Below are positions 1 through 64,000 of a stretch of 64,000 nt of DNA, piece after piece. Every line of letters begins with the position of its first letter. Within the stretch, counting starts at the first letter, position 1. The notes under the pieces are model-generated. The model was not told the origin of the DNA. It did no database searches and saw only the letters and a program-made list of their open reading frames with translations. The translations under genes were made by a program, and so were the position numbers. This stretch comes from Styela clava. Lineage: Eukaryota. The DNA is taken from NCBI RefSeq assembly GCF_964204865.1, contig NC_135256.1, positions 11,160,001 to 11,224,000 of the forward strand, read 5' to 3'.

Positions 1-54
1 TTTAAAAATACTGTATTAGCATAGTGTTGACCCACAGCCTCCCATTGCATTTGC

Positions 55-253
55 TTGTGGCTCGGCAATGTGTCGCATTGCGTCAAGCGTTAGATTACAG
101 TTCGCGAGTTCACAAGTTCGAATCCCATGCAGGAATAATTATGTGCGGAAGATTGCTGGACTCCTCACTGCAGTAGGCCCATAACCAACATGGACTGGTA
201 ACCGAACAAAAGGCTGAGGTTTGCCATCTTATAAATATGTAAATCCTATCCTA
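55..253 (+). mobile_element. Degenerate SINE copy
   Basis: GTGGCTC..AGTTCGAATCCCATGCAGG..GATTGCTGGACTCCTC..TAAATATGTAAATCCTATCCTA. Confidence 0.8.
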
Positions 254-504
254 TTGAATGCTGGCTAGTATAGAAGAAAAGAAATGTTAGATGGAAAGAC
301 TGCAATAGGCTAACCTTTATGTTAACCAACCTCATTATAAAATAAGCAATACCTTAATTATAATCAAAACAAGATATTTAATTCTGAACCCCCATATTGG
401 ATAACTTGCTGTAACAAAAAAGCATGTTCCAAGAAGTTTGCCACAGTGACAAAACAGTCTAGATATCTAGTGCACCAAAAATAGTAGAGAATAAATTACA
501 ACAC

Positions 505-3500
505 CTCTTGAGTTACCGGTTTTTCTTCTACCTTCTCCTTATTCACTTCTACTTTCTCCTTATAATCTTCTGGAAATGCTCTTGTTCCCCATTTTACTTG
601 CACTCCATATATTTCAACCTTCAAACGTGGAAATGAGAATAAAAAACTGTATGTCAATTGTCAATGTATCGAACATCCTTCAAATTTCAAATTCTAATAT
701 TTGACAAATTTCACATTGTTGCATTTCAAATAAAGCAAAGTGTAAATAGTATGTTTCCCAGAAACAGGCATATCGAAACAACTATTCATTTTAACAAGAG
801 AGCGAAGCTCAAATATATGGACACAAAGTGGTATGGGTATGCAACCTGTCACAATGGGTACTGTAACGCAGATGAGCAGCAAATTTAAACTCACGCAAAA
901 GCAGAACTGTCAGAAATAGCAAAATTTTTAATTTTGATGATGTCATCGCACACAATAAAAGAATGCCATGGAGACCACAGAAATTTTTAAAATTAAATAA
1001 GATAGCGAAAAATACAATCTTTAACCACTGAAAATTTCGAAGCAATTGGTCCGGGAGCTAATGAGACCCGACGATTTCACAAGAAGAAGAAGAAGGAAAG
1101 AAATACTAACATGATGACCAACAACAACAACAAAATAACAAGACGATTCATAGGTCCACTTCGTGTCCGACTACGCAACTATGAACACTTTTATTAAACA
1201 TTAGCCTTGGAAGCGTTAAAGCGAGATTTTTCATTCAATTCTAAAGCCGTTAATACTCTTACCTACTTACAATAATAGGACGAATATACTGAATTATATC
1301 TCACATGTGTCACTAAAGCCCTGTATTGAGTTTTTGGTTTGAACTTGATTTCATCTCCTGAAATCCACTGAACGTTTTTAAAAACTTTTGAAGGAGCTCG
1401 AACAAATTGTCCAGGATAGTATGGTGACAAGTTGAAGTCGCCCTGATGGTGAAAATATAGATCAGCATGGATGAATTTTAAAGTTTTATAATTAGATAAA
1501 TTAAATTTAAAAAGCATTAGAACAGAGGTGAGCAACAAGCTGGCCAAGCCATTTAGTGGGGCCCTTGTTACTGTAAGGCTAAGCGATAGCAGCAAAAATA
1601 TTGCCACCTGCATTAGACCAATGTAAACCAACCCAACTAAATACTAATTTTTTTAAAACATATCACAAATATGATCCTTTTTATCAATAAAAAATATCAC
1701 ATTTTACACAAACGAAAAGTTGATATTGGAAACTGTGGGCCATTAGATTGTTTTCAAATATTTATTGACGCTATATTGCACCTGCATCAGAAATTGACAG
1801 TGTCATGTAGAAATGTTCTGGAACCTTCTACATGGTGTTGCAAGCCCATATGTTTTCATAACACAGTGGAAAAAATCACAACACATTAACTTGTTATTGT
1901 TGCACTAGAGACCTCACATGATAGCATCGTAACATTTTGGAAATGTGCCAAATTGAATTATTTGCCTCTATCAACAAATACACTGATTTATATCGCCATG
2001 CTGTTAAATTAATATCTTGCACATGTGCCGTATTTTCGGGGTTTGCCTCTTGCAGATAATGAATGTGATATTTTGTATTGAAACTGTAAATCTTGATGAG
2101 AGCATTTTGATTCTATCTAGATTTATTGCGATTAAATATGATTTTCTATCAACTCACTTCATCACTGGGATGAGGATAAACATCACTGATGAGATCTTCA
2201 TCATCAATATTTTCAAGATCCAATTTTCCTCTAAAAGCATGAAAATTTCGACAATTTAAAAAAATTACTGCTGATGATATTGAATTCTATACAAGATGAT
2301 AGATAATTTACTAATCAAACAAGACAAGCTACATAGCATAAATAATTTACCATATAAGACTAGAAGTCTGTCTGACCAGGACGAAAAGGAAAATCAAATA
2401 TTACCATATCAAATATATATAAAATCATAAAATATCGTCTTAGCAACTGTTACTTTTCACGCATATTTTTGTATTTCTAAAAATGAAATGTTTTATACAA
2501 AATAGCATTGGAATAATTTGCTATAGGCTATCAATAAATACAACGCAGTATTTTAATACTATTGATCATGGTTCATGGATGTTCAAAATGAATCAAATAT
2601 TTGAATCAATTCTCAGTTAAATATTTGATTATATCCAATACTTTGAATTCTAGTTCAGGGTATGATTAAAATAGTTCATTTTCAAATTTAGGTCTCACAG
2701 CATGACCAAAAAGTATTTCATTTTTTTTTACCTGAAAACTAATGAAAACAAGATCGTATTAAATCGTTAATTATCTTAATGTTCATATTTGCGAAAGGAC
2801 AAACTAAATATTTTTGTCAACAAAAGATAGGTAATAAAAAACTGCAGCAAAGAGGAACTATTTTCTCTGTATCAGATTAGTAGCTTAGCCCTCTGAAGTT
2901 TTCAAAACTTAAATTTTCATACCTTCCTCCATTGCTGAATTTAAGTTGAAGTTTTTGAAGAACAAGTTGAACTCGGCCCAACCATGGTCCATATGATACC
3001 ATGTCATCATCTTGAAATGCCTTGACAGAACATAAACAAATGAATTCAATTTTGTACATGAAATATCCACAAAATATACCACGAGATATATTGAAATATT
3101 ATTCACAAAGAATTGAAATACACTCAGTCTTACACGCAAGTTTAATTCTTGGATTGACCCAGTGCACATGGAACCATTAACACATCAAAGACAGAGGAAT
3201 AGCAGCTAGTGGCATGACACTCAATCAACAAGTAAATAGAATGCATGTTCGAAAAAGTGTCACAACAAAATAATTCAACTTACCACTATTGGTAAAAATT
3301 CTGAAACATTTACTTTCTTCAATATTTTTGTGGTTCCAACTACTCCTATATCACCCATCACTTTCGTTTTGATTGCTGTACCGAGCTTAAAAAGGCATAA
3401 TCATTGAGTTTTAACATTGAAATGACTGTACAAAATTTACATAGAAGTATAGAAAGCACATAAAAACCCTAAACACGAACAGCAATAAGTCAATTTGAAT

Positions 3501-4982
3501 CTAATTTAGCATTAATCAATGTTTATGCATATTGAGTGCAAATCATATAAATACAGTAGTTATAGTATTCGAGTATGATGAAGATTTTAATCAAGTTTGA
3601 AATAGTAGTTCGAACAAAAAAACAAGTCATCTATTGAAAGAGCTTCGAACTATTTTGTTCAAACTTCCCTTTTTTCTTTTAAAACTTACCGGTGTGTATT
3701 TAGGATAGGATAGGATTTACATATTTATCACGGGGGAGATGAAAGTCGATAAGACGGCTTAATCATATGGCTGTTGTTAAAAAGATATATCAGTTTTAGT
3801 TATTTCATTTTTCAGGGGCATAGACTTGATGGTGGAGGAAGCCATGACCGACCAGCGGTAGCGTGAACCACCCTACGGCGGCGAGGAGTCCAGCAATCCT
3901 CTCACACATGATCATCTCTGCATGGTATTCGAACCTGCGATCCCACGAAGGGTAATCAGAGATGCGGTGGCGAGCGTATTCCTAACACATAGCACGATGC
4001 GCCACACCGCTGCGCCGTTAAATTCCATTTAACGATTTATTCACTGACTTCACTGAAAGTCGATGCAATCAGGCAATCAAGAGTATTTTACCAAGAAAAA
4101 AAATCTCCAGATAGGCAGAAGTAACAAAATTGCTTTCACGTTTTTAATTCAAAAATTGACTGAAAGTCATACCTGATACCCATTTCTAATACGAACAACA
4201 TCTCGTGGAAGACAGGATCGATCAACAACTTGAAGCTGAAAATATACATAAAAAATATCCGTGAAATGTTTAAAAATGTTTATAAAGTTTTTGTTATGTT
4301 GTGATTCGTACCTGAGATTCTTTTACAACTTCATCTTTACCATCAGGATACCATGTAACTCTGATGAATCCTTTATCTAAAGGAGTCGTTGCCAAATCCT
4401 CAAACTCAGAATCTGATGATTCTTCAGAATCATCCATTCCTACAGTATATGGTTAAGAAAATAATTAATGCATAAATGTGATAAGAGTTATGCAAAGTAT
4501 TGAAAGGAGCTTCAATGAAATGGTCAAGACCTGCATTATAACCAAAGTAAACTTACTTTATTATATTAGATTATATCAATCTTATTTCAGAATTATGATC
4601 AAATCAAAAACGCTAAATTCTGAGATCATGATTCTATTTGTCATTGAGCTTGAGAAAATTTGAGTCGGACAAATTTAAAATATATTTAAGCTGTTACAGT
4701 GTTATTTGCATGTTATAATTTATTTTGTCCATGTATGTATGGCCAGTAATATCTGTAAATGCTGATTCGGTAGGGCAATAATACTTTGTTCTTGACCCAT
4801 AACATAATTTTCAACTATAACAAACTACTCAAAGTAGAAGCACTGTACATTTTTTGCAAGACTGTAAGCTAAGATTGCAGACTTAACTTACCCCCAACTT
4901 GTTCCACAACAGCAAATTTGACAATTCCATTTCTTGATTTTCCAAAAACTAAATCATTCGGAAAAACCGAATGTTCAGACAT
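505..4982 (-). CDS. UBE2O: E2/E3 hybrid ubiquitin-protein ligase UBE2O, 5' portion (gene continues off the left edge). Exons approx. 4982-4892, 4439-4312, 4235-4173, 3385-3284, 3020-2923, 2230-2158, 1442-1305, 618-~505
   Basis: Manually spliced GT-AG exons give MSEHSVFPNDLVFGKSRNGIVKFAVV..GFIRVTWYPDGKDEVVKESQLQVVDRSCLPRDVVR..DDMVSYGPWLGRV..YYPGQFVRAPSKVFKNVQWISG. This is colinear with the UBE2O N-terminal region as I recall it (FSHDLV..VRVQWYPEG..DRSVVPRDVVR..YPGQVLIGPAKIFSSVQWLSG). Confidence 0.88.
3701..4017 (-). mobile_element. tRNA-derived SINE, older copy with an internal replacement, in a UBE2O intron
   Basis: Head (..TTCGAACCTGCG..GCGAGCGTATTCCTAAC on +), core and tail (AGGATAGGATAGGATTTACATATTTATC on +) match the family. 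Confidence 0.88.
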
Positions 4983-4984
4983 TT

Positions 4985-5042
<58 letters not shown>

Positions 5043-5307
5043 ATTCCACAATGTGGTTTATGCAATATATAAAAATCATAAAATAATAAATGAACAACAA
5101 TAACCAAGTATACAAAAATAACAAAGCATTTCATTACAGTCCATTGATTGTATTGTCCATAGTATCCCATTGCCATTGATATGTCCATCATGTAATTTCC
5201 ATAATCCATAATGTTTGATCATTATTTATATTTTTTAGTATTAATTATTAAAAAAAAAAATTTTAATATCTATTAGTTTTGATACTATATATCACATAGT
5301 TAAAAAT

Positions 5308-8300
5308 TCACAAGTTATTATAAATGATATCTAGTTCTCTTGTAAAATTAGGATATTGTCTCAACTTTTCTATATTTCTTCTTGCTATAAGTGACTTCTT
5401 AATTTTCATGATTACATTGCTAACATTTGGATTAACTTTTTGAAAAATTACTGTATTCCTTTCAAGCCAAATTTTGTGTCTGGCAGTGCAAAATAATAAT
5501 ATTATAGCATTCCGTTCTATTTTGGACAAATGTGAATAACATAGGTGAGTTAAATCTAGTAAAATACAAGTCTTGTAATTATTATTCAGTACACAATGAT
5601 TGATTTTTAATGCAACAGAAAAAATATAATCAAAAACATTTTGCGTAAAAGGACATTTCCAAAATAAATGAGAAACAAACTCAGGTTCTTGTGTGCAAAA
5701 CACACATAAATCATTCCCAGAAATATGTTTAATTCTGGGCTTTACTTTAACAGAAAGAATATCCCACATTAATTTAAAATTGAAAGTTTTTATGTTATTG
5801 GACAATATCTTACAATGTATTTCAGAGCAGGCTCCTTCAATTGTACCATTACGAAGAAATACAATTCTGTTTCCGCCCTTCAATTTATTCACAATTTTAT
5901 TATATAGTACCCTATGTTTTCCTTGTTTTAAATCATCCCCGGTTATGTTATATTGTCTAAGAAAATTAAGCAACTCTCCATAATATTTATAAGGAAAAAA
6001 AGCATGTGTCACATTATTATTAATCGGTAAATTAAGTAATAAACAAAGTTGTTGTCCAATATTATATTCAATAATATTGAATACTGATTGTCTACAATAC
6101 TCAATTTTGTTACTAATCCTATCACAATAATAGTCGAATGCAGCCATTACATATAAACACATAGTAAATAAAGGAATATTTATCATGTCATAGCCTCCAA
6201 CAGCCTTGTTTTTGCACAGTGTCTCAATTTTCAATATGTTTCTGCCATTAAATATAAACTTTTCTACAATTTCATTCACTTGTTTTGCAATTTTTAATGG
6301 GATGGGATATAATCTTGCACAGTATAAAAACAAAGGTAGAATTTTCAATTTTATTATCAGACATTTTCCATCTAATGATAATGGAATATTTGAAAGTTCA
6401 TCTATTACAGTTTTTGCATTATCTAAACAGTATTGCCAGTTTTCATCGCTGGTATCATGATTTGAAACCACCACTCCAAGTATGTTTAAAGTCAAGACAA
6501 CAGGTACTTGTGAAAAAAAATTAGGATTGCTCCATATTCCTAATTTTAAAAGTTTAGTCTTCTCTATGTTCAACTTCATTCCAGTTGCTAATTTGAATCT
6601 TGTCATCAAATCCATTGCAGAATATACAGAGCTTTTGTTACATAGAGTCAATGTGACATCGTCTGCATAACTAATGTGTTTAATTTCTCTGTTGTGTGGT
6701 ATTTTTAAGCCAATAATTTCTTTATGGGAATTAATTTTAATTAGGAGAGGTTCAATTGCTATGATAAATAAAAATAAACTTAACGGATCTCCTTGACGAA
6801 TTCCTCTATCAAGCTTTATAGTTTCGCTTAAGTATCCATTCATAATCACTCTGGTTTCCGATTCCTTGTATAATGTCTGAATTAATTTTATAAATTTATC
6901 TTTAAAACCGAATTTTTGAAGCACTTGGAAAAGGTAATCAAGGTCAACACTATCAAAAGCTTTGTTAAAATCCAACGAGATTAATGACGATTCTCCATGT
7001 TTATTATGTTCTTGAGTACATAAATCCCTCAACAAAATGAGATTTTCAGATATTCTTCTTCCCGGAATTGCATACTGATGTCTATCTATGATGTCAGGTA
7101 ATACACATTTTAACCTATTTGCCAATATTTTTGTAAAGATCTTATAGTCTGTATTCAATAATGCTATTGGTCTGTAATTTTCTATTTGGTCTGGTTCTCC
7201 CTTTTTATAAATTAAAGTAGTATATCCCAATTTCATGTCTTTTGTTATTTGACAATTTTCAAATATTTCTTCCAATACTTCAAAGAATTCTTTTTTTATG
7301 ATTTCCCAGCATTTTTTATAGAATTCAGCACTTATTCCATCAGGTCCTGGAGTCTTGTCTTCCTTGAGGGCTTTGATAGTTATCCAAACTTCATCCAAAT
7401 TAATAGGGGTCTCTAAAGTTTCTGCATCATATTCTTGTAATTTTATTGTTTCAGGAATATTTTCTATAAAAATCTTTTGGGTCTCCATATTGTTTTGTTG
7501 TTTTTTGTATAAATTTTGATAAAAATTTTTGACTATGGACATTTTTTCATATATTTTTTCTTGTGTGGTACCTTCTTCATTTTTCAATTTGGTGATATAA
7601 CATTCTTTGTTCTTTTTTCGCAGCTTTTTGAAAAAATACTTGTTGCATTTTTCATGTGTGTCATAATGTTGTGCTAAGTTTAAAATTCTAATTTTTTCAC
7701 TTTTTTGTCTTTGTTTTGAAATCAATTCTTTTTTTAATTTATTGAATGTAGTCAACACTTTATCTCCTCTATCTAATCTTTCTTTCAATTCTTCCAATTG
7801 TTTCATCCCTCTATTATATTCAGCTTTTGCTTCCCATGCTATTTTAATTGAATGTTTGATCACCAAATCTTTAATCTTTTTCTTTATTTCTTGCCACCAT
7901 TGAGTTTTTGTATCAAATAAAACTTTTAATGTGCACCAACTATTCCATTTGTTCTGGAAGTCTTCAATAAAACTTTGGTTATTATAGACTGAAACATTAT
8001 TTTTCCAAAATCCGTGTCCCTTTTCTTCCAATTTACTAATAATCTGAATATCGACCGAGTACATGTCATGATCCGAGTTATATGTTGGTGAACAATATAT
8101 GTTGGTTATATGACATAGCCTATGAGAACAATATAAACGATCTAATCTGGCTTGTATTGTGTTATTTCTCCAGGTATAGAAGGTATTACTATGAGAAAGG
8201 AAATCCACAGAATCGATCAAGTTAAAAGTTTCTACAAGGTCATTCAATGCTTCAGACACATATTCTTTCTTGGCTCTTTTATTACTTGTTCTATCTTTAT

Positions 8301-8760
8301 CTATATCATGAACACAGTTCATATCACCACCAAAAACTGTTGCATGTTGAGAATATAGGAATCTGTAAATACCGTTGTAAAAATTTTCCTGTATTCTAAT
8401 GTTAGTTCGACAAGGGGCATAAATATTAACCAAATGAATTTTTTCACCATGTATATCCACTTCAGCAGTAAGAACTCTTCCATCGTTGTCGAATGTGACA
8501 TTATAAAACGAAAAACTTGACATCTTTGATTTTAGTAATATAGCTACCCCTCTCGAGTTTGAATTACCATTATTCCATATGCTGGTGCCATGTCTCCATT
8601 CTCTACGCCATGTTAGTTCAACATCGGTAGTGCAGTGTGTCTCTTGGAGAAAAATTATATCTGCCTTTTTTTTTGATAATTCGAAGAATACATCTCTACG
8701 TTTTTGATTGTCTCTAAGGCCATTAACATTAAGTGTGAGAATCGTCAAATAAATTACCAT
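5308..8760 (-). CDS. LINE ORF2p: APE endonuclease + reverse transcriptase + C-terminal Cys/His motif (~1150 aa from the first ATG at 8760)
   Basis: Endonuclease motifs LNVNG, LQETH, NIYAP, GDMN, RLD, SDH; RT motifs PGPDG, YRPIALLN, DFNKAFD, GIRQGDPLS, YADD; C-terminal CVFC..E..HLFWKC. No stops or frameshifts. Confidence 0.97.
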   Translation of the reverse strand: MVIYLTILTLNVNGLRDNQKRRDVFFELSKKKADIIFLQETHCTTDVELTWRREWRHGTSIWNNGNSNSRGVAILLKSKMSSFSFYNVTFDNDGRVLTAEVDIHGEKIHLVNIYAPCRTNIRIQENFYNGIYRFLYSQHATVFGGDMNCVHDIDKDRTSNKRAKKEYVSEALNDLVETFNLIDSVDFLSHSNTFYTWRNNTIQARLDRLYCSHRLCHITNIYCSPTYNSDHDMYSVDIQIISKLEEKGHGFWKNNVSVYNNQSFIEDFQNKWNSWCTLKVLFDTKTQWWQEIKKKIKDLVIKHSIKIAWEAKAEYNRGMKQLEELKERLDRGDKVLTTFNKLKKELISKQRQKSEKIRILNLAQHYDTHEKCNKYFFKKLRKKNKECYITKLKNEEGTTQEKIYEKMSIVKNFYQNLYKKQQNNMETQKIFIENIPETIKLQEYDAETLETPINLDEVWITIKALKEDKTPGPDGISAEFYKKCWEIIKKEFFEVLEEIFENCQITKDMKLGYTTLIYKKGEPDQIENYRPIALLNTDYKIFTKILANRLKCVLPDIIDRHQYAIPGRRISENLILLRDLCTQEHNKHGESSLISLDFNKAFDSVDLDYLFQVLQKFGFKDKFIKLIQTLYKESETRVIMNGYLSETIKLDRGIRQGDPLSLFLFIIAIEPLLIKINSHKEIIGLKIPHNREIKHISYADDVTLTLCNKSSVYSAMDLMTRFKLATGMKLNIEKTKLLKLGIWSNPNFFSQVPVVLTLNILGVVVSNHDTSDENWQYCLDNAKTVIDELSNIPLSLDGKCLIIKLKILPLFLYCARLYPIPLKIAKQVNEIVEKFIFNGRNILKIETLCKNKAVGGYDMINIPLFTMCLYVMAAFDYYCDRISNKIEYCRQSVFNIIEYNIGQQLCLLLNLPINNNVTHAFFPYKYYGELLNFLRQYNITGDDLKQGKHRVLYNKIVNKLKGGNRIVFLRNGTIEGACSEIHCKILSNNIKTFNFKLMWDILSVKVKPRIKHISGNDLCVFCTQEPEFVSHLFWKCPFTQNVFDYIFSVALKINHCVLNNNYKTCILLDLTHLCYSHLSKIERNAIILLFCTARHKIWLERNTVIFQKVNPNVSNVIMKIKKSLIARRNIEKLRQYPNFTRELDIIYNNL

Positions 8761-8821
8761 TGTGAGAGTTCTTTTTCTTGTTTTTTTTTTTAAAAGTAGA
8801 TTTGACGTTTTAACAACAACT

Positions 8822-9964
8822 TTATTCACTCATATTGTGTATATAATCTTTAGCTTCTTTCATAGTCATTATCTTTTGTTTTCTAGATGTTTTCTTTTTT
8901 CTTGGTGGTGACCTTTCAATAGAAGAAGACTTGTCCACGGTTAACTGTGAATTTTCACCTTGGTTTTGTGTATGAGGTTCTAACAAATACAAAATTGTTT
9001 TTTCTGCTGTATTGGATTGCATTTCCTCTTCTTTATTCAATGTAATTATCTCACTATTATCCTCACTGATGTCAGACATATTTCCAAACATTTCTGGCAA
9101 AAGGGTTGGACTTATGGATGATTTCTCACTGTGATCTTCACTAATTTCGTTCGCGGGAGTGCTCTGGGTTGGATTATCATTTATCAATTGTTTTTTACTA
9201 ATGTTATTTTCAGTATTATCAATTTTGTTTTTTTCTACTTGTTTGGTAATCTTTTTAGCTTCATTGTCTATTTCCTTTTCAGTTTCGTCAACTTTGGTCT
9301 GTTCTGGATTCGGTGATCTTTGTCCTGTGTCTTTATATCTTTCTAATTTTGGAATGAAATATTCACAATTATTCATTATATGGCCAGCTTTGCCACAAAT
9401 ACGACATGTTGGGGTCTGCCCCCAATATCTGACAAAAAGTGAATGTCCTTTTAATTTTACGTAACTTTGAATTGGTTTTTTCATTAAATCGTCTTTTTTT
9501 ATAAAAAATCTTCGTATGCCATTTTTCATGTTGAACCTATCTTTCAATATAAGTACTTCTCCTATTGTTCCGTGATTTTCTTCAAAGTGTTCTTTAATTT
9601 CTTTATTTTCCATTGGGCATGGCACATTGTGTACGAATACTGCCACATTTTCCGGTACATAAAGTCTATGAAAAGGAAGTGTTTCTGCACCTACTTTTTT
9701 AAGCTCCCATAATTTCTTATCCACATCAATAGCTGTTGCTCTTGTTTTAAATGTTAAGTCCACCGTGTACCTGGACGTAAGTACAAATCCGTCCACAGTG
9801 TCGAATACAATATTCAGTTTTCTAAAAAATTGCCATATATCTTCTCTTCGAATTACTTTTTCATCATTAAATTTCAATGCCATGCACTTCGTTCTGTCTA
9901 ATGTGTTTCTCTCCTCCTCATCTTTTTTACGATTCTGTTTCAGTTTCTCAGAGTATAGAGACAT
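8822..9964 (-). CDS. LINE ORF1p (RRM-like region + CCHC zinc knuckle, acidic/basic low-complexity tail), Tx1-type
   Basis: Intact ORF directly upstream of ORF2. Contains VFVHNVP..I..HF...G.I (RRM-like) and Y.GQTPTCRICGKAGHIMNNC (CX2CX4HX4C). First in-frame ATG at 9964. Confidence 0.9.
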   Translation of the reverse strand: MSLYSEKLKQNRKKDEEERNTLDRTKCMALKFNDEKVIRREDIWQFFRKLNIVFDTVDGFVLTSRYTVDLTFKTRATAIDVDKKLWELKKVGAETLPFHRLYVPENVAVFVHNVPCPMENKEIKEHFEENHGTIGEVLILKDRFNMKNGIRRFFIKKDDLMKKPIQSYVKLKGHSLFVRYWGQTPTCRICGKAGHIMNNCEYFIPKLERYKDTGQRSPNPEQTKVDETEKEIDNEAKKITKQVEKNKIDNTENNISKKQLINDNPTQSTPANEISEDHSEKSSISPTLLPEMFGNMSDISEDNSEIITLNKEEEMQSNTAEKTILYLLEPHTQNQGENSQLTVDKSSSIERSPPRKKKTSRKQKIMTMKEAKDYIHNMSE

Positions 9965-10521
9965 CTTCGGACATCGTTTCACACTTTCAACAACAGGATT
10001 TTATTAAAGTTATAATTTAGATACTAATTATAGTTAAACTTAATCAAAATCCTTAAACGGAGACTTGACTTGACTTGACTGCGACTTTCGACCGATGAAC
10101 AGAAAAGTCTTTGTGAATTTCGATAGTTAGATCACTGCTTTTCGTTTTGAATACGATTGCTCAACAAACACCCTGCAATGAAGACAAAAGTCGAGCGCGA
10201 ACTGTCGTTCGCCGCATGTACTCGGGGAAATCCCAGCAACACAATCAAACAAAGTCAATCAAACCGCGTCGCATGGTGGCGAACATTAATTTCTCCTATT
10301 TAAATTCAGAAGTTCACCGCCGCTCAAATAAGCTGGCAAACAGGTTCAATTTTAGATATCAACTACTCAAGATGTTAAATATGTGGGCAACAGTTAGAAA
10401 CTTGAGTTTTATTAGACATATATGTTGATAGGTTTATTTATTAATAGATTTAAAAATGGTCGCTGTCTATGATGGAAATTTCTTCCTCAGCTTCGCCGGG
10501 GTCATAGCGTATTCCCAAACT

Positions 10522-10524
<3 letters not shown>

Positions 10525-10553
<29 letters not shown>
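10525..10553. repeat. (TA)n microsatellite
   Basis: About 14 consecutive TA units. Confidence 0.95.
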
Positions 10554-10558
<5 letters not shown>

Positions 10559-11497
10559 CTCGATACACCGAAGCTAAAGACTTCGTGCGCTACCAACGAC
10601 TAACGTGCGCTACTATATATACTTCCAGTAAACAAAAAAGTTTGAATGTTCTCATCTTGCGTTTCTTCCTTCCGCACGGGTCTAAAGCGAACATGTACCA
10701 CTTCTTTCAATCCAACATCTATCTTGCACGTTTTGAATCTTACTAAGGTTTTGTTGGCTTCCCTGATTCCGTCTGTAATCAGTTCTATCCTGATTTTATC
10801 TTTTTTTTTTCTCGTCTTTTATGCCGATTATGGAGTCTAAATAAACACACATTGGTGAAACCGATGCAAAAATATTTAGTTTGCTAATATAAATTTGATC
10901 TTTCAACAAAACTGCGCTACCAAAAAACAGTGCAGTTGTTCAGGGAGATGAGGCAAACTTTTAGTTCTTATTTAATCGTACCTAACAAATGGTAAAAGCT
11001 CGTGATTTTATTGCCATTCTATTCTAAATGAACAGCTATATTGTCCTGCCAGACTTTTTCCCACCTCTATGGGCAACCTATAGCATACACCACCTCCCTC
11101 ATTTCTCAGTCTTGTCCCGTCAGACAGATATTGACGATTTTTTAACAACATATCATAATTATAAAGACAAAATAAAATGTGAATTACATATATAAATGGT
11201 ATTGCATGTTTGTCCACCAATGTAAACAATTAAAACTGGATTGAAATTCATGGCTAAACCAAGTAGTGATGTTCATTAATTGTAGAATTTAAATCCATAT
11301 TGAAAAATTAAGCACCAGAATTATTCAAAATGAATGTTCTATTTCCTCTACAAAATATCTTGGATACGCATCAAAAATTCAACTTTTGATTTAGGCATCA
11401 ATCTGCACATGCGGAACAAATTTGGAACCCTTTTTGTCATGTCTGGTGCTAAATTCATGAGCACGACACTTCCTCAGTGTCAACACGAAATTCAAAA

Positions 11498-14400
11498 TTA
11501 CAGTTTTTGAGTATGTTTTTCAAAATGCTTCTGAAATATAAAGTGTATTTCATTGATGAGATCGGTGGTAGTAGTTGAACGTCCATATTTTCCGAAAGCA
11601 GATTCAGCACAAAGTTTTGAAAGTAAACAGGCAGCATATCCACCTAGAACTCCTGGGTGAGATCCTGAAACTTCTCTAGATCTTAAAATAAAATTGCATG
11701 TCAGTGTAAGTATGTTGTACATCTCAACAAATAACTCATTTTCACATACTTTTGACCGAAAGATGTTTTCAGTGACCAATGGAAAAACACTGCTGCTGCA
11801 CCAGACAGAAGATCACCTTGGCCTCCACATCTTCGAGGACTTCCATTTGCTTTGACCTCAAGGACTAAAAAATGTGTTCATAGCATAATTATAACTTTTG
11901 TTTACATTTCAAACGATGGGAAACTAGATAACATTTGGCAGAATTCCCGATTATTTTGAGCCACTATAACAACTAGTGGAAATCTTGAACAGATGTTGGA
12001 GATCATCTAAAAGCAGACCATTCCAGGATTGTGTGAATTTTTCAACACCCTCAGAAGCTTGATGACAATAGCAATAGGGTGTTGTGAAAAAGTTTAGTGG
12101 CAAGTTACATCAGGATGTCCTTCAAAATTCCATACTCAGGCATGACTTGGCATAATTTTTGAATATTTAGTTTCAAATACCATTAAAGCATAAGAATCTT
12201 CTTACCATCGACTCCATCAGTGATAATATCATGTCGATGCTTCCTGGCAATGACCAATCCTCCTAATAATTTACTGACTGACAATGTTAATTGTTTCTCA
12301 TCAATGTCTGAATTGGTGTCACATCCCTGAAAGTAATTGTGAAATCCGTAATGCTGATTTAAAATTAATTTCTATATTTGTACTGTAATGGTCTGCAGAC
12401 AGAACAGATTCAAATTTGTGTTGACTGGTAATAGAATATGCGGAATTTACAGTAACCCAACACATTACTGTGAAGTAGTCGCAGTCCTTTGTAGTATCTT
12501 CAAGATTATTAAAAACAGATACATTTGAGAGATATACTTACTTACCACTGCATGACAAAGTCTTTCAAATTCCACCTGATTCGGAGTCAAGATAACATTT
12601 TTATATTCTTTCACTGCTTCAAGGTTATTTGTGATCATGAACAACCCATCCTAGAAAACGGAAAATTTGTTTGAAGGAAAAATAATTATCCAAATGAAGT
12701 GGAATAGGTGCAGCCGCATTGTGATATCAGATAGATTTACCTGCAATGCTACTGCCATGATTAAGTAGAGGAAATGTGGAGTGAATAAAACAACTTTGCT
12801 GCATTTAAAAAAAATACGAATTAAAGAGACTCATTTGTTGGCCAATGTTTGGTAGCTTGAATTGCTAATTCTGATAGTTATTATAATCAAAGTATAAATA
12901 AATGGCAGTTCGCATCTCAAACATTTACATCAAAATTATTTTGTTGGCATTTATAACATTACATTAACTTTTAATGCAGAATCAAAGTCATCAGCACTTA
13001 CAATAAAATGCTGCCATCACAAGTATTATGAAATAAAATAACGAGTTCAGAGTGTGAAACTGCAATCTAATAATAATTTATCAAATCCACTTACAGCATC
13101 AATCACCAAAGGTTTTTCTTGTTTTTTTAGTTCTTCCATAATAGACAAAACTGTTTTGAATATTTTAGGATTTCTACCAAGTCCAGGACCTATTACAACA
13201 GCATGTAACCTTGGAATCCATTCCTTCATTTGGTCGCTTGCATCATCATCACTTCTAAAACACATTAATAACAGCATGTCAGTTTACAAAATACAAAAGG
13301 ATAGAGAGTCCTTGGCGAAATAGTCAAAAGTACGTTGGAAGTCAAAAATATGTTGAACATATGCCAAGTTATACAGTAAAACATAATATTATTACTTGAA
13401 ATTATGCCAAATGAAATTAAATTATGCAGAGTTATATTTTATAAAACATTTAGATTGTACGCAATTTCAACATATAAAATATCAAACATTAGTTTCAGCT
13501 TACAAAAATGGATGGACAATCAGTTCAGGGCTGTACGATTTGAATACAGGAGCTGCAGATCTCGAGCAAAATACATGAGCTAAATCAGCACCCTGTGAAG
13601 AAAAATTTTTTTTATTAACACGAAGATGGCCTACCGATGATGAAATCACTAATCAGTTACAGATCATGAAATATTCAACAGTGTTTCGAAGCATAACTTT
13701 TTTTAAATATTTTATCGCTGCATCCAGGCATCTCAACAAATAGATCTGAATAACCAAATCTATACTCAACCCAGACTGATAAGTAGATGAGATCTTCATC
13801 AGCCTTCTGCTTTCCATGGACAGAACTGAAATGCTATCTCAAGTCAAAAGTAAACATACCAGTTTCAATGCTGATATAGCTGCGAAATATGGAGCTCCAG
13901 TGTATCTAGAAAGAAAAATCGAAAATGTCAAATACAACAAAAAAGCATTTCCTCTATGCATGACACAGTTTATAGGCGCAATATGGAGGTAACTAATTTT
14001 GTTCGCCTACTTTACATCAAGTTGTGTAAAGGAACTAAAACCTATGCGCAGGGGGCATATCCACTTTGCTAATACAGACAGTCCCCGAACTCGTAATAGA
14101 ACTAAAATAAGGAAAATCGGAATAACATTATGCCCTAACCCTAACCTGGTAAACACACTACAGGAGTACCGTTCATAGAGTGCAAATTGACATTCCACAC
14201 TCAGAAGTTACCACAATTTCAAATCACACAATATCTTAATATTACTTCAAGTATAAGCTGAGTAATGAAATTTATTTTTAAATATTAATTAACCAACTCC
14301 TCACTGCCTCCGATGATGCCAATACGACCAGATTGCCCTTTATGTTGTTCATACGTGAGAGGTGGAATGATGCTTTGAATTTTCTTTAATATTTCATCAT

Positions 14401-15812
14401 CTGATAGTCTCGAGAATTGTGACATAGTTGAGAATGGTCTGCGAAAGATAAATACCTATTTTAGAATATAAACATTGAAGCAATGTATGACTTCATTCCA
14501 ATAGATGATACAGGATGGACCCACCAGTGGGGCTCGCGACCCATAGTTTAGGAACCGCTGAATTAGAGTGATTTAGGTTCAAATTTCTGTTATAGCAAGA
14601 ATACAAAAAAATGACTCCTTTTTAAATTGCTTATATCAGTTAAGAAAAATTTATAAAATTGCATTGAATCGCAGGGTAGAAGACACTTATTTACATATTT
14701 ATCTTGGGGGAAAGGAAAACCGATAACATGGCTTAATCATACTATAGTGGTGGTAGCATAAAAGTCATATTGGGAATGGCAGAATAGGGATGGCAAAATA
14801 GGGTCGAAAAGGCAAAATAGGGTCGAAAAGTCAAATTGGGGATGGAGAAATGCCGTCGAAGCGTGGCAGATTAGGGATGGCGAAATGCGGTCGAAGCGGA
14901 GGTGCAGCAGCAAGCATATTCTTAATGCTTAGCACGATGCGCTACATCACTGAGCCACTTATACGTTTGTTTCATTCAAAATCATAACAGAATGATACTT
15001 ATTTTTCAAACTTTAATTTTCCAAAAATCAACTTAAACAATTTCAAATTTTCTTATTCAATACAATATATCCTAGTACTGATGTAAGAGAATTTATTTTT
15101 AAATTTGTACTTTTTTCATCAACTTTTTAGGGATCTTAAAAGGATTTATTTTGAAATGTTGTAGCCTATATGTGAAAGGTTTCTCTCCTTAACATTATTA
15201 TGCCATCTAATACGAAATCTGTAAGGGTTGCAAAAGAAATCATCGAAACACTAATATCCGATTATTTGTTGTAGCTCTAGAACCGTAGTTGACACGGTTG
15301 CATCACAGAACCGCAGGAGTGGCGGTGTGGCTCAACGGGCTAAGCGTTAGGAATACGCTCGCCACCGCACCTCTAATTACTCTGCGTGGGTTCGCAGGTT
15401 CGAATCCCATGCAGGGATGGTTATGTGCGAGAGGATTGCTGGACTCCTCGCCGTCGTTGGGTGGTTCACGTAACCGCTGGTCGGTTACGGCTTCCTCCAC
15501 CACCAAGTCCATGCTTCCGAAAACAAACAATACAGTAAAACTAATCCCATACCCGACTCGGAATGGTAACCGGACGAGAGGCCGTGGTTCACCATATGGA
15601 TAAGCCGTCTTATCGGCTTTCCTCTCCCCCGGGATAAATATGTAAATCCTATCCTATCCTGACCAACACATGAGATTGCCGAATTTAAAAACTTAACTTA
15701 AAAAAAAGAAAACTTACTTCAACGCATATGCCAAAATTCGGAAATCCTTTGGGCAAGAACACCCTAATCCTGGAGAACAAGGAGCAAACAGAAAGCAAGC
15801 TTTCCTGAGCAT
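11498..15812 (-). CDS. NAXD: ATP-dependent (S)-NAD(P)H-hydrate dehydratase. Exons 15812-15718, 14438-14298, 13905-13860, 13592-13504, 13254-13095, 12650-12546, 12326-12206, 11864-~11750, ~11681-11498
   Basis: Spliced protein contains [76 protein letters not shown] and [15 protein letters not shown], all YjeF-C/CARKD motifs. All junctions GT-AG. Confidence 0.95.
13975..14170. mobile_element. MITE family A copy (left TIR partly deleted)
   Basis: Same internal sequence AATATGGAGGTAACTAATTTTGTTC..CGAACTCGTAATAGAACTAAAATAAGGAAAATCGG; flanks GTTTATAG / GTTCATAG. Confidence 0.85.
14675..14958 (-). mobile_element. Degenerate SINE whose core is replaced by a short tandem array
   Basis: SINE tail-like sequence at ~14690-14740 and head-like sequence at ~14895-14958 flank (GGCAAAATAGGGTCGAAAA)-type repeats. 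Confidence 0.7.
15316..15660 (+). mobile_element. tRNA-derived SINE (~345 bp), young copy in NAXD intron 1
   Basis: A-box TGGCTCAACGG, B-box GGTTCGAATCC, (ATCCT)n tail; nearly identical to the copy at 25858-26214. Confidence 0.92.
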
Positions 15813-18367
15813 TTGTTTTACAAATTCAGTTACCGATGCTTGCAGCAAACGAAGATATTTGCAGCAGACACCTCGGAATCGAGTCAAGTTAGGACAGTTA
15901 CCGTAGGTGGTGATATGGAGCCAAAGTATAATGTTATCTCAAGGCAGTTTTTTTCGTGCCATGTACACGTTTACTCAGTCTTTCGCTGTTCGTCGGAGTG
16001 GTTGGCTGTTTTTATAGTACGTGAAGTCGAATATAATGCAGTTTTAATATCAGAATATGATACCAAATTTAAAATGTACAAGAGAAAAACATTTATTAAA
16101 TGCTTGTTGTCGACACTCTGCAGACATACGATATAAATCATTACCCTAGAAAGTTGTCTGAAGTGCATCAAATTCTGGAGTTGCCATTTTTTATGTCAAT
16201 CTATGACAAATTAGTTGTGCTATGCGCTTTAATCAGTTGAGTTAATTATTGTTATAGGCTATATAATTCAATTGTCTGACGAAAGATCTTGGCAGCATTG
16301 AAATTGGTCATGTGATCAGAGTCATAAAATTTCGCTATCCCCATTTTGCATATTCTCAACACCTATTTCCATATTTAGTTTATTATCGAAAATAGCGTAT
16401 GTAAATATTTCGATAGATTGAGGCAATTTCAGAATTTTGTTATAAATATTGCTGAGACCATGCAGCTACTGTTTTAACATTTTAGTTGACAAAGAAAGAC
16501 AGAAAGATGTGTTTTGCAGTGAAAAGAAATAAGTTTTGTCCATTGCCAGTGAAATTAGTTTTCAATTAGATGTTTTAATATAGACTAGATAGATCTCTTA
16601 TAAAGGATCAGCTTGTCTGTTGTAATCTTTCTACAAATTATTTGTAAGAAATTGACTCAATGAACTTTAATCATATTTTATACTTTTATGCATTTCAGTT
16701 CATTTGTATCATTGCAGCATTGCAAACAAAATTTTTGTATTGTCAGTTTGTTGCAAATTGTCAATTTTCTCATGGTTACTTTTATAAGACCTAAGTTATG
16801 GTTGTATAAATTGTATTGTATTATGGAAATCCAACTTGCATTTTCAAACATAACACATTTTTTCTTTTATATGAAGCTTTTTGACACAGACCATCAACCT
16901 TTGCATATGCTCGATCTAACCTTTTGAATAAAGTTCAATAACTATAGTAATCCTAATGCATCATCCACTCATATCTATCTACAATCTATATGCATTGATC
17001 ATTATTTCATTGATTATTAGCCGATCAACAGAAAATTTTCAATTCAATTTTGCAGATTAGATAGCATAAAAGTTTATATAATACTATAATAATATAGCAT
17101 AAAGATAATAATAGCATAAAAGATTTCATGTAACATATATGGTTATTTGTTATTGATATTTAGTTTTAACTGTTTTTGTTTGCAAAGCATTTGCTTGGAA
17201 TTAAATTATATTTGTAGATGTGCTTTATTTATTGTTCAAGCTTGATCATGCTCAAAAAATTATTAGACTGATGCTCCATTTTAATTTAGTTAATTTCCAT
17301 GAAACTGGTAATCTATGAATAAATGCCAGATAGCTTGAATTGTAATGACAAATTATAATTTTCGTGCTGCAGGTTAAATGTGATGACAACATGATTTTGT
17401 ACAGTCGTATTACATCATCACTTCCTTCCCATCGTGTCCCGTACTGGTGACTGTCGCTATGATTACATTGATCTTATTTGCATTTCGCGTTTATATATAT
17501 TTATATCTAAATATTGATCTACTTTAACTTGTCAGAACTATATATAACTTTTTGATTTATGATAATTGTTATTTTGAGGAATATATTTTTCAAGTAACCA
17601 GATTTTAAAATGTGCAAAATATTACCATAACTTTTTGAAATTTTGCGGTTTTAGATAATAATTAGTAACGTTTGAGACATTTCTTGTTAGTGGAATTTTG
17701 TCGCTTCCATTATGACTAGACAAATATGCAAAAGCATGAATCAATATTTTTAATTCTATAATAATAATTATCATTTTATTGTCACTCATCTTGAAAACTC
17801 AAAATCAATTGCGTATGCATATTCCAGAATGCTATATTATCACTCAACTTGTGATTAATTTGCCCTAGTCGCTACAAGAAAATTGAATAAATTACTATTC
17901 TGAATAGGCCTACATGCTGAAAAAAATATTTTTTAATTTATTTTTAATATTATTAGATCGTGAAATTACTAGGTATATAAAATTTATTTGAATATTCAAT
18001 TGTTTTGAACATTCCTGACTTTGGGAGAATCAGATGTATTCGTTCGGTTAAACATGTAATATGTTAAATCGAAGGCTGCCAATTAGATTGATGGGCATTG
18101 GTCATCAGTTTGTATACCTCAAATGGATTCAAACAACAATAACAAATAACACACAATCAAAGATGCTTGCTTGTGATTGGACCACATTTTTTGCGTTTGT
18201 TACTATGCAATTGCACATTCATCAACTCAATTGACTCGGTGTTTGTGCCCAGATATTTATCGCATTGTTGTTAAATGCAATATATCACATGTTTGACAGG
18301 TGTAATATACAATCAATATATAAATGATATTTTTATAGCAATTGAGATTGAATGAAAAGAAATATTG

Positions 18368-21300
18368 ATGGCTAAGCTTCAAAAAACTGTGGTTATCACA
18401 GGTAAGGGGTTGTAGTATATTAAAAAATATTTTTTTAGGCTGGAGGCTTAAAAGTATTTCAATCTCCGTCTTGAGTATGGTATGCAATGGCAATTGATAT
18501 TATATTATTATTTTCATAATTCTATATTTTTTATTTGACAAATCTTACTTTGTCCTTGCTACCTGTAATATATTGGTCTTGCTAGGGCATTTACAGTAGC
18601 AATATTATTTTGTAATGTTGTTCTGGGAAAGTACCGCCTACTTAAGTAGAATATTTATAGTGAGGAAATGATTTGTTTTGTCAACTGCCTTCGTTTCTCA
18701 TCTGGAAATCCGGGATGATTCGTCATTCACTATGGTTTAGTTTTTTCTTAAACCGAGCTATATTGTATGTAAGAGATTTACTGAACTACCGTAATACACT
18801 CAAACCTCCCGAAGCTTCAATTTCAAACATATGAAATTAATTTTTGATGGAAACCATAAGGAACTCAGTATTATTATTTTTTAAATATCATTATTTGTTA
18901 TATATGTCTGGATGCTTATGAGTTTTCTAAATTTCCAAATTTAGGCGCTCCAGAAGTGTGTGTACCAATATGGAGGTAACTAATTTTGTTCAGCCACTTC
19001 AATTTACTTTGAAGTTGTGTAAAGAGACCGAAACCTATAGTCAGGGGGTATATTCATTTGGCTAACACAGACAGTCCCGAAACTCGTAATAGAACTAAAA
19101 TAAGGAAAATCGGAAGAAAATTATGGCCTAACCTGGTACACACACTAGTAGTACCAAATTGATAAATGGCTTTTAAACCTTAATATACACCCTACGTTTT
19201 AAGAATATTTATATCATTATATATCAATTTTCAGGGTGTGATACCAGAAGCTCATATGCTTATGAACTAGCATTGAGACTAGATGAACAAGGATACACAG
19301 TATTTGCTGGCTGCACAGACTGTAATAGTGTTGGAGCAAGATCTCTTGCATCCAGGGGATCGACAGCTCTTGCAATATTACAGATTGATGTTACCAAACC
19401 TAATGAGATTAATAACGCCGTGGAAATGATCGAAGACTCTGTTGGGGAGGAAGGTGAAAAATTCGTTTTCTTTTATTTTTTTTCATATCTTCATGCCTTG
19501 ATATTGACTCAATTTTATTTTTAAAGTCAATAGATGGTGTATTTGCAATAAATAGTCAGGACAAATTGAATATTTACTGGAGTGACCAAATAAATATTTA
19601 GTTGTGATTCTAATATTTGTCCATTGCTATGATTATTGTGTTTTTATGCAAAACCATTAAAAAAAAAAATACATTGCTGTAATTAGTCTTGACTAACTAA
19701 CTGAAGCTCATATTGATAATAATAAAACGCATAACGTTCTTCCGCCGTGCTTTTCGTCAAAAAAAATTTTACTGTTTGGCAATGCAAGTATCGTATGTGA
19801 ATCATATCATACCATATGGATAACAAACCGAATAAACAAACCTTACAAAAATAACCTACCATATCGTAAAATTTAATTTTAATCTAATTTTCATTATGTG
19901 ATATTCTATCTGTAAAATGTTACTCAATATATATTATGATTCACACGCCTAATAAATATTCGGAAGTACCCTCTTTATTCTCTATTTGTGCAAATATATA
20001 TGAATAAATTAGTTTAATGTACACACAACTGTTGTTTCGAATATCGCTAGCTTCTCCCTCTTGGATGCATTTTAATAAATTCTGGGCTTCCAAATGTTGG
20101 AAGAGTAGGCGACCCCTACCAATAAATTGAAAATTTTTACGACCCCGTTAAGTCGGGATTGTTATACAAGCGCGCTGCTTCTCTAGTCCTATGTATTCTC
20201 TCCAAATCGTGAGATTGATGTCTTGCACTAGTTTCAAAAATTGTGTTTTAAATCAAATGTCTAAAAAAGAGCAATATAGTACTTTGTGTAAAATTGGTGT
20301 ACTCTTTACGACTCCTAAAATTTGTTGCACGGTTCTGTTACAAAAAGTCATGTTTTTTCAGTAATGCTCACCGGTTCGCTGATCTCATAAAATTCCGTGA
20401 GACAGTTCTACAAAACCGGTGCGAACCGGCTGAACCCCATTACTGATCACGACCCTCAGTTGGGAAACCCTGAATTAAATCATTAATAAATGTACCGGTG
20501 TTTTTCAATTCCTTACGGTCAGTATGGTGCTTGCTTATGTTTGTATAGTAGTTCAAATTAGTTAAAAAAACTCATTTATTTTCAAACTGTTTTCAGGTGT
20601 TTGGGCTTTAGTTAATTGTGCCGAGGTTTTCAGTGTTGCAGAAGTAGATTGGTGTCCCATCGAAGACTATGAAAAGTCTATTCAAGTCAATCTGCTTGGT
20701 ACAATAAGAATAACAAAATCCCTACTTCACCTAGTAAGAAGAGCTAGAGGAAGAATTGTGAACTTGAGCAGCATAGCAGGTATTTCTTTCATATGACATA
20801 TTTATACTTTTGCTCTGAATGAGGCTCTGTACAGGCAGTCACTGCTAGTTAAGGAGCCACTAAAAAGGAAATTTACAACACCTAGGGACAGGGTTAGATT
20901 CGCATTGCTCAAATTTTTTTTTCCTGGAACGCTCATGCTTTTTTCAACTTGCCTCGCGGAACACGACACCAAGAAACTAGGAGGTATAATTAATGCATGG
21001 TTTCGAAAAAATTTAGCCTATGTTAAAATTATTTTCAGACTGGCACGAGGACCCTCCGTCTGTTTAAATAGCAAGGCCTGTTTGTTGCCAGTTGGGAAGC
21101 AAATTTATGATCCAGAAACGCCAAAGTACGACTTAAATCGCCATGACGACCAATTTGGTCACTTGACTTGGTCTTAATCCTGAGATGATACACAACATTG
21201 TCCAAGTTAAAATAACTAAATTGCCATATGCAGCTAGTCTTAAAATATCATGAATTATCACAAAACTTCTTAAAATATACTTATTCAATGCCAACTCGAC

Positions 21301-22862
21301 CAAAAATTCATAAATAGAGATTACACATATCCTGTTGAATAATTTGGCTGCCATGCGTTAATTGTGAAGTGATGTTCAATACGTGCGCCAAAACCAATAT
21401 TCAAATTTATCCAATAAAAACAGATAAGACAGCAAATACAAAACGCATTCATCAGCATAATGCTGACTGCGATGGTATAATTATAGGTTGTTATGGTAAC
21501 CTTTTTATTTAGCTAAGTTGTCTTAAATAAAAGTTGCGAATGAAATCCTGTTATAGTAAATGTACTTATTCTATGTTTCTATATTCAGGATGCCTGGCAC
21601 GTGCTGGCCAGTCAGCTTATTCTTTGACAAAGTTTGCACTCGAAGCATTTAGTGATTCTTTGAGGCAAGAAATGTTGAAATGGGGAGTGTTTGTTATTCT
21701 TGTGGAGCCTGCATACTTTCCAGGTTAGTGTCTTTTATAGGCTTACTACTCCAAAATAGTGCGAACCGGTCTTTATTGATATTACAGTGATACCTCAGAA
21801 GTCAAACCTAATTTGTTCAGGGTTGGTGTTAGACTACCGATTTGTTTGAGTACCGAGTCGTTCGACTACCGAAATATCACTGTACTTCGAAAGTTTGGTT
21901 AATATCATATTTAAATGTATTGGCATTGCATAATTTGTGACTGAATAGTTCTAAAAATGGAACATGACCATTTGTTAATTACCGGTAAGAGTCAAGAGTT
22001 CGACTGTTTGTTAGTGTCATCAAAAAAACGGACTAACCCTGTATTGACCTGAACTGTGTGAACTGTTTAAGTCTCGCAACAATCAGTATTTACTAGTACT
22101 ACCATGTATTTTGCTAATACAATTGTTTATAGTCACGATAGCTTGCGTGTAACTTTGTTCAGAGAACAATCCTCCGCTTTTGAGTGAGTGCTTGTAGCTT
22201 TGATTTGAAAAAATTTCCCTAAAAATTACTGATGTAAAGGTCTTCATGTCTCTTTTTTATCTTAATTGTGTATTTCTTTTTCAGTCGGACAATCAATACT
22301 TTGTGAATCAAACATTAATATCAGTTTGGGAACAGTTCCTAAGAATTTACGAGATGTTTATGGTGATGACTACTTTGTTGATTTCATAAATACGGTAACA
22401 GATACTGCTAACAGTCAATCAGCAGCTGGTACAGGGGAGCCAAGTTCAACTCCTGTAACATCTCCATCTCGAAAACAAGTTTCTCAGCATGGTTCTCCTG
22501 TATCAACAACATCCTCAGCAACTTCTGGATATTCGTCTGCTTCGTCAACTTTAAAATCTTCGCTAGATGGTGAAAAAGCTAATCCCAAAACAGATTCAGT
22601 GACTGATGTGAAAGGAGAAACCTTTTCAACACTGAAAAATCGTGGCACACCAAATTTAAGCAACACAAATCGTGTACTTCATGCTCTCGTGGAAGCAGTA
22701 TCAGCACCATCACCAAAAGTTCGTTACTTTGTCGGTTCGTTTCAAGATCGCATGATTAAATCTCTCGCGCCGATACTTCCGACCATGGTTATGGATACCT
22801 ATCTTACGTCAGGTCAGATGTCAAAGGTCATTCCTAAACTTATAAAAGAGAAAATTGAATAA
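18368..22862 (+). CDS. Short-chain dehydrogenase/reductase, RDH/HSD17B6/BDH1-like (SDR9C-type), atypical. Exons 18368-18401, 19235-19453, 20597-20779, 21589-21723, 22285-22862
   Basis: VVITGCD.., LDEQGYTVFAGC, LQIDVT, VWALVNCA, VNLLGTIRITK..RRARGRIVNLSSIAG, catalytic YSLTK, LEAFSDSLRQEMLKWGV..VEP, C-terminal P.VRYFVG. Exon phases are consistent. Confidence 0.9.
18944..19155. mobile_element. MITE family A copy
   Basis: GGCGCTCCAGAAGTGTGTGTACCA ... TGGTACACACACTAGTAGTACC. Confidence 0.85.
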
Positions 22863-24846
22863 ATTGGCCTATTTTCTTCAAACAATTTTATCAAAAACAT
22901 GTTGATTGAACATTGCTTTGGAATTGATTATGCACTGACTTTATAATGAGTATTATCATCAAAGAGAGCTATTAATAAAGAACGAAAAGGACCTTGTGAA
23001 AAACATCTTTCAACAAACTCACTGAGAACACAGCTTATAGCAAGCACTTTGTCAATTATTCAAAGAGCAACCTACACAAAGGGGACATTGTTGACTTTTT
23101 ATGCATGTTTCGACCTTTATTTCTCATTATGTCATAACGTAAATTTTGTAAATATGATTATTTATTTTGTGAGTATGTGAGACTTTCTGCAAAATATGCG
23201 TTGCCCATGATGCAAATAATGATAATCTTGTAATGATAAGCGGAAAGTATATGATAGATATAAATTAGGTTCATGACGACGATGGAAACTTGCATTTTGT
23301 ACTCTGCTCATCATTTATATTGGTCTATTTGTTTGTTCTGGGTTGTGTACATTTTTATATGTTTTTTGTCTTGCCATTCCGCTTTTAGAGATTATTTGCT
23401 TAATTGTTTGTATTTATGTCCTAGCATTTCCAAATCATTATTCTTGTTACATGTTATGAAATTTGTGTTCTTCACATTCAAGTTTTCAAACAAAGTCTCA
23501 CATGAAAAAGAGGTTCACCACGCAAAGGCATCCCACACCTCAGAACGTCAGTATACTGTGAACATCATATATGTAACTTTGGCCGCTTTTTGTTAATTTT
23601 TAGTGAGCATATTATATTGAAATGGTAATAATTATCCATGTCTTTTTGGATTTTTTATTTATTTTCCCACATGTAGAAGTTGTAATTCCTTTTCTAAACA
23701 ATTTTGATTCACAAAAATATCATTTTATGTAAATTTCAAAATCACACAACTCAAAGTTCAGACTTTATAAATGGGAGCTTAGTTTAAATGTGTAGAAAAA
23801 ATTGAGAGGATGGCCAAATAATTCAACAATGTAAACAGAAAATTAATAAGGTTTATGCTTTTCTCAAAAAAATTTTGTCAAAATTTGGGCAGGTTAAGGG
23901 TTGGTATTTTGATTCCGAATTCTTTTAAACTGGAAGTAAATTTTATTAAAATCTTCGATTATGATTCTTGAACTTCATGCGTCCTTTCCATAATTCCATT
24001 GCCTTCATTATATTACAAGTTGAAAATTAAAATACATCTGGATTCTCCGATCATAAATTGTTTCAAAAAATCATTTCTTGGAAAAAAGACCAAGATTTTC
24101 TTTGTGGTGTGGCTTGGCAATTTTGGATTATCATTAAATTATTATCAGATTCAGGATCCTCCACATTTATATTTATCCATTGTATTGACGTGAAAACACG
24201 TACTATTTTCTTTCAAAACCATATCATGTTCTATCGTTCTTGTTCTTTTGATCTTTCTCTAAATAAAATAGAATCGAATATACAGTTCCATGACATGATT
24301 TATCTTGAAATTCATCCTACTTACCTAAGGCCCAGTTGGAGTAAAGTCTGAAAATGTAAAAAGCCGCTGAGAGCAAATTCCAGAACTCGTCACAGGCATG
24401 TGGATGGTTTGAAAAACTGCGCTTGGACCGAAGTACGCCTCTGACTGCTATAGGATTATGAAGTAACGGAGCTAGGAAATAAGTCATAAAAGGGTATTTC
24501 ATTAAATTCTTGATGAAAATTCAAACAGTAGTTTATTGTCATCGGATCAAAATTTCTTTTCTTGTCAGAAAATTTGGTAAACCGTTGCATGTTTGAAAAA
24601 GTTGATCCAAAAGTGTGTATGTGGGTCATATGCAGTGACAGAAGAACCATTAAGCAAAATAAGCACGTGATTCGGGCACCAAGAAAAGGGTGCATCACAG
24701 AAATTTCAATACACGTCATGCAATAGGATAAGGAATGCATTAATATTGGAATGGAGTAATAGCCTACTTCACATTCAGTAGCGTATATGTCATCAGAATC
24801 TGGGGAAAAAATAACGTATGGCCTAAGAATGAATAGTACATCCCAT

Positions 24847-25019
24847 CGGTGACCGTACATTTGAATCCATGTGTATATTCGCGGGTTCAATCTATATGCG
24901 GGTACTAAACCCATGGGTTAGAGTTAGTATGTGTTCAAATATATGTGAAACAACAAAAATATCCATAGGTGCAATAGTATGCAGGTGCAATCGTCGTAGG
25001 TTCAAATGTAATGGAACCG
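24847..25019. mobile_element. MITE family D
   Basis: CGGTGACCGTACATTTGAA ... TTCAAATGTAATGGAACCG; homologous to 47117-47321. Confidence 0.85.
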
Positions 25020-25293
25020 TAAATATATACTGATGGAACCTATCACATCGCACACGCAATTTAATGCGTTTCATCTTTTACTGCCTGCGTTAGCAATCCT
25101 AATTTGTATGATATCGTTTCAATTTGTAAAGAAGTATAACGCCGCGAAAATTTTGATCTGAGATGTTTTATGATTTAAGAAACGGTAAACCAGAGATCAG
25201 GCGGTCAGTCGCTATGATTGCATAATAACGCATTTTTTTTTTTGATAAAAGTGAACTAAAATGAACCACAATTTCAAAACGGGATATCACGGG

Positions 25294-25705
25294 CAGGGGC
25301 GTACCAAACTAGTCTGCTACCCGGGGCGAGTTTCTGATAATGCTGCCCCTTATACTTAACTTCTGAAATAATTTGGGTGATGAACAGATTACAGATGTCG
25401 TTATACACGAGAATAAATCAAATAAAGGTCAAGTAAGGAAGAAACGTTTGTTTTATTAAAATGAGCATCAAAAATGTTGCAAATATAAAATATAGAAAAA
25501 AAATTTCTGGGGTCAAGGGTCGGGGAAACAACCCTTGTTCAATAACCATCTCCACAGAACACATAATGTTAGCTTTTAATTAAATAAGAACATATCTAGA
25601 AGAGCATGTGCAACAACGCAAACTCTACAGCTTGGTTCTGCTGCCCCCCTACAATGTGCTGCCCGGGGCGGTTGCCCCTTTCCCCCCCTTCTAGGCACGC
25701 CACTG
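25294..25705. mobile_element. Non-autonomous hAT element
   Basis: CAGGGGCGTACC ... GGCACGCCACTG termini; perfect 8-bp TSD ATCACGGG; subterminal GCCCC motifs. Confidence 0.9.
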
Positions 25706-25857
25706 ATCACGGGCACGAATTTTGAATACAACTGCTTCCAATCAACTCCGTATGTTCAATGTAATTTTCGGGGAAGTCTCGTCGTGGGCTGCCAAACGTA
25801 ACGTCGTTAATTAAGTAAGATTCTGATCCACGCGATCCTGGTCAGTACCAGTGGCAC

Positions 25858-26214
25858 AGGATAGGATAGGATAGGATAGGATTTACATATTTATCCCGGG
25901 GGAGAGGAAAGCCGATAAGACGGCTTATCCATATGGCGAACCACGGCCTCTCGTCCGGTTACCATTCCAAGTCGGGTATGGGATTAGTTTTTACTGTATT
26001 GTTTGTTTTTCGGAAGCATGGACTTGGTGGTGGAGGAAGCCGTAACCGACCAGCGGTTACGTGAACCACCCAACGACGGCGAGGAGTCCAGCAATCCTCT
26101 CGCACATAACCATCCCTGCATGGGATTCGAACCTGCGAACCCACGCAGAGTAATTAGAGGTGCGGTGGCGAGCGTATTCCTAACGCTTAGCCCGTTGAGC
26201 CACACCGCCGCGCC
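25858..26214 (-). mobile_element. tRNA-derived SINE, young copy
   Basis: Reverse complement of the 15316-15660 copy with few differences; (ATCCT)n tail; possible CCTGTG target duplication. Confidence 0.92.
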
Positions 26215-26289
26215 ACAGGGAAAGCGAAGGGACATGGTCAAATATTAGGCCAGTTATGACGGTGGGCTCGAACCCCACAAGGTAAACAG

Positions 26290-27745
26290 AGATGTAGGGA
26301 TGGGCCTGCAGGCAAGGCAGGCGGTTGAGGGCAAAATGGAAGCTGAAGAGCAAGTGATAGGGGCAGCCAACAAGGCGACCTAGCTGCAGGTATGTGGTCG
26401 AGGGAGAAAAAGGAGCCGGAGAGCATCCAACAGGGCACAGACTGAGCTGCAGGGATGGACCAGCAGGCAGGCAGTCGAGGGGGAAAGGGAGACGAATAGC
26501 CAGCGAGAAAAGAGCAGCCAACAACGCAGGGATTGGCCAGCAAACAGGAAGACCGAGCCGCAGGGATTTGCCGAGGGAGGAAAGGCATGCAAGTGAGCCG
26601 AGGGCAGGTGAGAGCCGTTGGTGGGATTGTGGCAATCAGGCATAACAAAGGTCCGCGCTAATAGAAAAATAAATAGAGGAGCGAGCAAGCAACAAGGTAG
26701 ACTGAGTGAAGCCCAGGGATGGGCCGGCGGGCAAGCAAGAAAAAGGGAGCCGAGAGCGAGCAGCACCCAACAAGAAGACCAAAGCGAGCAGAGTAAATCG
26801 GTGAAAGAAATACATACATTGCCGACAACTGGCGGGAAGTATGACAGCATAAAAATAGTCCGCACTATTAGAAAAATCCCCCTACATCCAGGAGATATCA
26901 TATCCATCATCATCATTATTACGAGCCAGTCAAGAAATACAAAGATGATCAGCGGGAGGAGGCGATTGGGGCAGAGTTCAAAACGGATATTAGAAATCGG
27001 TGAAAGGGTTAATTAATGAAGAAGAGTACTAGCGGGAGTGTGGCGACAATCAGGCATAATAAATAAAAGTCCGCACTAATAGAAAAATCCCCCTACATCC
27101 TCCAGGAGATATACATTATCTATCCATCCGTACATTAACAAACGAGCCATTGGGGCTGGTGTAAAAATAGAAATCCGCGGAAAAAAACAGTCTGCACGAA
27201 TAGAAAAATTAGCGGAGCTTGCCGGAGCGTCAGTCAATGATGCCCCCGAGTGGCAGTGAAAATACATTAAATCAGTGACGCTGGCTTGAACTACAATCAG
27301 ACATGAGAGGATAAAATAATGAAAAAGCAAAGTTGCGGAAATAAATAGATGGCGTTGCGATCCGCAAGCAAAAAAGGAGGCCTAAGAAAAAGATGAAGAT
27401 GTGAATCGGAATGAAAGAAAAGTGTCTCGCTACTGCGAGGAAAAAATAATAAAATGCAAGAGCAGTCAAGGAAAAATATGAAAGATTAAAGCAAGAAAAA
27501 TATTAAGATGAGAAATGTGAATCGGAATAAAAAAAAAATTGCTACTACGAGAAAACAAATATAGCAGTTAAGGAAAAAAAATGAAACATTATTCAAAACA
27601 AGTTGTGAAGTTGAAAACAGCGAGTAATATACCAAGTTTAAGGAAATAGTAGGGAGGTTTAGAGCAAGAAAAAAAAGATATTACGATAAGAAATGTGATT
27701 CGGAATGGAAGAAAAGAGACTCCGCTACCGCCAGGAAAAATATTG
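26290..27745 (+). repeat. Purine-skewed block made of three successive families of degenerate direct repeats
   Basis: GC-rich units (GCAGCCAACAA..GACCGAGCTGCAGG..GTCGAGGG) x3; GTCCGCACTAATAGAAAAAT x4; GAAATGTGAATCGGAAT..GCTAC x3. Confidence 0.75.
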
Positions 27746-30700
27746 AACGTATACCCACATTCGCTGCATACTTCGTCGCAAACGAAGAGTCCAGAAATCC
27801 GCTCGCACACAATAAACATTTTAAACGGATTTCAAAATGCAATGAATTGTTTATATTTTATTAGCCGTATGAAATCAAGGGAGTTCTAAACAGGCGAATA
27901 TAACCCCAGAAGTACATTCTAACCTTTATGATGTTGATAAACCCTTTCGCATAATCGGAAGTCCTATCTCTACCAGATTCTGACGCAATGGCTTTTTTGG
28001 TAGATTTATGAAGGAGAACAATAATCCTATGAAAGTCAGACGCCCAATTCCATCGAGAATTATGCTGTGGAACATTTGTGTTCATAATAAACTGTCTACA
28101 TTTGGGTTCGAAATGAATTGCATTATAGGCATATTGTCACGGTACGGAGATGTTGCTACCGCGGTTGTAGATGAATCAGAAGACTCAAAGGTTCCGGATT
28201 GGTAGTTTATTGTATGGCAACTCCAATATCAAACTTAAAACAGCATGATAGAACACATCACTAAAGAATTGAAAACATGTCCGGCCGCCAGCGCAGCGAC
28301 CGGAGAAGAGAGATCGAAAGACAGTTTTTGCCTCACATGTAGTGAGTGGTCGGAGTCCAAATCCGACAAAACAGCATTAAATAAGGGTCAACATAACAGT
28401 TTATAAACATAAAAATATATATACGCACACAATATAAACGCGGACACTTTAGTCCGCGACAATACCACAACCCGTTTCCAAACTGGGTTGTTAACCGACC
28501 ACTATAAGGAAAAATTTGGCTTCTGCGAGCCTAGATGTTTTTTGGTAGAATGTTGTGTTCCGACTTGTAGAACCTGGCGCGAAAATTACGAAATTTCCGA
28601 TATCTGATATAGTTTGAAAATACTCAGCAGGTAGGTACGAAGTAATATATAGTGATTTTCATCAAATGAGAATATTATATTGACTATGAAATTAATTTAC
28701 ATACCGGTAGTTAGTTTAGCGACGTGTATGTATATACTAATTTGAAGTTGTAGATATTAGGATCAGTTTGTAGTACTAGATGTAACCTTTTTTTATTAGG
28801 CTACATAAGCTTTGGACGGCATCTTTCTCGATTTCATTCAAGTGTCGATTGACGTCGATATATAAAATCCTCTAATTAGTTTATGTTTTCAACAATGCTG
28901 TATGTTTCAATGGTGTAACTGTAAACGAAAAAGTAAACTTAATACGAGAAAATCGCGTTGGAAAACATTACAAATATATTGATTTTGCGATACGACTTTT
29001 AGCCCGATAAATGCCAGTGAACGAGAAGCCAGGAGAGCTGATTAAATTTTCATTGGACTTTATGACGCTTGTAAATGTGAGAAGGATAACGTCAATTCTG
29101 TTGATTAAATATTTTTCGTTGGTGTTGCTTTCAGCATTATTTATTCATGGATGAACAAAACGTGATTTCCATCGATTAGTTTATGTGTTTGCCGCCTGTT
29201 CCGGAAAGAGTGCGACTTTTTTTTAGTGGAGCGACTGATATTTCTATAAATAATAAGTTAGAAGGGAAGTCGATTTTAAATCAAGGATAGTGATTAAAAG
29301 GAACTCTTTTGAGCGAGTTTTAATTATTAGAAACTGTATATAAATAAAATATACATCCTACTCTTAGATTGAGCTGTTCGAATGTGTGTGTTTGCATATA
29401 CGTTCAAAGCGTCGACAAAACAATGTTTCGATTGTTTGAGTTGTTTACCTTGACGGTGTAATAAAATTTGGATAACTTGATATAACAGAATAGGGGAAAA
29501 GGTATTTACATAACGATTCAAATCTTGCATAAATTGATATTTATTGCTTTCGTGGCATCTACAATTCGTGTCACATATAATTTTTATTGAGTTTCACTAC
29601 TTGTATAAAATCACACCAGCAAAAGATTTTCTTGCGTTTTGAGTAAAATCTTAGATTCAAGTCTCGGTCATCCGAGTTTCGAATCTTGTCAGAATTCGAA
29701 TCAATCACTGACTTGAGTCTCAATGGCGTTTAGTTAAGTATGAGTCCGTGTCATTTCGTTTAAATTACTCGAGCATTTTGAGACTTTGATAAATAGTCCA
29801 GCCAATAACTCGAGGCTGGTTTTATCCATCAATTTTTACGTTGCGTTGAAATGTCAGTTGAAACTCTGTGTGAGTTCTCAAATTTTGTATAGGCGGCCTT
29901 CGTTCTGAATCAGCGCCAGGCTTGCAACAAATTTTTCGTCGACAAATGTGGCTTATATATTTGTTTGACTTTTCCATCCGGTCATCACGCGCACCATCCA
30001 TTTTGGAGGAAGCGTTTTATATTGGATAAAGAACGCATGAGTGAGTCAAAGATGACTAAAAGGCGGGTCATATCAAACTAAGATTTTGCACCAGTAATGA
30101 AATGTTTAATTAATTTGGACATCTGTGGAAATGGCTCTGAAATTTTTTTTCTAAAAATCATTCTGGACATTTATCTGAATGCCAGACATTTCACTTGGCT
30201 CAATATGAACTGGCCAACTTACGTCCCAAATCAACTCATCGCGCTTTGAAGATGTAACAACTTTTCGTGTATTGGGGGTCGCAGCCAGTTTGTTATCAGA
30301 CTCTTACTTTTTCTATGAGGGCTTAAATTAGAGTTTTATTTACTTCGCATTTCAGTGCAAGTTTTTGTAAGGCGAAAATTGCATAGTCTTTCTACTCGAT
30401 TCCATTTTTTCGTTTGGGGAGTATCCATCTCTGCCTTTCGTTCACGATTGACCTCGGTCATGCCAAGCTTTCTGATATCTGATGACTGTCTTATACGCCG
30501 CTATACGAAATTAATTCAAGATGACTCCGACGCCTTTCTCATTACGAATAATGAAAAAAATTTCAATTTTTCTAAATCATCCTTATTCGAGTATGAGGTC
30601 GATAAAGTCTGAGTTCCAGTACTCGCGGTAAACAGCTCTCAGTCTTTAGGATACTATCGCGAGTCAGGCAGTCTGAATAAGACAACATATGAGGTTTGTA

Positions 30701-30812
30701 TATTTGTTTCAATTACTAAAATTTGTAATGCAATTTTATTTTCTATATTTTCCATTATGTAATATGTTGGGCGAGCGAAGATATACATAATGACAGTCGA
30801 CATCACGTAGAA

Positions 30813-31129
30813 CAGGGCTACTCAACTATTTTTACCGAAGATCCGCATACAGAACTTCAAAAATATTTGGGTCCGGTCTTTCCAGAAATTATATTTCGGC
30901 ATCTTTACACACGCACTTCCTCGGTCGACTAATGATTGTTAGTTAATCAAGATTGTTTATTATGGCGTTATAGTTCCTCCCCATTTATATTTAAATCTAT
31001 AAAAGTGATTTTATAAAAGGAAACTTCAAAAGTGGGGCTAATGATCCAAAATAAAGAATTAGACGCGGTCCGAATTGAATACCCGAAAGGTCCGGATTCG
31101 GACCGCGGTCCGCCAGTTGAGTAGCCCTG
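30813..31129. mobile_element. Non-autonomous hAT (Charlie-like) MITE
   Basis: 15-bp perfect TIR CAGGGCTACTCAACT; perfect 8-bp TSD ACGTAGAA. Confidence 0.93.
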
Positions 31130-31696
31130 ACGTAGAACATTCAGTTCAACATGGCAAAAACGGAATTTTTAGTTCAGACTTTTGATGATGTATGCATATT
31201 AATAGAAGTGAAATTAGTTGCCCTCCCTACCAATCAGTCATTGAAATTGTTAATGAGAGTATGGTTGAACTCAGCGGAAAGAATGTAGAGGCTACAGAAC
31301 CGGCAATGTCTTTCCATTCAATACTAATGAAGTTGGCTTTAGATGATGCGCGTGTAGAAGACTTTTTCTTAGTAGTTTCTTAGTTTATTTCAAGCGCGTT
31401 TTTCTTCACTTGGCTCAAAATTCGAATTTTTCGTTTTTATATAAATTGCCATTCTGTTTTCAATGCTATCGGCCGAATGTAATATAAATTGGTGAGATTA
31501 TGCTGGCAAAAATTGTAATCCGCTTCTCCTCAAACTAGGCTATGATCATGTTTGACCTCTACGTCATTAGCACGCTGACTTGTCGCCCTCGAATAATTTG
31601 ATACATAGCTTATCGGTATGTGGTGATACAGGCAATATAACAGCTGCGTAATCATGTCGTAGCGAATATGCGATTATCCGGATTTCGCTTAGAAGT

Positions 31697-31840
31697 GCTG
31701 CAGCAAATGGGATCTTATAAAATTGATTTGAAGTAGTAGTCCAATATTATTGCACGATGTTGTGTCTGTGTAAGCCATGCTGTAGCAAATGAGATCTAAT
31801 TAAATTGATTCGAAATGGTAGACTAATATTGTTACATGAT
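31697..31840 (+). repeat. ~82-bp imperfect tandem duplication
   Basis: TGCTG(C/T)AGCAAATG(G/A)GATCT..AAATTGATT(T/C)GAA..GTAG..AATATT(A/G)TT occurs twice. Confidence 0.8.
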
Positions 31841-34800
31841 AGAGGATATTGTGTCAGTAATAGCTTTAATATAGACTGCACATCAAAGATTTGTTGAGTC
31901 TTTTTCGAAAAATTCTTGGAAAAGTAGCCATCTAAGATCGACTGTAGACGATAGATTCATTGTCAGATTCAGACTAATTTTATTATTGTTCCGTGCTCGA
32001 CAGTTCAAATTTTCTGATTGAGACATGTGAAGTGGCGAAGCAAAAAGAATGTGCCGACACACAACTTCTTGAGTAGCCGTGTTGAGCGCACCATGAGGCC
32101 GACAGAGAAGTGAATGTAATTGACGTAAAGAGGTTATTGTCTGAGCTATGTATTGAACTAGGAATCTTTTTGAGTAAATCTAGTTCAACTATAGACACTA
32201 TTAGGAAAAGATAAAAGTAACACTACGTTTGCGCATAAATTCAGATAATTGAACAACAAATTTTAACCTATTTTTCGATATTTGTAAAATACGGTTTATA
32301 CTATGTTTCATTATATACCGATTTTGAAGGCAGTTTGTACCGATCTCTACAATTTGTAGTCTATAGTATTCGATTAGTGTTCTCGATTTCCGCCGATATT
32401 TCACTAAGATATATATATATATATTAATAGTAATATCGTACCAATGATTATATTGGGGAAGCGGAAACGTAATAAAAACCCTCGTTAAAAACTGAATATA
32501 TACTACAAATGCGATTTGGATATCGATTCGATATGGATTGCGATGGGGATATATAATTTGTTGCATTTGACGTCACTCCGTTTAACGTCATCAGGACACA
32601 AGGCAAGGTCGCAGAGACGTGACGCAGCCAGAGTACGATTGCAGTTGTATTTACATAAATCGTGTTCTTCTGCCGCTTTTACCAAAATTCGCATGTTATA
32701 AAAAATTAATATATATATCAACATACCTTCATGATATGCATTGCCACGCTTGGCGTTACATAAGAATTCCACAAATACACAACTATGCAGAACTGTGTTA
32801 TCTACACTGTAGATATGTCTAACAGAAACAGTGTGTATCGTTTTTATGAGATTCACGGCAAAATTTTGTTAATTCAGTATACGTTTTTTTTTACAAATTA
32901 GAGTCTTTTGTATGTCACTGCTGAGTTCACATAATTATATCGAGGTAGGAGGCGCAGTTACTTGTCACGTAGGCATATAATGGAAAGAGTAGTCGTAAGA
33001 TCGACATACTATAAAATTTGAACGCCAAGTTAAAGCGAATCATTCGTGACCAACTGAAAGAGAAGCAACTATCGGTGGTTAACAGAAACACTAGGCCAAG
33101 CAAACGGAACCTCGTTTATAATTCACTATCGCTAACTTTCGATTGCTACTGTCGAGCATCAATTGCTAAGATTAAAATTTGCATTCTTGAAAAAGTAACT
33201 CTGGCACAAGAAAATAGATTTCGTTTTAATCATTCATTTAGTTAGAAGCATAAACTAGATTCAGGAATTAAAAATAGGAGTAACTGCAAACATTTCACAT
33301 ATTTTTGAATCAAATCAATTACATTCTTATCTTAGATATCTTTGTAACGATTTAAATAGCTTCAGTGGAGGTAATATTATACAACCGGCATCTAGCGCGG
33401 CAGATTCTATTACTCTATTGTTTATTGGAAATGATTCTATTTTGATATCGTCGCTTGAGTTCAGGACAAAAGAAGCTCACAATTTGTGCAATATACTTTC
33501 AGAACAGAACATGTTCTGCCTATTGTGATGTCACACAGCAGTCGAACATAACTATTTTGTTCTATAGATATAAAATTACAATAAGAGTCCATTTATCGTT
33601 TCATATTTTAGATATAGATAACTTATAGTATCACTAGTAACAGTAAGAACGCTTGTCCTCGAGAAAGTATTCCCGAGAGGTCATTTTAAAATAGGTGAAT
33701 CACCAAGGACAGGACATCAACGCTGTGATAGAAGCTGTTCGTTCCGTATCCGGTCATTTTTTAAACCAGAGGACAGAATGATGATCGGAAATGCATTATT
33801 TTAAGTTGTTCACCTTCAAGTGTTTCATTGATTGTTTTTAAAAGGAAGCACAGAAGACAGATTCTCAAATATCTTGAGAAATCCAAAGGACCAAAATTTT
33901 TCGAGGAAACGGATTTTTTCAGAATAAAAAAAATTATTATTTTTGAAACGTAAGTTTACCTCTTTATTTCACTTTATACATGTATAATATAAATCACATT
34001 TTCACATATTTCAATTTAAACCAAACTAATTTGGGAAAAATTTTCAAGTATTGAACGAGAAGTACCGTAAGTATATCTGATTCTTTCAGGAACAGTAATT
34101 TCAATTGTCAAAACAAACTCGATATTTTTCCACTTGTTTAATCATTGGTTCTCAAACTTTAAAAAACAATGCGCAACGGTCTCTTTTCAATTTTTTTTTT
34201 AAACTTGCGGAAGACTCCACTAAAGAATTCGGAATAGCAACACGGTATCAAGCCTTCATTTAATGCATGTGGTTATTACATTCCAATGAATTGCTCGGCC
34301 ATCGGCACTTCTTTTATTTTGGGTTCTGTTCGGGACAGCGCAACACTCATATTATGTCTCATTTTCATTATGTTTCGGAATTTTGATTTAATAGCTGGTA
34401 GAGAGTATCAAAAACAGAACCGAAAACAAACATCGGAGAACTTTTCGCGCAATTCAAGTTTTGCTTCTTGCAGAAAATTGGGAATTTTTTCAAATATATA
34501 TATATACTCAAACTTTTTCAACACTTACTCGTTTGAAAACCATTTTGCGTCGGATTGTAACAAGATAGTTTCGAAGTCAATTTCTTCGCATAATTCAAAT
34601 TCAGCCAACAGACAAATTCAGTGCATCCACATGTTATGTGAATTGATTTCTAATCTAAAGTCCACACAGCACTGCGTTTTTTAGCAATTCACGACCAGGA
34701 GGTGCACATGCTTTCTATAAACAATGGTACATGTACTTGCTTCAATTTGATCTTGTATTTTCGAGAAACACTGTACTAGCAAAGACTTCAAAAGTTCTTC

Positions 34801-35586
34801 TGTGTCAAAGCCACTTCGCGGTCCTCGTAAAATTGCTTCACGGACCCCTAAGCGACCTGGTTAAACCTTCCACGCTATATTCCGTTCATTAAAAACTTCG
34901 ATCTGGCCATAATGCATAGTTTTATCAAATGAACAAAAAATGTACCATGGGATATGGAGACTGTTGATAGATATGTGTTTCGCCGCTCTGTCAGGCGATG
35001 ATATTTTAACCATTCAGTAAATGTACTCCCTGCACACATTGTACCGGTGTTTTGAATTTAATACAAGTGCTACTACGAAATTCAAAATTGTAATTATATC
35101 TTAAGGAGTACTGTTTGTCATTTTCCATTGAGGATAAAGTCACAAATTGCTAAATATATTTATAATGGGGACCATCGCCAAGTTATGCTCGTGGCGCATA
35201 TAGTGGAAACTCTACCTACGAAATTAATTCGTTCCAGAAGCCCCTTCCTTCGTAAGTATAGTTTCTACTGTATATATATATATATATATCCTATTGTATT
35301 TTCGATAAAATTTGAATGCGATCTTATCCGTTTACAAGATTGCTTCCCGTACAAAAGGGGATTTCGAAATATCGCGCGACGATATCGGGAACGTGATATC
35401 CTAACGAAGGTCACAATCACCTTGTCCTAAAGTAATTATTTATTCAAGATATAACAAACGAGAGAAACTGCACGTAGTTCGGCCCAGCCAAGGTTGTCAG
35501 GTCATATGTCAATTATTAATCAAACCATTCACTATCTAAAAAAATAAAATTGAATTTATAGACAAAAATTCAAAGATTGAAAATCC

Positions 35587-35791
35587 GGCGCTCTAGAAGT
35601 GTGTGTACTAATATGGAGGTAACTAATTTTGTTCGCCTACTTCACATAAAGTGACTGAATCCTATGAGCAGGGGGTATATATTCACTTGGCTAACATAGA
35701 ATGTCTACGAACTCGTAACAGAACTAAAATGAAGAAAATCGGAATTAAATTATGCCCTAACCCTAACCTGGTACACACACTACGGGAGATC
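35587..35791. mobile_element. MITE family A copy
   Basis: Same TIRs and internal sequence; AAAATCC on both flanks. Confidence 0.85.
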
Positions 35792-37164
35792 AAAAATCCA
35801 ACGCTTAGGTTTTTTTAAGATTTTGTCACACATACCCGTCATTTACGCCGAAATCTATTAAATTTGATAATTAATTTGTGCTAAGCACGTAACGTTACGC
35901 TCTCACATTGCGTCGCCGAATAACCAATGCGGAAACGCGGGCTTGAATTCCGTGCGGCATTGAAATACTTGACCTCGTCTTCGCGAACTATCTGGAATCT
36001 AGAACACCCACTAGTTCTCGACCAAGGAGCCATAGAATTTTTACGCAACGAAAATGGGTCACGAAGGAGAAAAGGTCGATAACCACTGATATAGAATACT
36101 GTCAAATCAGACTACTATAAGTATAATAAACTGAGCAACTGCTACAAGAACACAATGGCAACTCCATACAAATAATTATTTAAAAAAAAATTTGCATAGG
36201 TCTTCAAACAGTCGATAAATAACATTATGTAAATAAACGTATTCATCCGGGGCGGGCGGCAATTAATTTTCTCATTATACGACTGTAAATAGGACAGTTT
36301 ATTTTATCGTGTTCGCATTAAGGTTTACAACTGACATCAGCAAACTACGGCTCGCGGGCCAAATCCGGCGCTTTGGGCAATTTATTCTGGCCCGCCTGAT
36401 GCTGCCACAAACAATCTGAAATTAATTTCAACGTTTAAGTTAAATATAGCTAACGGAATTTGTTGATATTGCGATTAAATGTAGTTTTGGCACAAGGTTT
36501 ATTGTTTCACACCTTTGCTTTTGTAACATTGTAAATATTGTTGATAAATTATACCTTCCACGTCACACTTACATAGCCCGCCAGTCTGCCTGGGCAAAAA
36601 TGTTGGCCCTTGCTCCAAAAACCGTGCCCGCCCCTTACGATGTGTGTGCTATTGTTTGTTTCACACAAGGTTACCAGGTTACGATTTTTTCATCTATGGC
36701 GTTAATTGTCAAGTTGTGAAAATGAGGATTTTCTTGGCAACTCACTAGATAAAAATTATAGCACATCTCTGAAAATTTACATTTGATGAAAATATTTACA
36801 GAAACGAAATGTTTAACGATAAATATTGACTGGGTATTTTTGCTTTAACAACTTACCGACTACCGGGTTATTTTCGGCATATTAAATTTAGTTCACACAA
36901 CAGCACGAACCACGATAGACAAAGAGACTTGTTCTACGGCCCTGAATTACCAAATAACCGAGGCGGCGATTTTTTTTATATTCCAGCAGATCGTAATTCC
37001 GGCATAGACTGGTTCATCTGGACAGAGGTTCCAGTTTTAGCAAGTTTTTAACAATTGTTTTCGATTGAGATTTACCAACAAAATTGGCATTTTAAATGTT
37101 TCAAATTGCAGAAATAAGCTCCAGTACAAGAACAGGAGTAGACACAGACAGAAGAATCATAATA

Positions 37165-40100
37165 ATGGGTTCAACAGATCCCCGAGAATATCTGAGCGGC
37201 GAAAAAGGAGACATGATACTGTTGGATGCGATCACTGATGTTGAAAGAGATAATGACATAAACAAAGTAAGAATATGCCGCATATTGTGCATTTAATAGG
37301 GCGCTCCAGAAGTGTGTGTACCAATATAGAGGTAACTAATTTTGTTCGTCTACTCTGCAAGTTGTATAAAGGGACTGAAACCTACGAGCTATATTCAATT
37401 GGATAACACATACAGTCCCCGAACGTGTAAAAGAACTAAAATAAGGACAATCGGAGTAAAATTATGGCCTAACTCTAACCCGGTACACATACTACAGGAG
37501 TACCTTTAATAGTACACAATGAATGTAGTGCTAGCGCTCATGCTAGCTTAGTAGTCAACGCACTGACCAACTAATTGCCATCGCTGGTAAAAGATTGGGA
37601 TTTCATCCTTCATCAGGTCATTGCTCCATATAATCCGTGAGTATAGAATTGAGGCGCGGCTGTGCCAATACAACAAATTTTGATTATCATAAACTGCTTT
37701 TTTAAAGACTTGTTTAAGGCGGAAGACTTTGTAAGTGGAGTAAAGTGTGATTTATTTCAGAACGGACATTTTACTTATAATCCCATTGTCTATAACAATA
37801 ACTAGTTTTCATGACGCTGTAACGCCATTGTAATTGAACGAATTGGCCTTTTAAAACTTTCGTTATATTATTAATGTTAGAATTTAATCAGAAATGATTT
37901 TGAAATCGAAACACGTTATTCGAGTGCATCTAATCACTGGTAGTAACTAAAATTAACTATCTGTATGCTACGAGACAGGTGTTAGAGGGGGGTCGACAGA
38001 CAGTATACCAAGATTAGGCTAGATTCCCTCAAAAATCCCTAATTAACAACCTAATCCAATCAAATCTTTCAATCAATATTTTCGCAGTTAACAAAAATTG
38101 TTAACTTGAATTGAACATTAACAAACAATATAATGGAGACTTTGAACAAGACAATAATCACCAAAACGATTTTTGTTTTCCCCGGAGCAAGCAATATTAC
38201 TTCAAAGGTTTAAACAAAGGTTTGTAGACTTATTCGCCCATTGGTTAACCATTCACCTGGCTATGAAGCACTGGCTTATAAATTTTACATATATAAGTTG
38301 TTTCTTCAAAAAGTAACCTTTTAAATTATATATATTCATTCCAGGTTCCTGAAGCCATGCCTTTCGACTTGGAACAACAAACAACTACAAAAGATATAGA
38401 GGCAGAACAACAAAATGATATTCCAAAAAGAGAGACGTGGGATAAAAAATTAGATTTCATCATGTCATGTATTGGATTTGCTGTTGGTCTGGGAAACGTT
38501 TGGAGGTTTCCTTATCTATGTTATAAAAACGGAGGAGGTATGTATTATAATGTTAAAAGATAATAACAATTGATATTTTGAAAAAAGATCAATAAAGTCA
38601 CTTGTATTCTGCTGTATAACAATAAAATTTCATGTGGTATAACTAAAGCAAAAACAGCGTTTTATAATTGACTTCAGTTGTAGAATTCAAATAGTATGGG
38701 TTGTATCATGTCTCTTTCCTCTCAAAATTTTTATTGGCTCATGGAATATTTTTAGAGCGGGCGGTTGATGAACAGCTTAACTATATCAGCATTCAATTCT
38801 CATCAGGTAGATGAACATTAGCAAAAGAAGCGATTGTGCGCAAATCACACACGTTTAGTATTGATAGAAACTAGAGTACTATGGTTTCAAGTTAGGAGTG
38901 GGGGTTTGACAGAATCCCAAAATAAAATGTTTTTTCCGCTTTATTTAGAGCCACCTCTCTAGTTACCATTTTCAATATTCTATTTGAATTGTTTCACAGG
39001 AGCATTTCTCATACCATATTGTCTCTTCATTGTCATTGGAGGAGTACCGGTATTTTTCTTGGAAGTATCACTCGGCCAATTCATGAAGCAAGGGGCATTC
39101 GGGATCTGGGACATTTGCCCAATTATGAAAGGTAGACGTTGCGACGTACAATGAATTTACAAAGTTACAAATTTCTCAAACAATTTCGTGACTCACATTT
39201 AAATTTATCAAAACGACCATTAATATCAAGATACTATAGGACTATGTCCCAGTATAAATAGAAGTACAGTATATATAACAGGGTGCCGCAAAAAAACAAA
39301 ACCCGGGCCATTTGAAACATATTCTAGAGAGTACACAACATTTGTGCATAGCCGTCCTAGATTACTGAAACTTATGGATAAAATCACACACGAACAGAAG
39401 CGAAAGTGATAAATAAATTTTTTTCATCTACCTAAGGAAAATTGAGACATTTTGGTTGTGTTTTTGGGTCACTCCGTAGTAGCTCTCAATTCGGTAATAC
39501 TTGATTTTAACAAAAGTATCGAAAATAGTTTTTTTCACAAAATAAATGGAACAGAAGTTATTCATGTGGTCAAATAGGGGTAGGGGTACTCCCGAAGTAT
39601 GTGAACCAGGATGGCGGACACCGGAACGTAGTATGTGTACCAGGTTAGGGTTCGGCCATAATTTAATTCCAATTTTCCTTATTTTAGTTCTATTACGAGT
39701 TCAGGGACTAGCCTAGTGACTCCCGTACTATTTGTACCTGAAATTATGACCTAACCCTAACCTGGTACGCATACTACGTTCCGGTGTCCGCCATCTTGGT
39801 TCACATACTTCAGGAGTACCCAAATAGGATAGCGGGAATTTTGATTTTTCGGACAAAACTATGTAAAATTATGTGAATACCGATAAGTGAATAACGGTAA
39901 CACCTATTCGCGCAGTTAAAATACCTCATCTCATTTTTGAAATTTTTAGGTATTGGGTTTGCATCCACGATCATCGTATTCTTCTGCAACTGTTATTACA
40001 TTATGGTTCTTACATGGGCTATTTATTATTTCTTTCGCTCATTTACATCCATACTGCCGTGGTCAACATGCAACAACCCATGGAACACAGAATTCTGTTC

Positions 40101-43100
40101 CACTAACTTTACAGGTAAATAAATCCAGTTTTTGCTCATAGATTTTATATAGATAGCGAGCTGTAGCCGGAACGCACCGGAGTGCCTTGCGGTTGTTAAA
40201 TATTTTATTGCATTCCTGTTGTTCAAATGTTATTATGTCATGGAATGCTTAGTTTCTTTGGTGAACTCAGTTATTAACTGTAAGTTTTGTAACGTCATAA
40301 TTATTTTTACATCATCGCAGCAGACAAATAATTATAGTACAGCTCTAACGTGTAGTGGATGTTCCCCCGACCTTTGACCCAAGAAAAATTCTATCTATAC
40401 CTTACCAATTAAACATTCCTCATGCTTATTTTGAATATTAATAAGAACATTGCAAGTTATTTTTGATTAAAATTCGTATTCAGTTGATATAAATATATAT
40501 GCTTGTCATTTTACAAAGACATATTACAGGTAAATCCTTCATATTTTTATGTAGCTCTTCGGCTCTATCTTAGGTCAAAAACAATTCCTGTAAGCATCCG
40601 CGGACGTGTTGTAAATATAATAATACATTTTCGCGAATTAGATGCGTTTCGGTTGTTGCGAATTTCCAGCTCATCACTGTAATACACTCTATAGTAGTAA
40701 ACTATGTTAAAATCGCGGATTCGAAGCCCATGTCCATCAATTCGCTAAAGGTGTAATTAATTAGGTAAACAATGCCAAAACGGAAATACTTCAGTCCTTT
40801 CAAACAACAGCAGCTCCTTACTTGTTAGCAACTGCTTGTACAGAGCCATATTCGGAGTCAATACGTCGTATATGAAATCGTATAACTCATTAGTTATTGG
40901 CTTCCCATACAAGTAATTAATTATAAACTTAAATGATGACAAATTCATCACTGGAGGTAAACATGTTTTCTCTTACTCTCGAAATTAGGGCGCTCCGGAA
41001 GTATTCGTACCAAGATGACGCATAACCTGAACAACCCTAACCTGGTACACTACTAAGTTCAGGTTGTGCGCCATCTTGGTACGAATACTTAGGGAGCACC
41101 GAAATTAGGCCTAACCAGTTAGTGTGACCTTAACATGATAAATTGCGCATCCTTTATGAAGTTCATCAATTTGTTAGGGTGATTACTCAAAGGTTGAAAA
41201 CATTACGTCATCAGTTGTAATTGATGTTTTGCGGATGTTGTATTCCGTATTGAACTCGAATAACCATTTACATGGGTCACCTATGGGAGTGAACCGCAAT
41301 ATTATCGAGTTGAGTTTATTGCGAGGTGTTGAAATGCATTTTCTAATTGATTGCACTAGTTATTCTCCGAGAAACGATTCGTCTTGTCATATAGATAGGA
41401 ACTTCATATATTGTATTGTATAAATATCGAAAACTGAATGACTTTAATATATGGCCAAGGGCATTTTCGACTTAAACTCAGCAAAAGGTAATTTATGAGT
41501 TATACAGATATTGTTGTTGATTCCATGAAAAAATTTCTTATCAATATTCCCTCGTTTTTTGTTGGTTTGTGATAATACAATCACGGCTATAAATATGGCA
41601 TAATGCTATTATTATTAGTTTTTCTTTAATTTTACACGTATGTATATATATACTAGTTAAAACTAGTTTTGACAACAATAAGGCCGGAAAACCAATGTGG
41701 TCAGTTTTATTGTTTTCGAGCTCAAGCGATCTAATATTTGCTCAGGCTAGCCGCAACGATTTACTAAATCGGGCCTGCGGTTTTTACTTTAAAAGATATG
41801 GTTGAATCATACACAGACGATTATCACCATCGAACAACTTTATTAATAATAATATTAATGATAAGTCATTTTGAATCGCGTATATCGTACCTTAGTAGTC
41901 ATATCATAACTCTCGCAATTATTATTTTAATTAGTGCAGTCAAGTTTATTTTTTCAACCAGTAAAAAAAATCAATCGTACACAACTTATGATAAAACGAT
42001 AATCGCACAGTTTTACTGAGGACGGGAATCCACGACGAACCAAAACAGGTTATCAACAGCGACACCCAAGAGGCTAATATTTGATTTGAAAAATTGGGAA
42101 TTTAGAGTTTCGAAACTACTGTTATTGACACTTGACAGTGATTACCACTTGAATTTGGCGAACTAACATCGCTTACTGGTGATAGATGATTGGAGCAAAC
42201 TGCTCCTCTGGAAAATAGTTCTGGAAATTTTAAAGGAGACCAGCAGGCCACCCAAGTGTTAGACGATGTTCACCGATATAGATGGTAATAATAAAGGAAA
42301 TAATGCTTCAGCTGTTACTATTCTCACTTATATTATTATTCTCTTTAGCGAACAATTTCACGATGTCAGACAACATAACAAACTTCAACGGATCATCCAT
42401 AGAAATTTCATCACAAAATTTGACAAACATCACAAATGCCAATCTTACTACTAAATGGACGTCTCCTGTTGTTGAATTTTGGGAGTAAGTATATTAGAAC
42501 GAATTATTTAAATGTCTGCAACGCCAACGTAAGGCAAGGATATCAAGCATGCTCGTATTTTACAACGTATTGGACATTAGACATTTTTTGTGACAATGCA
42601 CCATTACCGTGATAACACCGAGTTGCAGAATCTGGCATTGTTTTATATTGGCCTTGATATGAATTAGATATTTTCAAATATTGTATTACGGTAACTATAA
42701 TATCGCCGTTCAGAAAAGGCGTGTGGCACAATAAAAATAGAGGCAGATCAAAAACCATACCCAATTTGAAATAGAATTTGAATGCAGTCTAGATGTGCAG
42801 GTAGAGAATAGTTCATCATTGTACATAATCTAGATTAGAACATGGCTCTTTAAACTGGGGGTCCTGGCCTTCCGATGAGTCGCGAGAGGGCTCAAGGTCG
42901 CGGTACGTTTTAAGAGCACTAATGTAATGACAAGAAAATATACGGGAAAAACAGATTCTAAATCGACAAATCTGGGATGATTTTATTTGAATAAACGAAG
43001 TATTTTGGTTCCTATGGGTAATACTGCTCTAGCTAGAACAACATGTTTAAAGATAAACAACTAATGTTAGAAAGGTATTGGTGCAATTGGTTACTGCAGT

Positions 43101-46100
43101 CACCAGGCATGTTTCCCCGACTCATGGTAATTTTTATTGTTTACTGTTGCTCAAAAACGAGTTGATGTTTACAAACATGCTTGAAAATCTGCACGGCTGT
43201 AAAAATGCAAGAATCGATGCTCGGAAAACATCCGGTTAATATTTTTGACAATCAGTACAGTTTGCTGTGACAAGGGAAACTTGCTATTCTATTTTGCTGA
43301 ACTCTGTGATAAAATCCTATTCCAGTATCGTGTTGTTGGCACCAAATCACTCCAAAGGACGACAATATTTATATTGCTATACCCCAGTAATAGTTAGCAA
43401 TTCTGGGAGGATTCATTATGGGCAACTTGCAATATGTCTCCGGCATCCAAAACTTTTGAACTCGGACTCAGTTTTTTTCGAACCCCCCAAAAAATATATA
43501 TACAGTACAAAATGATTGATTATTTACGCACTCGCCCCACCACTATGAAGTATTCAAGCGTTATCACAAACCTAGCTTCCAGGCCTTTACTACATAACGC
43601 TCAGTTAACTCAAAATAATTAACATTCTGAATGATTGATGGAATGCCGTCGTGGTTAATGAAGCAATATAATATATACACTTAGAAACTCCCCAGGGATA
43701 CCGGCATACGAGGTCGACATCCCACGGTTAGTTGTGGATAAGTAAAAAAAAATATTAATATACTTAGCTATACTGTATACATGTAACTAGTCCTTCTTAC
43801 TGGTCGTGCCTGTGTAATGATCGCCAATATCGTGATTAAATTCCGATGAGCTTCAGGCTAGCTACATGGTTCCCTTGATATTAGTAGGCGGAATTGGGCC
43901 TCATAAGCAGGAAACGAAACAATCCCAGCTATATTAAACTGTTTTGCTCGAAGATTCAACTGCACTAAAAGTAATATGTTGCAATTTCGGGTGATATTTC
44001 CAGCAAACCACAATAGCATAATTCCATGTAGGTTGCTGAGCTATGTGCCGGTAGCTAAAGCTTGGTTAAAGAGTAGATCGTAGTTTTATTATTGCGCAAT
44101 ACAATGCAACATTCATCCTACCGGCACTAACCTTGAGAATGCCCCCGTGTTCATTCTAGCCGCGTAGATTTGGTGAGTTAAATATAAACAAATCAAGCTG
44201 TTACAGCTGTCGTTTAGTGAGATCAGTATTATAGTCTTATATTAAATTCCAAAGTGATTTCGAATCGACTTATAAAAATATATACAATGCGCGGGAACTT
44301 CAGATCACAGTTCGCTTTAGCCAATGAGGATATATACAAGCCCACTGCTACCTATGCGGCCGCAGTGGGCCTCGCACTTTTCCATAGGCCCACACTTATT
44401 CTAGGTGTAAATCATTACAATTAGCCAGGCTCGTAAAATTATTTTAAGTAAAATTGCCTTATTAGTTATTTTGTACTTAATCATTATCTCTGTTCAGACT
44501 GTTCTTCGCCCGGATCCCGCCTTGGTAAAGGTCGGCCCAACTTCAACTGACAATTTTTAATACAGTCATAGAATGATTCCCGCACCATTGACTTAATATT
44601 AATGTCATATATAATTTGTGTGTGTTGACAAAATAGCGTACCGATACAAAATGTTGCGAAATCGGGAGTAAATATATATATATATATATATATGATCTAC
44701 GGTTTTATCCACCACATTCCTGCACGCACAACTGCAAATTGGTGATATATAATTGAAACAAATTATTCGAAAAAATCGTTGAAAGTACCACAATCTTTGT
44801 TTAAGAAATTCGGAACAAACTTCAGGCTAAATACATAAAAAATCGATATTCATTCCCGCGAGAATATATTCAAGTGAAAAATTCACGATTTACACCGACA
44901 GGAGTAAGAATTACACTTTGATGGATATCGCGTAAGGAAGAATCAATTTTTGTAATGGATCATATATCCTGTACTTGTGTTGTAACCCTTAGTGGACCTG
45001 TATTAATTGGAAGACATTTACAAGTGGGCCTACCTTCAAGTAAACGCGCTCATAAATATCTCTAGGAACTCGTGGGCTTAATATCTAGTTGTCAGTACAT
45101 TGAAACTATCTGGTTGGCGTTTAGGATTCCAGATTTTGGTTGCGAAACCTGCATCCAACGCTCTTTCCGTGGTGTACAAAGTGGGTATAGGCTAATTACA
45201 AACATGAATACCTATCTGCTTTTTTAAACATGGACAATACGTATCAGTGTGTACTAACCCAGAGCCTTTGTATCAAACCATATGTATCAATTAATGGCTT
45301 GCATCTTGAAATCTCTCATCACATTCACTACGACCCATAAATTTCTGTTGAATGGCGAACTACGCTTGCGAACCAGTCGATTTAAAGTTTGATGCTCAAG
45401 AATTTATTTCAAAATACATTTTCAATTGAAATTGAAGGCCATGCTGTAGTTTTATGCCATTTTTCTTAAAGTAAATGACCCCACTCAGAATAGACTAAGC
45501 ACTGCAGGTATGAGAAATTATTAACGGACATTATATTTGTTTTGTTATATCTCTTTTCAAATTTCATTCAAAAGAAATTACTCATCAAATCGTAAATCAA
45601 TTTATTCTAGGAGAGAAGTTCTTCAAATAACTTCTGGAATCACTGAACCAGGAGACATAAGATGGCAACTTGTACTTTGTCTTCTGTTGGCTTGGACTGT
45701 TTGTTATATTTGCATTTGCAAGGGAGTTAGAAGCACTGGAAAGGTTTGTTGTTATTTCCCTAGTCTTTGTGATTTAGAGAGAAAGCTTATCATTCATCCT
45801 GATTTAAACAACACAGTTTGATTTATCAGTTGTATGTAGAATTCTACAATGTTCAATTATACAAAATGGTATCCGCGCTAGATTGACGATACGGGCAATT
45901 GGTAGTTACTTTCCTGCCAAAATTCGTATTTGTTCGAAAATTGAGCACACCCCCGGAAAATTCCTTTACTTTACCATTAAAAAATTTTTAATGCCTATTT
46001 TGATAGTGGTTTCGCTATTTGTCGCTTATAAACTGGTTTATATGTTTCAAACCACCTTTTTGATTCAAAACATTCAAGAACCTCTTATCTAAAAGTACTT

Positions 46101-49100
46101 GTACAAGAGTTTAGCCTAATATATATATCACAGATATTTCTAGACTACTTTTTGATTACTGCAATTAAACTAAAACTCATGCGAAGATAAAATGATCATT
46201 AAGTTAATTGATTCATACTAAAATTTCCAAAACAAAACTGAAAACTAACAAATAACATGCAAAAACACGAAAACGAGGTAATGTTCACAACCGTGCCTGA
46301 AATTCTGTCTGAGTGACAGGAGGGCTGAGTAAGGTTGGGACCCCGGGAAATCCCGATCCCGAAATCCCAGTATTTGGACTGTTTGTTTTTTTTCAATTCC
46401 GATCCCGCTATTATTTCCCAGAAATCCCGGGATTTTGAAGCTTTGTTATCCGCATATAGATATTCTCACAAATGGTAGGTTATACCATTTTATTTAATAC
46501 CTTTTTTGAAAAAATGCCATCCACGCTTACAGTTTGAGTCAGTCAGACTGAGTGGAATTATTGTGCAAAATTTTTCTCAAATTTTACCAAGGAATTAATA
46601 TTTCACCTGTAGAATTGTCAATATTGCCGACTTATTTCATCATAATTTGAACTTGAAATAGCATTCAGGATTCACTCAATGTCTTTGCAAGGTCAACTAT
46701 CGACTTCTTAAATATCCGCATTCCGGCATCAAAAAGGATAATATTTTTAGCTTAAAATTGGGACAGTTAATTTACAAACCGTGACAAGAAAGATCAAAGT
46801 CGACCCATGCGATAAAAATAGGAATAAAATTCCAAGTTCAAACCGATATTCGACAATTCGTTAAAAATTTTCGATTTGATGGAAATATACTATTTTACCC
46901 ACCCTTGCGATCTGTAATTACGCGTGGTAGTCCAGACACTGATGCATAAAACTCAATAAAACCTTCATAAATTTAGTAACTTGCACTACTTCACGAAAGC
47001 GTGGTGTAATTGACGATTACTTCATATCTTGGACACAAAAACGGTTATCTTTTTCTGGTAGTTTCTGCGGTCTGAAAAGTCGAATAAGCGTTTCGACATA
47101 TAGCAAATGCTATGATCGGTGACCGTACATTTGAACCCATGTACATTTGAACCCATGCGTATATCCACGGGTTCAATCTATATGCGGGCGCTAAAACCCA
47201 TGGGTTAGGGTTAGTATGGGTTTAACTATCCGTGAAACAAAAAAAATTCCATAGGTGCAATAGCATACAGGTGCAATTGTCATGGGTTCAAATGTACGTG
47301 GGTTCAAATGTAATGGAACCGCTATGATCTTTGCAATCAAATTATGCTTGGGCCTTGCACAAAATTCATAACGTGAAAAGATACTTCCAGCGGTGAAAAT
47401 TGTTTATAACAACGTTTGAAGACCACGTATTACCCGTGCGGCCGCGCAACTTTTACAATAATGTGAGGTGCTCCAAAGACGCTTTCGTAAGTCTCATTTA
47501 CATTAATGTAAGAAAACATTTATAATATCGGTAACTATTAATCATTTGTTCGCGTTCGACTATCGCACTTTTTATGAGTAGAAAATGTTTGTGTTTTGTG
47601 ATAGGTGTGCCGCGAATATTGAAAGAACTAAATAGTGTGCCGCGATATAAAAGAGGTTGAGAACAACTGCCCAAGATGCTCTAATAAAAAAGGTAGAGAA
47701 CCGCTGCCCTAGATGCTCTAATATTTCTGCGTCGATATTACATGAAATAAATATGTGATTTCATTGTTTATTTTAAGTTGTTTCAATCTTTTACCTAATC
47801 TCGAAAAATCTCGGGATTATAAAGATTATAAGGCTCAACCCAGGATATCCCGATGCCGGGATTTCAAAAACTGGTCCCGAAATCCCAACCCTATATAATT
47901 CTGAGTATCGATGACTTCTGCCAAAACATCTATTGTCACGTCACTTTTTGTCAACAAAGAATTCGATGCTCGGGGAAAGATCCATCATCCATTTGCTGTG
48001 ATATATTACTGATTGGTTTCTGCAATCTACTGGCGCATTATCTTGCATTTTGTTTTATTTCAGGTGGTATATTTCACCGCTGTCTTCCCCTATGTCGTAC
48101 TACTTTGTCTGTTAGTTCGTGGCTCAACATTGCCTGGTGCGACTGAAGGAATAAGATTTTATTTGCAACCAAACTGGACCAAGTTAACAGAGGGACAGGT
48201 AGCCTACTTACTAATTGTGTTAAACAATTTATTTGAGTGTACAAAAACCACAACCTATATAGTTGGTTCACTAAAGCTGGAAAAACATACATGAAACATA
48301 CATGTTATATTGAAAAAGTCTGATTTTAGTCAGACGATTAGTTACAGAAATACATTTGTGTTAGTGTGCAGCCGCCAGCAGGACTATTGAGGTGCATAGT
48401 ATAAAAAAATATTCTAATCTATTTTATATCTCTTACATCTCTATCTTTATTACATCTCTACAGTCTAAATGTGCATAAAAAAATATTACGTTTAAAGTAA
48501 TATGGAAGTTTTTTCTGGGAATTTGTGGCCAATCATAAATATTATCCCAGCAGACTTTATAAACGTATTTTATTTAAAATGTCCTTATTAGTTCGAATGG
48601 TTGAATGTAAAAAGAAAACGTAATCTTTTATACGTGATCTGCTTTTTCAGGTTTGGGTTGATGCAGGAACTCAAATATTTTTTTCATACGCCATCGGTCT
48701 TGGTGCTTTGTCTGCTCTTGGAAGTTACAACGTGTATCATAATGATTGTTACAAGTAAGACAACGTTAAAAATGTTAATACTAGTGAAGAAGAATATCTA
48801 GCTATCGGTAGTGAAACCATCGAGTATATAATATATATTGAAGCAGGAAATTTTACTTGAAACAAGGGTGTGAAGCCTGCGGCCGACGGGTCAAATGCGG
48901 CCCTCAAGAAAAATTTATGTGGCCCGCGAAGAAGTGCCAATTTTGAATTATGTGCGGCCCTTGAAACGAGTTTTAAATTTATTTTAATCCGATACGTGCG
49001 AGTATTTCCAATTCCTTTTAGGGATGCGACAAGATTCGGACTCGTGCTCGGATTCGTGGCCGAATCTCTCGTAATTTGATACTCGGATTCGGCCCGAGTC

Positions 49101-52100
49101 TTTGATGATTTTACCCGAGTCCGGGATATCATACGTCACGCGATAGTCAAGCGCAGACTGGTGGCGGATTCGACGAGAAATTCAACTTTTTCGTTCTGTT
49201 TTGCCACGAGACTGTCCAGTCTATTTTCTCTACGGTGAAATTAAAACTAGGCGCCAAAACTACAAATTCACGACGCCGTAAGAACAAAAAAATGTCAGCG
49301 AAAGTCAGCTGAATAAATTCCAGTGTTGCGCGTGTAGCTTGCCTTCCAGTGCCAGACGTCATTTAGTGAATGTTTACCACGTCCTATTTCAAGCATATAC
49401 TTGCTAATCCTCTAACAGTGATTAATCCGTAATCAGCGGTAACCATGTCGCGCTGTTCGCCTTTTATCGTTCCATAAATGATCTAGCTATTTCCGGAGAG
49501 AAACAAATGTTAGAAATAAAACGATAAAATAGTGAAAATTACGGTTCTTTTAAGAGAAAAGTACAACTCGCAGATGTCAGTGGCGTTACAATCGTATATA
49601 TGTACAAAAACAATCTCGCAAGTCGCATCGATTAAATGTGCATAAATTTGGAAGCTATTACGCGTGGTAATTGGATGTTAATCGGGCCGACTTTTTATTT
49701 TTATTCAATAATTATTTACATACACCGCGATTAGTGACGGGCAAAATCGAATTTTTCCTGATAGAATAATTCGACTACCGTATTTCTTTTAATTCACCGA
49801 TAGTAAAAAATTACTACAAGACTGGAGACTCGATAACAACGCGGCGTCTTTACTTCTTATCCGTAATTTTATCACAATCGTGAATTGTTTCGGCGACCGA
49901 CATCCTAATTATGGTTGGTAAACTATATTTTTAAAGCACCCTTTTTCACTATCAGTTCTCACGCAACGCCGGACATCGAAGTTTCGTTTTTATATTTCAG
50001 GCAGAAGTGTGAGTACAAATCGGTGAAGATATTAAAGACATCTATTAATTAGTGAATTCATAAATATATTAATTTTATTCTGGCCTCATCTTCTGGATTT
50101 GATCTTCCATATCACAGTTTGTAAATTACGGTCCCTATTTTAAGCGAACAATACCTATCGTGGCTGTGTTATTTTAATATTAGATAATAAATAAAAACTC
50201 CGGAAATTTACCATTGCGTGCTGTTTCGAGTTATGGCATTTCTACCTAGTCGAAACAATATTTCCATATAATATATAATTTACCTGCCTCACTTAATCTG
50301 GTTTGACCTTTCTATATGTGAAAAGGTGTTGGCGCGCTTTATGCAAAATTGAGAATTGTTAAGATAACGATAGGCGCAGAAAGAAAACCATAATAATTCT
50401 CACATTTATCGTTTCTGTCTGTTAGCGAGAGTCGTATGTGAATTCTTACTCGTAACTCTCACTTCTAAATTAATGTTAATAAATTTGATTTTGCTTTTCA
50501 AAGCGCCGTTATTTGTATTAATGAAAATGATTGTGTCATACAGCCGTAACCTAGCATATAACACATTTCGCCTTTTGCGTCTCTTTCATTGAATCAAAAT
50601 CAACAATTACACATTCTTATTTTCCACGGATTCGACAATAGCTATTGATGGTTTTCAAACGAAGAATAGCTAGCTATTTTGTTACGATATATTTATAAGA
50701 TACATTTATTCGATGCTTCCACAGTTGGCAATTCTTTATTAATATCTCAATTATCACGGAGTGGGCGTCTGTATCAGCGCCGACTAAAAAAGATAACATA
50801 TGAGTAAAAATTTCCCATAAAAAATTTGTTCCAAACGTGTGGGTTATGGCCCGTATTTATCGTGACAGGACACGAGCGCGGCGTCTTCAGCAGTCGACGC
50901 GGCGGTCGATCAGAGTTACGTAACAAAGTATTCCTTCCACGGGGAATATGACCTATTTATTCTTATTTAAACTAGTCGCTCAGAGAATGATTGTCTCGAA
51001 AGCAATAGTGTTTAAGTGCAACGTTTTTAAATTACATAGTCTTTCCATACAGAATGTTTAATTTACGGCCAATATACGAGAACAACAGCATCACTTTAGG
51101 TATTTGTTTCGTAGCTATGTAAAAGTATTGGACTCGGGACTCGGACACGAGTCCAGCACAAATACTCGGGATTCGGCCGAGCCGAACCTTTTTGGATTCG
51201 TCGCATCCCTAATTCCTTTGTGTTGCGAAGACTGTACCTGAGTCCAATTTATCTATGACGTTACAATGCCTTAACAGCTAGCTTGTGCGAACAACGCATG
51301 TCATGAGATCAATAATCAACATTTTTGTGCCTGCAACTACTAGATAGCCTATGTTAAATAAAGTTGCGACCCGCGGTTTCAGCCAGTTATTTCTATTTGG
51401 TCTTCTTGTTTTGAAGGTTGCACACCCCTGATTTAAAAACCGTTCACCATTGTTGTTTTTTCTTACCAGGGACTGCTTCATTCTCGCTATCGTCAACTCC
51501 GCCACTAGTTTCTTCTCTGGCTTTGCAATTTTTGCATTTCTGGGCTTTATGGCATACGAACAAAATGTACCTGTTTCAGAAGTGGCAGAGTCTGGCCCAG
51601 GCCTGGCATTTCTGGCATATCCGAAAGGCGTTACTATGATGCCACTGTCGCCACTATGGTCCTGTTTATTTTTTTTCATGATATTACTTTTGGGACTCGA
51701 CAGCCAGGTATGTTAGGCTAAAAATAAATTTGTAATTCTCCTTCTTTGTTTTTATTCTCAAAATACACGTCAATTTTCTAAAAATTGAAAACAATTTTGA
51801 GATTGTGCTTTAGTACAAGAGTAGACGAACGTTATTGCTAACACAAGCTGATTGCTAATGCAATAATGGATAGAATCCCAGTCTAAAGCAATTTATTGAC
51901 AGTGCGCCTTATAACAGGGTGCGCCGTGTGCTCCGCAAAAGAAGGTAATTGCTATTGAACATGTTTCTTCGACACAGTGATATTATGAGTTCGACTTATA
52001 TTCTTTTATTGCTTTTCAGTTCGTTGGTGTAGAAGGCTTCATCACTGCACTAACTGATTTATTTCCACGTCAACTACGCAGAAGACGAGAATTATTTGCT

Positions 52101-55100
52101 GCATTTACTTGTTTTATCTGCTTTCTTGTCGGTCTTTCCATGGTTACCCAGGTATGACGAGACAAAATTTTGTAAAATGTGAGAGTTTTAGTTTTGCTCT
52201 ATTTCATGTAATAAATCAGAATAAAGCGATTAACGAATCCTATACGTCATCTTGAATGACACCTTGACTCGCTGCAAAGCTCAACCATCAATCTGAAATT
52301 TTGCCTTTCCAACGACCTGACTTACAGTTCAGCAACTCAGTTCGCACGAAAGTTCGTTCTAATTTTGTTTTGAGACAGCACTTAGATTACGATGTTTGTG
52401 AACGGCATGATTTCATCAACCACTTTTTTCCATAGGGACAAGCTAGCAAATAATAATCACCCGAGACTGCGAACACATATCGGATAGTAATAGATGAACT
52501 AAGTATCTTCACAGTTGACTAATAGTTTATTCGTGTTACAGGGTGGTATGTACGTTTTCCAAATATTCGACTATTATTCAGCAAGTGGGATGACCCTACT
52601 TTGGATGTCTTTCTGGGAATGTATTACCGTTGCTTGGATATATGGTATGTGACGTAAAAGAATTTCGTTTTTTAAAAAAAGTTGAACAATTCGATTAATG
52701 TGCAGTTGAACGAACTGGTCGCCACCACACCCCTGATACCCTGCGTTGGTTCGCAGGTTCGAATTCAATGTGGGGATAATTATGTGCGTGAGTATTGCTG
52801 GAACCCTCGCCGCTAAGAGTATGGTTTACGTGACCGCTGGTCGGTTATGGCTTCCTCCACCATCAAGTCCATGCATTTGGAAGAAATTACTGGCTAACTA
52901 ATCCCATACCCGACATAGACTGGTAACCGGATGCGAGGCCGAGGTTCGCCTTATGACTAAGCCGTCCTATCGGCCTTTCTCACACCCTGGATAAATATGT
53001 AAATCCTAATAAATGATTGACATTCTGTTGTAGTTGGTTGCTTCTTCTGGGTGTGTCAGCACCCATGGGGATCGTGATCAATTTATTGGCAAAACATTGC
53101 AAGTTATTGCTAAATAATACAACAATATTTATTAAATTGAGGGGGTTATATCTCGATTAGACCCATTTCAAGTTGTATTTATAATGGCAAATGTAGTCTT
53201 TCATCAACTGTTCTTTTTTAATCTGTGTGTGCGTCAATGTGGTTGGCGGTTGGCAAAGTGACAACACAGCCACTTGTGGTTAGGCGAACTCTGCATATTA
53301 CCGCAAGGCTGATAAATTGATCCCAAAGCTGTCAATGTCAACGCATGTTCTATTTGTGATATTTCCAGGCGGTTTTCATTTTGAAACTGAATCCGAGTGT
53401 CAAGTATCTCCAACATATTTATATTCTATCTCGCTGATTGTTATTATTTATTTTTCTCAGGTGGTGATCGTTTTTATGACAATATACAACATATGATAGG
53501 ATATCGACCAAACCCTGTTATCAAATGGTGCTGGATGTTTGTTACTCCTCTTGTTGTTTTAGTAAGTTGAAACGTCTGCTTGAATTCTTTTACAAAATTC
53601 TAAGGATTAGATTGTAGTAGATTTGTGATTAAGATGGATTTAGATAATCAAACATTTTGACAAGGTGTATAAGAACCTGTGACTTGAAGTGCATGTACAT
53701 AATGGATTGTTGCAATATAACAATAAGACAACCGGCACCGACTCCAAACTTCGAGTCATTTAACAAATGACTCCAGCTCGCTTTCCGGACAACAATTTTT
53801 GTTCCGTGTTGCAAGGAATTTTGACTCTTATTCTTGCTCTCAAATCCGAACAAATAAACAATATTTTGAACACAAAAACCCTGGCGTATGCTAGCCTTCC
53901 TAAATTGTCTGTTGAGTGGGCGTACTGAACCTGATTTAATACTCAATTTATATTAGCCAAGCTCCCACTCTACAGCCTAGCACGTAATGCAAACTTACAA
54001 TGCAAAATACCTTCTTAAAAAATTGAAAATTATTAATATTTTTCAATTCAACAGGTTATTCTGATTTCAACTTGGGTCAGTCACGAAAACCTCGTCTACA
54101 ATAGAACATATCATTATCCATTCTGGGGTATAATGTTAGGATGGGGATTTGCGTTATCTTCAATGATCTGCATTCCTGCTGTTGCCATATTCAAGATTCT
54201 AACTACTCCTGGTACATTGAGAGAGGTAAGAAAATACATTTAACCCGGTGGTGGGCGATTACTTTTCTGAATGAGCCAGTTACAAATAATAGACTTGTTT
54301 ACTGGGCCGGAGGCTCAAAAAACTAAATAGGGAAAATTATGAATGAAAAACAGTTTATTTATAACTGCTAGTTTAACAGCTAGGGCTAGGTTAACGTTTA
54401 TGTGATAAGAAGCACAATGTAACAATCGGGGTCAATATGACGTATTTTTCATCGATATTTTCAACGGAAATTTATATCCATAAAAACTATAGTCGTAATG
54501 TCAGCAGAAACAAGTGGGCCGGTTGAAACAGTTTGATTAGTCGTATCCGACCCGGTCCTATTTAACCAGAGATTCACCACTGAGCAATATTACAAGTACT
54601 TGAAGTTAAGTGATCCAGATTGAAAATGTTTCCCATATATTAGATTAATTGTACTTCTATACTCTACACGCAGGGTTGCGCAACCTTTAATATACGAGGG
54701 CCAGATACAAATACCTGGATGAAACCGCTGGCCTTACCTTTACTGAACATAGGCTTTCCAGTAGTTGCAGACACCAAAATTTTGGTTATTGATCTTGTGA
54801 CATGCGTTGTTGTTCGCTCTGCACAAGCTCAGATATAGGCATTGCAACGCAATAAAATTAAAATTACTAGCACATACTAGATTAAATTAAAAACTCATTT
54901 TGCACCATTCAAAAGTGGCGCTTCTCCACTGGCCGCAAAAGTTTTTCTTGTGGGCCGCATTTGGCCCGCGGGCCGCAGGTCACACACCACTACTCTATAG
55001 AATTAATATTATTCTTTCAATATTATCACAAGTTTGAATAAATGTTTTTCAGCGATTAACTATTCTTACGACACCATTGCTTCAACCACACCATTGTGAC

Positions 55101-55286
55101 AAGACAAAAGAAACTCAGCTCGAACCATTTCTAGCTACTGCTTGTCCAGAAGAAAAAGAAGAATGCCCTCTTACAATATGTTGTCATAGTGAAGGTATAA
55201 CCCCCACTAGTGATGATTCAAATATAAATAAATGTGAAACCCCACCGCCAGTGTATAGTGACACCCAATTTCACGTCACTGACTGA
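37165..55286 (+). CDS. Na+/Cl- dependent SLC6 transporter, creatine-transporter (SLC6A8)-like. Exons 37165-37266, 38345-38537, 39000-39131, 39950-40114, 42349-42484, 45611-45743, 48064-48198, 48651-48754, 51470-51707, 52020-52151, 52542-52644, 53461-53561, 54055-54225, 55053-55286
   Basis: [112 protein letters not shown]. The TM3 Cys (FxCN) and AIGLGAL resemble creatine transporters; exact orthology is not established. Confidence 0.93.
37300..37504. mobile_element. MITE family A (TIR GG(C/T)(G/A)CTCC(A/C)G(A/T)AGTGTGTGTACCA), 8-bp TSD
   Basis: Perfect TSD TTTAATAG on both sides; imperfect ~24-bp TIRs. Confidence 0.9.
39585..39820. mobile_element. MITE family B (~80-bp TIRs), related to family A
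   Basis: GGTACTCCCGAAGTATGTGAACCAGGATGGCGGACACCGGAACGTAGTATG.. and its reverse complement at the other end; CAAATAGG at 39571 and 39821. Confidence 0.9.
40989..41100. mobile_element. MITE family C, 112-bp near-palindrome with 8-bp TSD
   Basis: ~42-bp TIRs; perfect TSD GAAATTAG. Confidence 0.92.
46330..47893. mobile_element. ~1.56-kb non-autonomous TIR element with ATCCCG subterminal repeats
   Basis: TAAGGTTGGGA / TCCCAACCCTA termini; clusters of ATCCCG/CGGGAT at both ends; no clear TSD. Confidence 0.7.
47117..47321. mobile_element. MITE family D, nested in a larger TIR element
   Basis: Same TIRs with subterminal TACATTTGAACCCA repeats; flanking duplication (G)CTATGAT(C), 7-9 bp. Confidence 0.88.
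49019..51211. mobile_element. 2.2-kb non-autonomous hAT (Ac-like TAGGGATG termini), nested within an older CAGGG-type MITE (~48863-51430)
   Basis: TIR TAGGGATGCGAC / GTCGCATCCCTA; perfect 8-bp TSD ATTCCTTT; subterminal GACTCG/GATTCG repeats; no transposase ORF. Confidence 0.92.
52700..53010 (+). mobile_element. tRNA-derived SINE, diverged copy in an SLC6 intron
   Basis: GGTTCGCAGGTTCGAATTC..ACCGCTGGTCGGTTATGGCTTCCTCCACC..GGATAAATATGTAAATCCTA. Confidence 0.88.
54670..54991. mobile_element. CAGGG-type hAT MITE
   Basis: CAGGGTTGCGCAACC ... GGCCCGCGGGCCGCAGGTCACACACCACTA; flanks CTCTACAC / CTCTATAG. Confidence 0.7.
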
Positions 55287-55536
55287 TTTCAAGAGGAATC
55301 AGCATTCACATTTGGTGGGCTATTGTATCTTGGAAAATCCCCGCTGAATTTTGAATATCCTACCTGTAATAAACTTCGTATAGATTTAGAAACACCTAAA
55401 AGTTATTTAAAAGTTGAGGTAACAATAAAGTTGAATTTAAAAATTTGCGCAATACAATATAAGAACAACAGAATAATAGTAAGTCAAGTTTCTTCTCTGT
55501 TTGAAAAATCCATTGAATGAAGACAAAATATATTTG

Positions 55537-55627
55537 GGTGCTCCCGAAGTATTCGTACCAAGATGGCGCACAACCTGAACATAGTAATTGTACGAGGTTA
55601 GGGTTGTTCAGGTTGTGCGTCATCTTG
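55537..55627. mobile_element. MITE family C truncated copy, downstream of the SLC6 stop (probable 3' UTR)
   Basis: GGTGCTCCCGAAGTATTCGTACCAAGATGGCGCACAACCTGAAC..GTTCAGGTTGTGCGTCATCTTG. Confidence 0.85.
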
Positions 55628-57699
55628 AATAAATATTTGCATACCAGATGAGAGGGCCTTCTAATAAAGCTATCTTATCGGCTTTCCCCCCTTCTAAGAT
55701 ATATATATTAGAAATTAGATATATACAGCAGAAATTACTGCTGATAAATAATTGCTTGTCAGCTGCAAAACATAAATGAATTCCACGTTACTTGCATCTA
55801 AGTATGATTTCGTTTCACGTGATAGAAAGTTATCAAGCTTTTACTTCTGAGGTGAAACAAGTCAATGAATTGGACTTGGTGAATTCAAACTATGCTCAAA
55901 GTGATAAAAAAGCATTTTATAAGTCATTCAGTTAAGATTTTTGTCATGTAGAAGTTCAAATAAAAGTGTTGTGTAATAAATGTTATTCTGGCACCCCGTT
56001 CTGGATAGATTTTATCAATAATTACTTGTTGTTTTAACTCAAAGTTTTTTTTTATAATTTATCATTCATCCAGTATTCTATATATATTGAAATGTTTTAA
56101 AACTTCAATCGAGCAAATATTTTGAGTCTATTTTAGTCATTTTTGAATTGTATGACCTATCGCCAACCGATTATACAATATCATAGGCTATTTATAATAT
56201 CGTTCTAGCTATTTATTGTCTGTATTTAATCTATTCATTACATATGCTTGTTCATATTATATGATTATAATAAGTGAGATAGGAAAATATAAGTCACAGT
56301 TACCAATCCAATATTTAAAAGCAATTTTGGTCGTATATTGATATGCGTTGTCATGGACTACGTCTAGAAACGATGTGATATGCTTTTATATTTATCATCA
56401 CTTATCGTAATTTTCCAAGTCGTGTACCATTGCTCGTTGATAGATAATGAAAAAAAACTGAAAGCTAAAATTTCAAACATGTAAACGTTTTCTGCGCTTT
56501 TATATATATATAGCTATATCAATTTGTATGAAGATTATTTACCGGAAGACTTGGGAGTACATCCATTATACATCTCTCGTTCCATGAATGCTATCCTTCA
56601 TTTTGTACTCCAGTGTTTTATATAAGATTTATAAACAATCTAATAACTATTCTTCAAATGGGATCCTATCAGTCTGTTATATATATAAATTTTTTATGTG
56701 TTTGTAAATGAACAAAGTTTTAATATATCTATGATATTTAGTTATCTTATTAAGAAAAATTGTGGCATAGTGTCATGATTGAAATTATGAAAAAATAAAT
56801 AAATGATTGAATGGTAAATCTGCAATTCCAAGGTGCATATCGAGGTCAAGTAATGATCAAAAGGAAAGTATATTTCAATAGGCATTACCTAACGATATGC
56901 TGGTTTATTGGCAATAAAACTAGCTGTTCTATATCACGATTAAGAACATTGAAGGGAGAATATTCATCACTTGAGTTTGGGGTTCAGGTGACTTTATTAC
57001 AGACTAATCAGTTGGGACACGAGGCAGGCATATAGATCGGTTTGTTCTGATTTTTTGTTGTTGTTGTTGAGGTAATTTCTTGTTGTTGTGGGGAACAAAT
57101 CGGTTTCTCCTCAACTAATAATAACGATCGATTTCGGAATTTTTAGTAATCAAAAGTGGAAGAAACCTCGCTAGAATTTTAATACTTTCATCTGAGTCCT
57201 ATCGCACCTGATATCTCATCAAAAATTTTGCTGTTTTATTGAGATTCAAAATAGTAACAATTATGATGCCGTATTTCTCGACGCCTCCGTGTTAGTTGTC
57301 CGCTGATCTTTTGAGAAAGCTCGTTGCTCTCGGGTTTAACCGATACCAAATCACACTTTCGTTCCATACAATTGAGCCCTCCCTTGACTTAAGCGAATGA
57401 TGAAATACGTTAGAATCCATTGGCACTACAGATATGTCAGAAGATATCGCTGAAATATGGCGCTGTTATCGCGACAGATTGACGGAAAAACAATGAGGAA
57501 AATAGCCACGATTGATCTAGTGAACCACAACCAAATGAAACTAAGGAGATTGGTACAGATAGCTCGGTTGTGTCAGTAACAAACATAATATTTTCATCCC
57601 ACGGCCTGTTTTTAGATGGCAGGAGCAAGGGGGCAACAATTAGATGACTTTGAATTCGTATGTTAACAGGTTATTTTCATGGTAATGTAACAATTAATC

Positions 57700-58122
57700 C
57701 AGAGGTATGAACATTTTTTGTCGATGGGCCATATAACCAACTTCAGACATATACCATGCATAGAGTCACACAAAAAATGAATATTTTCATACACGCAATA
57801 TATATATTAAAAAATTCTCTCAATGCAAAATTTTATTTATTTAACATTTTAGTGGGACTGTTGAAATTTCGAGTTCTTGTATAGTTTGTTAACATTAGCT
57901 TTGACAGCCTTACAGTAATGAAGGTACAGGGCAAAGCGGCAAAAGATTTACCGCAGCGAGAAGATCAAAGTGTATTTTACCCACGTAAGCGCCTTTTTGA
58001 ACATAAACTGTCGAATTAGGATTTTATGCTTGATGTGGAAAAATCTGAGTGTTAAAACGAATCGCACTAAATGTCATAGCGGGCTCGGTTGTGGCCCACG
58101 GATCGGCTGTTGCACACCCCTG
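57700..58122. mobile_element. Degenerate CAGGG-type hAT MITE
   Basis: CAGAGGTATGAAC..GGGCC ... GGCCCACGGATCGGCTGTTGCACACCCCTG. Confidence 0.6.
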
Positions 58123-59771
58123 GGTTAATCCAACATTTATCACTGTGTTCAAACAATAACAAACACAATTTCTGTCTGTTTCTGTTCTGTAGGTCTGAGG
58201 TATTTCAGGAGAAATATGACAAATATTATCTCTAAACCAGACGAGCAAATTCTCTAAAAAATGATCACAACGACCATAGAACCCATCGTTTATTTCGTGA
58301 CTAGATATGAATGTATATTGGCGAGAATATGAAGTGTGATCGTGTTTCCTGAACAAGTAAACCATGCTAACATTACAGAATGCTTATACGAGTTCCTTTG
58401 TATGGTCGCCGGTTTAATTTGTCAGGTTCCATTCACATTCCCGCCAAAACATTCGGGTTGTGACGAGATGGCTAGTGTATGTCGGAAATAAATGATTCCG
58501 ATTTCAGAACATAGCAGCTTCCCATATAATGGCAGTGTCTGTTGGTGTAGAACCTTAGAAGAAACATGGGTTACCTAGTGGACGAAGTGGATCTAAATCC
58601 TATTTATATCATTATCTATCCTGGACGCAAATACTCAAAATTTCGATTGGTATATTTATTTTACACAACAATAGTACGAAAAAATTAAAATCATTTCAAC
58701 GTTCAATAAGAAAAATATACATCCGTGAACGATATTCATATAACACTAACCGAATATTCTTAATTTTTACACCTTTGTGAAATTCGGTTTCGTAGTTACA
58801 TTTATAATTAACACCAGAATACGTGTTTGGATCTGTAATTATCAAATAAAATTGGGGTAACATATTGACATGTGTTATCCTGACTTGAAAAACAGCATCA
58901 ACAATGGATATATCCAATGTGAGACAAGAATGTACAATCAAATCCGGTATATCAAGTTATACCGCACAAAATACAGTGGTGATGTCATGCCAGCTATGTC
59001 ATAAATAACCTGATAATTTGAAATTAATTGGATGAAATTTCGAAATATTGGTAAACCAATGAATATAATTGGATTGTACTTCGATCACCTGCAAGTGAAT
59101 GGAAAGCCCTCAATTTCAACCTTATGAATATGAACTCGAATGTGTAGGTAGGTATATAGGGTAATTGGCAAGTAAGAAAAAAATAACACACTAGTAAAAA
59201 TAGTAATAATAATTTACACTTTAGGTTAAAAAATTTACAAAAATCGTGTGAATTATGGACGTAAAAAGTTAGTATGTTTACTATAAGAAACATTGCTCTG
59301 ATATGGAATGCGAAATATAAGCTTGTTTATACAGAGTACCCGGAATCATACCGCGATATGTCACTTATAAATGTGACAAATATTTTGTAAATTGTATTTC
59401 AAATAATAGGTAAGTTTTGAGGCATCTATGACTTGAAAGAATAAAATGCATCGGCAAAGAATGGAACGTACTCAAATAAAAATTTGAATAATACGGCATC
59501 CAAATTTCCATGTGTGCACCAAGCTTTAAGGCAATGTGAAGCAATTTTGAGGTATCAATGAATCGTGCAAATTTGAAGGTAGTTTTCAAAGAAACCGGAA
59601 CGTTGTCGTGATACACAATGTTCAAAGGGTCGCTGAACCTAATGTCTATTTTTGGCCCCCGCTCTGTCTGCAGATTAAGAACTTCTTGTACTGATGCGGC
59701 TGGGCCACGCAAACTCCTGCGTAAATCATGCGTAAGTTAACGTCACTATGCGTCACTTTTTATGAGAAGCC

Positions 59772-62648
59772 TTAACCAGTTTCGACGGGCTTTGAATTGC
59801 GCCATTGTCGCTTATAAATAAGACATTTGCCATTTTCCGTCGACTGTGACACTGCGATGTAACGACCACCATCTATGGTGAATCCAAAACTGTCTGAAAC
59901 TTCTTTCAGTTGTTTTCCTGAAATTACATCAACGATTTTCATTCTGTTTCTGGTCAAATGTCCAATCATGATACGACCCTGTCCATCTGGTTTATTGAGA
60001 GTGGCGACTGTATAAAGAGAATTACCCTCTGTATACATAGAACACTGGTGGACTCTTTCTCCGGGCAACTTTTTCCTCATAATACGTCGGAAGACGTCGC
60101 CACCACCTATAGAAAAAAGAAAATACATTACACTAAAGTCTCAATCAATCCAAAACACAGAATCAATCCAGTGGCGTCAAAGAAAACAGTCATGTATTTC
60201 AGATGCATGGAGTTAATGGCGGGGGAAGATTAAATAGACCAGCGGTTACGTAAAGCACAATATGACGGTATGTGTCCGGCAATCCTCTTGTCCTCTAAGA
60301 AATATTTTCAGCCGCCATACTCGGTTGGCACCGAGCTCTCATCCATTTACTGTCTGTTTGTTCTACAAACGAAGAAATTTTTTTGTCAAAAAATGTTCCC
60401 ATTAATCTCATTTAGATGGATGTTTTTATATAGTCATACTTGTATGCACATTGTAATAAGTATATTAAAATCAATAGTGAGTATTTCGCGGCTTTTTGGT
60501 AGTCACTCACCTGTAACTCTAGGCGCGCGTCAACTTGCTTTGAGCAAAATCGAATTTGGATACGTATAATATATATATATATCGTTTTGGTAAATTTCGA
60601 GTGAATTGTCTGTCCTATTTTGCAGATGGTTTCACTTTCGTGACAATGTCTCCACTAATCTTAACATCACTCAAACCTTCTATTTTTAATCTACATACCA
60701 GGTGTTGGCTTATCTTGAAGTTTATGAACAACAATCACAGGAGTTTCTCTTCTATTTCTACCGTAGCATCTATAAAATTCTCCTTGCAATTCGGCGAAGC
60801 CAATCGTATCGCCGTGTCTTGTTTGGTCAAACAATTGCGTTGTGTGTGAACGTCTGAATCTGTTATCTTCGCCGAGTCTAAGTAGGAGAGCACGAAAAAC
60901 AGAAAATATTTATCAAACATACGAATTGGAAAGTTACAAGATATTATATATACAAGTACTATATTTTAGTATTTTTCCACGGTCAAATGCTCCATCGCAG
61001 GAAAACTGTAACAATTTTAGGCAAGATTTTTCTCGTATATATATAAAGGGTGACCATAAAGTCTTCATTGTTTCAAATTGCAAAGTGAAGTAATCGATAC
61101 CATAGATTGTTCTGGCCCTCACAGATGTATTGAATGAAGTAAAAATACTTAAATAATTACTGATTAAAAAACAAACAAACCTAGTTAAGATATATTGATT
61201 ACTGACTTTATACCAAAATTGAAACTGTAAAGGGAATTCATGGACACGCTGTATATATAAATACATCCGTTCGTAGGGACAATTTATTACCATTCCAATT
61301 TAGACTTGTATTTATGGAATATTGCGATAAACATTTGTTGTCGAATGTAAAATATTTCGTTAACGAGACAGCACTTCCATCGCCAGGAAAAATCACTCCT
61401 CATATTCTATGTATTGTTGCGATTGAATCTCAATGACCTGGGCACACTCAAAAATTTTATATGTAACATCTTCCATTTACCTGAACATGGTAACCGGTCC
61501 AGCACCTCCGACCATCAACCAAACTCTACCGTCTGGGGCAGTAAGAATTTCGACGATTTCAGGTGATGAATAGTGGAAAGTCTGAAAAGGAGTGTCGACG
61601 AAGCCTTCGTCTCCCCATCGAAATATTTTGACTTCGTTTCCACTCTGTAAAGAAAAGATGCAGATGAAGGTGGAAGCAATCGTAAGACAAAAGCACGACC
61701 CAAGTAGTCAGACCTGAACCAGTGGGGAAGAGGTAAATTTACGAAAACGAGAATATCGGTCAGAGACCGAAGACTTATCGATCGAAAGTTAGGCGATTCC
61801 CCAAAACAGCGCTCTTACTCCATAGTTACACCTTGTGTTCGATCACTAATTAATTAATAAGTCGCTAATAATACGACATAATTCATCCAAAATCAATAAG
61901 CTTCTGGTACGACATATGATGAATGCACATGCAAAATCTGGAGCAGATTCAATCTCGCTTTCGTGAGATATCGCGTGCATCTAACAGACAGACAGACAAA
62001 CAAATACCTATCAACATACTTAGCGATTAAAATCGATACGTAATAATAGCAGCAGACTACCGGTACCACAGTCTTCAGAAAGCTACCAATGCGAACGCGG
62101 AACCGCCACAAGATGCGCAATTTTTAATTTTAATGACGTCATCACACACACACACACACCACACAAAAAAAGAATCACAAAGGGCTCACAGAACCTTGTG
62201 AAATAAATAAGACTGATAGCCTTCTTACAACAAATACAATCTTTAACCACTGAATTCGTTCAGTAATTGGAGAGAAAAGCGATTTTTTTCATAACAACAA
62301 AAATACCAAAACGATCTATAGGCCCATTTTGTGTCCAATAATAAAATTTGTTAAGGATGTCAAGATGACTATAGATTAGCCTATATAAGTATATTGATGA
62401 CCGAGCTATGTATGGAATAAACAAATGTCTTTCAAAAACATTGACAATAGTCTGAGCTGTCAATGACAACTCGATTGTAATATAAGGGGGTCGAATTACT
62501 CAGACGTTTCTTCATACCTTGTCGCCAGCAACTAGATAAACGACTCCATTTTTACGGAAGGATGCGAGGCCGTAGACTTCTCCGCAAGGTAGTGTTTGAT
62601 GTTCCCGGAATTTAAACCGAATCTTCTTTGTCTGGCGAGTTGACGCCG
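59772..62648 (-). CDS. EAR/EPTP-repeat-like beta-propeller protein, 3' part. Exons 62648-62518, 61644-61481, 60877-60699, 60106-59772; 5' exon(s) not in window
   Basis: Four phase-compatible GT-AG exons give ~270 aa with ~45-55-aa repeats: FREHQTLP..FRKNGVVYLVAG..VKIFRW..FVDTPFQTF; ..FTIDGGRYIAVSQ..CLIYK. These match the EAR pattern F..Q.l....F...g..YL.V.....IyrW. Confidence 0.65.
60165..60335 (-). mobile_element. Highly degenerate SINE fragment
   Basis: GAGGATTGCCGGAC..CGTAACCGCTGGTC..CCATGC on the - strand. Confidence 0.6.
61755..62258. repeat. Composite interspersed repeat (possibly Helitron/Helentron-associated), part shared with ~915-1040
   Basis: Terminal hairpin TCGGTC-AGA-GACCGA and (GACA)n tract. 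TTTAATTTT(G/A)ATGA(T/C)GTCATC..AATACAATCTTTAACCACTGAA is also present at 925-1032. Confidence 0.55.
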
Positions 62649-63118
62649 CTGTAATGAGTCAAAGAATAATGATTGATTATTGTAGACTAGTATGCATCTT
62701 TAAGAGGAAATGTAAACAAGAATTTTCTTCGACCGAGGCGGTGATATAGAAAGCAGTTTATAGGACATTGGATCGTGAAAAATTCAATTCTTTCGTAGTT
62801 TGAAGTAATGTTCATCGTGGCACAGATTACAAAAAAAATCTGTTCGAGATGATGCCAAATGCAATGCTAAATTAAACTAATTAAACAAACTATAGACTAG
62901 CGCTTTCCAACTGGGGTTGACTTGAAAGTACATTCCAGGGGTTCCGCGAGTTTCCGAGTCTATTTTCATTGTATATATATATATATATCGTTCAGATTAA
63001 ATAAAATGCCTATTAGTTTTGCCACTTTTATCAAACTTGCTACACTTTTCATTATAGATCTTTTATTTTTGTCAATATTAGGTTTGCTTCTGCATATACG
63101 GTATATATATATATATAT

Positions 63119-64000
63119 CAGTGGCGGCGCGTGGTCATTTTGACAACCGGGGCAAGCTACTGCGGGACCAAGTCACCCCCATCTACGGGGGCAGGATGAG
63201 CGCTGTAAGTTCTCTTATCATTTTATGAGTATAAAAATCATTCCATCGGTAACAACCAATCGGCAAAAGCGACAATTTTTAACGATAAGAAAGTGTCTTT
63301 AAAACCGGTCCAAGTCAAGGGATTAATAAATATAAACATAGTTTATTTTATCCAAAAATACCCATCATCGTGCCCACGGAGGGACAGCTCGTGACAACCA
63401 ATGAACTTCAAAACATCTATCAATCGACCGAGAACATGGCGGTTTTTCTCGACGTTTTGGTTGTGCCGACGAATAGAAACCGCGCGTCCTTCATCCAACT
63501 GTGCTGCAATATTAACATTTCCGAATGTTCGGTATTTTACTGCATTGTCCAGATGCTCCATAGAAGATTGATGATCCCTGGCACGCTCGGAAAGATGTTT
63601 AAGATCTCCAAAACCAAATTTACACCAACGTGAGTCACGGGCGGTAGCAAAAAGTAGGCAATAAAAACAAAAAAGTGCATTTTTGTCCTCGCTGTAACAC
63701 AACCATTCGTGTTTTTTATACCAAGTTTCTGCGCAGAATGTACGCCGACGCTTTCCTCCGTCATGGGATTGTTCCAGTGAACAATTTTTTGGTTGATAAG
63801 GCCCAAGACGTTGTACCTCTAATTTTTGTTCCAGCGGCAGCTGCGAAAACGGAGTGCGAAGTAGTGCATCAACCTTTTTCATTATGAGGTCTAAGGCTAA
63901 GAAATGCGAAGCCGGAAAGAAGTGAGGAGCTCAAAAGGAATGTGGAAAATCGAAAGCAAATGGACTCAAGGTCTCTAACTGATTCAAATAGCGAAACAAG
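63119..64000 (-). mobile_element. hAT-family DNA transposon, deletion derivative (other end off-window)
   Basis: Terminal CAGTGGCGGCGCGTGG.. next to a (TA)n run; carries a truncated transposase ORF. Confidence 0.8.
63343..63882 (-). pseudogene. Truncated hAT transposase (ZnF_TTF + start of DUF4371; ZMYM1/PRKRIR-like)
   Basis: R.F...WY....WL.YS..K.ALFCFYC.LF, H..S..H, and L.LRGHD followed almost immediately by a stop. No DDE core or dimerisation domain. Confidence 0.85.

Follow-up and report, generated by a model that had tools for sequence, protein, structure and literature searches.

The window analysed here, a 64,000-nt stretch of Styela clava contig NC_135256.1, contains on its minus strand the 5' end of UBE2O, identified by two exons matching PDB UBE2O (E 9e-4 and 3e-4). 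Exon 1 by itself gave no match in the same PDB search and is joined to the later exons by RNA joints in RNA-type contigs. The gene upstream is NAXD-like, with an exon matching NAD(P)HX dehydratase, and the gap between the two genes is likely the UBE2O promoter: CpG o/e is 1.15 at 10108-11100, compared with values of 0.68 for the body of UBE2O and 0.37 for its upstream neighbour, and RNA-type coverage is absent in 10591-11007. A LINE lies between this gap and the UBE2O start codon, with the following features (window coordinates; TSD, target-site duplication):

4892..4982, minus strand, first coding exon of UBE2O, with its ATG at 4982-4980, 7 nt past the nick
4985..4989, minus strand, TSD AAAGA, 3' copy, placed by the same contig arithmetic as the 5' copy
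4990..5039, minus strand, poly(A) tail, 50 nt, ahead of the TSD
5040..5307, minus strand, 3' UTR, whose terminal motif served to collect relatives
5308..8760, minus strand, ORF2, 1150 aa, with APE endonuclease, RT and zf-RVT, catalytic motifs present
8822..9964, minus strand, ORF1, 380 aa, with putative RNA-binding domains and a putative CCHC knuckle
9948..9974, minus strand, upstream ORF of 8 codons overlapping the ORF1 start, read directly from the sequence
10039..10049, minus strand, degenerate match to the 3' end of the spliced-leader-like sequence (4 mismatches in 15), its AG being the join point in relatives
10061..10071, minus strand, leader/element junction, two extra AAGTC units and a T, resembling the C3 sequence after the 37 nt
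10072..10108, minus strand, 37-nt head
10108..10112, minus strand, TSD AAAGA, 5' copy; its nick, C|AAAG, agrees with the motif of the family
10108..10195, minus strand, host UBE2O 5' leader in empty-allele RNA (RNA-type contig)
10173..10175, minus strand, CAG acceptor ahead of the UBE2O coding region, probably serving trans-splicing
10196..11100, minus strand, CpG-rich stretch separating UBE2O from the NAXD-like gene, probable UBE2O promoter

The element is a young, intact LINE with two open ORFs in sense to UBE2O, as the original prediction held and as the ORFs and domain matches bear out; its domains place it in the L1/Tx1 group, and the records of its homologues carry no clade names. ORF1 has weak Pfam matches to RRM and zf-CCHC, below the cut-off, and atlas matches (0.90-0.94) to CCHC and ZCCHC3-like clusters, the combination of RNA-binding domains and a CCHC knuckle in ORF1 being a trait of the Tx1 clade. 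ORF2 finds human L1 ORF2p as its top PDB match (E 2e-72) and has the L1-superfamily layout of N-terminal APE endonuclease, RT and C-terminal zinc-binding domain, while the lineage as a whole has the poly(A) tails, TSDs and frequent 5' truncation of that superfamily. The element's own 5' UTR is short (~100 nt, 27% GC), and the first codons of the upstream ORF are conserved in an alignment with the diverged copies L055 and L056. No RNA record holding the element was listed, which has no bearing on its expression.

The insertion point was worked out from a contig of run X5; the RNA label of the runs X5, X8 and X11 is a guess. In the UBE2O contig of X5 (2817 nt, depth 15.3), exon 1 continues into the piece 10108 to 10195, and a junction 10108/4984 agrees with the record length, with 33 letters from the piece end at 10140 and with a depth of 0.81 in the bin 10174-10590. 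The original prediction had joined ~10139 to 4981 through a GAAAA duplication (10143-10139 / 4982-4986), or alternatively ~10290 through an AGAAA (10290-10294); these joins predict 2 letters and a depth of 2.05, and a negative value and 3.34, respectively, against the observed 33 letters and 0.81, and both were consequently abandoned. By this arithmetic the empty allele would read 10108/4984, one side of the joint falling in the skipped poly(A) stretch, where the sequence reads as a run of 53 A at 5039-4987 followed by G-AAA-ATG. Both the CAG (10175-10173) and the AGAAA (10294-10290) are present in the sequence as predicted; the leader from acceptor to ATG in the empty allele comes to 67 nt instead of ~33 nt. 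The X5 contig passes the CAG unspliced and reaches 10195, and an X11 contig (depth 38.6) apparently ends at 10174 (bin depth 0.09, equal to 1 nt by depth arithmetic), as expected of a leader ending in AG, which makes the CAG a likely trans-splice acceptor. The predicted position between acceptor and ATG is thus retained, downstream of the acceptor in the 5' UTR, with a different exact junction. In at least one other individual the UBE2O RNA appears to lack the element, and the copy, lying downstream of the acceptor, likely damages its allele; the Hi-C run, at ~1x depth, is of no use for zygosity. Splicing-out of the element was considered and rejected, as no TSD register yields a GT...AG intron.

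The 37-nt head matches (36/37) at one place, G000:C3:11602091-11602127, on another chromosome, 1.27 kb ahead of the start codon of INTS2, in the head-to-head INTS2/GARS gap and with a GT donor following it; base 10108 is common to the head and the TSD. The match point is likely the INTS2 transcription start, and, judged from the sequence, the head is likely a host leader brought from a donor copy. No element was found at the INTS2 locus in this assembly, and the INTS2/GARS gap also has an older relic facing GARS. Reading L036 as a twin-priming inversion was rejected, the 37 nt being 97% identical vs 69% for the nearby relic.

Heads of another kind, resembling a leader with at most 1 mismatch in 15, were observed in 4/16 near-full-length copies vs 0 in controls, a clean leader being missing in 12/16. 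The same two leader variants, each with GT after it, occur as a tandem array (1337 matches against 28 in the control), located at C4:23.30-23.48 Mb among the matches listed, and this multicopy short exon with its GT donor looks, at the level of sequence, like spliced-leader genes. The array variants differ by subfamily and stand at distances of -67, -86 and -96 from ORF1. The Ciona leader pattern gave 2 matches vs 3 in the control.

Across the genome, copies of the lineage lie in a fixed orientation at gene starts. CpG o/e is higher upstream than downstream of 59/71 sites (p 1e-8; means 1.04 vs 0.75), CpG loss serving here only as a proxy for gene-body methylation, which occurs in tunicates. 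The direction is the same after repeat masking (50/58 sites) and within subfamilies (12/14, 11/13, 27/30 and 9/14), compared with 19/32 and 2/5 in the SINE control; the difference exceeds 0.3 at 39/71 sites and falls below -0.3 at 2/71 (random 10%), and the pattern is reversed at 12/71. At the nick itself, CpG falls sharply from 4.05 to 2.92 per 100 nt. Open reading frames of at least 150 aa in sense downstream, with none upstream, accompany 24/60 sites vs 17/310 random positions. Over 73 sites, the host genes found with Pfam were 29 sense-downstream, 1 antisense-downstream, 1 sense-upstream and 3 divergent, 44/73 sites having no sense Pfam host gene starting within 3.5 kb, and the distances from site to ATG span 7 nt to 3.5 kb. 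Orientation is thus fixed relative to gene class, as in the TRE elements. Held-out copies, found via ORF1, showed the CpG drop in 5/5 cases, with 3 genes in sense, 1 in antisense and 1 without a gene, 3/8 held-out stretches having no locatable 3' end. All sites are survivors in one assembly, with no de novo insertions seen; among the 8 copies at least 97% identical over at least 120 nt, Pfam confirms a downstream sense gene for 4 and gives a weak one for 1. Homology covers less than 300 nt in 49/74 copies (median homologous length 173 nt). Many of the genes downstream are intronless, and intron-bearing genes are also among the targets (UBE2O, CCDC34, ZC4H2, Ras and SIKE).

The proposal that start codons or splice acceptors are themselves the target was not borne out: an ATG lies within 10 nt at 11/73 other sites vs 20% in the control, and 14/73 have an acceptor-like motif in the 60 nt upstream vs 15%. 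The flanks share the loose L1-type nick motif [C/T/G]|AAA and no common target sequence beyond it, and TSDs of 6-21 nt flank the LINE piece alone at 32 sites. Nick motifs near the sites are slightly commoner in antisense (1083 vs 1268), and motif supply therefore does not explain the sense orientation. An acceptor at most 90 nt from the downstream ATG was found in 13/20 cases vs 47% in the control and does not discriminate, splice-signal strand counts in the flanks gave no significant bin, and the upstream k-mer search yielded no convincing promoter motif. Seven sense donors occur within 18 nt of the nick, a post hoc observation that overlaps the nick motif. No single target sequence reaches the > 20% of flanks that marks site-specificity in the excerpted text of PMC4494074.

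Sister families with 36% ORF1 identity sit at histone H3 and H2B starts. Five of the six flanks of the H3 sister lie at the same H3 position, entered from unique upstream DNA, one being a tandem, and both flanks (2/2) of the H2B sister lie at the same site, so that on sequence both families look site-specific. A search of the histone-cluster loci and L092 with Rfam returned 0 matches. Set beside the lineage described here, the histone-start sisters would give a natural gradation between sequence-specific and positional targeting.

Taken together, these data make it probable that the lineage integrates just behind Pol II starts, uses the host promoter and has its RNA freed by spliced-leader trans-splicing in the manner of an operon cistron. 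The endonuclease would nick the template strand near the start site, where the RNP may be tethered through Pol II during initiation or pausing, or through factors of Pol II, as TRE5-A ORF1p is reported to be to TFIIIB; transcription of the element would then likely begin at the host promoter, spliced-leader trans-splicing would likely release the RNA, and copies upstream of a gene's acceptor would be tolerated because splicing rescues the gene. Promoter capture by an extra operon cistron, as first suggested, survives in the sense copies at gene 5' ends, the host leader and the leader-like heads, whereas the anchor looks like the transcription start and not the ATG.

Placement could be targeted and the element still possess its own internal promoter. 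In that case master copies would have passed on the leader-like heads, and the INTS2 piece would stem from a single template switch to a short start-site RNA. This alternative is unlikely but carries some weight: INTS2 is without an element in this assembly, L229 and L230, of one subfamily, share the same head, and X5 holds an element-length contig with 19 unexplained 5' letters. Against it, the subfamilies carry different array variants at their different distances from ORF1, and the window junction repeats C3 sequence at a site matching the nick motif. Quite improbable is untethered insertion into any open, unmethylated, AT-rich DNA, with selection or slow turnover leaving survivors at gene 5' ends. 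Random loci are mostly CpG-rich (26/31 at o/e >= 0.84), which would predict dispersed copies, selection is expected to deplete promoter insertions instead of enriching them, 4 of the 8 copies at least 97% identical have a confirmed sense gene downstream and the SINE is without bias, even though the nick motif is loose, the sites are survivors and trans-splicing could rescue sense copies upstream of an acceptor.

Reverse causation, whereby LINE pieces and the intronless genes behind them would be chimeric retrocopies, or the promoter would come from the LINE 3' end, would fit the many intronless genes downstream, but it is very unlikely in view of the 32 sites with TSDs around the LINE piece alone, the intron-bearing targets, the short homology of most copies (49/74), the upstream position of the CpG-rich side and the UBE2O empty allele, which retains the gene and its expression in an RNA-type contig. 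Sequence-specific recognition of A-rich start-codon contexts or acceptors, the model of the original prediction, can draw on four sites at most ~35 nt from a likely start codon (the window, L041, L118 and L145) and on the sisters fixed at histone gene starts; with neither ATG nor acceptor enriched over matched controls and no shared target beyond the nick motif, it is scarcely credible for this lineage. Equally hard to credit is an assembly artefact at the poly(A)-ATG junction: no displayed read crosses the filled junction and Hi-C is ~1x, but the breakpoint deduced from a contig of another individual implies a 5-nt duplication at a site that fits the nick motif.

Its probable integration behind Pol II starts would set the lineage apart from its known relatives. 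Human L1, known for 5' transduction and for making retrocopies, has the closest solved ORF2p and shares the A-rich nick motif, the poly(A) and TSDs mostly of 9-17 nt; it is driven by an internal promoter and is not known to target start sites, and the ORF1p of the window element differs by its probable CCHC knuckle. NeSL and SLACS are promoterless, insert in the leader genes themselves and ride the host transcript, whereas the window lineage apparently is itself the substrate to which the leader is added. R2 is likewise a promoterless element riding a host transcript, but inserts in rDNA, and Tx1L, Keno, Kibi, Koshi and Tx1-Mar share the APE-type two-ORF anatomy and are sequence-specific, unlike this lineage with its single-copy genes and no repeated target (both from excerpts of PMC4494074). 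A parallel in behaviour is offered by the L1-clade TRE5/TRE3 of Dictyostelium, APE-type two-ORF elements that are position- and orientation-specific rather than sequence-specific, with a promoter aided by the neighbouring gene and a reported ORF1p-TFIIIB tether; they differ in using narrow windows at Pol III tRNA genes, where here diverse Pol II genes are entered in sense and a tether is only proposed (PMC5911963, in part). Zorro3 of Candida targets poly(A) tracts without TSDs, never within ORFs and without trans-splicing, and the available part of PMC1965478 gives no orientation rule. Mu, P, Tf1 and MLV, the type-A elements that target start sites, resemble the lineage in integration linked to Pol II initiation, a proposed tether and a permissive transcription setting, but are DNA transposons, LTR elements or retroviruses, and PMC7337890 contains none of the terms non-LTR, LINE-1 and orientation. 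The start-site seekers known to date are thus of the DNA or LTR kind, and the L1s known to be position-specific settle at Pol III genes; the literature searched contained no animal LINE that integrates in a fixed orientation behind Pol II promoters, and Repbase could already cover these families.

If integration behind Pol II starts is true, it represents a new survival strategy, workable only in a trans-splicing host. A further and more tentative suggestion, somewhat doubtful at present, is that the LINE machinery acts as a tunicate operon builder, placing cargo in sense behind promoters, so that host mRNAs copied in trans become intronless first cistrons and replace their parents; trans-splicing would rescue the displaced gene and the retrocopy would be expressed at once. 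Same-strand runs of intronless genes occur behind targeted promoters, an observation to be read without a genome-wide baseline; no intron-bearing parents were found for the 2 intronless genes tested, and leader relics ahead of intronless genes (0/28) give the operon-builder suggestion no support. It would, if true, offer two tunicate puzzles a mechanism open to test: why first cistrons are single-exon and why retrogene replacement is frequent. Of Ciona operons, 60% begin with a single-exon gene for an unexplained reason (Satou 2008). The copies themselves could be read as fossils marking transcription starts and the spliced leader. As a separate observation from the Pfam search, one Cellulose_synt exon stands above the cut-off in the genome, as expected of a tunicate host, the cellulose synthase gene being known among animals only from tunicates.

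The LINE predicted directly before the UBE2O start codon was confirmed as real and intact, with both ORFs open; UBE2O itself was identified from PDB matches for two exons, and its spliced joints appear in each of three contig sets. It is a LINE of ordinary appearance, for which two further near-full-length copies more than 99% identical were found, both frames being open in one of them, and its features in the window are as follows:

9964-8822, minus strand: ORF1, 380 aa
8760-5308, minus strand: ORF2, 1150 aa, with APE endonuclease, RT and zf-RVT, catalytic motifs intact
Downstream of ORF2, minus strand: 3' UTR, then a 53-A run stopping 4 nt short of the UBE2O ATG

A short upstream ORF (9974-9948) overlaps the start of ORF1, and diverged subfamilies have a similar one. 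Record 9 of sequencing run X5 (which the tool guessed to be RNA) is an element contig of 4859 nt, covering 5222-10063 with 19 unaligned 5' letters. A tRNA-like SINE of high copy number, located within an intron of UBE2O (3701-4021), served as orientation control, the ORF at 63343-63930 resembles the N-terminus of a hAT-type transposase, and a cellulose-synthase exon is present in the genome, which points to a tunicate host.

Family copies were gathered by their 3'-end pattern (85 matches against 1 in the control), and 11 of them were removed by eye before the flanks were analysed statistically (4 lacked homology, 3 were duplicates or neighbours, and 4 were short or degenerate), leaving the window copy and 73 others. 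No common target sequence was found across these sites, and no enrichment of ATG or acceptors at the 73 others; the original prediction of sequence targeting of start codons or acceptors fails in the collected copies. A loose nick motif (nick between [C/T/G] and AAA) was observed at the 32 sites with TSDs of 6-21 nt, and antisense nick motifs are slightly commoner near sites. Two copies lie within or beside a common MITE-like repeat (L037:2990-3014 and the L050 5' flank), and at C8:15.984-15.986 Mb (L147 and L232) a near-full-length copy is immediately preceded by a short fragment that points the same way, a site struck repeatedly.

An oriented preference of the lineage for gene 5' ends, unusual in itself, is well supported. 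Read in element orientation, the upstream flank exceeded the downstream flank in CpG o/e at 59 of the 71 sites with sufficient flank and at 50 of 58 after masking, compared with 19/32 and 2/5 for the SINE control; the downstream side showed a G>C skew like the UBE2O sense strand, and the CpG and skew pattern agrees in all subfamilies. A long sense ORF downstream with none upstream was present at 24 of 60 sites versus 17 of 310 random positions, the latter non-independent as drawn from only 31 loci. Among 1561 unmasked flank ORFs (3.5 kb downstream, 3 kb upstream), 223 + 2, picked on composition score or length and blind to strand and side, were scanned with Pfam. Host-gene matches were sense-downstream at 29 sites, antisense-downstream at 1, sense-upstream at 1 and divergent at 3, excluding four transposon-domain matches (3 antisense-downstream, 1 sense-upstream), and 28 of the 29 sense-downstream genes start within 3 kb of the site. 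Extensions chosen by the authors added sense genes (CCDC34, NARG2_C, SIKE, UPF0220, MED14 and one zinc-finger gene). A held-out set of eight stretches with copies found via ORF1 yielded five candidate 3' ends, of which one is unverified. CpG dropped at 5/5, with a sense gene at three, an antisense gene at one and no gene at the last.

In the 400 nt downstream of insertion sites, both strands are enriched for palindromic TACCGGTA/ACGGTAC words, which may be characteristic of first introns or outrons. At L053, family fragments at C18:8616855 and C18:8619662 are separated by 2.8 kb and face away from each other, as expected at a bidirectional promoter.

At UBE2O, exon 1 of the X5 contig (RNA by the tool's guess) continues into 10108-10195. 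By arithmetic from the contig figures, a join of 10108 to 4984 agrees with the length of the record, with how far the end of the piece lies and with the depth in the bin, and neither join originally proposed fits (GAAAA, 10143-10139 / 4982-4986; AGAAA, 10290-10294). On the inferred join, the TSD is AAAGA and the nick falls 60 nt past the acceptor and 7 nt ahead of the ATG. Splicing of the element out of UBE2O RNA was ruled out, as no register gives GT...AG; the X5 join is therefore the empty allele, and the insertion is missing from the UBE2O transcript of at least one individual. In run X11, depth is at UBE2O level over 10140-10147 and element depth is low, and the second contig appears to end at the acceptor's AG.

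The head of the UBE2O copy (10108-10072) matches a single other place at 36/37 positions, inside a CpG-rich head-to-head gap, with the start codon of INTS2 lying 1.27 kb further downstream. This match starts at a CA dinucleotide, a preferred start in Ciona according to PMC4691747, and is followed by a GT donor; other near-full-length copies begin at window positions 10047-10032. The simplest reading is that the 37-nt head came from a donor copy that lay immediately behind the start of INTS2 and is absent from this assembly, the rival source being a template switch. An older family relic in the GARS/INTS2 promoter (L092:3983-5140) points toward GARS.

Other heads resemble a spliced leader. A 15-nt motif with at most one mismatch lies 67, 67, 86 and 96 nt ahead of ORF1 in 4 of 16 near-full-length 5' flanks and in no control, a partly circular test as the motif was taken from the same copies; the array search is free of this circularity. 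Followed by GT, the motif gave 1337 matches versus 28 in the control, and among the first 100 matches listed is a tandem array alternating both motif variants (G000:C4:23296310-23483490). The motif resembles the Ciona leader (table in PMC1488885), and the array is multicopy with a donor, a combination by which spliced-leader genes are recognised in PMC7986045. The array is likely the leader RNA genes of the species, and leader-headed copies likely derive from leader-capped RNA. Such RNA may be general among LINEs of this genome, because a leader-like head is also carried by a CR1/L2-like LINE, unrelated to this family, within an intron of SIKE (L087:7378; L040:3-2486). For the lineage studied here, the heads are fossil evidence that host promoters and trans-splicing were used.

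The data show the anatomy of the element, its oriented placement, the loose nick motif, the host-derived head and the leader-like heads. In the mechanism proposed beyond these, the element would be tethered close to the Pol II start, the template strand nicked, and the new copy transcribed from the host promoter. Splicing would rescue genes whose copy lies upstream of their acceptor, and the UBE2O copy, downstream of it, would damage its allele. No report of such LINE behaviour was found in the literature covered, most subscription journals and Repbase being outside its scope.

A link between this lineage and operons with intronless first genes is hypothesised. Among 20 sites extended on account of long ORFs, 19 open with a coding sequence in a single frame, and a second one on that strand often comes next. 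Examples, with names based partly on Pfam, are an RNA polymerase I subunit and a DENN protein, GABPA and NUP160, CZIB and PPIE, and a 410-aa ORF 79 nt ahead of a CDK-like kinase. Conserved housekeeping genes of 300-1400 aa that lack introns and lie in same-strand runs are numerous (stretches L132, L134, L106, L051, L140, L111, L148; extensions L194-L213). An intron-bearing parent was sought for two genes and not found, leader relics preceded 0/28 intronless genes, and introns are likewise often lacking in divergent neighbours and in other cyclophilins. Satou 2008 gives single-exon rates of 15% for genes outside operons, 38% for those within them and 60% for first-position genes, the reason being called unclear; the figure here is a lower bound of 20/73 sites, without baseline for this species.

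ORF1 relatives of 36-38% identity cluster among histone genes at C8:7.35-8.07 Mb. The element joins after H3 codon 10 in six flanks, and in two it joins an H2B-like gene just past its first codons, always in sense, H3 and H2B being called from N-terminal peptides and adjacent H4, H2A and H1 from Pfam. A Tx1 family targeting H2B may already be catalogued; the word 'histone' was absent from the two papers checked for it. In one tandem, 15 nt separate a poly(A) from the H3 ATG behind it. The histone gene cluster on C8 and C291 (stretches L246-L255) thus holds two related LINE families joined at fixed positions, tandem copies among them.

What the first reader, a model, noticed from the sequence alone, without database searches (positions are those of the whole stretch)
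4980..5280. LINE 3' UTR is a ~280-nt AG-free zone whose first AG forms at the poly(A)/target junction, 3 nt before the UBE2O ATG: a possible self-rescuing, acceptor-building retrotransposon
Seen: on the element's sense strand there is no AG between 5269 and 4988. By my count all 31 G residues in 5041-5269 are preceded by T or G, never A, although A makes up roughly a third of bases. The zone opens with branch-point-like CTAAT (5276-5272) and TACTAA (~5241-5236) around a U11 tract, and contains a long U/GU-rich stretch (~5125-5065). The first AG is A53|G, reading ..AAAG/AAA-ATG-TCT-GAA into UBE2O. Established: distant branch points with long AG-exclusion zones select the first downstream AG, and ascidians resolve operons by SL trans-splicing at acceptors that abut the upstream cistron. 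Inference: the element may supply a new outron/3' splice site so the interrupted gene is still expressed, which would also remove the many upstream ATGs in this UTR. Alternative: the AG depletion only protects the element RNA from splicing, or is a by-product of ATGG/TG low complexity.
Basis: partly seen in the sequence, partly recalled or inferred. Interest (0 to 1): 0.9.

Follow-up and report, generated by a model that had tools for sequence, protein, structure and literature searches.

The report
AG-free LINE tail beside UBE2O start
A very young L1-type jumping gene sits in the 5' leader of the UBE2O gene of the sea squirt Styela clava. Its ~230-base tail really does lack the dinucleotide AG, and this holds across seven related LINE families, but the AG next to the start codon was most likely already in the target, so the 'acceptor-building, self-rescuing' idea is not supported.

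Summary
On the minus strand there is no AG from 5270 to 4988: 229 nt of LINE 3'UTR, the T at 5040 and A53. All 31 G residues follow T or G.

Seven diverged LINE families of this clade in the same genome (Styela clava) share the trait. Their 3'UTR cores hold 1 AG against ~63 expected, while the complement CT is at its expected level. So the depletion is strand-specific and looks selected at the RNA level.

The interpretation mostly fails.
- In the four other copies where a duplication could be read, the base after the poly(A) belongs to the target-site duplication (AAAG... in three).
- Here the 5' flank ends in AAAGA (10112-10108), matching the 3' junction.
- A spliced mRNA contig from another animal aligns to 10208-10108 and to exon 1, stopping exactly at 10108. 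The likely uninterrupted allele therefore has an ordinary 5'UTR running through CACAAAG/AAAATG.
- The AG thus predates the insertion and is not the native acceptor.
- The insertion looks heterozygous (depth 31.6 against 59.2) and very recent.

Most likely the AG exclusion protects the element's own U-rich tail from acting as a splice or trans-splice acceptor. Rescue of UBE2O is untested.

The parts
4892..4982 (-). UBE2O exon 1. ATG at 4982-4980; the donor GT follows 4892.
   Evidence: The translation MSEHSVFPND... equals the N-terminus of the annotated Styela clava UBE2O-like protein. Exon 2 matches Pfam SH3-A_UBE2O. The exon1-exon2 junction is seen in RNA contigs of X5, X9 and X10.
4985..4989 (-). 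3' copy of the putative target-site duplication AAAGA. It contains the 'first AG' (A4987, G4986).
   Evidence: It matches the 5' flank AAAGA at 10112-10108. Other copies have TSDs that start with AAAG.
4987..5039 (-). Poly(A) tail of the insertion, 53 A. It is the longest of the family; other copies have 9-42.
4988..5270 (-). AG-free zone: 229 nt of 3'UTR, the T at 5040, and the poly(A).
5040..5307 (-). LINE 3'UTR, 268 nt. It runs: two AGs near the stop codon, CTAAT, a U11 tract, TACTAA, UGG(A) repeats, a U-rich block, a terminal hairpin, then CAT.
   Evidence: The whole-UTR fold z-score is only -1.39.
5235..5276 (-). Branch-point-like CTAAT (5276-5272), U11 tract (5260-5250) and TACTAA (5240-5235).
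   Evidence: A CTAAT-type motif next to a U tract appears in the first ~60 nt of the 3'UTR in all seven families.
5046..5056 (-). Terminal palindrome CCACATTGTGG (stem CCAC/GTGG), 6 nt before the poly(A).
   Evidence: It is conserved, with stem changes (CCACAACGTGG, CACTCAATGAGTG), in several families.
5308..8829 (-). ORF2, 1173 aa, intact. It carries the endonuclease, reverse transcriptase and zf-RVT domains.
   Evidence: Pfam. Human L1 ORF2p matches at E 1e-72 over residues 27-904.
8822..9964 (-). ORF1, intact, about 380 aa from the ATG at 9964. No Pfam match.
9965..10057 (-). LINE 5'UTR. Homology to other full-length copies starts at about 10057 or 10044.
10058..10071 (-). 14-nt filler AAGTCAAGTCTCCG at the 5' junction.
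10072..10108 (-). 37-nt segment, 97% identical to a single-copy site on another chromosome (C3:11602091-11602127). That site lies 40 nt downstream of a TATAAATA.
   Evidence: The DNA-contig graph branches at 10108.
10108..10112 (-). 5' copy of the putative target-site duplication AAAGA. It is the end of the native 5'UTR.
10108..10208 (-). Native UBE2O 5'UTR, at least 100 nt, now separated from the ATG by the insertion.
   Evidence: One X10 mRNA contig (depth 23.5) accounts exactly for the depth bins over 10108-10131 (24 nt), 10132-10207 (76 nt) and exon 1.

Best explanation
This is a very recent, apparently heterozygous insertion of an intact L1-superfamily LINE, about 5.1 kb including a chimeric 5' end. 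It lies in the sense orientation in the 5'UTR of Styela clava UBE2O, 4 nt upstream of the ATG.

The AG-free tail is not peculiar to this insertion. It is a conserved, strand-specific property of the 3'UTRs of this whole LINE clade. All seven families share the same layout: a CUAAU-like motif, a U tract, UGG(A) repeats, a U-rich block, a terminal hairpin and the poly(A).

The most likely reason (inferred, not shown) is selection on the element's own RNA. A U-rich tail with a branch-point-like motif would act as an unpaired 3' splice or trans-splice acceptor at the first AG, in a host expected to do SL trans-splicing. So every AG between that module and the poly(A) site has been purged.

The first AG then falls in flanking DNA. 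It is often right at the junction, because the element integrates at AAA(G/T) sites and the duplicated target begins AAAG. At UBE2O that AG was already present and was not the native acceptor. Any effect on UBE2O expression is incidental, and the insertion allele is more likely impaired than rescued.
For: - Organism and gene: the cellulose synthase GT2+GH6 pair marks a tunicate. The exact protein is annotated as Styela clava UBE2O-like on this same contig.
- Element: EN+RT+zf-RVT, L1 ORF2p at E 1e-72, intact ORFs.
- Age: 5-8 copies at 97-100% identity and the longest poly(A) of the family.
- Heterozygosity: the junction contig 10029-10137 has depth 31.6 against 59.2 for the unique flank.
- AG exclusion across families. 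Core 1 observed against 62.8 expected; CT O/E about 1; the UTRs are essentially unalignable (62-68% global identity).
- AGs reappear in decayed or truncated copies (L010 has 4, L012 has 1).
- Target origin of the junction AG: TSDs; AAAGA on both sides here.
- The mRNA contig stops at exactly 10108.
- The G's neighbours are asymmetric: GA is at expectation while AG is zero. This argues against a simple local-composition effect.
Against: - ORF2 contains pyrimidine-rich stretches followed closely by AG. Acceptor avoidance is therefore not element-wide and would have to be specific to the UTR module.
- No RNA evidence here shows that an AG placed in this UTR would be spliced.
The Ciona SL was not found in the genome.
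- G residues sit largely in UGG(A)/UG motifs, so a motif constraint could produce the same pattern.
- The TSD at this copy is only 5 bp, against 13-14 bp in others. The poly(A) junction was masked in the read tool, so the uninterrupted-allele junction was not read base by base.
- Host 3'UTRs and other LINE clades could not be checked as controls.
Confidence: 0.5

Rival explanations
1. The 3'UTR is an AG-less outron or 3' splice module. It directs the spliceosome to the junction AG, so the interrupted UBE2O is SL-trans-spliced 3 nt before its ATG and still expressed: a self-rescuing element.
For: - The layout (CUAAU-like motif, U tract, then AG exclusion to the end) is conserved in seven families.
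- G follows the poly(A) in 16 of 36 copies.
- Ciona operons have the upstream poly(A) site abutting the downstream acceptor AG (PMC1488885).
- Long AG exclusion zones with distant branch points are established (PMC1431707).
Against: - The AG is target-derived, not built.
- The native mRNA reads through it.
- 53 A immediately upstream is the opposite of a pyrimidine tract.
- The element's own poly(A) site lies upstream of the AG.
- Half of the insertions have T, not G, after the tail.
- Selection on an element to spare rare sense-oriented 5'UTR hits would be weak.
- The insertion looks heterozygous and young, so nothing shows it is tolerated.
Confidence: 0.1
2. By-product of motif content. The UTR is A/U filler plus functional UGG(A), UGA and UGU motifs (protein-binding sites, poly(A)-control elements, recognition of the 3' end by the reverse transcriptase). 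G occurs only inside those motifs, so AG is absent without being selected against as such.
For: - There are 4-9 UGG(A) repeats in the centre of every family's UTR.
- TG O/E is 1.6 and GG O/E is 1.7-2.4.
- The terminal hairpin is conserved.
Against: - Single G's in the U-rich half are not in a recognisable motif, yet they too are never preceded by A.
- GA is at expectation while AG is zero.
- Exclusion holds over unalignable sequences in seven families.
- The whole-UTR fold is not unusually stable, z -1.39.
Confidence: 0.25
3. Mutational bias. Repeated A-to-I editing of the element's RNA, which favours A followed by G, then reverse transcription, converted AG to GG over time wherever coding constraint was absent.
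For: GG is enriched. The depletion is specific to the sense strand.
Against: - The UTR remains 37% A with many UA contexts that editing also favours.
- The missing AGs are made up mostly by TG, not GG.
- The exclusion is complete, not graded.
- Conserved AGs persist just upstream of the zone.
Confidence: 0.07
4. 3'-end formation coupled to the first downstream AG, as proposed for Ciona operons without intercistronic DNA. The element needs an AG-free run so that processing happens at or beyond its end.
For: - There is no canonical AATAAA in the last 40 nt of most families.
- One copy (L023) has a tail A4-G-A12 that could be a one-base carry-over of a parent's junction AG.
- Ciona precedent: PMC1488885.
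Against: All copies end at the same internal position (…CAT, then A's) regardless of flank. The RNA 3' end is therefore set inside the element.
Confidence: 0.05

Closest known systems
L1/Tx1-group LINEs (APE-type non-LTR retrotransposons with poly(A) tails)
   Same: Two ORFs; ORF2 with endonuclease, reverse transcriptase and a C-terminal zinc-binding region; poly(A) tail; variable target-site duplications starting in an A run; frequent 5' truncation; extra or chimeric sequence at 5' junctions.
   Different: A ~240-270-nt 3'UTR with near-total AG exclusion and a CUAAU + U-tract module, conserved across families. To my knowledge this has not been described for L1/Tx1 elements. Human L1 3'UTRs are purine-rich with many AGs (own knowledge).
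AG dinucleotide exclusion zones downstream of distant branch points (Gooding et al. 2006, PMC1431707)
   Same: A branch-point-like motif and U tract, followed by hundreds of nt without AG.
   Different: There the zone ends at a used 3' splice site of a host exon. Here it ends at a poly(A) site inside a transposon, and no splicing to the next AG was shown.
Ciona operons without intercistronic DNA (Satou et al. 2006, PMC1488885)
   Same: The upstream transcript's 3' end lies next to an AG just before the downstream cistron; upstream cistrons often lack AATAAA.
   Different: Here 53 genomic A's separate the element's end from the AG. UBE2O is not natively spliced at that AG. No SL evidence was obtained.
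Introners: transposons that supply or co-opt splice sites and become introns (Gozashti et al. 2025, PMC12130899, which lists Styela clava among introner-containing taxa)
   Same: The idea of a mobile element whose ends, together with the duplicated target, create splice signals that neutralise the insertion.
   Different: There is no GT donor at the 5' junction (AAAGA/CTTTTC). The element is a 5-kb autonomous LINE. No spliced-out form was seen.
Chimeric L1 retrocopies made by template switching (for example U6-L1 chimeras; own knowledge)
   Same: A 37-nt piece matching a single-copy site elsewhere in the genome is fused to the element's 5' end with 14 nt of filler.
   Different: The donor is not a known small RNA; Rfam gives no match. 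5' transduction from an unassembled source copy is not excluded.

Membership tests
L1-superfamily LINE | ORF2 with an APE-type endonuclease followed by a reverse transcriptase | tested here: met
   Pfam Exo_endo_phos E 1.6e-16, RVT_1 E 1.1e-34, zf-RVT. Human L1 ORF2p E 1e-72 over residues 27-904.
L1-superfamily LINE | Poly(A) tail and target-site duplications of variable length | tested here: met
   Tails of 9-53 A. TSDs of 13-14 bp in four copies. Only 5 bp here, and none found for the C14 copy.
Tx1 clade specifically | Phylogenetic placement of the RT with Tx1 elements, and site-specific insertion | not tested
   No phylogeny was made. Insertions lie at many unrelated sites that share only AAA(G/T), which speaks against strict site specificity.
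AG-exclusion-zone 3' splice site (distant branch point) | Branch-point consensus and pyrimidine tract at the upstream edge, with no AG until the splice site | tested here: met
   CTAAT, U11, TACTAA, then 0 AG for 283 nt. The same layout occurs in seven families.
AG-exclusion-zone 3' splice site (distant branch point) | The first downstream AG is used as a 3' splice site in RNA | tested here: inconclusive
   The read tool masked 4976-5049, so no junction could be read. The only informative contig fits the uninterrupted allele and reads through the AG.
Ciona-type SL-resolved operon | The downstream cistron carries the spliced leader at an acceptor abutting the upstream cistron's 3' end | not testable with these tools
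   The S. clava SL sequence was not found: the Ciona SL is absent, and the near-match array is a tRNA-array spacer.
Introner | The element plus its TSD provides both a GT donor and an AG acceptor, and is spliced out | tested here: not met
   The 5' junction reads AAAGA/CTTTTC, with no GT. No joint skipping the element was listed among those that could be shown.
UBE2O | N-terminal SH3-A and tandem SH3-B domains; identity to an annotated orthologue | tested here: met
   Pfam SH3-A_UBE2O E 1.6e-9 and tSH3-B_UBE2O E 4.6e-11, tested on single exons. A 1341-aa S. clava UBE2O-like protein contains the exon translations.

The most novel reading that the evidence does not exclude
The 3'UTRs of this LINE clade are functional AG-less 3' splice modules: branch point, U tract, then an enforced AG exclusion zone. 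On read-through transcripts they hand the spliceosome to the first flanking AG, which is often the AAAG of the duplicated target. Element and downstream host sequence are then resolved like a Ciona-type operon by SL trans-splicing. That would make sense-oriented insertions into 5' leaders or operons partly harmless, and would be a transposon adaptation to a trans-splicing host.
Probability: 0.1. Interest if true: 0.85.

Novelty: new variant of a known kind. Interest (0 to 1): 0.5.

Why it matters
If the AG exclusion is selected because the host trans-splices any unpaired acceptor, it would be a clear case of a transposon's non-coding sequence being shaped by the host's RNA-processing system. 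It would also give a simple sequence signature (AG observed/expected in U-rich tails) to look for in other trans-splicing animals.

The insertion itself is a natural experiment. An intact LINE sits between a housekeeping promoter with its 5'UTR and the start codon, apparently heterozygous. Allele-specific RNA data could therefore show directly whether such an allele is dead, read through or re-spliced.

As it stands, the element is an ordinary young L1-type insertion, and the striking 'acceptor-building' reading is not supported.

Tried and rejected
1. Spliced leader. I searched the genome for the Ciona SL. The only repeated near-match, on C3 at 24.85-24.96 Mb, is a spacer in a tandem tRNA gene array, not an SL RNA gene. 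The S. clava SL remains unknown to me, and the paper searches found none.

2. Hidden ORF. A 57-codon ORF runs from 5209 into the poly(A). It is rejected as coding, because indels among subfamilies are not multiples of three and large blocks come and go.

3. Global RNA structure as the constraint. The fold z-score is only -1.39. Only the terminal hairpin looks conserved.

4. Splice acceptor at 10174. I first read a gap in X9 coverage at 10176 as an acceptor (ttgcag/GG). The X10 contig carries a variant at 10176 and continues to 10208, and the X9 bin depths imply coverage beyond the gap. A variant bubble explains it better.

5. TSD search. A direct search of the window found nothing of 8 nt or more. 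The boundary was set instead by the contig-graph branch, the C3 homology and the mRNA contig. No TSD was found for the C14 copy.

   - Exons were searched one at a time by reference. I did not build or search a joined spliced model.

7. Element-wide acceptor avoidance. ORF2 contains pyrimidine-rich stretches followed by AG, so any avoidance is confined to the UTR.
Full report
**What is there**

On the minus strand the window holds, in order:
- an intact two-ORF LINE: ORF1 from the ATG at 9964 to 8822, and ORF2 at 8829-5308 (1173 aa);
- a 268-nt 3'UTR (5307-5040);
- 53 A (5039-4987);
- G4986, AAA, and the ATG at 4982-4980.

ORF2 has endonuclease, reverse-transcriptase and zf-RVT domains. It matches human L1 ORF2p at E 1e-72 over residues 27-904. 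It is therefore an L1/Tx1-group element; I did not test Tx1 placement.

The ATG opens UBE2O.
- A search with one exon returned a 1341-aa protein that begins MSEHSVFPND and contains the exon translations.
- That protein is annotated as Styela clava UBE2O-like, on a contig of exactly the length of this window's contig.
- Two isoforms from the older assembly have the same N-terminus.

Independently, the genome carries the tunicate hallmark: a cellulose-synthase GT2 domain and a GH6 domain 2 kb apart.

**Checking the observation**

- AGs on the element's strand lie at 5271 and 4987 with none between.
- In 5269-5041 (229 nt; A84, T94, C20, G31) AG is 0 against 11.4 expected. All 31 G follow T (21) or G (10). 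No AG-free sequence appeared in 200,000 shuffles.
- Among ~125,000 windows of the same length with at least 25 G in the 64 kb, only this locus has no AG.

One equally extreme zone exists for another dinucleotide: AC-free at 2087-2366, spanning a UBE2O exon. A single such run is therefore not by itself remarkable.

**Conservation makes it remarkable**

About 5-8 copies are 97-100% identical, so the family is young. All keep 0 AG.
- Subfamilies at 67-87% DNA identity have 0-4 AG against 7-12 expected.
- In an alignment of eight diverged representatives, AG has O/E 0.22. The complement CT has 0.99, GA 0.94 and TG 1.62. The depletion is strand-specific.

I then took the last 299 residues of ORF2 and collected related elements down to 43% amino-acid identity. 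Seven families with clear stop codons and poly(A) tails were compared.
- Their 3'UTRs (230-279 nt) are essentially unalignable with each other (62-68% global identity for AT-rich sequence).
- Whole UTRs hold 14 AG against 79 expected.
- Cores, from 45 nt after the stop to 15 nt before the tail, hold 1 against 62.8 (Poisson P about 1e-22 after scaling to the window-wide AG O/E of 0.86).
- The last 600 nt of each ORF2 has 23-37 AG against 32-38 expected, most near expectation.
- AGs reappear in decayed or truncated copies.

All seven share one layout:
- 0-3 AGs just after the stop;
- a CTAAT-type motif beside a U tract;
- 4-9 UGG(A) repeats;
- a U-rich block;
- a terminal hairpin in several families (CCACATTGTGG, CCACAACGTGG, CACTCAATGAGTG);
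- a few bases and then the tail.

So the branch-point-like opening and the exclusion zone are family traits, not accidents of this copy.

**Where the junction AG comes from**

The base after the poly(A) is G in 9 of 17 copies of this family and its subfamilies, and in 7 of 19 copies of the related families. It is never C: G 16, T 20, C 0 of 36 (P for no C about 2e-5).

Wherever a duplication can be read, however, the base after the tail belongs to the target:
- AAAGGTACGGTAGA (C10 copy);
- AAAGTTAGCAAAAG and (A)nGAAAAGT;
- AATACTCAGGCAT, a T-type copy.

The element evidently integrates at AAA(G/T), and the A-G step pre-exists in the target.

**The boundaries of this insertion**

Homology to other full-length copies begins at about 10057. 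Upstream of that lie 14 nt of filler and then 37 nt (10108-10072). Those 37 nt are 97% identical to a single-copy site on another chromosome, which sits 40 nt after a TATAAATA. This is a chimeric 5' end of the kind template switching produces (own knowledge).

Three independent lines put the true boundary at 10108:
- the end of that homology;
- a branch in the DNA contig graph of run X1, where a 109-nt contig bridging 10029-10137 has depth 31.6 against 59.2 for the unique flank;
- an RNA contig, described next.

The flank ends ...CACAAAGA, and the 3' junction reads A53-GA. This gives a short duplication, AAAGA.

**What RNA shows**

The read tool masked 4976-5049, so the junction could not be read, and one joint and two loose ends in X10 were dropped there. 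The depth table still allows an exact reconstruction, because each contig has a single depth.

In X10 a contig of depth 23.5 accounts for:
- the bin over exon 1: 67 nt gives 7.9;
- the next bin: 18 nt plus a depth-3.8 element contig gives 4.17;
- 9933-10131: 24 nt, that is 10108-10131, gives 2.83;
- 10132-10330: 76 nt, that is to 10207, gives 8.96.

The only exon 1 contig in X10 also carries the exon1-exon2 splice. So a spliced mRNA from another animal covers 10208-10108 and exon 1, and its match to the flank stops at exactly 10108.

The simplest reading is the uninterrupted allele: a conventional 5'UTR of at least 100 nt running through CACAAAG/AAAATG. There is no GT at 10107 that could make the element an intron. 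X9 depths fit the same picture. X5 has only exon 1.

Hence the AG 3 nt before the ATG predates the insertion and is not the native acceptor. Together with the halved depth of the junction contig, the longest poly(A) of the family and 100% identity to two other copies, this marks a very recent and probably polymorphic insertion.

**How it most likely works**

Three things are shown:
- the exclusion is strand-specific;
- it is conserved over sequences that have otherwise diverged beyond alignment;
- it begins at a branch-point-like motif with a U tract and runs to the poly(A) site.

One thing is inferred. In a host expected to trans-splice unpaired acceptors (established for Ciona, PMC1488885; assumed for Styela from general knowledge), an intronless element with a U-rich tail would be cut at the first AG after that module. 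Lineages that keep AGs out of the tail would therefore be the ones that persist.

Support for AG avoidance over simple composition: G is freely followed by A (GA at expectation) but never preceded by it.

Weaknesses: ORF2 tolerates pyrimidine-rich stretches followed by AG, no splicing assay exists, and host 3'UTRs could not be checked as controls.

**Rivals**

- A motif by-product (UGG(A), UGU) remains a serious rival.
- RNA editing is less likely. The UTR stays 37% A, and the missing AGs are replaced mainly by TG.
- Global structure is not the constraint (z -1.39).

**Comparison with known systems**

The element is an ordinary member of the L1/Tx1 group. The AG exclusion zone resembles those downstream of distant branch points (PMC1431707), but it ends at a poly(A) site rather than a used splice site. 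The arrangement recalls Ciona operons without intercistronic DNA (PMC1488885), and introners, for which S. clava is listed (PMC12130899). The defining features of both are either unmet (no donor) or untestable here (SL use). I found no paper describing AG exclusion in LINE 3'UTRs.

**Limits**

- The S. clava spliced leader was not identified.

**Verdict**

The 'acceptor-building, self-rescuing' interpretation is not supported. Interest is moderate, for the conserved AG exclusion in a trans-splicing chordate and for the natural experiment at UBE2O.

Noticed in passing
window 10072-10108 (minus strand); L044:1501-1537 (G000 C3:11602091-11602127): The insertion's 5' end carries 37 nt that are 97% identical to a single-copy site on another chromosome, 40 nt downstream of a TATAAATA, then 14 nt of AAGTC-type filler. 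It looks like a template-switch chimera or a 5' transduction. Rfam finds no known RNA there.
   Followed up: partly
G000 C3:24847563-24961794 (L052): A ~115-kb tandem array of tRNA genes, with several tRNAs per unit and units spaced ~0.5-1.9 kb. The spacer contains a 16-mer one base different from the Ciona spliced leader. It is not an SL RNA gene.
   Followed up: partly
window 6501-6920: An X10 RNA contig skips 418 nt inside ORF2, with GT..AG read on the plus strand, that is antisense to the element. Either an antisense transcript is spliced, or a copy with an internal deletion is expressed.
   Followed up: no
window 5050-5160: In run X9 a 1370-nt contig of high depth (168) ends in the last 111 nt of this LINE's 3'UTR, and the rest lies elsewhere. 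A truncated copy is probably embedded in an abundant transcript at another locus.
   Followed up: no
window 10686-10846: A ~160-nt interspersed repeat with hundreds of copies at ~71-81% identity across all chromosomes (401 first-look candidates). It lies upstream of the UBE2O promoter region, next to a (TA)17 microsatellite at about 10523-10556.
   Followed up: no
window 2087-2366 (minus strand): A 280-nt stretch without AC on the gene's sense strand, spanning a UBE2O exon and its flanks. It is the only other dinucleotide-free zone of comparable extremity in the window. No repeat or motif explains it, so it is probably chance.
   Followed up: partly
window 5039-10208 in relation to the UBE2O promoter: The insertion places an intact LINE directly behind a housekeeping gene's promoter and 5'UTR in the sense orientation. 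This copy could therefore be transcribed from the UBE2O promoter. LINE RNA contigs are present in all three RNA runs but cannot be assigned to a copy.
   Followed up: no
L023 (G000 C6:6264285-6264369 region): One truncated copy has a tail reading A4-G-A12 before its TSD. This could be a one-base carry-over of a parent copy's junction AG, or a simple substitution.
   Followed up: no
G000 C9:16177457-16180164 (L054, L055): Cellulose-synthase GT2 and GH6 domains lie 2 kb apart on one strand: the tunicate cellulose synthase gene.
   Followed up: partly
L006 (G000 C9:13084107 copy), 3' flank: The flank after the poly(A) holds a direct repeat: GTATACCTTTGTGAGTTTTG occurs twice, ~58 nt apart. This may be a local duplication at the insertion site.
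   Followed up: no
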